From positions 1 through 36,260 of the IMG/VR virus record IMGVR_UViG_3300029207_000009: a DNA stretch of 36,260 nucleotides; one strand, given 5' to 3'. The position numbers and the translations under genes were made by a program. Position 1 is the stretch's first letter, and the number at the start of each line of letters is the position of its first letter. Positions 1-36,260 of this stretch are shown here, one piece after another. The notes below the pieces were generated by a model. It was not told the DNA's origin and made no database searches. It saw only the letters and a list, made by a program, of their open reading frames with translations. Source of the DNA: a virus.

Positions 1-99
1 AATACTCCACCGGATTTGATCTCTCCATCGACAGGTTCTGTTTTCTTGGCTGATGCTACCGGTGCCGCAGATGTGATCCCGAATGCTTTAAGGATTCCT
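1..99. repeat. Terminal overlap copy 1, identical to 36162..36260 (99 nt); circular-closure signature
   Basis: Compared both window ends base by base. The string aatactccaccggatttgat...gaatgctttaaggattcct occurs at 1..99 and again at 36162..36260, so the unique length is 36161 nt. Confidence 0.97.
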
Positions 100-581
100 C
101 TTGCCAGTTCATCAATCTGGCTGTTGAACTTGTTGAGATCTCCCTGGTTTGTAATGAATCCATTTTCCAGAAGTCTGTAGCTGTAACCTTTCGCAGCTGC
201 GCGATTGACGTTGGCAAGATGCGCTCTGCCTACTACCTTATTTGCTCTTCCAGGGAAGAATGAACCGATGAAGTTGGCGAGTGCTGTGTCATACTGATCC
301 GGATTATATCCTTCTTTAATAATTACATGACCACCTTTGGCTGTTGATACTCCACTGTCCATGTGAAGTTCCAGAATCTGATAGCTTTTTGGAATATTCA
401 GCGAGCTGATACCTTTGTCGGCGTACCAGTTCCGGTTTACATCTCCCAGAGTAACATTACTTCCTCCAAGCGCTACGATTCGTCTTGCAAGTGCCCGGAC
501 TCTCTCTGCTTCTGTATAGCCGTATCCTACTGCTCCACTGTCACCGGCTCCGTGTCCGGCTATTAAAAATAAATGTGCCAT
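1..581 (-). CDS. Endolysin, N-terminal catalytic part (N-acetylmuramoyl-L-alanine amidase, Amidase_3 type). The ORF runs off the left edge and continues at 35390..36260 across the circular junction, about 450 aa in total
   Basis: Own translation from ATG 581..579 gives MAHLFLIAGHGAGDSGAVGYGYTEAERVRALARRIVALGGSNVTLGDVNRNWYADKG... It carries an Amidase_3-like GHGxGDxGA motif. SD AAAGGAG lies just upstream. Position 581+36161 is in the same codon phase as ORF 35390..36115. The ORF is absent from the track because it has no stop before the window edge. Confidence 0.88.
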   Translation of the reverse strand, partial: MAHLFLIAGHGAGDSGAVGYGYTEAERVRALARRIVALGGSNVTLGDVNRNWYADKGISSLNIPKSYQILELHMDSGVSTAKGGHVIIKEGYNPDQYDTALANFIGSFFPGRANKVVGRAHLANVNRAAAKGYSYRLLENGFITNQGDLNKFNSQIDELARGILKAFGITSAAPVASAKKTEPVDGEIKSGGV

Positions 582-594
582 AATTGCTCCTTTC

Positions 595-610
595 TGTGCG
601 ACGTCGCACA
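595..610. repeat. Perfect 16-nt palindrome TGTGCGACGTCGCACA, copy 1 of 3, between the holin stop and the endolysin SD
   Basis: Read directly. Near-identical copies lie at 21494..21509 and 33741..33756. Confidence 0.9.
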
Positions 611-635
611 CGCTATATAATATGTTAGAGGACGA

Positions 636-869
636 TTATTCGCCCTCTGCGTTACATTCCGGTAATCCGGCAATGCTGGTTAATAATGACAGGATTCCGG
701 CCAGTACTGATGCTGATACTACCAGCTTTGCGTCTACCTGACCGAGTGCTGTGGCTGTTCCGATCGTTGCTACTGCAGTCTGCGCTACAGTTTTGATTGC
801 TCTGATACCTGCTTTCTTCATCCATTTTTTGGTATCTACCGATACCTTAAATACACAATTTTTAAACAT
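636..869 (-). CDS. Holin (phi LC3 / LL-H-like family)
   Basis: 77 aa. It contains KKAGIRAIKTVAQTAVATIG...VLAGILSLLTSIAGLPE, i.e. hydrophobic helices. It sits directly upstream of the endolysin. Confidence 0.8.
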   Translation of the reverse strand: MFKNCVFKVSVDTKKWMKKAGIRAIKTVAQTAVATIGTATALGQVDAKLVVSASVLAGILSLLTSIAGLPECNAEGE

Positions 870-871
870 AA

Positions 872-1171
872 TTATTCCTCTCTTTCATGTTGTGGTTCTG
901 TCGGTAATTCCATAAGCGCATGATACATTTGCGTACCTACACCATTTCCTTTCAGCGTGTGGTACTGCTTATACTCATCTTCTAATGACTGCTTGACGTA
1001 CAACGGACAATATCCGTGATCATCATGATACTTGTTGTAGAGCCTTATTAAATCCGCTCTGAGCAGTGCACGTATTCCTTTTCGCATAGCAATCACTTGA
1101 TAATATATGTATGCAATGGCTGATACTACAAACGACAGGAGCGCCCAATTTTCTGACAAAAACTTAATCAT
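872..1171 (-). CDS. Small membrane-anchored protein of the lysis cassette, function unknown
   Basis: 99 aa with an N-terminal TM helix (WALLSFVVSAIAYIYYQVIAM). Its stop is 2 nt before the holin ATG. No family recognised. Confidence 0.6.
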   Translation of the reverse strand: MIKFLSENWALLSFVVSAIAYIYYQVIAMRKGIRALLRADLIRLYNKYHDDHGYCPLYVKQSLEDEYKQYHTLKGNGVGTQMYHALMELPTEPQHEREE

Positions 1172-1195
1172 GTGTGTCCTCTCTCTTGTTTCATG

Positions 1196-1222
1196 GTATA
1201 AAAATAAGACCTCTAAGGCCTT
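1196..1222 (-). terminator. Weak candidate rho-independent terminator before the lysis cassette
   Basis: The minus strand reads AAGGCC-loop-GGTCTT, a 6-bp stem including one G-U pair, followed by ATTTTTATACC. Confidence 0.35.
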
Positions 1223-1246
1223 GCTCTAATCTCCATATTATCATCC

Positions 1247-1399
1247 TTATTTTTCTAATGCTGCCTTGATTGCTTCGAGGTCATCGACAGTCAGCGCTGG
1301 ATAATCTGCTGCGATGTCCTCAATGTTTTCTCCATTCTTGATGCGGATTCTAAATGCTCTTACCATGATTTTCATTTTCAATGTGTTTAAAGTTTTCAT
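1247..1399 (-). CDS. Small hypothetical protein (50 aa) in the XkdX-like position after the tail fibre genes
   Basis: Own translation: MKTLNTLKMKIMVRAFRIRIKNGENIEDIAADYPALTVDDLEAIKAALEK. SD GGAGG lies 6 nt upstream. It is below the ORF-track size cut-off. Confidence 0.6.
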   Translation of the reverse strand: MKTLNTLKMKIMVRAFRIRIKNGENIEDIAADYPALTVDDLEAIKAALEK

Positions 1400-1438
1400 A
1401 ATTACCCTCCTATAATATCTGCCATCATCAATATAATA

Positions 1439-1582
1439 TCATTTGATGCGGACTTTAATTCGTCTGTTGTTGTTTCTAGGTTGCTGATTCTTTCCTCTGG
1501 CGTTGGTTCCGGCTCTGAGTCCGGAGTGATCTCCGGCCGTACTTAATTTCTGGCCGGATACACTAAATTGTAATGTGCGCAT
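1439..1582 (-). CDS. Small ORF (47 aa) with a strong SD. A more protein-like reading continues in the +1 frame to 1404 (see finding)
   Basis: ATG 1582..1580 is preceded by GAGGAGG. Frame 0 gives MRTLQFSVSGQKLSTAGDHSGLRAGTNARGKNQQPRNNNRRIKVRIK. The +1 frame reads ...PEITPDSEPEPTPEERISNLETTTDELKSASNDIILMMADIIGG but has no start codon. Confidence 0.4.
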   Translation of the reverse strand: MRTLQFSVSGQKLSTAGDHSGLRAGTNARGKNQQPRNNNRRIKVRIK

Positions 1583-1584
1583 AT

Positions 1585-2301
1585 CTATACCTCCTCGAAA
1601 TACTGTCCGACCAGAGCATCTGGTGCGAAGTACAAGATAATGCTGTCTCCATCTGCCATGCCCTGCCGGTTCATCAGATATGTCTTTCCGACATAGGAAT
1701 AATATTTTCCTCTGGTATACTCCATACCGGCCGTGGCTACTGTGTCGGGAACCGGAATCGGGTTGTCTTTAGTCCCTGTATTACTGTCGGATGCGATTGC
1801 CGCCCAGAGACTCGGAGCTACTCCCGGCGCCCAGTCAGACTGGCTTGTGTGAGCCTGCACACATTTGTACAGCACACCGTCTTTCTGCGCCTTATAATCC
1901 TTGCTGTAAGCCACGCTGTCTCCCGACCATTCCGGGTAGATGGCCTGCACACCAAGTGCCTGCGAATCTGTAAGGTTCTGTGCCTGTATCTGCGCAACGG
2001 CGACCATAGCGCTCTGTATTTCCTTTTGGACTTCCGGAATGGATTCTTTCTTGCGCATGGCCACACCTAGAATGCCGCCTGTGTATTCGGTGATGCTGTA
2101 AAGATTTTCGTAGCCATCGTAAGTCGCTAACACGGATTCACGTTCTTTCACGACTATTTTTCTTGTAACAAGAGGATCCCGGAACTTCTTTTTCAGTTCG
2201 CTTGCTGTTGTAGATATTGTTTTTATCAGAAGCGAACCATCTGCTTGGATATCCGCCGACTGAATGATCATCTCCGAAGCATCGTTACATACTATCTTCA
2301 T
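1585..2301 (-). CDS. Tail-associated protein with a CBM5/12 (chitin-binding type 3-like) carbohydrate-binding motif
   Basis: 238 aa. The motif YSKDYKAQKDGVLYKCVQAHTSQSDWAPGVAPSLWAAI matches the Y..G..V.Y.G..Y.C.Q.HTS...W.P...ALW signature of CBM5/12. It lies at the distal end of the tail module. Confidence 0.75.
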   Translation of the reverse strand: MKIVCNDASEMIIQSADIQADGSLLIKTISTTASELKKKFRDPLVTRKIVVKERESVLATYDGYENLYSITEYTGGILGVAMRKKESIPEVQKEIQSAMVAVAQIQAQNLTDSQALGVQAIYPEWSGDSVAYSKDYKAQKDGVLYKCVQAHTSQSDWAPGVAPSLWAAIASDSNTGTKDNPIPVPDTVATAGMEYTRGKYYSYVGKTYLMNRQGMADGDSIILYFAPDALVGQYFEEV

Positions 2302-2316
2302 TTTTTTGCCCTCCTC

Positions 2317-3213
2317 TTAGTTCCCGTAGTTATACCCAACTACCCTGTATACCCTGTGGTGTGGTGTACTAGACGTACTCCATGCTACACCCGCAGCCGT
2401 GCTACCGAAGTTAATCTGCCGGGATGTTTCTGGCTTGCAGGTTTTTCCGGATACGTTCAGCACCGTACTCATCAACTGCATTTTTGTGCTATCATCCGCA
2501 GACAAGCGGAATGACGTCATGTCGAACAGCATTGCCCCGGATAGTACTGTCTGGCTTGTTGGAAGCTTAATGCTCTTTTGCGGTGCCTTATGTCCGGCCA
2601 CGTCTGAGTTATAGAAGATTTCTATATAATCATAATTTTTTACACTATCTGACAGCGTAAACGTTCCGGTAGTGCCATCTGTGTTGTAGTACAGGAGCTT
2701 GTGTGTTATTCTTCTCGTTCCTAGCTCCTTACTTGTAGGTGCTACGGTAAGCATCTTTTCCACCTGTGTTACATTAATACCATCCAACGTTATTTTTAAG
2801 AGAGGGCAATCATCAATGAGATCTCCGTTTTGCAGGTTTCCTTCCGTGTACTCCGGAACTACCGGATTACTCTCTGCCGGAGATCCCATTATCACAACCC
2901 ATTCATTTTTTTCCGTATTATCTCCCGAATTTCTCGTATACCGATTAACCACAAGGTCTACTCTTTTCATTCCTTGCGTGCCATTTTCCAGTTCTACCTC
3001 GTCGTAAGTTCCGATCTTGACAGAAGACACATTGCCGTGATGATACATCATTCCGCTTCTGATTTTAAGCGAGTTATTAGACACGAGCTCTGGCTCCAGA
3101 TTTTCCCCAGATGCCAAGATACAGCTATCGCTTCCTATAACTCCCTCAAGAATCTGTCGGAACTGCTGGCTTGTCACATGCGCTTTTCCTGTTCTTCCAC
3201 TAACTATTTCCAT
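2317..3213 (-). CDS. Tail fibre / receptor-binding protein candidate
   Basis: Start moved to MEIVSGRTGKAHV (ATG 3213, SD GGAGAG). The call rests on position after the Tal-like gene. No catalytic motif recognised. Confidence 0.6.
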   Translation of the reverse strand: MEIVSGRTGKAHVTSQQFRQILEGVIGSDSCILASGENLEPELVSNNSLKIRSGMMYHHGNVSSVKIGTYDEVELENGTQGMKRVDLVVNRYTRNSGDNTEKNEWVVIMGSPAESNPVVPEYTEGNLQNGDLIDDCPLLKITLDGINVTQVEKMLTVAPTSKELGTRRITHKLLYYNTDGTTGTFTLSDSVKNYDYIEIFYNSDVAGHKAPQKSIKLPTSQTVLSGAMLFDMTSFRLSADDSTKMQLMSTVLNVSGKTCKPETSRQINFGSTAAGVAWSTSSTPHHRVYRVVGYNYGN

Positions 3214-4201
3214 TGTCGCTCTCTCCTTCCAATTCGTATTCTTTCGACACAATCCCGGATGTGACGCTGTAGATTATATTCTCCACAGGTTTCGTTCCGT
3301 ACATGCCTGTCAGATAGTCTCTGCCACCAACGATGTCTCCGATGCCCACATTAATCCCAAGTTTCTCGACATCCATACCGAACGTCTTTTTACTGCACAC
3401 TTCTTGCAATTTTTTTCTACTTTGGTTTTCCAACTCGTCGGTTTCTGTGGAGGTATTCTCATACACTTCCACTATCTCATCAAGTCCTTTATAGTACTGT
3501 GTCTTTTTAATCGCTCCGCTTGGCCATACGTACAGATGGAACACGTTTCTGTCCTGCATTTCTCCCTTGCCAGTTACGATAAGATGGTTCACACCATCTC
3601 TCTTATCCTCCATCGTATAATTAAGGCCAGAATCTTTCGATAACTCTATTACGTCGGAATAATCTACGATTGGCACAGCGCTAACCAAGACATATCCAGA
3701 AACACCTTGCTCTCTCTTGTGCCGTATGTCCATCCTGTATCCAACAGTTTGTAGCATTTTTGTAATTCCATCCAGTAGCGTGCAGTACCGGTCGAACTGG
3801 TAGTTGCTCACGGACACCCCAGTGTCTGCGCTGGACACCACATACAGACCACCAAATTCTGGTTCGATTAGCTTTTTCAGCACTGTATTAAGCTCTCCGG
3901 ATACGGTCTTGTAGTTACTTCCAGATGGAGGGCTAATAACCTTCGTGTTCATGCGCCCCCGCCATGTATAACCTTTTAATTCTACGTAATCTAGGGTAGT
4001 ATCTGTTAACACAGATCCTATAATTCCGCCATACTCTGTATCTGGTACATATACCAGATTTCCATAGGTCATATCTTCTGTCCAGTTGCACCTAGCGATT
4101 TTAATCGAGAACTCCCGTTCCTTGTTGGCATCGAACGTACAATTCGCATCTAACAGCGGGTTCGTCCCTATCTCTTTTTTTCTCGTGGCTAGAATTACCA
4201 T
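3200..4201 (-). CDS. Tal-like baseplate protein (phage minor structural protein, N-terminal domain type)
   Basis: Start at MVILATRKKEIGTNPLL (ATG 4201, SD AGGAGG). Its position immediately after Dit is typical of the siphovirus TMP-Dit-Tal order. Confidence 0.7.
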   Translation of the reverse strand: MVILATRKKEIGTNPLLDANCTFDANKEREFSIKIARCNWTEDMTYGNLVYVPDTEYGGIIGSVLTDTTLDYVELKGYTWRGRMNTKVISPPSGSNYKTVSGELNTVLKKLIEPEFGGLYVVSSADTGVSVSNYQFDRYCTLLDGITKMLQTVGYRMDIRHKREQGVSGYVLVSAVPIVDYSDVIELSKDSGLNYTMEDKRDGVNHLIVTGKGEMQDRNVFHLYVWPSGAIKKTQYYKGLDEIVEVYENTSTETDELENQSRKKLQEVCSKKTFGMDVEKLGINVGIGDIVGGRDYLTGMYGTKPVENIIYSVTSGIVSKEYELEGESDNGNS

Positions 4202-4980
4202 GCTGCCTCCTTCCTCTTCAGAAATACATACAGATCTATTCCGAAGTCTCCGGTCCAATTTACTGATATCAATCCGGATGGAATTTTCTCAAATACGGAG
4301 TAATCGTACCCTCGAACATCAAAGAGATTCATCGTCGTCCCATTAGACAGATATTTCACTATCGTCTGTTCCGATGTATTAAGTATCAGATATTCATTAC
4401 TTTCCAACGTAGTAAGGACCTCGTAAGGATAACCATTAATCAACACTTTTGGATTAACGCATGGTCCATAAATTATCATTTCAAAATCCGATGGAATAAT
4501 ATGATCAATTTCAAATTCTGCCGATCCTCTTTTCTCATTCATAAAATCAAATGAAAAGTCGGTTGGAAAATCCAATCCGCTCTCTGTGACCGGTTCTATT
4601 TGTGGACAAAATCTTTTGCTTAAAGCAGTAATCCAAGATAACTCCGGTGCAAGAAAAGTCAGTTCAACTTCCGTATATACATACCCTTTCCATCCGGTCT
4701 TCTTTGTTTTGTAGATCTGACATGGCAGAAACGTATCATTCACGTATAGCCGTCCATAATTTCCTGTTTCCGAATCCACTGAAATGACTTTATACAATCT
4801 TTCCATATTCTGGATAAACTCACTTCTCTTTCCAAAAACATCTATTGTTATTGTCTTCTCATACCCGCCGTCTTTCTCTTCCCACGTACTGTCAAACCAG
4901 TCTGCCTCAACAGTACGAAAAGGTGCCTTGGTAAGCCAAAGCACCTCCCCTCTGCTATTTTTGTAATATGCTTTTACCAT
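4195..4980 (-). CDS. Distal tail protein (Dit, Sipho_tail-like)
   Basis: 261 aa. It follows the tape measure with a 7-nt overlap. Size and position are typical of Dit. Confidence 0.75.
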   Translation of the reverse strand: MVKAYYKNSRGEVLWLTKAPFRTVEADWFDSTWEEKDGGYEKTITIDVFGKRSEFIQNMERLYKVISVDSETGNYGRLYVNDTFLPCQIYKTKKTGWKGYVYTEVELTFLAPELSWITALSKRFCPQIEPVTESGLDFPTDFSFDFMNEKRGSAEFEIDHIIPSDFEMIIYGPCVNPKVLINGYPYEVLTTLESNEYLILNTSEQTIVKYLSNGTTMNLFDVRGYDYSVFEKIPSGLISVNWTGDFGIDLYVFLKRKEAAW

Positions 4981-7829
4981 ACCGGTACTGCTCCTTTCGG
5001 TAACGGTTCATCAATTCTCTTTGTTCCAAGATAAATCGGGCGCTTAGATAATTTATCTGCTGCTTTCATCTGGATTCTTTCTAATCGGTCGTAATCAATA
5101 TCTTTACCTCCGTCAAATCCCGGATAGCTTTTCACTCTTCCAACCGTCTTATCTGCAGTTCTCGCCGATAATGCAAGATCTACGGATCTCTGTAATCCAG
5201 ATACTGCTCTCTGTACTCCTACATTCATGGACTTGATTGGAATATTCTTTTCGAATCCGATTCCCATACCAAGAGCCATCATCTTACCTACCTGGTCGCG
5301 GAATACTCGAGATGGTGAATGAATTCCCAGTGCGCTCTTAGCTGCGTCCAATGCGCTTTTAGCTGCACTCTTGGCTGCTTTTACAATAACTCCTCCAGCA
5401 TTTGCCAATCCACTTGCAATACCCTTTACGATATTCATTCCAACACTGCCCCAGTTCACACTGGTAAATGCATTCCTGATCTGGCTTACCATACTTGGGA
5501 TCTTTCCGATCAGGGCCGGTATTCCTCTCACCAGACCAACAGCAAGCTTACTTACGATCTGTACTCCGGCAGTCAGGATTTTAGGAAGATTTGTTATAAT
5601 TGTCGATGCAAGCTTTCCTATGATAATCGGTGCTTTGGCTGCCACTATCGGAATCGAATTGGCAATTCCGCTTGCAAGACCTTTCATTAACTTAAGGCCA
5701 GACTGTATCAGCTTTGGCAAGTTGCCCGCTAAAGAGCTTACCAGCGTCATAATCATCCGCACTGCACAAGGAATTAACTGCGGTAGTTGTGCCCCTAAGC
5801 TTCCCGCTAATGTAGATATGATACTCACTCCGGCAGTGACTAATGCCGGCAGATTCACCGTAATTGCATTTAGGATTCCCATGATCAGCGTTGCGCCCTG
5901 AGCAACCAATTCTGGTAATGCTGCAGTAATGCCATTAGCAAAGTTCGTGATTACTTCCGGTCCTTTGGTCTGTGCGAGTAATAGCAACTGATCAATCTGT
6001 GTACCAAACTGACTGTAGATCAATCCCATACCAGCAACAATGATTGCCGCTCCTGCGCCGATGTTAATCAGCTTAAAGAATGTCGGTGCAAATGTAGCTG
6101 CTTTAGCCAGGATTGGTTTGAAAGCATTTCCGATAATACTGCCGTATCCAGAAATTTTCGTTCCGACATTGCCAAGTCCCTGCATCACTGCAGAACCGAT
6201 GTTCTTAAACGGCGCTGTAAATTTTCCAATCGCTCCGGATATAGGTGACGCCAATTTTGATAATTGATTTTTAATGCCTGCGCCATAATATCCTACCCGG
6301 TACGATACCTTCCCAAAAGCGCTACTTATTCTATCTCCCACGCCTTCAAAAGGAATTGCTAATGCATTGCCAAGGGCCTTGAACATTCCTCCAGCATTGT
6401 TTAATGACGAAGATGCACTCTTCACCGTTCCAGGTATTTTCCCTATCTTTCCGACAGTCCCATCAATAATTCCATTGAATCCGCCAACTGCAGTTTTTAC
6501 AGTGCCAACAGCCTTTCCAAGCCCTAACAGTCCCGGAGCTATTCCAGTCAGAACAAGCGCTGTTTTTCCAAAGTCTTTCAGTTCTGCAGATGACATCCCT
6601 TTTGTCTTTTCTGCCAATCCAGAGATCGCATCTGTAAATCCCTGAATCATCGGAATCTTCTGGCCGATCTCATCCACAAATCCGACAAAACCGCCTGAAT
6701 TATATGCATCATTCAAATCAGAGATTACAGACACTGCAACTGCCGCAACTTCTTTCAATGGCTTTTCCAAAGATTCGTAGATGGATATTCCAAGTCCTTC
6801 CAATCCAGATTTTAAGATTGTAAGCTGACCTGCAAGGTTATCCTGCATGGTCGCCGCCATTTCAGCCGCCGCGCCATCTGCATTATCAATTGCAGATGAT
6901 AACTTATCGAAATCGCTCTCAGAGGCATTAACAATAGCTAACAATCCGGACATGGCTTCCTGACCGCCAATAGCTGCAGCTGCTGCCGACTGTTCGTCTT
7001 CTGGAAGTTCTTGTAAAGAATCACGCATATTCTCCATCACTTCCATCAGTGACTTCATGGATCCATCGGAATTTTTCAGTGAAATTCCATACTGATCCAT
7101 TGCCTCAGCAGCTTCTTTCGGAGGCTTTGCCAGTCTCGTCAGGATACTTCTGAGTGTCGTTCCAGCTTGCCCGCCTTTAATTCCTGAATTAGCCATCAAT
7201 CCAATCGCCATAGAAAGATCTTCGATGTTGTATCCCAATGCTCCAGCCAAAGGCGCTGCGTATTTGAATGTCTCACCCATCATGGAGACATTTGTATTAG
7301 CATTGGAAGATGCCGCTGCCAATACATCAGCAAAATGTCCAGAGTCAGACGCTTGCAATCCCATCGCAGTCAACGCATCCGTTACAATATCAGATGTCGT
7401 TGCCAGATCTTCTCCGGATGCTGCTGCCAGATTCATGATACCCTCAATACCATTGAGCATATCACTGGTCTTCCAGCCAGCCATTGCCATGTATTCCATA
7501 GCCTGTGCTGATTCTGTAGCAGAGAACTTTGTCTTGGCTCCCATTTCCTTGGCTTTATCCGTTAATTTCTGGAAATCTTCTCCAGTGGCTCCTGATATTG
7601 CAGAGACTTTAGACATCTCTGCCTCAAATGCAGCTCCAACTTTTACCGCTGCCGCAATACCAGTTCCTGCAGCTGCTCCCAGTGCGGTAACTGCACGTGT
7701 CGCAACCTTTAAGCCGGATTTTCCAAGCTTCCCAAGCTTGCTTATACCGTCATTAAATCCTTTTTCATTTATCTTGGTATCAAAATTTAAATAGCCGTCT
7801 GCCAATACTATCATCCTTTCTGATAGCAC
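4974..7829 (-). CDS. Tail tape measure protein (TP901-family core)
   Basis: 951 aa, Ala/Gly-rich and helical. The core ...AKEMGAKTKFSATESAQAMEYMAMAGWKTSDMLNGIEGIMNLAAASGEDL... is typical of TMPs. The start is either GTG 7829 or ATG 7814. Confidence 0.93.
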   Translation of the reverse strand: MLSERMIVLADGYLNFDTKINEKGFNDGISKLGKLGKSGLKVATRAVTALGAAAGTGIAAAVKVGAAFEAEMSKVSAISGATGEDFQKLTDKAKEMGAKTKFSATESAQAMEYMAMAGWKTSDMLNGIEGIMNLAAASGEDLATTSDIVTDALTAMGLQASDSGHFADVLAAASSNANTNVSMMGETFKYAAPLAGALGYNIEDLSMAIGLMANSGIKGGQAGTTLRSILTRLAKPPKEAAEAMDQYGISLKNSDGSMKSLMEVMENMRDSLQELPEDEQSAAAAAIGGQEAMSGLLAIVNASESDFDKLSSAIDNADGAAAEMAATMQDNLAGQLTILKSGLEGLGISIYESLEKPLKEVAAVAVSVISDLNDAYNSGGFVGFVDEIGQKIPMIQGFTDAISGLAEKTKGMSSAELKDFGKTALVLTGIAPGLLGLGKAVGTVKTAVGGFNGIIDGTVGKIGKIPGTVKSASSSLNNAGGMFKALGNALAIPFEGVGDRISSAFGKVSYRVGYYGAGIKNQLSKLASPISGAIGKFTAPFKNIGSAVMQGLGNVGTKISGYGSIIGNAFKPILAKAATFAPTFFKLINIGAGAAIIVAGMGLIYSQFGTQIDQLLLLAQTKGPEVITNFANGITAALPELVAQGATLIMGILNAITVNLPALVTAGVSIISTLAGSLGAQLPQLIPCAVRMIMTLVSSLAGNLPKLIQSGLKLMKGLASGIANSIPIVAAKAPIIIGKLASTIITNLPKILTAGVQIVSKLAVGLVRGIPALIGKIPSMVSQIRNAFTSVNWGSVGMNIVKGIASGLANAGGVIVKAAKSAAKSALDAAKSALGIHSPSRVFRDQVGKMMALGMGIGFEKNIPIKSMNVGVQRAVSGLQRSVDLALSARTADKTVGRVKSYPGFDGGKDIDYDRLERIQMKAADKLSKRPIYLGTKRIDEPLPKGAVPVW

Positions 7830-7851
7830 GGCTCAACGGCTCACATGTGCT

Positions 7852-8004
7852 TTATATCTTTATTTTTATTTCTCTCTTACACTCCCGACAGTTAATATAC
7901 ACACCATCACATTTGGCGGTATCATCATATATCAATAATTTCTTGCCGCAATAAGGACACCGGAACCATTTTCTTTCTGTCGGGATTTTAATTACATGTT
8001 TCAT
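7852..8004 (-). CDS. Zinc-ribbon mini-protein (50 aa, Cys-rich KTR-like)
   Basis: Own translation: MKHVIKIPTERKWFRCPYCGKKLLIYDDTAKCDGVYINCRECKREIKIKI. It has a CxxC...CxxC pattern. Its ATG overlaps the TGA of the upstream gene (ATGA). Confidence 0.6.
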   Translation of the reverse strand: MKHVIKIPTERKWFRCPYCGKKLLIYDDTAKCDGVYINCRECKREIKIKI

Positions 8005-8573
8005 CACGCAAACATATCTCCAATCTCATAATCTGTCATTATTCTCCGATTCTTCTTTTTCAGCGCAACTATCTCCTGTATCTTTTTAATTCTTTTGCGC
8101 TCGTCCTTATCTTTAATTGTCCGGAGATCTATGCTCCGGTACATAATTCTCTGCTTGATCTCCGTCTTTTCCGGAAGACCTGCAAATAATGTCTGAAACT
8201 CCCACCAGTGCATATAAGGAATCGTCTGCAGATTAATTCCATACACCTCTCGAAATGCACTGTAAATACACTCTGCATCTTGTTCAAAAGAATACAATTG
8301 CTTCGGTGCAGATCTGGTAATACTCTCATCCTCTTCTGCGTTTTCTGTTTTCATTGCGAGAAAATCACCCAATGCATAAACTGCTGTTTCCAGATCATCC
8401 GGGCCCCCATCTATGTACCACTGCAACAACAGTCGGCACTTTATCTGCCAGGGGATATCCTCGTCTTCCACCAGTTTAGCAAATCGTATCCATTCACGAA
8501 AATCTGTTTCAATTTGGTAAGCTTCACCATTCACGCAAACTGTATCCGGAAATTTATCGAACAAAATATTCAT
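8004..8573 (-). CDS. Phage Gp15-family protein (A118/SPP1-like tail-assembly associated)
   Basis: 189 aa, MNILFDKFPDTVCVNGEAYQIETDFREWIRFAKL... It resembles the Phage_Gp15 family and lies directly upstream of the TMP. Confidence 0.7.
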   Translation of the reverse strand: MNILFDKFPDTVCVNGEAYQIETDFREWIRFAKLVEDEDIPWQIKCRLLLQWYIDGGPDDLETAVYALGDFLAMKTENAEEDESITRSAPKQLYSFEQDAECIYSAFREVYGINLQTIPYMHWWEFQTLFAGLPEKTEIKQRIMYRSIDLRTIKDKDERKRIKKIQEIVALKKKNRRIMTDYEIGDMFA

Positions 8574-8579
8574 AGCATA

Positions 8580-9005
8580 CTACCTGTTGCCATTACGGTA
8601 ATAAGTAACATTTTCCTTATTCTTCTTCTTTCCATGCTGCTTATTATAATTACGTCTCTGCTGTCTGTTACCATGCTGCTGTATGGTATATTCACTGTAT
8701 CGTCCGTTCAGCTTTGTCGCTTCGTCATTTTCGAATTTCAGCAACTCATCCGCAGCATCAAGACATGCATTCAAGCTGATTTTCCCCTGAAACATTTCTT
8801 CATGTGCACCTTCTCCGATAATTCTGTCAAAAAAATTAAAGTAACACTGGCATTGTGCACGAATAATATCTGCAGTCTTTCCAGTTTTGGGTACACGTGC
8901 AGCTTCTTCTTTCATTGCTTGTTTCGCATCTTCAAGATTTTCCAAAAATAGTACATCTGTAAAATCAATCTCTGCTTCAAGATTTCCAAATTTAAAAAGG
9001 CTCAT
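8580..9005 (-). CDS. Tail assembly chaperone candidate (position-based)
   Basis: 141 aa, acidic N-terminus and basic C-terminus. It lies between the major tail protein and the Gp15-like gene. Confidence 0.55.
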   Translation of the reverse strand: MSLFKFGNLEAEIDFTDVLFLENLEDAKQAMKEEAARVPKTGKTADIIRAQCQCYFNFFDRIIGEGAHEEMFQGKISLNACLDAADELLKFENDEATKLNGRYSEYTIQQHGNRQQRRNYNKQHGKKKNKENVTYYRNGNR

Positions 9006-9023
9006 CGGCTCACTCTCCTATCT

Positions 9024-9533
9024 TTACTCTGCTGTAAATGTACATGTCTGCCAGCTATCTGTTGTTGTGGCAGTTCCTTTAATGATTTCCCCGGCTGCTT
9101 TCAAGCTTCCCTTATAGATCAGTGCATCCGTTCCATCGCCTTCCGTATCCGGGATCACGCTCCAGTCACGTTTTCTTGCAGTACAAGTCGTACTTTCTCC
9201 TGTTTTCTCATCGAACAGATCTACAACCACCACTGTTACCTGTGCGTCTGATCCAAGAAGTTCATCGTCCGTGATCATTGCAAGTTTTTTCTGTACTGCA
9301 TCGTTCGTGTATAAGTCAAACTCATAGTCCATAGATGGTGCATATCCTACCACATCAGATCTTTCACTTGCTTCATCTACGTACTGCCTACTGTATTCAG
9401 TGGAATTTTTCCCATCAGACAGCGATGTGAATCCTGTCATTCTGGTGTATGTCTTTCCATCACCGGTTACATCCATAAACGCAACACGCTTATGTCTGCC
9501 TACTAATTTCTTTTTGCTTGTATCTCCTTCCAT
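9024..9533 (-). CDS. Major tail protein
   Basis: Start at MEGDTSKKKLVGRHKRVAFMDV (ATG 9533, SD GGAGG). About 169 aa. It occupies the expected position after the head-tail joining genes. Confidence 0.75.
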   Translation of the reverse strand: MEGDTSKKKLVGRHKRVAFMDVTGDGKTYTRMTGFTSLSDGKNSTEYSRQYVDEASERSDVVGYAPSMDYEFDLYTNDAVQKKLAMITDDELLGSDAQVTVVVVDLFDEKTGESTTCTARKRDWSVIPDTEGDGTDALIYKGSLKAAGEIIKGTATTTDSWQTCTFTAE

Positions 9534-9544
9534 GATACAACCTC

Positions 9545-9964
9545 CTATCTGTATATTACTCTGCAAATCATCTGATACCGCCCCAGGTCAACCTCTGCAC
9601 TAAACAAATAGCCGGACTGCAGCACGTCTACTCTGGTAGCATCGTGCCCGTCCAGCTCTGGGAGAATATCATTCATGTTGTTACTTTCGACCCACTCTTC
9701 AAAAGCCTGATAAAAGCCACTGTTGGCAATACCGGTTCTAGCATCACCGTCATACGCTTCCTTGCTCGTGAATGCGAATTGAAACTGTTTCAAGCAGGTC
9801 CCATCTGTGTATCTCTTGTAGACAGGATCCACTCCGATCGGATCAATGGAATACTCCATTCCATTACCTAAATAATCAATATTTATCTTCCGATCATCAA
9901 TATCCGGATTCAGCATAACATAATCACGGATACTCTGAATAATCGGTTTTTTACTCTCTTGCAA
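9545..9964 (-). CDS. Tail completion / tail terminator-like protein
   Basis: 139 aa with a TTG start at 9964, or ATG at 9916. The call is based on position. Confidence 0.55.
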   Translation of the reverse strand: MQESKKPIIQSIRDYVMLNPDIDDRKINIDYLGNGMEYSIDPIGVDPVYKRYTDGTCLKQFQFAFTSKEAYDGDARTGIANSGFYQAFEEWVESNNMNDILPELDGHDATRVDVLQSGYLFSAEVDLGRYQMICRVIYR

Positions 9965-10334
9965 TCCTCTCTGCTCCTTTCAGGATGGGTTCCTTGTGGC
10001 TTGCTTTCATGGTTTCAAACCATCTTGGCTTACTTTTGTTCTCATAATATTGCCGGCGGGCATAAGGCGCTAAATATTCGATACTCCCCGATCCGATTAC
10101 AGTTCCAAGTGTTCCTGATTTAATCAGAAATCCTGTTCGTCTTGGTGTAAGTGGATTCATATACCTCAGGCATTCTGAATCAACAAATTGTTGCGCTTTT
10201 GAAAAGCTCTCAGCCTTTCGCTGCGCAAATCCTGGTGTCCACTCTATTTTTGCCGTTACGCTTCCATTCGCATCAGCTGAAGTAAACACACTCCCGCGAG
10301 GGGTTGTAATTCGAAATTCCTTTTTCTGTGCCAT
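9951..10334 (-). CDS. Minor capsid / head-tail joining protein (HK97 gp10-like position)
   Basis: 127 aa. SD GAAGGTGAG. Its ATG directly follows the TAA of the upstream gene. Confidence 0.6.
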   Translation of the reverse strand: MAQKKEFRITTPRGSVFTSADANGSVTAKIEWTPGFAQRKAESFSKAQQFVDSECLRYMNPLTPRRTGFLIKSGTLGTVIGSGSIEYLAPYARRQYYENKSKPRWFETMKASHKEPILKGAERIARE

Positions 10335-10745
10335 TTACTCACCTTCAATTCTCCAATGCGGTAACCCGCCGAACCGGTTATCTGACCAGGACAACACTTT
10401 GCAATGTCTCAACCGTACGTCTTTCAGATCAGCTGGTCTTTCAATCTCCTGATCATACTCACCAAGCACAATTTGATCATCTGTTTGGATAGTCCAATGT
10501 TCTTCCAGATCTTTCAGTTTTGCATATTCTTCCGGTGGAAGATACTGATCCGCATTCTCCACATCGGTAGGAATACGGATCTTATATACTTCTGCACTGT
10601 TTAGTCCAGAATCACCGGCGGATGCTTTGTGATCAACATATACATGCACATTCTCAATAATGGTTCTATGCCAGGTATCGAAACGGGTGAGTGAATCGTA
10701 CCTATGGTTATAGATAGTTATCGTTGCATTCGTTAACATCATCAT
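10335..10745 (-). CDS. Head closure / head-tail adaptor protein
   Basis: 136 aa. The call is based on position in the connector module. Confidence 0.6.
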   Translation of the reverse strand: MMMLTNATITIYNHRYDSLTRFDTWHRTIIENVHVYVDHKASAGDSGLNSAEVYKIRIPTDVENADQYLPPEEYAKLKDLEEHWTIQTDDQIVLGEYDQEIERPADLKDVRLRHCKVLSWSDNRFGGLPHWRIEGE

Positions 10746-11076
10746 CCACCGCCAAACTCATTAATCCTGTATTGATCAAATACACTTCTGCGATTTCATA
10801 TAACATCACATTCAATGGCTTACTCGTATTATATGACACGGAATAGCCATCATTATTTTCCGAAGTCTTTCCGTCACGCCGCTCATACTTATATGCACAA
10901 TCGCACATTTCACAAAGTGCTGTTTTGGCTTGTTCCGGCCAGTTGTCTTCTTTCATTCGATCAAATGTATACTGGTTAAGTCTTGCACTCATTTTTAATT
11001 CCAAGGAAATCCAGCGGTTCTCCGGAATCAGAGAACCACCAAAAGAATCCTTGTAATACTCGTATGTCACATTCAT
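10708..11076 (-). CDS. Head-tail connector protein
   Basis: 122 aa. It is the first gene after the major capsid gene. Confidence 0.6.
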   Translation of the reverse strand: MNVTYEYYKDSFGGSLIPENRWISLELKMSARLNQYTFDRMKEDNWPEQAKTALCEMCDCAYKYERRDGKTSENNDGYSVSYNTSKPLNVMLYEIAEVYLINTGLMSLAVDDDVNECNDNYL

Positions 11077-11087
11077 GACATCACTCC

Positions 11088-11945
11088 TTACTCTCCGGCT
11101 TTGTGAACATAGATTGCTACTTTCTTATTGTCCTTCGCTTCTGCAATACCAACTGTTCTGTAACCGAACTTCCATGCATCAGCTGTCTGGTTCTGCTCCG
11201 GAGTGATAATCTTCGAAACTGTATGTTTCTGATACTGAATTGCTGCGTTTTTGTCCACAATCAAGAAATCAATTGCTTTTCCTCCCGTGGTTGCAAATCC
11301 ACCTGCACCAGTTTTCGTCAGTGTGACCTTGTCAAAGAATCTGCTTGCTGGTACTTCAATTACTCCCGCCCAGTCTTCCATCGCCTTCTTTGATGCCGTT
11401 GTATCAAGGTCATCAATCATTCCTTTCAGTGTTGTCGAAATAAACAGGTAGCAAGTCTCTGTTTTAGCCTCCGCATTCTTAATTGCAGTCTTGCCTGCGC
11501 GAATTGCCGCAATACCTGCTTTTCCATCAGCAATCGCTCCTGTAGCAACATTGTTTCCTGATGCATATCCAGCATACTTCGCAAGTCTCCATGTATCCAA
11601 TTCCGGCACTACCTGTGTACGTAAGAACTCACCGGACAGACGTCCAAACGCGATACCTGCAGATTCAATATTATCCATTGCATCTACAGTGAACATACGA
11701 CCTCGATCATAATCACACTTCTTTGTTTCGTAATCAAGCGTTACATCTCCTAAGGCATAGCCTGTCTGCTTATCATAATCTGCTAATCCGCTCATAGACA
11801 TCTTCGGGATTAAGATTTCATTCGCATTTGCGCCCTCCTGAGCTAAATCATTCGGTCCATCCAGCACTGCTGTTAATGATGCTAACTTGTATGCCTCATC
11901 CAGAAGTGTGGAATATGTTTTTCTTAATGCAATTACATTTGGCAT
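11088..11945 (-). CDS. Major capsid protein (A118-like type)
   Basis: 285 aa, MPNVIALRKTYSTLLDEAYKLASLTAVLDG... It lies directly downstream of the GP20 scaffold gene and has a good SD. Confidence 0.85.
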   Translation of the reverse strand: MPNVIALRKTYSTLLDEAYKLASLTAVLDGPNDLAQEGANANEILIPKMSMSGLADYDKQTGYALGDVTLDYETKKCDYDRGRMFTVDAMDNIESAGIAFGRLSGEFLRTQVVPELDTWRLAKYAGYASGNNVATGAIADGKAGIAAIRAGKTAIKNAEAKTETCYLFISTTLKGMIDDLDTTASKKAMEDWAGVIEVPASRFFDKVTLTKTGAGGFATTGGKAIDFLIVDKNAAIQYQKHTVSKIITPEQNQTADAWKFGYRTVGIAEAKDNKKVAIYVHKAGE

Positions 11946-11963
11946 ATCTTTCTACCTCTTTCC

Positions 11964-12530
11964 TTATTTCTTTTCCGGCAGTCCCATAGCAGCGCGAATA
12001 GCTGAGACATCGTCTGCTCCTGGATCCGCTCCACCGCTAATGTTGGTTCCACCTACTGCATTGTTGATTGGTTCGTTTGCTCCGAACAGATATCCGTCTG
12101 ACTTCTTTACATCCTCCAAAGCCTTTTTGATATCTGCGGATTGATTCTTTGATTCTTTCAGAGCATCGATATCCAGCATGGCAATAACAGCCTTTTCGTT
12201 TCTTCCACCGGCAGTCTTGACTGCTTCTTTGATAGAATCCATGAATACACGATCTGCCTCTTTCGCTGCGTATTCATCATCTTTTGCTTTCAGATCTCCC
12301 TGAAGCTTTGTGATCTGCCCCTGCAGATCTTTTATATCGACACCTTCAAACTCCTTCAGCTTGGCATTCACATCATCCAGAGAGGCCTTATAGTTGTCCC
12401 TCTGCGAAACTGCATTATCATACTCGCTTTTAGTACGATAATTTTCTTTCCAAGCCTTATCGAAATCCGCTTTTTTATCTGCCGGGACTTCCATACCATA
12501 CTCTTTCAAAATCTCATAAATATTTTTCAT
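11964..12530 (-). CDS. Scaffolding protein (Phage_GP20 family)
   Basis: 188 aa, coiled-coil. MKNIYEILKEYGMEVPADKKADFDKAWKENYRTKSEYD...LKAKDDEYAAKEADRVF is typical of the GP20 minor structural/scaffold family. Confidence 0.85.
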   Translation of the reverse strand: MKNIYEILKEYGMEVPADKKADFDKAWKENYRTKSEYDNAVSQRDNYKASLDDVNAKLKEFEGVDIKDLQGQITKLQGDLKAKDDEYAAKEADRVFMDSIKEAVKTAGGRNEKAVIAMLDIDALKESKNQSADIKKALEDVKKSDGYLFGANEPINNAVGGTNISGGADPGADDVSAIRAAMGLPEKK

Positions 12531-12640
12531 AGTTACATTCCTCCTGAAATATTTTATTGACCGCTCTTTCAGCGGTATGGGATATAGCCGGTTAGACCTC
12601 CGGCCGGGTAATTGTCCAGTTTATAGCCTTATGACAGGGC

Positions 12641-12670
12641 ATAAAAATAAGACGCATAACCCTGCGTCTC
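12641..12670 (-). terminator. Rho-independent terminator T2 inside the head operon
   Basis: The minus strand reads AGACGCA-GGGTTA-TGCGTCT, a 7-bp stem, followed by TATTTTTAT. Confidence 0.6.
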
Positions 12671-12705
12671 AAAGGGAGATAAGTGGATCACCTCCTAAAA
12701 ATGCG

Positions 12706-12739
12706 TACAAAAATACCACCGGCCTTTCGACTGGTGGTA
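12706..12739 (-). terminator. Rho-independent terminator T1 just after the 12741..13010 gene
   Basis: The minus strand reads TACCACC...GGTGGTA, a GC-rich stem, followed by TTTTTGT. Confidence 0.6.
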
Positions 12740-12740
12740 G

Positions 12741-13010
12741 CTACATGGATAATACTTTCATATCATTCCATAATTCCTTTAACTGTCTATCATTTATTTT
12801 ATGTTTATCAAGCATTGCCTTGGCATCTGTATAGAAATTAGTCTCACCTTCTGGACACCTGCATATAAACGGCTCATCATCTCTCCACGAAATATTATAT
12901 CTTTCTCCATAAAGAATAAACTCGATATCTAATCCTATCTCTATAGCTTCTGACAGCTCAGACAAGTTCTCAAATTTTGCATAATCTTTATACTCAATCA
13001 TTTCAATCAC
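12741..13010 (-). CDS. Hypothetical protein (89 aa)
   Basis: The ORF overlaps the stop of the MuF-like gene by 4 nt. No family recognised. Confidence 0.6.
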   Translation of the reverse strand: MIEMIEYKDYAKFENLSELSEAIEIGLDIEFILYGERYNISWRDDEPFICRCPEGETNFYTDAKAMLDKHKINDRQLKELWNDMKVLSM

Positions 13011-14671
13011 CTCTTCTCGAGAATATCTTTATTGGCAATTTCATGCCCTAATTTAAGTGGATTATCGCGCTTTGCTTCACGTTTCAAGTTACCTTTTTCA
13101 TCAAGATACCAGTTATGATAATGTGGTACAATCGGATGTTCTTTTGAATTTCCGTGATCCGTCATATCTATGTCCAATCTTGGTCTTCCATCATTTCCGT
13201 AATATCTACGTCTCTGCAAGGCACCATCTTTGAAATTATCAAACACACTATTCGGAGCACCTTTATACGGGATAGAATGTACTTCTCCTATTTGTTTCTT
13301 CTTCAGTGCTTGACTCTGCCATTTTACATCTATATATGCTTCACTGATAATTTTCCATTTCTCACTATCATTATATTTCATCTGGCCGAAATTAACAAGC
13401 GAACCAATATAATCTCCCAGAACTTCTTTATACCGCTTATACTGAGCCACATCCTTGGATGCATTCTCAATCATTTCCCGCGGGAACAATGCATTCTGTC
13501 GTTTGCTATTTGTTGCCACCCGACCTTTCATATCCAGGTAAATACGCTCACGTTCTTCAGTAAGCTTCATCTTCCGGCAGAATCTGGAATATTCATTCAA
13601 CTGCCCTTGGTATTTTGCTTTATGTAACAAAATCTCATCTGGATCAGCTTTGCCTTTCTGAAGTAGTCGAATTTTTTCTCTCTGCGCCCGCATTGCTACT
13701 TCCATCTGGCGTTGCCTTTGTTTGGCTTCGTACAGGGTATACTCTTTTTCTCCAAACTTCTTTGGTTCACTCTCTTCCAGATTCTTGGCATCCAGCCATT
13801 CATCTGTCCAGTTGCGTTCGGATATTCCCAGAAAGAATGGATAATATTCATGGTAGCAGTTTACTCCCAGCAATCCTGTTACTGTTCCCAGTCCGCATAC
13901 ATCATACAGTTCACGCTTACTCCACACTCTTCCTTGCCATACTGCATGAGTCGGTCGTGCTCCGGCATGCCAAGCAACCTCGAAATATTCTGTTCCAAGC
14001 TTCTCGGCGTTATACTCTGTTATCTTCCCGGTAATCTGACTCACTGCAGTCATTACGGCTCGCCTTGCAGCCACATCCACCCGATCAGCTCGTCCAGATG
14101 AATAATCTATCTTCCGGAGTCCGCTGTTCGTAAGTTGTGTAACTACTCTCCTCAGGACACTGTTATAATCAAAAGCGCCAGTTACGATATCATAACATGC
14201 TGCATCCAGATATCCGGAATACACCTGAGCAAGTGGCGTCAGCACTTTCCTGCCATTTCCGTAATCCAGGTAAAAACCAAGCGAATTGGTTACATTCTCC
14301 AAATCTTCACAACTCTGGTCAATAATTGCTTCTGTGATCTGCTTAAGCTGTCTGTTCTCTTCGAACGGTATGTATTTGGCGTTGATCTGTTCATATATAT
14401 CTTTATTTCGAACATATTCCTTTTCAATCACCTTGTCATACAACTCAAACATCTCCGGGTAGGAAGCATTGAGCGTTTTCTTGATTTCCCTCTCGATATC
14501 CTCAGAAGAATATCCCAGGATCCGTAACCGGTTGATCTGCCAATCTGCAGTACTGGTAATCTCACCAGTCTTAGCGATTCTTCGAACAATATCCTGCATG
14601 ATTCGTTCTTCCAGATCCTGATATCTGACAGCAATCTTACCGGCCATCTTATTCTTGTAATCATCTCGCAT
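13007..14671 (-). CDS. Minor capsid / head morphogenesis protein (MuF / SPP1 gp7 / A118 minor capsid protein 2 type) with a ~260-aa C-terminal extension
   Basis: 554 aa. The N-terminal half carries ...YFEVAWHAGARPTHAVWQGRVWS..., a MuF-like core. It lies directly after the portal gene. The C-terminus ends in the His-rich DIDMTDHGNSKEHPIVPHYHNW. Confidence 0.85.
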   Translation of the reverse strand: MRDDYKNKMAGKIAVRYQDLEERIMQDIVRRIAKTGEITSTADWQINRLRILGYSSEDIEREIKKTLNASYPEMFELYDKVIEKEYVRNKDIYEQINAKYIPFEENRQLKQITEAIIDQSCEDLENVTNSLGFYLDYGNGRKVLTPLAQVYSGYLDAACYDIVTGAFDYNSVLRRVVTQLTNSGLRKIDYSSGRADRVDVAARRAVMTAVSQITGKITEYNAEKLGTEYFEVAWHAGARPTHAVWQGRVWSKRELYDVCGLGTVTGLLGVNCYHEYYPFFLGISERNWTDEWLDAKNLEESEPKKFGEKEYTLYEAKQRQRQMEVAMRAQREKIRLLQKGKADPDEILLHKAKYQGQLNEYSRFCRKMKLTEERERIYLDMKGRVATNSKRQNALFPREMIENASKDVAQYKRYKEVLGDYIGSLVNFGQMKYNDSEKWKIISEAYIDVKWQSQALKKKQIGEVHSIPYKGAPNSVFDNFKDGALQRRRYYGNDGRPRLDIDMTDHGNSKEHPIVPHYHNWYLDEKGNLKREAKRDNPLKLGHEIANKDILEKR

Positions 14672-14672
14672 C

Positions 14673-16022
14673 TTACTCCATCACCTGATTCTGTTCCGGG
14701 ATTTTTGACTTTGCGGTCGCTTCGTCCTCGTTGTACCATTTCATGCGATATTCAACCAGACTCATAACACCCATACTTACGTCTTGCCTGTCCTGCTGCC
14801 TTTCTGATTCTTCATCTGCCAAGATTGAATCATTGAACTCGCAAGTAAATTCCACACCAGACATATAAGAACCGTTGTAGAAAGCCAGCGCATTTACGAA
14901 TCCATTTAAACATTCTTCGAGCTTCTCCTGTATTGCAGTAACTCGGTTGTATTTTCTAGTCTTTGATGCAAGCACTTCCGTGGCTGTCTTATCCACCTCC
15001 TGTGCGTCAGACAGATCTCCGTAAGCAAGACCAACATTGAACTCAATCTCTCGTTTGTATTCTTCTAATCCTCTTCGAAATGCTTCATCCCTCATTGCAG
15101 GAGAATATTCTTTGTAAAGTTCTTTATCCTTACCATCTTCAAGGTTCATCCCTTTGTAAAGACGTTTTTTCAGCCTTGGCAGGTAAGTCTTACCGCCTTT
15201 ACTCTTTAATGCTCTCTGATCCACGTGAATCGCACGTTCTCCAGAATCATATTCCCAGTCAAGACGTGCTGCCTGCACATCAGCTTTCTTTATCAATCCT
15301 TTTGCCGACTCATATATTGATACGCCACATGAAGAACTATCCACCTTATTCTCAATTGGATTCTGATAATATCCAAAATCCATTTCTGTCATACCGGTAT
15401 AAACAATTGGCCCAGGTTGAATATTTGCCCATTCTGCGACTGCTTCCAGGCTGCATCTCTGCCCGATATCACTTCGGCTCTGCGAATGATAACATTTATT
15501 TTCAATGGTCAGACTCCCATTTGTGAAATAATGTCTCTCTACCCTGGTATAATAATCATTTTCGCCAACACACTTTACAACCAGAAAAGCAATATCGTTC
15601 GGAACTCCGTTATCATCAAAACTAATCGGAATGAATTTATCTGCAACAACATACTCAGCCTTGTCTGAACCGAGCGGTCGGAGAACCATTGCTCCAAGGG
15701 CAAGACCGGTCTGCAGCTTCTTGTTCATATCAGATAGACTTTTCTGGAGAACTTTATCCATATTATCATGATTCAGGATCTTGGCTTCCATCTCTACCAA
15801 GACAGAATCTGCAAACTCACGGCAGATGCCCTCTTCCAATTTCAAGGATTCTACTGTATCGTCACACCATTCTGCATTCCCGACCAGCATTCTTTTCCAT
15901 TCATTGATGGCATCGATCATGGCCTGTGACAGTGCCACATCTTTACCAATTATATTTTTTAATGTCGTGTAATTAAACATGCTCACTATCCTTCCCCATA
16001 GTCTTTTTAATTCATCAAACAT
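14673..16022 (-). CDS. Portal protein (A118/Gp6-type)
   Basis: 449 aa, immediately downstream of TerL. MFDELKRLWGRIVSMFNYTTLKNIIGKDVALSQAMIDAINEWKRML is typical of this portal family. Confidence 0.9.
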   Translation of the reverse strand: MFDELKRLWGRIVSMFNYTTLKNIIGKDVALSQAMIDAINEWKRMLVGNAEWCDDTVESLKLEEGICREFADSVLVEMEAKILNHDNMDKVLQKSLSDMNKKLQTGLALGAMVLRPLGSDKAEYVVADKFIPISFDDNGVPNDIAFLVVKCVGENDYYTRVERHYFTNGSLTIENKCYHSQSRSDIGQRCSLEAVAEWANIQPGPIVYTGMTEMDFGYYQNPIENKVDSSSCGVSIYESAKGLIKKADVQAARLDWEYDSGERAIHVDQRALKSKGGKTYLPRLKKRLYKGMNLEDGKDKELYKEYSPAMRDEAFRRGLEEYKREIEFNVGLAYGDLSDAQEVDKTATEVLASKTRKYNRVTAIQEKLEECLNGFVNALAFYNGSYMSGVEFTCEFNDSILADEESERQQDRQDVSMGVMSLVEYRMKWYNEDEATAKSKIPEQNQVME

Positions 16023-17343
16023 CTTCCACCTCTTCTATCAGATCTCGCATATCCCGTTCAATTGTATACTCAAATGCATCCAGGCTATCAATATCGGTGC
16101 TACCATCATCCAGACGCTCATCTTTATCTTTCACGTCTTTATTCCATACCGCATCCGAAAGCGCTGTCTGTAGGGACTTGCAATCCTCTGTAATCCAGAA
16201 CCTTCCAGCTCCCATCAATCGGATCGTACAGCGAATCCGATCAATGATAGATGCTTTCTTCGCTTTTCTTACAATCATCCAAGGGAATCTCTTTTCCACT
16301 GCATTTCGGATGGAATTACCGAGCACTGTCTCCGCATTATCGTAGTAAACGGATTCCACATTACAGTACTCTACATAATCGCCTTGTTTTTTGATCACAC
16401 TGTATTTATCAATTACCTCTTGAACAAAATCGCAGAACAGCTGATCCAGCATATTGCTGTCTATGTCTTTTTCCTGGTCTTTTGCCATGACTCGCTTAGA
16501 CATAATCCCTATTACGTCTCTGTAATCGTCTGTATATCCTCTGGCCACAAAAGAATGACCGGACTGATTTCCTCCGAAGTCAAGTCCGATCTCTATCGAT
16601 ACAATATCATTTTTCCTGAATTGTTTATGTTCCGGATTGTCCGCAGGTCCTTCCAATACTTCACACCGGAACTTCTCCGGATTGTCTGCAAATCGTTTAT
16701 AAATTGCTCCTTCTGCTCTCTTCCATAACCCAAGAATCAGACGATCGTAATAAATTGTACCCTCATACTCTTTGCACAGCTGCTCAACAAATTCCTGTGG
16801 AAGAAACGGATTATCAAAGATTGTGTATCTCTGCAAATAGATATCCAGTTCGTCATTATCCAGAAACTCCTTTAACCAGTGTGTCGGATGCTCCGGATTG
16901 CAAGCTCCATCAAAGCACGAATATGGCTTATCGAGCCGTGATTTCAGCATCTGGAACACTTCTTTGTTCCATTTGGCAATCTCATCACCGTAACAATATT
17001 TGATGCTGGCTCCCTGTATCTTTGCTACCTGGCTGACTTTCTCTGCTCCCAGACAATACACTTCTTCACCGCAGATCATTGCCATATTCCGGTTATTGAT
17101 CTGCCCGATCAGTTCCTCTGTGTAAATCTCACGCATTGGCTGCAGTACGTTTCGTTCAATTGATTCCTTAGACACACCAAGGATAACATTTAGTCCCGGC
17201 TTGCCAGTCCTCTCTCGAATACGGAATGGAACCACAAAAGCTGTATCCACATAAGACTTTCCGGAACGAACTGCCCCGGATTTAATGTTCCATCTATGAG
17301 TTGCGTTCGCAATATATTCATTCTGTTTCTTGCTTAATTGCAT
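16015..17343 (-). CDS. terL: Terminase large subunit (PBSX/Terminase_3-like)
   Basis: 442 aa. Walker A-like SGAVRSGKS near the N-terminus. It lies between TerS and the portal gene. Confidence 0.92.
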   Translation of the reverse strand: MQLSKKQNEYIANATHRWNIKSGAVRSGKSYVDTAFVVPFRIRERTGKPGLNVILGVSKESIERNVLQPMREIYTEELIGQINNRNMAMICGEEVYCLGAEKVSQVAKIQGASIKYCYGDEIAKWNKEVFQMLKSRLDKPYSCFDGACNPEHPTHWLKEFLDNDELDIYLQRYTIFDNPFLPQEFVEQLCKEYEGTIYYDRLILGLWKRAEGAIYKRFADNPEKFRCEVLEGPADNPEHKQFRKNDIVSIEIGLDFGGNQSGHSFVARGYTDDYRDVIGIMSKRVMAKDQEKDIDSNMLDQLFCDFVQEVIDKYSVIKKQGDYVEYCNVESVYYDNAETVLGNSIRNAVEKRFPWMIVRKAKKASIIDRIRCTIRLMGAGRFWITEDCKSLQTALSDAVWNKDVKDKDERLDDGSTDIDSLDAFEYTIERDMRDLIEEVEDV

Positions 17344-17782
17344 TGTCCCGCACCTCTTTTAATATCTGATCCAGACGATCAAGCGCATCGTTATTCTCAT
17401 TTTCGCCTGTGATAGATTCTTTTCTCGCTTTGATCAGTTCTGTTTCTGCTTTCTTGTTCTCCAAATCTTCCTCAGCTCTGTTACTCTGTCCGGAATACTG
17501 CGCTACAAACTTCGCAGCCTGTGTATCCCCATCCAATGCAGCCTTAATCTGAGCCATAAGAAGAGCCGATTCCAAAGTACACTCAACTCCAAGTGACTCT
17601 AAAATCGGCTTCCATTCTTCGTTATCTATTTCTGCAGTAAGCAGCAGGTTCAACGTCTTCTGGAAGTTCGCTTTCCTGCGCCTTGCCTGTCCGCTTGCTT
17701 TTCCCGCTATTTTTGCTAACTCCCGGCGTTCCTCCGGAGTTCGATTGTTATTTGCATCTCTTATGTTTTCATAGCCTGCCAC
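17318..17782 (-). CDS. terS: Terminase small subunit
   Basis: 154 aa with a GTG start after GAAGGTGGTGAA. It contains ...RTPEERRELAKIAGKASGQARRRKANF... and overlaps the terL start. Confidence 0.8.
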   Translation of the reverse strand: MAGYENIRDANNNRTPEERRELAKIAGKASGQARRRKANFQKTLNLLLTAEIDNEEWKPILESLGVECTLESALLMAQIKAALDGDTQAAKFVAQYSGQSNRAEEDLENKKAETELIKARKESITGENENNDALDRLDQILKEVRDNAIKQETE

Positions 17783-17812
17783 TTCACCACCTTCAATTCT
17801 GGTTTATTTTTG

Positions 17813-17839
17813 TATTATAAAAGCACCCCGGAGGGTGCC
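17813..17839 (-). terminator. Rho-independent terminator downstream of the moron gene
   Basis: The minus strand reads GCACCC-TCCG-GGGTGC followed by TTTTATAAT. Confidence 0.7.
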
Positions 17840-17898
17840 TTCCCAAAATAATATATGTATCATTTTTTATCATCGCTTTACTAATCGTTTTAATTATT

Positions 17899-18669
17899 TT
17901 AAGTAATTGCAAGATACCCCTCTGCTATTAATCGCTGAGCCACTACCTCCATACTATCACTCTCATCAGCAACGTTAACTGCATAATTAGTTAAAATAGC
18001 GCTTAATAAAATCATCGCTTCTTTATCCGTCTTATTAATCAAACCATAAAGAACGGTTTTTTTATATTCATCTTTTAAAAGTTCTTTTTCATGTTCCCAT
18101 TTCTTTCCCTCATGATGTTCTATTTCAAACGAAATATCGTTTAATTCTTGGACCAAAATACTATCTAACTCTCTTTGCCATTTTTGTATATCCGGTGCAA
18201 GCAATAAGCCAAATGGATACAAATCATTCTCTGTGTATTCCAAATACTTAAGAAATTCCATAAATTGCATAACATATTTTTCTGCATAAAGCAAATACGC
18301 TGAAACTCGTCGGCTAAGCCAAGTATCCTCATATTTTCTTATTTCATACAATTTATTCAAAAATTCTCCCAATTTTTTTCTATCTTCTACAATAGTCATA
18401 TAAATTGTCCAATCTTCTTTTGGATTGTTGCTTTTCACATTAAACAGCTCTGGATGTACAATATTTACATCTTCTATTATATTTGCTTCTTGTTCTAATT
18501 TAATTACCTTTTTTATCGCATTTATTTTATCTTTTGCCAACTCTGTATTAAGCTCTATTTTTTTCTGGTTTTTCAATCCCCAATTAGGGAAAATTGATTT
18601 TGCCACTGCCACAATCCCTCCGCTGCCAATTACAAATGTTGCAATTCCAATTATATACTCTACTTTCAT
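17899..18669 (-). CDS. AT-rich moron encoding a single-pass membrane protein of unknown function (256 aa)
   Basis: Start moved to MKVEYIIGIATFVIGSGGIVAVAK (ATG 18669, SD GGAGGAAAAT). It has an N-terminal TM helix and a Lys/Glu-rich helical remainder. It looks clearly AT-richer than its neighbours by eye. It has its own promoter and flanking terminators. Confidence 0.75.
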   Translation of the reverse strand: MKVEYIIGIATFVIGSGGIVAVAKSIFPNWGLKNQKKIELNTELAKDKINAIKKVIKLEQEANIIEDVNIVHPELFNVKSNNPKEDWTIYMTIVEDRKKLGEFLNKLYEIRKYEDTWLSRRVSAYLLYAEKYVMQFMEFLKYLEYTENDLYPFGLLLAPDIQKWQRELDSILVQELNDISFEIEHHEGKKWEHEKELLKDEYKKTVLYGLINKTDKEAMILLSAILTNYAVNVADESDSMEVVAQRLIAEGYLAIT

Positions 18670-18700
18670 ATTTTCCTCCACACTAACAAAACCTATCTTC

Positions 18701-18729
18701 ATAATATCCCATTTCTCGACATTACGCAA
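18701..18729 (-). promoter_or_regulatory. SigA-type promoter of the moron
   Basis: The minus strand reads TTGCGT, a 17-nt spacer, then TATTAT. The -35 is at 18729..18724 and the -10 at 18706..18701, about 30 nt upstream of the SD. Confidence 0.6.
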
Positions 18730-18730
18730 C

Positions 18731-18760
18731 GAAAAAGACACCCGGCATCACCAGGTGTCC
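18731..18760 (-). terminator. Rho-independent terminator after the late-activator gene
   Basis: The minus strand reads GACACCTGG-TGATG-CCGGGTGTC, a 9-bp stem with one G-U pair, followed by TTTTTCGTT. Confidence 0.75.
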
Positions 18761-18856
18761 TCTCTCGGTTGTGTTAGGTTGGGGGAATAATCAAATGACT
18801 ATCATATGTCTTTTCATCATGTCCAGTATAATAATAACATAGTCAAAATATGAATG

Positions 18857-19276
18857 TTATGAATGTTTCAAAATATCTTTAATAACCTTTGACACCATAG
18901 ACTGTGTATATCCAACGCTCTCCCCAACTTCTTTCTGCGTCATCCCATCCAAGAATACCATTTCAAATATATCCTTGGCCGTTCCATCAGGCATTACGGC
19001 TATGTACTTCTCTACTTTATCATTCTCCCGGATCAGCTGATCTTTTCTCTTCTCCTTCTCATAGATCCGCATCTTCAATGCAGTTGCTGCCTTTGGCTCT
19101 TCCACTCTAACCTGTACATGCTCCTCGATGTAAGGAAAATCATCCGAACTCTTTGTGACCTTTCCCGATACAACCGGTACTGCGTCCAGTCTTTCCTGAA
19201 GCTTGGCAATGATTCCATCCAGATTCTCAATATCCCGCTTATTCTTCTTGTATTTACTTAGCTGCTCTCTGTTCAT
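18857..19276 (-). CDS. Late-gene transcriptional activator candidate (sigma-70 region-4-like HTH, DUF1492/ArpU/RinA-like position)
   Basis: 139 aa. The C-terminal ...FLDGMTQKEVGESVGYTQSMVSKVIKDIL is an r4-type HTH. It is the last regulatory gene before the packaging module. Confidence 0.7.
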   Translation of the reverse strand: MNREQLSKYKKNKRDIENLDGIIAKLQERLDAVPVVSGKVTKSSDDFPYIEEHVQVRVEEPKAATALKMRIYEKEKRKDQLIRENDKVEKYIAVMPDGTAKDIFEMVFLDGMTQKEVGESVGYTQSMVSKVIKDILKHS

Positions 19277-19508
19277 TATACTCCCGCCTTACTCTTTCCT
19301 GAATCCCTTTAATCAGCACTTCTCCATCCATATCGCTGTACGTCTCAATGCCTTTACGAAAAAACAGCTCGCATTCGATTTTAGTATGAATTGCATTCGT
19401 GTCCTTTGGATGTCGCCTTAGCCTGATCAATGCCCGCCGGTAATCATCCGCTGCCAGCTTTACAACTGCTGCTTTTAAGTTTTCATAGCACTCGACATAT
19501 TCACTCAT
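19254..19508 (-). CDS. Hypothetical protein (84 aa)
   Basis: The ORF is tightly packed in an operon, with short overlaps on both sides. Confidence 0.6.
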   Translation of the reverse strand: MSEYVECYENLKAAVVKLAADDYRRALIRLRRHPKDTNAIHTKIECELFFRKGIETYSDMDGEVLIKGIQERVRREYNEQRAAK

Positions 19509-19686
19509 CGCCGGTCACCTCTTTTATGTCTACTCCCATCTTCCGCAAGTAATCCTCCACCGAATAACTCTGATAAGCTGGTGTATGGAATTTCTCACTT
19601 GCCTTCGCATCATGACTTTCTTCCAACTCCTTATAGTGTTGCTGGCTATCCAGCTTTACCTGTCTTCTGTCTCTTCCTCTGTTCAA
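19501..19686 (-). CDS. Hypothetical protein (61 aa)
   Basis: The ORF is tightly packed in an operon. Confidence 0.5.
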   Translation of the reverse strand: MNRGRDRRQVKLDSQQHYKELEESHDAKASEKFHTPAYQSYSVEDYLRKMGVDIKEVTGDE

Positions 19687-20049
19687 TCATTTCTCAGCTC
19701 CTTCGTCGTTTTGTTTGTATGTTTCCGGCAATGGCATCCACGCATTGACAAATATTCCATAGCTTGAATATGGTTTTTCATCATCTCCCGGATAGAATGT
19801 ACCGCCTTCATCATTTTCTTCATATCTTGCGATATCTGGCATTGTTGCATTCTCAAATGATACCAATATGTAACTTTCATCCTCCGGCAATCTCTCACTG
19901 TACGGAATCCATTCGCCAGGGACATTTGCGTCCTTAGCATCTTCCCTGTCCTCATACATCGCCAGTCTATCCACCAGCTCCTGTTTCTTATTCGGGGACC
20001 AGTACCCTCGCTTTATACCGTTCTCTCTTTTATGTGTTAATCTCTCCAT
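19687..20049 (-). CDS. DUF551-like phage protein
   Basis: 120 aa. The pattern ...EWIPYSERLPEDESYILVSF...GIFVNAWMPLPETY resembles the DUF551 W-x-x-x-x-x-LP...W-M-P-L-P signature. Confidence 0.6.
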   Translation of the reverse strand: MERLTHKRENGIKRGYWSPNKKQELVDRLAMYEDREDAKDANVPGEWIPYSERLPEDESYILVSFENATMPDIARYEENDEGGTFYPGDDEKPYSSYGIFVNAWMPLPETYKQNDEGAEK

Positions 20050-20052
20050 GAT

Positions 20053-20700
20053 CTATTCCTCCACATCCTTCATTTTCATCCGCGCACCTTTCTCATACTT
20101 CGTGCATTCCTCTACCTTACATCCACGACTGTGGTTCATAAGTCCGGCATAATCACAGCTATTCACTGTCGGCCGGTTGCTCCGGAACTTACAAGTCTTG
20201 CACAGGTGCCGGTCTGAATTGTCTACCGGTTCCTTTTCTTTCTTCCGGAATCTCGCTGCATGATACCCGACTGTTCCGAACGGGATACCGGTCTGATCAG
20301 CGATCTCACGATTGGTATATCCTTCCTCTACCAGTTTCCGGATCTTCTCTTTCTTATCTTCGATATTGTCCGCCGGAAGATCTATCGTTTCTTCTTCCAT
20401 CCTTTCCTCCGGCTCCGTTGGGGGGGTAATACCTTCCTGTGTTTCATGCACTGCCCGAATGATTTCTTCCGGATCTACCTGATCAGCTTCTGTCATCCCC
20501 TGCACAGCCTGTTCAAAATCCGGATTTATGACTGCCGGCACATCTACCAGAAAATCAAGATCTTTAAAAAGTTCCTCAAACGGAAATGTATCGTATCCTG
20601 ATTTTCCATTTTTCCCAACTGAAGCTCTGTCAAGTACGATGACCTCTTTTCCCTTCCGGTAATAATCTATTGCTTTTTCAAAGTCAATTCCTGTAAACAT
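20053..20700 (-). CDS. HTH (LuxR/sigma r4-like) protein with a Cys-rich C-terminus
   Basis: 215 aa. It has ...EEGYTNREIADQTGIPFGTVGYHAARF... as an HTH. The C-terminus is CKTCKF...SCDY...GCKVEEC. Confidence 0.65.
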   Translation of the reverse strand: MFTGIDFEKAIDYYRKGKEVIVLDRASVGKNGKSGYDTFPFEELFKDLDFLVDVPAVINPDFEQAVQGMTEADQVDPEEIIRAVHETQEGITPPTEPEERMEEETIDLPADNIEDKKEKIRKLVEEGYTNREIADQTGIPFGTVGYHAARFRKKEKEPVDNSDRHLCKTCKFRSNRPTVNSCDYAGLMNHSRGCKVEECTKYEKGARMKMKDVEE

Positions 20701-22128
20701 TTATTTCGCCCCTTTCTGCAGATTCTTCAGGAATTCCACCAAGTAAGTCTCACTGTTTTCGTTATGCACATACTGTTGATCGAATGTCTTTTCTTTTCCG
20801 TAGTACTTTTTATTCTTTTCCAGCAAGTGGAAATAATGACTATCTTCTACTTCACCTGAATTCCAGTAATACTTTCTCTTTGGGTATTCAGCTACCACCA
20901 ATCTACTGCCATCCTCGAAATCATATTTGTAATAATTCACATCAATGCGATCATCGTGATACCACAATCCCCAGTCTTTGTAATTTCTGAGCCATTCCTT
21001 CCGTTGATCATTATTCTTGAGTTTTGGAAGTTCTGGCTGTTTCGGTTCTTCTGGTGGATTCATCACTGTATCCAGATCGTGAATATATCCGGCCAATGCC
21101 GCAACTAATATCTTCTGTTTCCGGAGCCTGATATCATTTTGACCGAATTCTTTCTCAGCCATCTTCAGATATGTCTGAGCTTTCTGATTTTCTTCCCTGG
21201 CAATATCGATATCGGTTTTCTCAGATACTTCTTCGTACAACTCCGGCTCTGGCTCTACCTCTTTCTCCACAGGATCTGATGGAATCCTCTCTTCAACTTC
21301 CAGCGTTTTCTCTTCCGGAACTTCCACCTTCTCCTGTTTGTGCAAGTTCTTATAATGATTCCAACACTTCGCACATTCTTTCTGTCCTTCATGCTGATCT
21401 TCACGAGATGTCCCCCAGTTCTGCCTTGGACAAGTACCTTGATCTGGCGGACAATCCATATTCACATTCTCAACTGACGGTTGCTGTTTATCCTGTGCGA
21501 CGTCGCACGCATCATCAAGCCATCCGCACCTGCTATTGCAATTCTGATTACATTCCAAACAACAGCTATAGTTCTCTGAACAATATGCAGCTGCTCCACA
21601 TATTCCACTTCTACTTTTTCCGGTGATACATTTTTCAGGGCCATGTTCCTCTTCTGGCAGAATCTCCGGATAGTCCTCCAGGCACATCTGCCCTGACACT
21701 TGCTCCGGAATCTGTTCTTCAATTTCTTCCGGTTCAAGATTTGGTGTACGTATCCTACGAATTTCTCTTGCCGTCATATCTGGCTTTACTTCTTCCATCT
21801 GCTTATCATCCAGATACAACATTTCCTGCAGCTGACTTTTCCCAAAGCTTATATATTCTTCTGACAGTATCGGTGTATTACCATTCTTGGAGAACCTGTC
21901 GTTCATTGCCATCCATCTGGATGCTGTTGATCTTTTGATACCGTAATTATCTTCTGCAAATTCCCATATTGATTTATATCCATCTTCCAGAAATAAGCTT
22001 TTATCTCTGATCAGCTTCAGGTAGAATCCTATTGCCACAAAATCTCTCGACATGTTCTGCAGCTTCTCCTTGATGATATCTTTCGTTTCTGTATAATTAA
22101 GTTTTTCGTACCACCTAATTTCCTCCAT
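20701..22128 (-). CDS. Replication-module protein with a ParB/DUF3102-like N-terminus, a central Cys-rich region and an unknown C-terminal domain
   Basis: Start at MEEIRWYEK (ATG 22128). The N-terminus FVAIGFYLKLIRDKSLFLEDGYKSIWEFAEDNYGIKRSTASRWMAMN is HTH-like. The centre is CITGKSRSGICGAAAYCSENYSCCLECNQNCNSRCGW... Confidence 0.65.
   Translation of the reverse strand: MEEIRWYEKLNYTETKDIIKEKLQNMSRDFVAIGFYLKLIRDKSLFLEDGYKSIWEFAEDNYGIKRSTASRWMAMNDRFSKNGNTPILSEEYISFGKSQLQEMLYLDDKQMEEVKPDMTAREIRRIRTPNLEPEEIEEQIPEQVSGQMCLEDYPEILPEEEHGPEKCITGKSRSGICGAAAYCSENYSCCLECNQNCNSRCGWLDDACDVAQDKQQPSVENVNMDCPPDQGTCPRQNWGTSREDQHEGQKECAKCWNHYKNLHKQEKVEVPEEKTLEVEERIPSDPVEKEVEPEPELYEEVSEKTDIDIAREENQKAQTYLKMAEKEFGQNDIRLRKQKILVAALAGYIHDLDTVMNPPEEPKQPELPKLKNNDQRKEWLRNYKDWGLWYHDDRIDVNYYKYDFEDGSRLVVAEYPKRKYYWNSGEVEDSHYFHLLEKNKKYYGKEKTFDQQYVHNENSETYLVEFLKNLQKGAK
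21494..21509. repeat. Palindrome TGTGCGACGTCGCACG (14-nt perfect core GTGCGACGTCGCAC), copy 2 of 3, inside coding sequence
   Basis: Read directly. It encodes ...DACDVAQ... of the 20701..22128 gene. Confidence 0.9.
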
Positions 22129-22342
22129 CTTTCTTTTCCCTTTCCCACATATCGTGCAAAGTCTGTACACGGATTGCTATCCATAACACCAGATCAATCA
22201 CATCGCACTGTCTTCCATATTTCTCAATCACAGCATCCTTTGCTTCGTTGAACTGCCTCATGTCATGTGATTTTGTGTAATCTCTGTATAACTTCCAACA
22301 ATCGTTGTACATTGCTGTGACTCGCTTATCATATTCTTCCAT
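22115..22342 (-). CDS. Hypothetical protein (75 aa)
   Basis: It is the first ORF downstream of the origin region and overlaps the next gene's start. Confidence 0.55.
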   Translation of the reverse strand: MEEYDKRVTAMYNDCWKLYRDYTKSHDMRQFNEAKDAVIEKYGRQCDVIDLVLWIAIRVQTLHDMWEREKKDGGN

Positions 22343-22355
22343 ATTCCACTCCTTT

Positions 22356-22566
22356 GTTACCGAATGTTACCGTTTTGAGTGCTCGTTACCAAAACACGGA
22401 AACCGTTATAAGCCTTGAAAACACTGTGTTTTCTGGACTTTTCGCCGTTCGGTTACCAAGTTACCACACATTTTCCCATGTAGGAGAACTTATTTTTCTC
22501 ACTTTCACATATTTTTATCTTACCTATAAGGGTAAAAATTGACTGGTAACTTGGGTAACGGGTAAC
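22356..22566. repeat. Putative origin of replication: GTTACC iterons in inverted blocks flanking an AT-rich stretch
   Basis: GTTACC occurs at 22356, 22366, 22385, 22452 and 22460. The inverse GGTAAC occurs at 22545, 22554 and 22561. Degenerate copies include CTTACC at 22519 and GGTAAA at 22531. An AT-rich segment of about 60 nt lies between the blocks. The region abuts the helicase gene. Confidence 0.7.
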
Positions 22567-22567
22567 T

Positions 22568-24436
22568 TTATTTGAATGGCAACTCCTCCTGCTCATACAT
22601 TTCCATCGTCTCTACTGACTCAAATCCATCCTCATCCAGATTCTCATTCAGCTTCAGGAACACGCATCTTACAGGATTCCCGCCTACCTTTTTCACCTTT
22701 GTCATTCGTCCGCCCTGTGTTTCAATCAGACCTTTCCGGTCCGCCCATGACAGGAATGCTTTGTCAGAAAATCCACCATTTTTACACAGATCCTTGAATG
22801 CCTGATTGTAAATAATAGCTCTTCCTTCTTCCAGAATTCCCCACTGCTCAACTTTGTTTTCCGCATCAAATTTCTGCTCATTCATTGCAATCTTATCTTT
22901 CAAATACCGGTAGCAGCGTTCATTATCACTAAGATCGTTCCTGTTGATCAGAACGGTTTTTGCCTGCTTGATCGTGATATATTCTCCGTCCCGGAACAAA
23001 TAATCCGTTGCTACTTTATCTGCAGTAAGAAGGATTGCCAACGACAAGCTCTGCTTCTGCATTGCCTCATCATCCTTAAGCTCTTTCTGAAATTCTTTCT
23101 GCATCCGCTGCAGTTCTTCCTTGCCAATGCTTTTCAATGCTTCTATGTAGCGTTTTCCTGCCAAACCATAATTTTTCTTTACAAGCTCTGCAGTCTCTTG
23201 TGGATCTTCATAAACATTATCCTTGCATTCAACTTCCAGAATACGGTTAATTGCACCGCCCTGGGATACATATGAATTCAGTGGACGTTCTCCATTGGTC
23301 AGGATACAATTCCGCCACCGGTTCTCCCGGTTAATACCAAGTTCTTTGTTTGATCGGCTCTTTCCTTTTCCGGAACACATGTCGTATACCATGCCTTCAA
23401 AATTATCCCGAATCCGGCTACTGGTTTTACTGGTATCATCCAGGATCATTGGCAGATGGTTTAGCATATCTGCCTTTGCTTCCAGTGCTACTTCCGTTGT
23501 TTTAAAATCTCCGATATACGCTGATTCATCAGGATTTGCCCAGATTGATGCAGCAACCATAAGTGATACTGTTTTACCGCCTTCGGTTTCGCCCCAGAGA
23601 TCTACAATAAACGGCAATCCGCCCAGGAGACTGACTAAGACGCTTGCAAAAGATGCAGCCATCATGAATTTTATTTCTAACCGCCCGGACTTCCGGAGCT
23701 TCTGCATATGGCTCTGCCAGATTTCCCAGTTTCCACGCTCTGATACACTGTCATAGGTCTGACGGAACCGCTGATCTCCATCAAACACAATCTCTGTGTC
23801 ATAAGGAATAAAATCATTCTGGATCCAACCAAGCTTACTGGTGGAGTATTGAACCTTGATATGGCTGTCGTTCATATTCTCCACATCTGACAGAAAACGT
23901 ACCAATAGCTTTGCATTTTCCGATGTAACAGAAATGCCTCTTCCTGAAAGAGCTACGATCTTGCTGGCAGATGTCACCATTGTTTTAGGGACAATAATCT
24001 CATCCCATCGTCCATTTCGCTTATATGCGATTTTAATCTGCTCTTCGCCAGTCTCTAAATTCTTCATACGCTCCACTGGTAATATTGGATGATAACAGGC
24101 AACTGCATCTACCTGACTGTCATTTTGGGCATATACTCCATCTTCTCCAGCAATCCATGCTCCGCAGAACATGTTATTGTATGGTCCTTCAAAATTCGTC
24201 CACTTATCCAACATAGCTATCGGCTTCTTACGCTCCCGCTGCTTTGCCTCCCGGTCCACCTTTTTATAAGCTTTTAACAACTCTTCGAACTTCTTCTTTA
24301 CTCCAAGCTCTGCAGCACGATCTGTAAGCGAAAGGATCATTCGAGCCTTCATTATCTCGTCTTCCTGATCGAATATCTCTAAAAAGATATCCTCTGCCAA
24401 TATGCTTTTACTATCCAGCCTTGCTAAAGGCTCCAT
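22568..24436 (-). CDS. Replicative helicase candidate, DUF927 / SF3-type P-loop NTPase
   Basis: 622 aa. Walker A-like DLWGETEGGKT and Walker B-like PMILDD. Its overall layout is like DUF927 primase-helicase proteins. The C-terminus is ...YEQEELPFK. Confidence 0.75.
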   Translation of the reverse strand: MEPLARLDSKSILAEDIFLEIFDQEDEIMKARMILSLTDRAAELGVKKKFEELLKAYKKVDREAKQRERKKPIAMLDKWTNFEGPYNNMFCGAWIAGEDGVYAQNDSQVDAVACYHPILPVERMKNLETGEEQIKIAYKRNGRWDEIIVPKTMVTSASKIVALSGRGISVTSENAKLLVRFLSDVENMNDSHIKVQYSTSKLGWIQNDFIPYDTEIVFDGDQRFRQTYDSVSERGNWEIWQSHMQKLRKSGRLEIKFMMAASFASVLVSLLGGLPFIVDLWGETEGGKTVSLMVAASIWANPDESAYIGDFKTTEVALEAKADMLNHLPMILDDTSKTSSRIRDNFEGMVYDMCSGKGKSRSNKELGINRENRWRNCILTNGERPLNSYVSQGGAINRILEVECKDNVYEDPQETAELVKKNYGLAGKRYIEALKSIGKEELQRMQKEFQKELKDDEAMQKQSLSLAILLTADKVATDYLFRDGEYITIKQAKTVLINRNDLSDNERCYRYLKDKIAMNEQKFDAENKVEQWGILEEGRAIIYNQAFKDLCKNGGFSDKAFLSWADRKGLIETQGGRMTKVKKVGGNPVRCVFLKLNENLDEDGFESVETMEMYEQEELPFK

Positions 24437-24440
24437 ATGA

Positions 24441-24923
24441 TCACCTTCTCTCTTCTAATATTTCCGCATGATATAATTCAAGCTGCAGTGCATTGTAACA
24501 ATCACACCACGCATCCGATAATGGCTCTGACCGGTCAAGAAACTTCCGGTATATTGCTATCAGATCATTATTTAGCTTTCGTTTTTGCCGGAATCTTTCT
24601 TCCTGCTTTTCCCGCATCAGCTTCTCTTTCTTTGCATGATACACGGCCAGGGATGACTTGAAAGATGGATCGTATCCCCCGCCTAGCATCCGGAAAGCTT
24701 CCTTAAATGAAATACCATAAAACATCTCAGCAAAAGTAAAGATATCTCCATTTGCTCCACACCCGAAGCAGTTAAAGTCTTTATCATAGATCTTCATGGA
24801 AGCTTCCCGATCGCCTTTGTGAAACGGACACTGAATAAAGCCTGACCGGTTCGGCTGTGGAAGTCCACATTTATTTAAAATGTCCCGCATACTGTATGTT
24901 TGTTTAATCTCCTCACTGGTCAT
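24441..24923 (-). CDS. CHC2 zinc-finger protein (DnaG-type zinc-binding domain only)
   Basis: 160 aa. CPFHKGDREASMKIYDKDFNCFGCGANGDIF matches the zf-CHC2 pattern. No TOPRIM region is evident. Confidence 0.8.
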   Translation of the reverse strand: MTSEEIKQTYSMRDILNKCGLPQPNRSGFIQCPFHKGDREASMKIYDKDFNCFGCGANGDIFTFAEMFYGISFKEAFRMLGGGYDPSFKSSLAVYHAKKEKLMREKQEERFRQKRKLNNDLIAIYRKFLDRSEPLSDAWCDCYNALQLELYHAEILEERR

Positions 24924-25440
24924 CTGGGGTCACCGCCCCCCCCCCTGAGAGGATCCGCATTATTTCTTTGCCGGTATCTTTTTTCTCACAGAATTCAAAT
25001 CGGACATTGTATCGATCACGAATGGTACACAAGGATTTGTACAGCTGATTCCCATCAACCGCCTTAGCTGATACCACATACTTCTCTCGCTTACCATTCA
25101 CCATGCGCCACCGGACTTCATGCTTCCTGGGATTCTCCCAGAACCACACATCTTCCAGACTCTTGATATCTGGACCATGCTCCACCAAAATCACAAGCTG
25201 TATCCCTGCATTGATTGCCTTCAGAAGCTCTCTCTTGAATCGTTCATGCTGCTGGCAGACATTTCCGCATAATTCCTGCAGATTCTGCTTCCGATCGATG
25301 ATGAGCCTGGGGTTATCCAGACTCATATAATCGCCGACTAATAACTTACTCGAGAAATGCTTTACGTCGTTATCATCAAATGTCTTAATGATTTTACGAA
25401 TAGCTCGCTGCTTTTCTCTTGTATCAATTTGTATATCCAC
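24913..25440 (-). CDS. ERCC4/Mus81-type nuclease domain protein
   Basis: 175 aa. IDTREK...LLVGDYMS...LIIDRKQNLQELCGN resembles the ERCC4 GDx(n)ERKx3D motif, here with DRK in place of ERK. Confidence 0.7.
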   Translation of the reverse strand: MDIQIDTREKQRAIRKIIKTFDDNDVKHFSSKLLVGDYMSLDNPRLIIDRKQNLQELCGNVCQQHERFKRELLKAINAGIQLVILVEHGPDIKSLEDVWFWENPRKHEVRWRMVNGKREKYVVSAKAVDGNQLYKSLCTIRDRYNVRFEFCEKKDTGKEIMRILSGGGAVTPDDQ

Positions 25441-25451
25441 TTACATCACTC

Positions 25452-26057
25452 CTAGTTAAATGGCAGCTCCTCATCAATGCCATCCGGAATATTCATAAAT
25501 CCATCCCCTGCAGGTGTAGATCCCTGCGGATACCCATTGATGTGATTCTTGTATGCTCTTGTCTCGTTCATATCTGGCACTGCAGCATCAGCAACCTTGT
25601 CTACGCTTACAAACCAACGAAGCACCCTCTTCTCCATCTCTCTGCCATCATAGTAGTCCATCTGGGGACCATACACGCCGCCAACCAGTTTTCCCTTGAA
25701 CTGCTGACCGAAATTATCTCCCCACTGCGTTGCGAATCCCTTGTTGGAATGTTCCACGCAAGTCAAAAATGTCTTAAATGAACGGCTACAATCTCCATTC
25801 TCATCTTCTGTCAGAATGTATTGCGTTGCCTGGTTCGACCATTTCTTGTCTGGGCGAATGTCATTCTTGAACGATTCTGCAAAATATCCCGCCTGCTTAT
25901 CTCCTGGAGCGAAATCAAAGAACACAACAATCATTGGTTTATTGGTCTTTGACATTCGTTCCTCAACCTGTTTAATTACCAGTGTATGTCCTCCAAGCTC
26001 AACGGGAGTAAATTCTCCCTGAGCCTGTGTATTTTCATAATTATTCGGTTTTCTCAT
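25452..26057 (-). CDS. DUF669-family single-stranded DNA-binding protein (cognate SSB of Sak4-type recombinases)
   Basis: 201 aa, immediately downstream of the AAA_24 ATPase. It has an acidic C-terminal tip, ...DGIDEELPFN. Confidence 0.75.
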   Translation of the reverse strand: MRKPNNYENTQAQGEFTPVELGGHTLVIKQVEERMSKTNKPMIVVFFDFAPGDKQAGYFAESFKNDIRPDKKWSNQATQYILTEDENGDCSRSFKTFLTCVEHSNKGFATQWGDNFGQQFKGKLVGGVYGPQMDYYDGREMEKRVLRWFVSVDKVADAAVPDMNETRAYKNHINGYPQGSTPAGDGFMNIPDGIDEELPFN

Positions 26058-26058
26058 T

Positions 26059-26700
26059 TTAATAGTCCTCCAATGCTTTCATTACTTCTACAATATCGTT
26101 ATCAATCTCCATCTGGTCAAATGCTCCCATTGGAGATTTTGCCGTACTATTGTTTGCCTGAGTTTCAAATTTATATGCTCCATCTACGCACTTGCTAAGC
26201 AGTACTGTAGTGAACTTACTTTCCAGACAGATCTTGTCCAGCTTCTTCCCAGAGGTTTTGATTCTGGTAAACATATAACCGGCTTCATCGTGATCTGTCT
26301 GCGTATGTGCCGTGAAAATAATTGTCAGATCATCCCTGTATGTATATGCTTCGCAGACCAAATCCCAGACACACGCCGCAAGATCTACCCATTTGTCATA
26401 ACCTTTTTCCTTACTCCGGCGCATCTCATCAGCTACCATCAATCCGTTGACCGTGTCAATTACAATCACTTTTACTCCTGGACAAGCCTCTGCAATTCGT
26501 TTAATATACTGGCGGACAATATTTGCATCATCGCATGCCAGATAATTTTTATTTTCTTTGTTATACTGTTTTCTCCATCCCTTCCAAGAAAGTCCTTTCT
26601 TATCAGCATCAATATAATATGTTGTCTTTGGATCTAAATTTCTCATAGATGTTGTTTTGCCGGATCCTGATTCTCCCATAATACAAATAACTTTGCTCAT
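26059..26700 (-). CDS. Sak4-like recombination ATPase (AAA_24 family, RecA-related)
   Basis: 213 aa. Walker A is IMGESGSGKT and Walker B is VIVIDT. SD AGGAGGAAGAGG. Confidence 0.85.
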   Translation of the reverse strand: MSKVICIMGESGSGKTTSMRNLDPKTTYYIDADKKGLSWKGWRKQYNKENKNYLACDDANIVRQYIKRIAEACPGVKVIVIDTVNGLMVADEMRRSKEKGYDKWVDLAACVWDLVCEAYTYRDDLTIIFTAHTQTDHDEAGYMFTRIKTSGKKLDKICLESKFTTVLLSKCVDGAYKFETQANNSTAKSPMGAFDQMEIDNDIVEVMKALEDY

Positions 26701-26884
26701 CTTCCTCTTCCTCCTGCTTCTGAGTAATGGAATAACTCATCTTCCCAATACCGTATTTTTTAAATGTATTAATGATTTCACCAGCTTCCGTCAGTTCAGG
26801 TACCCTGAAAGCTGCTGTTTCTTCTAAATCAATTCCGTAATCTGATGTATATTTCTGCGTTACTCTTACTTCCCACATATCCAT
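26609..26884 (-). CDS. Hypothetical protein (91 aa), whose 3' end overlaps the Sak4-like gene by 92 nt
   Basis: Track ORF. The acidic QEEEEDE stretch coincides with the SD/start of the next gene. Confidence 0.5.
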   Translation of the reverse strand: MDMWEVRVTQKYTSDYGIDLEETAAFRVPELTEAGEIINTFKKYGIGKMSYSITQKQEEEEDEQSYLYYGRIRIRQNNIYEKFRSKDNILY

Positions 26885-26889
26885 ATCTC

Positions 26890-27375
26890 CTATCGAATTC
26901 TTAATCCTTCGCTCTGCTCCAAATGCGCAAAATCTGCCGGGTTATCTTTAAGCCACTTCTTGAGTGAAGCCTTGTCCAGCTTCGGATCCTGCTTAATCCA
27001 GTACTCTTCTGGAATCTTATCTTCCTGATCAACTACAACTGATGCCGGATTCTTCTGAATATTAAATCCGAATAAGGCCGTCTTAAATTTTCTCTTTCCG
27101 GTATCGATCATTGCCTTCTCAAGATATTTTTTTACTCTATCAGCATTGTTGGAGATCACGTCTTTTCTCGCTTTTAAACGCTCAATTTCTTCGTTGATCA
27201 CACTTGTCACACCATTCAGTTCACGGATCAGCTTTGCACAGTTATCCGCCTTTGCTTCGATTTCTCCATCCACACCTTCTAATGTGTCCTGCAGCACCTC
27301 TGGATCAACGGAGTCATCCTCCATCATCTCCAAAAGCTGTCTATATTCCTCTGTTAATTCATATAATGTTGCCAT
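26890..27375 (-). CDS. Siphovirus Gp157-family protein
   Basis: 161 aa. MATLYELTEEYRQLLEMMEDDSVDPEVLQDTLEGVDGEIEAKADNCAKLI... is typical of Sipho_Gp157. Confidence 0.8.
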   Translation of the reverse strand: MATLYELTEEYRQLLEMMEDDSVDPEVLQDTLEGVDGEIEAKADNCAKLIRELNGVTSVINEEIERLKARKDVISNNADRVKKYLEKAMIDTGKRKFKTALFGFNIQKNPASVVVDQEDKIPEEYWIKQDPKLDKASLKKWLKDNPADFAHLEQSEGLRIR

Positions 27376-27389
27376 ATCTCTACCTCCGA

Positions 27390-27581
27390 CTATTCTTTGT
27401 CATACACCACTTGCTCTGCAGCCTTTACGATCAAAAGACTTGCAATCTGCTTAAGTGATAAAGTTGATTCATTATAAATCTCTACCAGTGCGTTATATGC
27501 TTCCGGTGTTACTTTAACCACCATCTGATCATCTACCGGCTGTTTCCTTCTGGCCGGAATATGTATCTTTCCATCACTCAT
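27390..27581 (-). CDS. Hypothetical small protein (63 aa)
   Basis: Track ORF, packed in the early operon. Confidence 0.5.
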   Translation of the reverse strand: MSDGKIHIPARRKQPVDDQMVVKVTPEAYNALVEIYNESTLSLKQIASLLIVKAAEQVVYDKE

Positions 27582-27948
27582 GACTGTTCTCCTTCTGCAA
27601 TACAGGGAAGTCTTTTAACATCTTCTCCATCCACTGCTCTGAATCCCGATTGCCAAATCCGATAATATCTTCTCCTAGAACTAACCCGAAGATCACATCG
27701 CCGGCAATCATACAACCATGCTCTTCGATTCCATAAAATACAGAAGCCACTGCATTGCAAGAAAGTCCTTTGATTAACCCTTCCTCATCAACCAGCATAA
27801 TCACCGGAGCTTTAAAGTAATCCCACATCTTTCTTGTCTTCACAGTCTCGAAATATCCGTCGACTGCCTGCTGGATAGATCTGAAATCCTTAAAATCTAC
27901 ATCGACGATAGAGATCTTATTATCCGTTGTAATTTTCAGCGTCTTCAT
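27574..27948 (-). CDS. DUF3846-like protein
   Basis: 124 aa. ...VDGYFETV...VIMLVDEEGLIKGLSCNAVAS... resembles DUF3846 of phages and conjugative elements. Confidence 0.6.
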   Translation of the reverse strand: MKTLKITTDNKISIVDVDFKDFRSIQQAVDGYFETVKTRKMWDYFKAPVIMLVDEEGLIKGLSCNAVASVFYGIEEHGCMIAGDVIFGLVLGEDIIGFGNRDSEQWMEKMLKDFPVLQKENSHE

Positions 27949-28157
27949 CTTTTCTCCTCCGCCTGTTTAATGGCTTCCTTTGTAATACTTACCAGAACTT
28001 CCTTTGCCAGTTCTTCTGGCATATGTCCGCGAAGTGATCTATACATTGCCGCTGTAACTCCTTTATATTCCTTTATCAGTTCTGCTCCTGATCCAAGTAG
28101 TTCTACCTGGCATCCCGTTATTCCGCTACAAACGGACTGTGATGTTGCTTTAATCAT
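27945..28157 (-). CDS. Hypothetical small protein (70 aa)
   Basis: Start chosen at MIKATSQ (ATG 28157, AAGGGA upstream). The longer track ORF extends to 28214. Confidence 0.5.
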   Translation of the reverse strand: MIKATSQSVCSGITGCQVELLGSGAELIKEYKGVTAAMYRSLRGHMPEELAKEVLVSITKEAIKQAEEKR

Positions 28158-28242
28158 TTGACTAATTCCCTTTCTTCTCATATAATATAGTTGACTAATT
28201 TTCTGAGCGCCCAAAGCTTGCCGGCTTATACGGGTGCTCTTC

Positions 28243-28464
28243 TTATTTCCACGTCAGATCAAATATCTGTCTTAACTGATCCGGCGTATAGATTTTTGCT
28301 GATGGCACCGTCACACAGCTGATCAGGTAATTTCTCCGCACCTCTACGGTGTTTGACTCCTTACTGATCGCATCTAAGTGCTCCTGGATTCTTTCCAGTT
28401 CTTTCCGGAATTCATGATCATCCATCAGTCTTGGTATCTCTTGCAACGTCCTCACCTCCTTCAC
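28243..28464 (-). CDS. Hypothetical small protein (73 aa)
   Basis: The GTG start overlaps the stop of the upstream mini-ORF (GGTGAAGG). Confidence 0.5.
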   Translation of the reverse strand: MKEVRTLQEIPRLMDDHEFRKELERIQEHLDAISKESNTVEVRRNYLISCVTVPSAKIYTPDQLRQIFDLTWK

Positions 28465-28589
28465 CTTACAAGCAACCAGACAAATAACATTGCATCAAAT
28501 GCAAGTCCTATTGCGGCGCCGATCAGGATCTCTAACACCGTTTCTCTAATGATTCGCTGCCATTTTGTTCTTGGTCCTCTTCTTTTCAT
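28461..28589 (-). CDS. Mini membrane protein (42 aa)
   Basis: Own translation: MKRRGPRTKWQRIIRETVLEILIGAAIGLAFDAMLFVWLLVR. SD GGAGGTGG. It is below the track cut-off. Confidence 0.5.
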   Translation of the reverse strand: MKRRGPRTKWQRIIRETVLEILIGAAIGLAFDAMLFVWLLVR

Positions 28590-28611
28590 GCTTGTCCACC
28601 TCCCCTACCGC

Positions 28612-28755
28612 CTAAGCGGTTTTCTCTTTCTGGTATCCCAGATATCCAACAGCTACACGATTCAACTCATTCACGATCGTTGCTCGCTCCTCTGCAGATA
28701 ATGTAGCCATGTCTCTCTCTACTCCATCGATAATCACGATGTTAATATGTTTCAA
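28612..28755 (-). CDS. Possible mini-ORF (47 aa, TTG start)
   Basis: Own translation: MKHINIVIIDGVERDMATLSAEERATIVNELNRVAVGYLGYQKEKTA. AGAGGTGA lies upstream. The evidence is weak. Confidence 0.3.
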   Translation of the reverse strand: MKHINIVIIDGVERDMATLSAEERATIVNELNRVAVGYLGYQKEKTA

Positions 28756-28776
28756 ACTACATCACCTCTTTATAGG

Positions 28777-28980
28777 TTATGTATCACTGTTTGTACTTGT
28801 TGCATTCTGATCTTTGACATGAATCGCACAATCATTTATTCCGACCACTGTTGTTACTGGTGAACAACCTATATATTGAACGGTCTGCTCCACATTTTCT
28901 CTCATACACTTTCCGCAAACCAGACAATAATTTGCATTCTCTGGAAGCTCGGTAAAACATACTGGGCATAATCGCTTCAT
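28777..28980 (-). CDS. Zinc-ribbon protein (67 aa)
   Basis: MKRLCPVCFTELPENANYCLVCGKCM... has a CxxC...CxxC pattern. SD AGAGGTGG. Confidence 0.6.
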   Translation of the reverse strand: MKRLCPVCFTELPENANYCLVCGKCMRENVEQTVQYIGCSPVTTVVGINDCAIHVKDQNATSTNSDT

Positions 28981-28999
28981 AATATCCACCTCTCTTCTA

Positions 29000-29028
29000 T
29001 TGCATCCTCCTTAAATCTCTCCTATACT
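29000..29028 (+). promoter_or_regulatory. SigA-type promoter for the plus-strand small TM gene
   Basis: TTGCAT (29000..29005), a 17-nt spacer, then TATACT (29023..29028). Confidence 0.6.
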
Positions 29029-29078
29029 CTAAATACAAACACTGCCACGCTGAGTATTTATGAAAGGAGATATATTGT

Positions 29079-29306
29079 ATGGATCCTAATTGGCACGCCC
29101 AACTAATGATTGATGAAATTAACAAACAAAGTGAACGTGACGCCCTTTTAAAAGAAACCCATGATACTCTTTTACAAATGCAAGAAGCATCTGAAAAGGA
29201 ATCTGCTATAAATTCAAAGCGATTTATAATTCAGACAGTTCTTTCTGTAGCATCTCTAATTGTTGCTGCAATTGCTGCTGTTGCTTCCATAATTTCTTTG
29301 TTGTAA
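29079..29306 (+). CDS. Small tail-anchored membrane protein (75 aa), oriented against the early operon
   Basis: SD AAAGGAG lies 9 nt upstream. The C-terminal TM segment is IIQTVLSVASLIVAAIAAVASIISLL. It has its own promoter. Confidence 0.6.
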   Translation: MDPNWHAQLMIDEINKQSERDALLKETHDTLLQMQEASEKESAINSKRFIIQTVLSVASLIVAAIAAVASIISLL

Positions 29307-29382
29307 GAACTATGGATATTTGATCGATAGCCGTTAATACTGCGGCTATTGATACTAATAAAACGGATACACTTTCAGCCAC
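29224..29382 (-). CDS. Possible small membrane protein (52 aa, GTG start) whose 3' end overlaps the convergent 29079..29306 gene
   Basis: GTG 29382 lies 2 nt after the Cro-like stop and is preceded by GGGAGGGAG. The N-terminal TM segment is VSVLLVSIAAVLTAI. The Q-rich tail is antisense to the TM codons of the plus-strand ORF. Confidence 0.35.
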   Translation of the reverse strand: MAESVSVLLVSIAAVLTAIDQISIVLTTKKLWKQQQQLQQQLEMLQKELSEL

Positions 29383-29383
29383 T

Positions 29384-29605
29384 TTACTCCCTCCCTTCTT
29401 TTGAACCTGTTTCATCTGTTGCTGAAATTAATTCATCCACAGCCACACCGAAATATCCAGCCAAAATTTTAAGCTTGGCTATCTTCGGTTTGCTCCTTCC
29501 TGATTTCCAATCAGAAAAAGTAGACTTCGGAATCCCCGTATCTTTTGCTACCCTGTAGTCAGATACACCTTTTTGATTTCGAAGTTCTACATATCTTTCA
29601 TACAT
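29384..29605 (-). CDS. Cro-like XRE-family HTH protein (73 aa), first gene of the leftward early operon
   Basis: Start at MYERYVELRNQKGVSDYRVAKDTGIPKSTFSDWKSGRSKPK (ATG 29605, SD GAGGTGA). It is a paralog of the divergent repressor's HTH. Confidence 0.8.
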   Translation of the reverse strand: MYERYVELRNQKGVSDYRVAKDTGIPKSTFSDWKSGRSKPKIAKLKILAGYFGVAVDELISATDETGSKEGRE

Positions 29606-29620
29606 AAAAATAATCACCTC

Positions 29621-29655
29621 ATTTCCGAACTTTCTATTGATTTTAGTTCGGAAAT
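29621..29655. promoter_or_regulatory. Operator: perfect 11-nt inverted repeat ATTTCCGAACT-N13-AGTTCGGAAAT
   Basis: Read directly. It lies between the candidate leftward promoter and the Cro-like SD. Confidence 0.7.
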
Positions 29656-29660
29656 CAGAT

Positions 29661-29688
29661 ACAATATATTTACCAGATACATTGACAA
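29661..29688 (-). promoter_or_regulatory. Candidate leftward early promoter
   Basis: The minus strand reads TTGTCA (29688..29683), a 16-nt spacer, then TATTGT (29666..29661). The -10 is only a moderate match. Confidence 0.4.
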
Positions 29689-29711
29689 ATGAATTAAAAC
29701 TTAATTCTGTT

Positions 29712-29740
29712 TTGATTTCCGAACTTTGTAGCTTTATTAT
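29712..29740 (+). promoter_or_regulatory. Candidate rightward (repressor) promoter overlapping operator copy 3
   Basis: TTGATT (29712..29717), a 17-nt spacer, then TATTAT (29735..29740). The half-site ATTTCCGAACT at 29715..29725 sits in the spacer. Confidence 0.55.
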
Positions 29741-29747
29741 AGTGCGG

Positions 29748-29790
29748 ATTTCAGAACTTGTCAATAACTTTTTGTACTGATTTCAGAATT
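29748..29790. promoter_or_regulatory. Two further operator half-site copies in the repressor leader
   Basis: ATTTCAGAACT at 29748..29758 and ATTTCAGAATT at 29780..29790. Confidence 0.55.
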
Positions 29791-29809
29791 TATTATTTAG
29801 AGGTGTATT

Positions 29810-30187
29810 ATGTATGAAATTTATTGCAAGTTAAGAGATTCCAAAGGGATGAAAGACTCTGATGTAGCAAAGGCTACTGGAATCACAAAATCCACTTTTT
29901 CAGATTGGAAGAATGGCAGAAGTAATCCTAAAGATGCTAAGTTGCAGAAGATAGCTGATTTATTTGGTGTAACTGTCGAATATATTCGCACTGGGAAAAA
30001 ATCTAACGAATACTACACAAACAACGAAACTGCACAGGTAGCACAAGAGATATTTGAAAACAAAGAACTGAAAGCGCTGTTTGATGTCCAGAAAGATATG
30101 GATCCGGACGACTTAAAAGCTCTGCATAGCATGGCTCTCGCGCTTAAACGAAAGGAACGTGGTGATATTGACGACACCGGATGTTAA
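29810..30187 (+). CDS. cI-like XRE-family repressor
   Basis: 125 aa, MYEIYCKLRDSKGMKDSDVAKATGITKSTFSDWKNGRSNPKDAKLQKIADLFGVTVEYI. It is divergent from the Cro-like gene and followed by an ImmA-like gene. Confidence 0.85.
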   Translation: MYEIYCKLRDSKGMKDSDVAKATGITKSTFSDWKNGRSNPKDAKLQKIADLFGVTVEYIRTGKKSNEYYTNNETAQVAQEIFENKELKALFDVQKDMDPDDLKALHSMALALKRKERGDIDDTGC

Positions 30188-30566
30188 TGTCGTTCTTATG
30201 GATTTTCCTAGTAAAAAAGGAAATGAAATGGTTGTTCCGAACGAAGACGGAAGCTACACGATACTGATCAATGCCGGATTGAATTATGAATCTCAGCTTA
30301 AGGCATATGAGCATGCTATGAGTCATATAACAAATGATGACTTTTCGAAAGGTAATGTACAAGAAATTGAATACTATGCTCATCATCTACACAAAGATCC
30401 TGAGCCGGTTCAAATCTATCTTGATCGTATCAAGCAATTGCAAGCGGAACGAAGACGATTAAAGAAGCGGATTGCTCGTGATCAGAAACGTGTTGAATTT
30501 ATTCAGGAACATTGCGATATGTTCCACCGAGCTGAACACCACTATCTATATGGTGATGATTTATAA
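30159..30566 (+). CDS. ImmA/IrrE-like protein (short form) with a degenerate zincin motif
   Basis: 135 aa. ...NEDGSYTILINAGLNYESQLKAYEHAMSHITNDDF resembles short ImmA proteins, but reads HAMSH where HExxH is expected. The start is uncertain (GTG 30159/30162, TTG 30168 or ATG 30198). Confidence 0.65.
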   Translation: MVILTTPDVNVVLMDFPSKKGNEMVVPNEDGSYTILINAGLNYESQLKAYEHAMSHITNDDFSKGNVQEIEYYAHHLHKDPEPVQIYLDRIKQLQAERRRLKKRIARDQKRVEFIQEHCDMFHRAEHHYLYGDDL

Positions 30567-30588
30567 AATATGAAAGAGAGGAAAATGT

Positions 30589-31638
30589 ATGGAGTTCAAT
30601 GATGTAATTAAACAATTTTCAGAAAGGATACTGTCTTTAAAAGACACCATCACTACAGAAGAATCCACAAAAATGTCTCTTGTAGTGCCTTTATTTCAAC
30701 TTCTTGGGTATGATGTTTTCAATCCAAATGAATTTTGCCCAGAGTATATTGCTGATGTAGGAATTAAAAAAGGCGAAAAGGTTGATTATGCAATCCTTGA
30801 AAATGGACAGCCGAATATTTTAGTCGAATGCAAAAGTTGCTCAGAGCAACTCGACAAACATTCGTCTCAACTTTTTAGATATTTCGGGACATCTCCTGCT
30901 AAATTTGGCATTCTTACAAATGGCATAATATATCGTTTTTATACAGATTTAGAAGAATCAAACAAAATGGATCTTGTGCCATTTCTAGAAATAGACATGA
31001 CAAATTTAAAAGATTCTTCCATCAATGAATTAAAAAAATTTTGTAAAGATAATTTTGATAAGGACAAAATATTTAGTACTGCCGAAGAGCTTAAATATAG
31101 CAGTCAAATAAAAAACATCTTAACAAAACAGTTTGAATCTCCGACAGAAGACTTTGTTCGATTTATTTTAGCGAATATATACGATGGTCAAAAGAATCAG
31201 AGAATAATTGAAAAATTTACGCCTGTGGTAAAACGAGCTTTCTCTTCTTTTGTAAATGAAATAGTAAATAGTAAAATTTCTTCTGCATTAGCTGACGATT
31301 ATGATAAAGATGAAGAATCAGAACCCGAGATCAAAGAACCCGCATCAAAGATTGTTACAACGGAAGATGAAATTGAAAGTTTCTACATTATTCGCGGACT
31401 TCTTGCTGGTATCGTACCCGTTGAAGATATAGTTCACCGTGATACCGAAAGTTATTTTGGAATTCTGTATAAAGACAATAATAGAAAACCGATTTGTCGC
31501 CTCAATCTTGATGCAAGAAATAAACAGCTTCTCATCCCGGATGCTAATAAAAAATTCGAACGTATTTATATCGACTCTTTAAACGATTTGTACAAATACA
31601 AAAACCGTTTAATAGAAGTTGTAAAGAGATATATGTAA
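30589..31638 (+). CDS. Stand-alone HsdR-N-terminal-type PD-(D/E)xK nuclease-fold protein with an uncharacterised C-terminal half
   Basis: 349 aa, AT-rich. EESTKMSLVVPLFQLLGYDV...KVDYAILENGQPNILVECKS...QLFRYF...FGILTNGIIYRFY matches the HSDR_N pattern (D...E-x-K). Confidence 0.75.
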   Translation: MEFNDVIKQFSERILSLKDTITTEESTKMSLVVPLFQLLGYDVFNPNEFCPEYIADVGIKKGEKVDYAILENGQPNILVECKSCSEQLDKHSSQLFRYFGTSPAKFGILTNGIIYRFYTDLEESNKMDLVPFLEIDMTNLKDSSINELKKFCKDNFDKDKIFSTAEELKYSSQIKNILTKQFESPTEDFVRFILANIYDGQKNQRIIEKFTPVVKRAFSSFVNEIVNSKISSALADDYDKDEESEPEIKEPASKIVTTEDEIESFYIIRGLLAGIVPVEDIVHRDTESYFGILYKDNNRKPICRLNLDARNKQLLIPDANKKFERIYIDSLNDLYKYKNRLIEVVKRYM

Positions 31639-31777
31639 TTCATCCAGTATCTCTAACCATAAATACACTGCCCTCTTGATACGATAGTATTTGTATGGCG
31701 GAGATATCTGATTGAATAAATAATCTCTGAAAAAAGCGAAACATTTTGGAACAAATAAAACGAAGGGGAAAAAACAT

Positions 31778-32410
31778 ATGAAAAAGAAATTTGTAGCACT
31801 ATTACTGGCATCATCTATGGCATTGTCATTATCTGCTTGTGGAAGATCTGGATCTGATTCTTCAAGTTCTAAGTCCGACACGAAAAAAGAAGAAACAGTA
31901 AAATCTGATAAAAAAGCTGATGAAGCTACCACTGAAGATTCTTCAGATAAAGCAAATTCATCCGAAAGTGACACATCTGATCAAGGAAACGATTCTACTT
32001 CTTCTACATCAGATACACAAACAGCATCTTCGTTAAATATGGACAAATGTATATCTGATTTAAAAGCGAACTTACCGCTTGATCCAGATTACACCTATGT
32101 TCAAGATTATTATATCGGAGTAAAAGATGATACAATAACTATAACTGCAGTTGTTGATGATTCTACTGATCCATCCCTTGCTCTTGATTTTGCTGATACT
32201 CTTGTAAGGCAATTGAATTTATATGCGCAAATGCAAGATTCTTCTATAGAATCAAGTTCACAGAACTTTTATGGAGGTCTCTATACTCGCTATAATGCCC
32301 TTGTTGGCGTCGCACCAGCCAGTAAAACTAATAGCCAGAAAGATTGGTTTGTCTACGACGGCATATCTGGTGGAAAGGTTATGCTTAAATTAAATAAACA
32401 ATATAGATAA
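31778..32410 (+). CDS. Secreted lipoprotein with a Ser/Asp/Thr-rich linker
   Basis: 210 aa. It has a signal peptide plus lipobox, MKKKFVALLLASSMALSLSAC. This is followed by about 65 aa of low-complexity S/D/T/K/E and then a globular domain. Confidence 0.8.
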   Translation: MKKKFVALLLASSMALSLSACGRSGSDSSSSKSDTKKEETVKSDKKADEATTEDSSDKANSSESDTSDQGNDSTSSTSDTQTASSLNMDKCISDLKANLPLDPDYTYVQDYYIGVKDDTITITAVVDDSTDPSLALDFADTLVRQLNLYAQMQDSSIESSSQNFYGGLYTRYNALVGVAPASKTNSQKDWFVYDGISGGKVMLKLNKQYR

Positions 32411-32600
32411 AATTAAAAATCCCCGGTGTCTGCCAAACACCAGGGAAAATCCCGAGTAATATATACGGCGAAGGATTCGCATTGCAATTTACTGAAGTAA
32501 TTGCCATTTTGCCAACATGGGCAAAATCGTATAATCATCAAAAAAAATAAGAAACGCCCCTGCTGGTAGTACCTGCGATATTAGATACGCCACTCAGTTT

Positions 32601-32682
32601 GTAAAACAAATAAACGCTCCCACATAGTAGGAGCGTTAAAACAACAGCTCTAATAGAATATCACAAAACAGCTTTGATTACA
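32601..32682 (-). ncRNA. Candidate ~80-nt small RNA (promoter plus intrinsic terminator, no ORF)
   Basis: It lies downstream of the minus-strand promoter at 32689..32716. It ends in AACGCTCC-N9-GGAGCGTT (32637..32613) followed by TATTTGTTTTAC. No start codon with an SD lies between. Confidence 0.4.
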
Positions 32683-32688
32683 AACAAA

Positions 32689-32716
32689 ATTGTATTTTTT
32701 ATGTATTTTCTTTCAA
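32689..32716 (-). promoter_or_regulatory. SigA-type promoter for the candidate sRNA, back-to-back with the NYN promoter
   Basis: The minus strand reads TTGAAA (32716..32711), a 16-nt spacer, then TACAAT (32694..32689). Confidence 0.5.
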
Positions 32717-32722
32717 AAAGTA

Positions 32723-32751
32723 TTGATTTTTAACTGCGATGGGCATATATT
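32723..32751 (+). promoter_or_regulatory. SigA-type promoter of the NYN gene
   Basis: TTGATT (32723..32728), a 17-nt spacer, then TATATT (32746..32751). Confidence 0.6.
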
Positions 32752-32776
32752 TACATTGTAACGAAAGTTACATGTA
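32752..32776. promoter_or_regulatory. Palindrome at the predicted transcription start (operator or 5' hairpin)
   Basis: TACATTGTAAC-GAAA-GTTACATGTA: 10 bp with one bulged T and a GAAA loop. Confidence 0.5.
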
Positions 32777-32812
32777 CAAGTATTTAACGCTAAACGCGAG
32801 GTACAGTTAAGT

Positions 32813-32877
32813 ATATCCCTAGCAGTAATCCTCCCACTATAAGGGAAGTGATGAGCCTAGGGATATTTTTTCTTTTT
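32813..32877 (+). terminator. Leader terminator/attenuator directly upstream of the NYN SD
   Basis: Perfect 10-bp stem ATATCCCTAG...CTAGGGATAT (32813..32822 and 32857..32866) with a 34-nt structured loop, followed by TTTTTTCTTTTT and then AGGAGG. The loop contains CCTCC. Confidence 0.55.
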
Positions 32878-32891
32878 AGGAGGTATAACAT

Positions 32892-33566
32892 ATGATAAGA
32901 ACTGCCATACTTGTTGATGGCGCATTTTACAGAAAGCGCGCATATCATTTATACGGTGATAAATCTCCTGCTGAACGAGCCGATGAATTAGAATGGTATT
33001 GTAAACGACACATCCGTGAAGAGCATAACGAGAAATGTTCTTTATATCGAATTTTTTATTACGATTGTCCTCCAATGGATAAAAAAGTGTACCATCCATT
33101 TCTCAAGCGACAGATCGACTTTGGAAAGACACCAGATTATAAATGGGCTACTGAATTCTTTAAAGAATTGACTCACAAAAGAAAATTTGCTCTTCGAATG
33201 GGACGCTTAGCTGAAGAACAAGCAGCATTCAACATACGCCCAAATATAACAAAAAAATTATGCAACGGTTCCCTGAATTTTGACCAACTCACTGAAAAAG
33301 ATTTTGCTATTGATGTAAAACAAAAAGGTGTTGACATGCGTATTGGTGTCGACATTTCTTCATTGGCATTTAAAAAGCAAGTCGACAGAATTATCTTAAT
33401 CGCCGGGGACAGTGATTTTGTTCCAGCATCTAAACAAGCGCGACGTGAAGGAATAGATTTCATACTAGATCCTATGCGCGCACCTATAAAAGATGACTTA
33501 TTCGAACATATTGATGGAATGCGCACAAAAGCTCCAAAGCTTTCAAACGCTACAAGTACAAAATAA
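32892..33566 (+). CDS. NYN-domain (LabA-like, PIN-fold) protein, putative ribonuclease
   Basis: 224 aa. AILVDGAFY at the N-terminus and KGVDMRIGVDISSLAF...RIILIAGDSDFVPASKQARREGIDF match NYN domain hallmarks. Confidence 0.8.
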   Translation: MIRTAILVDGAFYRKRAYHLYGDKSPAERADELEWYCKRHIREEHNEKCSLYRIFYYDCPPMDKKVYHPFLKRQIDFGKTPDYKWATEFFKELTHKRKFALRMGRLAEEQAAFNIRPNITKKLCNGSLNFDQLTEKDFAIDVKQKGVDMRIGVDISSLAFKKQVDRIILIAGDSDFVPASKQARREGIDFILDPMRAPIKDDLFEHIDGMRTKAPKLSNATSTK

Positions 33567-33740
33567 AAAACCGCTCCTGCGCCAACAAGAACGGTTTCCC
33601 CATAATCAATATGAGGACGTATATAACGTATATATCCGAAGAGATACATACAATACTCACAAAAATATTGTATCATCTTCGGGCAGCTATCGCAAGCAGA
33701 ACACACGTTCCGTGCTAGCTGTTATTTTTATACCCATTTT

Positions 33741-33756
33741 TGTGCGACATCGCACA
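33741..33756. repeat. Palindrome TGTGCGACATCGCACA, copy 3 of 3, 23 nt upstream of the integrase ATG and abutting a TATAAT
   Basis: Read directly. TATAAT lies at 33757..33762. Confidence 0.9.
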
Positions 33757-33779
33757 TATAATTACAGGAAGGTGATACA

Positions 33780-35261
33780 ATGAGCGTAAAATATGCATAC
33801 GGCTACATCCGTGTATCCACTCATGATCAGGAAGAGATCTCTCCGGACTCCCAGGAGCACCTCCTCCGGGACTATGCAGCCAAGAACAATATTGTAATCC
33901 TGAAGATCTTCACGGACCTTGGTATTTCCGGAAGAAAAGCCAACAAGCGTCCCGGCTTCCAGGAGATGATCGGACTGGCCAAAGGTGATGATCATCCGGT
34001 TGATCAGATCCTGGTATGGAAGTTTTCCAGGTTCGCCCGGAATCAGGAAGAATCTATCGTCTATAAATCTCTATTAAAAAAGCAACATAATGTAGATGTC
34101 GTGAGCGTATCTGAGCCACTCTCCGATAATCCTTTCGGCAGCCTGATCGAGCGTATCATCGAATGGATGGATGAATACTACTCTATCCGGTTATCTGGCG
34201 AAGTGCATCGTGGAATGAAAGAAAATGCACTCCGCGGAGCATACCAGGCACGTCCGCCGCTTGGCTACAAGGTTGTGGAGCATGGCAAGCCGCCGGTGAT
34301 TGTTCCGGAAGAAGCAAAGATTGTTCGGACTATATTCGAAAAATACACAAATGAAGGCATGAGCTTCTTTGATATCGCCAGATACCTAAATTCTTTAGGA
34401 CTCAAGACTTCGCACGGAAAGCCATTTGAGCGAAGATCTGTCGAATACATCATCCAAAATCCTTCCTATTGTGGCATGATCCGGTGGAACCGGACAGAGA
34501 ATAGCACCAATCGTATCAAAGATAAGGATGAATGGATTGTTACAGAAGGGCAACAGCCGGCTATCATATCAAAGGAATTGTTTGAATCGGCACAGGAACG
34601 ATTTAAAGCCACCTACAAGCAGGTCGGCAAGCGCCCCTCTTCCACTTATAAGCATTGGCTTTCCGGACTGCTGAAATGCCCGGATTGCGGACGCACCTTA
34701 ACCTCAGCCACTATGAAACGAGTCAATGGGGAAAAATACTCTTACTTCTCCTGCTACGGATACAGCAAAGGAAAATGCAAAAAACCGAACGGCATAAGCT
34801 CACTGGTCCTTGAAAAGGAAGTTCTGACCAGCATCAAAGAAATATTGGATACCAAAGATATTGTCTATGAATTGCGTGAATATCAACCCACAGAGCAGTT
34901 TGATGAGCGCAAGGCTATAACAGAACAATTGGAAAGTTTAACCGGCAAAGAGGAACGAATAAAAGCCTCCTACCGGGAAGGGATTGATACACTGGAAGAA
35001 TATAAAGCGAATAAAGCTATCATTCAGAAAGAACGGGAATCCTTAGAACAACAATTAAAGGAATTGAAAAAGGCAGCGCATAAATCTGATCAGGATCCGG
35101 CGGATGCTATGCTGCAGAAGGTACGGAGTGTGTATGATATTCTCATCTCCAACAATTATACATACATTCAAAAGAACGAAGCCCTGAAGCAGATCATCGA
35201 CAAGATTATCTACGATCGCAAGAACGATTCTCTTAAAATCTACTTTTTCCTATACAGGTAA
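33780..35261 (+). CDS. int: Large serine recombinase (integrase)
   Basis: 493 aa. The N-terminal resolvase catalytic motif is YGYIRVSTHDQ. It has a recombinase domain, a zinc ribbon (CPDCGRTL...CYGYSKGKC) and a C-terminal coiled coil. Confidence 0.93.
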   Translation: MSVKYAYGYIRVSTHDQEEISPDSQEHLLRDYAAKNNIVILKIFTDLGISGRKANKRPGFQEMIGLAKGDDHPVDQILVWKFSRFARNQEESIVYKSLLKKQHNVDVVSVSEPLSDNPFGSLIERIIEWMDEYYSIRLSGEVHRGMKENALRGAYQARPPLGYKVVEHGKPPVIVPEEAKIVRTIFEKYTNEGMSFFDIARYLNSLGLKTSHGKPFERRSVEYIIQNPSYCGMIRWNRTENSTNRIKDKDEWIVTEGQQPAIISKELFESAQERFKATYKQVGKRPSSTYKHWLSGLLKCPDCGRTLTSATMKRVNGEKYSYFSCYGYSKGKCKKPNGISSLVLEKEVLTSIKEILDTKDIVYELREYQPTEQFDERKAITEQLESLTGKEERIKASYREGIDTLEEYKANKAIIQKERESLEQQLKELKKAAHKSDQDPADAMLQKVRSVYDILISNNYTYIQKNEALKQIIDKIIYDRKNDSLKIYFFLYR

Positions 35262-35299
35262 AATGCCCGCAAGCCCAGTAAAATCAAGGGTTTGCGTAT

Positions 35300-35351
35300 A
35301 CTTTATAGGTTATGACAATTTGGTTGACCTTTTTGCTATAACCTATAAAGT
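35300..35351. other. Candidate attP (or bidirectional terminator): perfect 14-nt inverted repeat with a 24-nt centre
   Basis: ACTTTATAGGTTAT (35300..35313), 24 nt, then ATAACCTATAAAGT (35338..35351). It lies between the convergent integrase and endolysin genes. Confidence 0.4.
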
Positions 35352-35389
35352 GGATTTTTACCTATTTATATGCTACATTTTAGCAAAAA

Positions 35390-36260
35390 TTATCTAAACT
35401 GAATAGCCTCAATCCTAAGTTCCTGGCCTACGGTTCCAAGAGTTGCTACTCCATCGGCTCTTGTCCAGTCTGTCCATCCGGAACTCTGGATATGAACACG
35501 GTATTCAAAGTCGCCGTCAAAACATAAGCATTCGATACGTTTCTTTTCGCCAACAGTTCCGATAATCGTGTCTTTGGTGATCGTGCCGTAATCCACCCAG
35601 CCTTTGCTCTGGATGTGAGCCTTTGCCTTAATAGTCTTTCCATATGGATTGATTCGGATCGCTTCCAGGCGTAATGCATGGCCTGTGATACCAATCACAT
35701 TCTCTGCGGCTTTTGGTGATAACCATCCCTTACTCTGTACGTGCGGTTCGACGGAGAACATGGATTTCTTAATCTCCAGTGCTTCCATCTGCAGTCCTTT
35801 TCCGGTCGTACCAGCCCACTCTCCGTTGTTGGCCCATTCTGACCAGCCAATACTCTTCTGGTGGACTCTGTACAGGTAGAAAGATTCCTTTCCGGTGATC
35901 TTGATTGCTTCCAGTCTTCTGTTCTGTCCGGTGGTTCCGATCAGAGTGTCTTTGGTGATGTTCTTGTATTCTTTGTTGCCGATTCCTTTCATATGAACAA
36001 CAACATCTGTTTCTCCAACCGGCTGGATGTGCAGTGCTTCGATCCGGCGATTCTGGTTTGTTGAGCCGACCATTAATCCGTCAGACTGCCAAGCTCCCCA
36101 GCCAGCACTTCTCATGTGTGCCTGGTATGAAATTGTACCAAACTTATCCGTCTTGTTCTGGAATACTCCACCGGATTTGATCTCTCCATCGACAGGTTCT
36201 GTTTTCTTGGCTGATGCTACCGGTGCCGCAGATGTGATCCCGAATGCTTTAAGGATTCCT
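35390..36260 (-). CDS. Endolysin, C-terminal cell-wall-binding part with about six ChW (clostridial hydrophobic-W) repeats; same gene as 1..581
   Basis: The track ORF 35390..36115 stays open upstream to the window end. It shows repeated ~45-aa units of the type Y/H-x-x-H-[IVM]-Q/K-S-x-GW-x-x-W...GT-x-G-x-x-x-R-[IL]-E-A, for example YRVHIQSSGWTDWTRADGVATLGTVGQELRIEAIQF. The frame is continuous with 1..581 after wrap-around. Confidence 0.88.
   Translation of the reverse strand, partial: GILKAFGITSAAPVASAKKTEPVDGEIKSGGVFQNKTDKFGTISYQAHMRSAGWGAWQSDGLMVGSTNQNRRIEALHIQPVGETDVVVHMKGIGNKEYKNITKDTLIGTTGQNRRLEAIKITGKESFYLYRVHQKSIGWSEWANNGEWAGTTGKGLQMEALEIKKSMFSVEPHVQSKGWLSPKAAENVIGITGHALRLEAIRINPYGKTIKAKAHIQSKGWVDYGTITKDTIIGTVGEKKRIECLCFDGDFEYRVHIQSSGWTDWTRADGVATLGTVGQELRIEAIQFR
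36162..36260. repeat. Terminal overlap copy 2, identical to 1..99
   Basis: Same comparison as for copy 1. The repeat lies inside the endolysin coding sequence. Confidence 0.97.

Follow-up and report, generated by a model that had tools for sequence, protein, structure and literature searches.

Between the repressor pair and the integrase gene of the 36,260-nt viral sequence analyzed here (hereafter, the window), we found three plus-strand genes, which encode an HsdR_N-type nuclease, a lipoprotein, and an NYN-domain protein (Table 1). The ORFs agreed with the coordinates in the initial annotation, which had also described this island as AT-rich; indeed, its GC content is 0.346 (34.6%), below the 0.390-0.455 found for every equal-sized (2978-bp) interval of positions 1-29000. 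Its left flank comprises a cI-like gene and an overlapping ORF at the ImmA position, for which no Pfam match was found, and its right flank a large serine integrase gene; the slot is, as annotated, an accessory-gene position of the lysogeny module.

Table 1. Coordinates of genes and features at the locus.
Feature	Position	Strand	Basis
cI-like HTH repressor	29810-30187	+	Pfam HTH_3 1.5e-12
ImmA-position ORF, 135 aa, overlaps cI-like gene	30159-30566	+	ORF
HsdR_N-type nuclease gene, 349 aa	30589-31638	+	ORF list
Junction/intergenic segment, left recombination boundary of lipoprotein cassette	31639-31777		blastn, prophage loci
Lipoprotein gene, 210 aa	31778-32410	+	ORF list
Terminator-like hairpin at lipoprotein/NYN cassette junction	32420-32446	-	12-bp stem plus TTTTTAATTT, minus strand
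Candidate divergent small transcript	32613-32716	-	promoter-like TTGAAA-16-TACAAT 32716-32689; terminator-like hairpin 32637-32613
NYN cassette promoter, TTGATT-17-TATATT	32723-32751	+	consensus scan; A/T-rich tract precedes
5' hairpin TGTAAC-GAAA-GTTACA, palindrome TGTAACGAAAGTTACA	32757-32772	+	starts 5 nt after -10 box
TEG147-class leader, three-tier hairpin + U-tract	32809-32877	+	Rfam RF03535, own model R1, covariation
NYN gene, 224 aa	32892-33566	+	ORF list; RBS AGGAGG 32878-32883
NYN cassette 3' end	33565-33715		hairpin 33565-33600, T-run on minus strand
Large serine integrase	33780-35261	+	Pfam Resolvase, Recombinase, Zn_ribbon_recom

Predicted products of the three genes

The nuclease gene begins 22 nt 3' of the ImmA-position ORF. 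Its product matched Pfam HSDR_N (58.7 bits, 9e-16, above the Pfam cut-off, which bears out the annotated family) and HSDR_N_2 (32.8 bits), as well as PHROG 4225 ('endonuclease') over its full length (498 bits), and the motif residues, namely D66, E80-x-K82, and Q94-xxx-Y98, are intact and invariant in the alignment. We found no further Pfam domain in the 349-aa protein, no SF2 helicase/translocase, no HsdM/HsdS partners, and no methyltransferase among the phage's 31 large ORFs. No similar solved structure was found, and the structure model was poor (pLDDT 51). Among 31 diverse viral contigs, the same-strand gene next upstream of the nuclease was a Peptidase_M78 (15), HTH (12), or S24 (3) gene, and an integrase was the downstream neighbor in 11 of the 29 contigs having a downstream ORF; the order repressor-ImmA-nuclease-(cargo)-integrase also occurs in S. 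pneumoniae phage IPP25 and Enterococcus phage EG-TP1. Many Firmicute phages have the nuclease as the conserved third gene behind their cI/ImmA pair, to which it is bound both physically and in evolution. Co-transcription with this pair in the lysogen is probable, and there the product could act as a DNA-directed exclusion or defence nuclease.

The annotated lipoprotein is borne out by a signal peptide, MKKKFVALLLASSMALSLSAC, with the lipobox LSAC and Cys21, which is followed by (i) an S/D/T/K/E-rich linker (approximately residues 22-85) and (ii) a C-terminal domain of ∼125 residues that lies outside known families. The protein had no Pfam match and no PDB relative, and NCBIfam and PHROGs matched its N-terminal lipoprotein signal only, the PHROG families concerned having no assigned function. 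Homologs comprise 203 representative clusters, in which the C-terminal domain is conserved, and occur in 16 viral contigs; the integrase lies directly 3' of the lipoprotein gene in most loci whose flank extends to the integrase. The lipoprotein is restricted to the phage lineage of the island, and it might conceivably serve as an envelope-level exclusion factor.

The third protein matched Pfam NYN (PF01936; 41.5 bits, cut-off 24.2, 2.4e-10) and, over its full length, PHROG 5783 (294.5 bits), in agreement with its earlier assignment. The N-terminal DG, GVD...D, and GDSDF motifs of LabA-like NYN proteins (PF01936, COG1432; PDB 2qip) are invariant here, and so are the acidic residues D9, D58, D148, D154, D173, and D175 in 20 homologs of 37-75% identity. 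In the island protein, ∼130 residues separate the first strand from the GVD motif, which is why the Pfam match covers residues 132-190 alone. The AF2 model was confident (pLDDT 85), and no significant PDB match was found by sequence, profile, or fold (Foldseek). We describe the protein as a predicted RNase of the NYN/LabA-like PIN fold with a complete acidic active site; LabA-like NYN proteins in bacteria have no established function (PMC5499597).

None of the island proteins gave a full-length match to a system component model of PADLOC-DB v2, the only hits being weak and partial: NYN PDLC01154 (6e-7 over 49 residues), HEC-09 (2e-4), and REase_MTase_IIG (6e-3). This agrees with the earlier statement that the island resembles no named defence system, and, without a system-level match, it is position that argues for a defence role.

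Cassette boundaries and linkage among homologs

The initial annotation proposed that the three genes cooperate as a single defence or exclusion system, composed of a DNase, an envelope lipoprotein, and an RNase. The genes are indeed adjacent, on the same strand, alike in their low GC, and within the lysogeny-module slot, and the exact trio was found again in some metagenome contigs (L002/L010). Such a system is nevertheless extremely improbable in view of how the genes assort among near-identical prophages that share the same attachment site. These carry (i) the nuclease and a 276-aa gene, with NYN missing; (ii) the nuclease and the lipoprotein, with NYN missing; (iii) the nuclease, a Zn-ribbon gene, and NYN; or (iv) NYN alongside other genes. 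Such separate occurrence is the outcome that the initial annotation had itself named as refuting its proposal. Linkage among homologs is likewise near zero: the 141 NYN loci contain the nuclease in 3 cases and the lipoprotein in none, the 80 nuclease loci contain NYN in 3 and the lipoprotein in 2, and the 16 lipoprotein loci (viral contigs) never contain NYN. Moreover, NYN is served by a promoter of its own, and both intergenic regions between the genes hold cassette boundaries.

These boundaries were mapped by blastn against 16 related prophage loci. The cI-like gene, the ImmA-position ORF, and the nuclease gene form one recombination block (29385-31741). The junction segment that follows the nuclease gene is common to prophages with differing upstream genes; homology of L003-L008 to the window begins exactly at 31638, the final base of the nuclease stop codon, and that of L009 and L011-L016 stops at 31741. 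Breakpoints between the lipoprotein and NYN cassettes fall within 32403-32480, a region that includes the junction hairpin (-24.2 kcal/mol, z -3.25). The right recombination boundary lies at 33715/33716, with NYN-less prophages regaining homology at 33716, and in all 16 prophage loci homology stops at 35329, where the match to integrated copies ends and the att junction lies. All three terminator-like hairpins of the island have their T-run on the minus strand, that is, in the 'wrong' orientation. Because the genes are swapped with sharp boundaries and show no co-occurrence linkage, we treat them as separate cassettes rather than as one system.

The surroundings of the NYN gene raise another explanation, namely that gene and leader act not in defence but in the control of lysogeny or integration by the phage itself, for example by processing RNA so as to set the levels of integrase or repressor. 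In 49 of 107 loci, NYN is followed immediately by an integrase gene of the tyrosine or serine type, which mostly shares its strand; a repressor is often found on the upstream side, and Firmicute phages have NYN flanked by the repressor module and the integrase. In the window, in addition, no plus-strand terminator of a convincing kind separates NYN from int. We consider this explanation improbable, however, since the cassette is missing from close relatives of the prophage that share its integrase and att site, and is therefore dispensable. The integrase is also not adjacent in Moraxella phage Mcat4, nor in lambdoid coliphages; in the latter, as in a Proteus phage, the NYN homolog lies between cI and N, which is the rexAB/bstA slot (PMC8585504). 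Further, low GC and an own promoter are typical of morons.

Promoter and TEG147-class leader of the NYN gene

A promoter, a palindrome, and a hairpin with a U-tract had been annotated 5' of the NYN gene; all three are present, and their counterparts are kept in homologs. A promoter match of at least 10/12 was found in 66% of 122 distinct homologous upstream regions versus 4% of shuffles, and TTGATTTTT and GGGCATA are invariant across 6 diverged leaders. The palindrome had been read as operator-like. The element itself stands, but a 5'-terminal RNA hairpin is the likelier reading: it folds into a 6-bp stem with a GAAA loop, and a hairpin of varying sequence occupies this position in 85 of 105 homologous leaders. 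The annotated divergent sRNA fared less well, with a promoter match of only 10/12 and a hairpin (z -2.6) that is conserved only in near-identical copies, being degenerate in a Dorea phage and missing from four other leaders; a search of Rfam gave no meaningful match for it.

The leader hairpin comprises an outer stem (32813-32822/32857-32866), an AGUA/GAR internal loop, an inner stem (CCUCCC/GGGAAG), and an ACUAUAA apical loop, followed by a U-tract (32866-32877), and it folds at -21.1 kcal/mol (z -3.1). Against Rfam RF03535 (TEG147), the window copy scored 35.3 bits (E 2.4e-5), below the gathering score of 56.1, in a full-length alignment to the Rfam consensus structure; against our own model R1, it scored 80.9 bits. 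The RF03535 cut-off was passed by copies from S. hominis (63.9), Streptococcus (57.6), and Peptoniphilus (56.3), each of which lies directly 5' of an NYN homolog. In the seed alignment, compensatory changes occur in 16/16 pairs and pairing amounts to 86% versus 69% in shuffles, and an independent set of 79 genome matches was 89.7% paired, as opposed to 68.7% in shuffles and 34-57% in slid controls, again with compensatory changes in 16/16; RNAalifold gives the same fold. By covariation, the window leader shares the structure of the TEG147 class despite its sub-cut-off score, and we assign it to this class.

The leader is tightly linked to the NYN gene. Within 752 kb of loci, there was one strong match directly 5' of every NYN gene with upstream sequence, and none in six NYN-less prophages. 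Among genome loci from several phyla, 78 of 80 carry the leader, with no off-target match in 594 kb; two Corynebacterium loci had no leader match. A reverse search of 2.9 M viral contigs gave 40 exact core-pattern matches, 33 of which have an NYN gene 40-100 nt downstream. Another 6 of the 40 are not followed by one, two lacking any ORF and others preceding unrelated ORFs; the leader is thus not confined to NYN genes and may act alone. Its build is terminator-like, with 97% of 126 copies having at least five T among the 9 nt that follow the stem. The -10 box precedes the motif by a median of 30 nt, and an RBS and start codon follow at a median of 17 nt. There is one hairpin per locus, a second copy occurring in two loci only, and no tandem repeats were found in 32411-32891. 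In enterobacterial NYN homologs our leader model found no match, and a different hairpin is present there.

The strong stem and U-tract could also suit an insulating terminator for the upstream lysogeny operon, with no regulatory meaning for NYN, and in coliphage ev099 cI and the NYN gene are indeed separated by a hairpin, though of another kind, with a T-run. We regard this as distinctly improbable because the conserved promoter lies upstream of the hairpin, which places the hairpin inside the NYN transcript, and because the conservation of the AGUA/GAA and apical loops across phyla exceeds the needs of termination.

In S. aureus, Teg147 is a 60-nt RNA of genomic island origin that is catalogued as a stand-alone sRNA with no assigned function (PMC5826253, PMC3053349), and JAR3D predicts a sarcin-ricin loop for TEG147 (PMC13085918). 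The literature we searched on Teg147 holds no description of it as the leader of an NYN gene across phyla. The conserved structured leader of NYN has so far been known only as an orphan Staphylococcus 'small RNA'.

Proposed function and comparison with known systems

We consider it likely that the segment is a lysogen cargo hotspot of three independently exchanged cassettes, in which the NYN RNase is gated by an attenuator-type leader. These 3 kb would be the 'moron' slot, where accessory genes vary, within the lysogeny module of a very common temperate siphophage of human-gut Firmicutes. The NYN cassette is self-contained, running from promoter and 5' hairpin through the three-tier hairpin with its U-tract to RBS and ORF, and its layout, with a stable stem and U-tract between promoter and RBS, is of the attenuator type. 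A sigma-70-type promoter would start a transcript that opens with the small 5' hairpin and continues into the three-tier hairpin, with its sarcin-ricin-like AGUA/GAA internal loop and conserved apical loop; the U-tract would end this leader ∼17 nt before the RBS of the NYN (PIN-fold) RNase gene. We infer that most transcripts go no further than the U-tract, which would account for the ∼60-nt 'sRNA' observed in S. aureus, and that read-through, controlled by a factor recognizing the conserved loops, sets the RNase level of the lysogen. The RNase may then serve the lysogen, for instance against superinfecting phage. Expression in the lysogen would be in keeping with the neighbors of NYN, often a repressor upstream and an integrase downstream, and with its rexAB/bstA-type slot between cI and N in lambdoid coliphages and a Proteus phage.

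Alternatively, the leader RNA could be more than an attenuator and be a partner of the RNase, as an antidote, decoy, or self-immunity element on the pattern of type III toxin-antitoxin pairs or of BstA-aba. Under this rather unlikely scheme, the RNase would bind or cut the hairpin, and loss or dilution of the RNA on infection would free the RNase and cause abortive infection, which phages carrying the RNA alone could escape. The ToxIN order is promoter, structured RNA, terminator, RNase gene, and the island has the same layout. Moreover, internal and apical loop sequences are kept beyond the requirement of a terminator, other viral contigs hold stand-alone copies that have promoter and U-tract yet lack an NYN gene, BstA is a repressor-adjacent defence gene able to carry a 5' cis self-immunity element, and in S. 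aureus the copy was counted as a 60-nt sRNA in its own right (PMC5826253). The motif, however, also stands 5' of unrelated ORFs, enterobacterial homologs carry a different hairpin, and the RNA lacks tandem repeats. All known type III antitoxins have such repeats. That the TEG147-class hairpin and the NYN RNase form an undescribed two-part RNA-protein module is something we entertain only tentatively. If they do, a single-hairpin sarcin-ricin-loop RNA would gate, sense for, or neutralize a PIN-fold RNase, as an abortive-infection or self-immunity device in the rex-like slot of temperate phages, and in islands, across at least five phyla, and stand-alone RNA copies in other phages would be counter-defence decoys.

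With type III toxin-antitoxin systems (ToxIN, CptIN, TenpIN), the cassette shares the order of promoter, structured ncRNA, intrinsic terminator, and endoribonuclease gene, but it has a single unrepeated hairpin and a predicted NYN/PIN fold instead of the ToxN/AbiQ fold. RF03535 TEG147 (Teg147 / sRNA85 / srn_0960) is likewise a 60-nt three-tier hairpin with an AGUA...GAA internal loop and a U-tail, from which the window copy differs in scoring under the Rfam gathering score. The nuclease shares the D..ExK..QxxxY motif and the HSDR_N match with HsdR N-terminal domains and Mrr-like type IV nucleases; it differs in its 349-aa size without helicase/ATPase domains, HsdM/HsdS, or methyltransferase, and in being embedded in the cI/ImmA operon of a temperate phage. 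Dairy-phage superinfection-exclusion lipoproteins include Ltp of TP-J34, Sie2009, and Sfi21 orf203. Like these, the island protein is a secreted lipoprotein of small size whose gene is flanked by repressor module and integrase; it has no detectable homology to them, and its C-terminal domain constitutes an unnamed family of ∼200 representative clusters. Lambda rexAB, BTP1 bstA, and 933W stk, finally, have no sequence or fold relation to the NYN gene, but they are lysogen-expressed exclusion genes beside the repressor, with the same position and logic, and bstA of BTP1 has a cis element at its 5' end.

A cargo slot filled by independent cassettes

The window ends in an exact 99-bp direct repeat that leaves ~36.16 kb of unique sequence, and it therefore represents a circularly assembled phage genome, the remaining large ORFs of which are siphovirus structural and replication genes. 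The three plus-strand ORFs of the island, encoding a nuclease, a lipoprotein, and an NYN protein, lie where the initial annotation had placed them, flanked by a cI-like HTH gene with an overlapping 135-aa ORF and by a large serine integrase gene. Its family calls were also borne out (the first protein matches Pfam HSDR_N at 58.7 bits, the third NYN at 41.5 bits), as was its impression of low GC, which is 34.6% in the island versus 39.0-45.5% in all same-size windows of the first 29 kb.

Features of the window and of other loci (L-numbered)
Feature	Position	Strand	Remarks
Terminal direct repeat	1-99 and 36162-36260		99 bp, exact
126-aa HTH ORF	29384-29764	-	Start as annotated
Promoter TTGACA-17-TATAAT	29736-29764	-	12/12 sigma-70 consensus; cI/cro-like divergent region
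135-aa ORF	30159-30566		ImmA position
Nuclease ORF	30589-31638	+	349 aa
Lipoprotein ORF	31778-32410	+	210 aa
Candidate divergent sRNA segment	32411-32760		
Terminator-like hairpins	32446-32420, 32637-32613, 33600-33565	-	T-run on minus strand
NYN promoter TTGATT-17-TATATT	32723-32751	+	
Small 5' hairpin TGTAAC-GAAA-GTTACA	32757-32772	+	
Extra linker	32773-32808		~36 nt
Long hairpin	32813-32866	+	TEG147 class; U-tract follows
RBS AGGAGG	32878-32883	+	Start ATG 32892
NYN ORF	32892-33566	+	224 aa
Repressor-to-nuclease block	29385-31741		blastn
Lipoprotein cassette	31638/31741 to 32403-32480		blastn
NYN cassette	32403-32480 to 33715		blastn
Integrase block	33716-35329		blastn
End of homology to integrated copies	35329/35330		
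ChW-repeat gene	35390-36115	-	
TEG147-class copies without intact NYN	L271 3619-3681; L251 9250-9312; L261 3845-3908 and 6216-6278; L252 4766-4828; L260 2116-2178		35-75 bits
Paired leader motifs	L100 3661-3723 and 3901-3963; L034 3528-3582 and 4924-4986		
Broken serine integrase	L014 12173-13658		69-aa and 300-aa pieces
C4 antisense RNA, its a1/b1 target, isrK	L020 4779-4979		Moraxella phage Mcat4; C4 at 71 bits
Long hairpin and T-run before NYN	L075 2880-3000		Coliphage ev099

The exact NYN protein is indexed in 3018 assembly-collection blocks and the nuclease in 1914, mostly human-gut metagenome assemblies, and in the contigs read the prophage occupies a single chromosomal site adjoining rseP-dxr-cdsA-uppS-frr-pyrH. 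With megablast, the 6-kb region matched none of the GenBank phages. Among near-identical prophages, the slot holds (i) the nuclease, lipoprotein, and NYN genes, as in the window; (ii) the nuclease, a Zn-ribbon protein, and NYN; (iii) the nuclease and a 276-aa protein, without NYN; (iv) the nuclease and the lipoprotein, without NYN; or (v) a different repressor/M78 pair and other genes, plus the lipoprotein and/or NYN. The boundaries between these cassettes are sharp in blastn comparisons of related prophage loci. Beyond these relatives, a nuclease homologue lies within the flanks of 3 of 141 NYN-homologue loci and a lipoprotein homologue in none; NYN occurs in 3/80 and the lipoprotein in 2/80 nuclease loci, and NYN in 0/16 lipoprotein loci. 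Moreover, no GenBank phage record carries both genes between the 19 nuclease records and the best 30 of 65 NYN records, and PADLOC called no defence system. Given this near-zero linkage and the cassette swaps, the three genes are independent cassettes, and the proposal in the initial annotation that they act as a single defence or exclusion system does not stand; independent occurrence without conserved linkage was what that annotation itself had named as refuting it. Rather than a new three-gene system, the island is the ordinary, mosaic cargo slot of a prophage that is very common in the human gut.

Several further features of the region were recorded. The three terminator-like hairpins of the island carry their T-runs on the minus strand, while its genes are all on the plus strand, and they coincide with or adjoin cassette boundaries. 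Homology to every integrated copy is lost at 35329, past the integrase, and the attP core should therefore be located in the interval from the integrase to the ChW-repeat gene. The 135-aa ORF shares 29 nt with the cI-like gene and matched no Pfam, PADLOC, or other family; Peptidase_M78 occupies its place in other phages. The consensus promoter sits where the 126-aa HTH ORF is annotated to begin; the real start of this gene is probably further downstream, and the matching gene in related loci is called as a 73-aa product. The integrase of one related prophage (L014) is broken into two pieces, and this prophage is probably decaying.

The nuclease and lipoprotein genes

The nuclease matches PHROG 4225 ('endonuclease') over its full length with 498 bits, and D66, E80-x-K82, and Q94-xxx-Y98 of its HsdR/Mrr-type motif are invariant. 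Its gene starts 22 nt past the ImmA-position ORF, and the same pair of 125-aa and 134-aa genes stands beside it in 8/8 related prophage loci shown; the order repressor, ImmA, nuclease, (cargo), integrase is found again in Streptococcus pneumoniae phage IPP25 and Enterococcus phage EG-TP1. Among 31 diverse viral contigs, its upstream same-strand neighbour is a Peptidase_M78 (15), HTH (12), or S24 (3) gene, and downstream lies an integrase in 11 of the 29 contigs with a downstream ORF and varied cargo in the rest. From this recurring gene order and these neighbour counts, the nuclease is the third gene of the cI/ImmA lysogeny operon, conserved in many Firmicute phages. Neither a helicase domain in the protein nor a methyltransferase gene among the other large ORFs of the phage was found, and the conserved operon place marks this HsdR_N-type protein out as a candidate for a nuclease that the lysogen expresses and that has no methylase. 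Its AF2 model, from a shallow alignment, reached a pLDDT of 51, and the fold search with it gave nothing meaningful; the C-terminal domain (~259-348) received no assignment from PDB sequence/profile or fold searches, and our literature search returned nothing relevant on a link between HsdR_N proteins and lysogeny modules.

The second protein has a lipoprotein signal with the lipobox LSAC and matched no known family; it falls into a small group without a name, whose 203 representative clusters share a ~125-aa C-terminal domain. Sixteen viral contigs carry it, most of them closely related to the window prophage, and it usually sits directly before the integrase. This position and the analogy with the exclusion lipoproteins Ltp and Sie2009 suggest a possible role in exclusion. 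The candidate divergent sRNA has a promoter-like site and, on the minus strand, two terminator-like hairpins. Its segment is not conserved beyond near-identical cassettes, the one partial relative has a degenerate hairpin, and no Rfam match was obtained, which leaves this RNA unsupported.

A TEG147-class leader upstream of NYN genes

The NYN cassette is a self-contained unit, in which the gene has its own promoter and a terminator-like leader, as the initial annotation had noted. The long hairpin of this leader matches Rfam RF03535 (TEG147, the family of the Staphylococcus aureus sRNA Teg147) end to end at 35.3 bits (E 2.4e-5), below the curated cut-off of 56.1, and the same match lies directly upstream of NYN homologues in Streptococcus phage Javan85 (52.6 bits) and Dorea phage DO134P1 (36.2 bits). 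In the 130 nt upstream of ~55 homologues, including those of Burkholderia phage phiE202 and Moraxella phage Mcat4, the leader build is the same everywhere. A covariance model, R1, was built from 20 aligned leaders, which share an outer stem, then an internal loop that reads AGUA in its 5' half and GAA or GAG in its 3' half, middle and inner stems, and an apical loop of 7 nt in which AU is invariant; RNAalifold gives the same fold. Compensatory changes occur in 16/16 pairs of the seed alignment, where 86% of the cells are paired versus 69% in shuffles and 29-53% in slid controls. In 79 bacterial-genome matches, which were not part of the sequences used to build R1, the pairing is 89.7% versus 68.7% in shuffles and 34-57% in slid controls, with 291 doubly changed cells observed versus 79 expected.

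The link between this RNA and the NYN gene is very strong. Over 752 kb of viral and prophage loci, R1 found one match directly upstream of every NYN gene with upstream sequence, always on the same strand, and none in six related NYN-less prophages. It also matched 78 of 80 genome loci, directly upstream of the NYN gene, with no off-target match in 594 kb; these loci span Lachnospiraceae, Oscillospiraceae, Treponema, Sphaerochaetaceae, Akkermansia, Alloscardovia, Corynebacterium, Streptococcus, and Staphylococcus hominis. In the reverse test, a 17-base core pattern gave 40 sites in 2.9 million viral contigs, of which 33 have an NYN gene 40-100 nt downstream and one more precedes a frameshifted NYN gene; the remaining six comprise two without a following ORF and others before unrelated ORFs. 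Model scores of 35-75 bits rule out chance pattern matches as the explanation of these six, and the RNA-gene link is thus not absolute. The tabulated copies without an intact NYN gene include two that stand alone (promoter, hairpins, and U-tract, without an ORF), one before a 288-aa ORF without a Pfam match, one before a small ORF of ~101 aa with a D..ExK-like motif, and one before a frameshifted NYN gene. Two loci carry a second leader copy, 240 nt (L100) and 1.4 kb (L034) upstream of the NYN-adjoining one.

At least 5 T follow the stem within 9 nt in 97% of 126 leader copies, and an RBS and start codon come next, a median of 17 nt further on. Of 122 distinct upstream regions, 66% contain a promoter matching in 10 or more of 12 positions, versus 4% of shuffles, the -10 box lying a median of 30 nt before the leader motif, with a small hairpin between the two in 85/105. 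This build would suit a plain insulating terminator, which is a less likely reading of a hairpin whose loops are conserved. GNRA loops were rejected as typical of the small 5' hairpin (9/37 tetraloops), a count that lends only weak support to an RNA-level role over the operator role initially suggested. The window leader is set apart by its extra linker between the two hairpins, a distance of 3-7 nt in most homologues.

Copies from S. hominis (63.9 bits), Streptococcus sp. (57.6 bits), and Peptoniphilus (56.3 bits) exceed the Rfam cut-off, which makes NYN leaders of bona fide TEG147 members. The S. hominis order, HTH, tyrosine integrase, TEG147, NYN, stands at the edge of an integrative element, which fits the genomic island from which S. 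aureus Teg147 was reported (PMC3053349). Catalogued there as an sRNA of 60 nt that stands alone and has no known function (PMC5826253), Teg147 looks as a terminated leader would. The family has been assigned a sarcin-ricin loop by JAR3D (PMC13085918), and Rfam already labels it 'Cis-reg'. A literature search covering part of the journals found no link between Teg147 and an NYN gene.

The NYN protein and its setting in prophages

Residues D9, D58, D148, D154, D173, and D175 are kept, among others, in 20 homologues of 37-75% identity. An acidic set of this kind is expected of PIN/NYN nucleases, and by the alignment the catalytic residues are intact. The AF2 model is confident, with a pLDDT of 85, and no significant PDB relative was found by sequence, profile, or fold: Foldseek returned generic Rossmann-like matches only (E >0.009), and the best hit of the PDB sequence/profile searches with all three island proteins was 2qip (E 0.28-0.76 over ~30 residues). 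No function has been established for bacterial PF01936 (NYN) proteins (PMC5499597). The family is large, with 8000 or more clusters at 90% identity, and its genes sit in the repressor/integrase slot of both prophages and islands from Firmicutes, Actinobacteria, Spirochaetes, Verrucomicrobia, and Proteobacteria. Upstream, repressor-type HTH, S24, or M78 proteins are frequent among otherwise varied neighbours, and the neighbour survey revealed no conserved protein partner. An integrase lies downstream in 49/107 loci (36 tyrosine, 13 serine), a proximity that would suit a function in controlling integration of the phage itself, which is less likely than one that serves the lysogen. The literature, searched in part of the journals, gave nothing relevant on NYN proteins in prophage defence. 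In Mcat4, matches to C4 antisense RNA, its target, and isrK stand directly downstream of the NYN gene.

We propose that most transcripts would end at the leader, that a factor recognising the conserved loops may set read-through, and that the RNase would act for the lysogen. In the main rival reading, the RNA could instead be a partner or antidote of the RNase, resembling a type III toxin-antitoxin or BstA-aba pair; the conserved loops and the stand-alone RNA copies would agree with this, but RNA repeats are absent and the motif also precedes other ORFs, and we regard such a role as improbable. The TEG147-class leader and NYN RNase cassette combines a conserved RNA structure and promoter with gene linkage, a terminator-like build, and a lysogeny-module context. 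It is a good, experimentally tractable lead. TEG147, an orphan Rfam family, gains a genomic context as the conserved leader of a large NYN RNase gene family, from which a concrete hypothesis that can be tested follows for the RNA as well as for the protein family.

Dorea phage DO134P1, Streptococcus phages Javan84/85, Stx2a phages, and complete Escherichia coli genomes, including O121 STEC, offer tractable models; 275 of 5426 such genomes encode the enterobacterial version. The enterobacterial homologues, as in ev099 and in Proteus phage Brookers (L076), show 38-40% identity and carry an additional basic stretch at the C-terminus. R1 did not detect the leader in those of E. coli and Proteus, where another long hairpin with a T-run can be read before the gene. 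In lambdoid coliphage ev099, Stx2a phages, and Brookers, the NYN homologue lies between cI and N, the slot occupied by rexAB in lambda and by bstA in BTP1 (PMC8585504).
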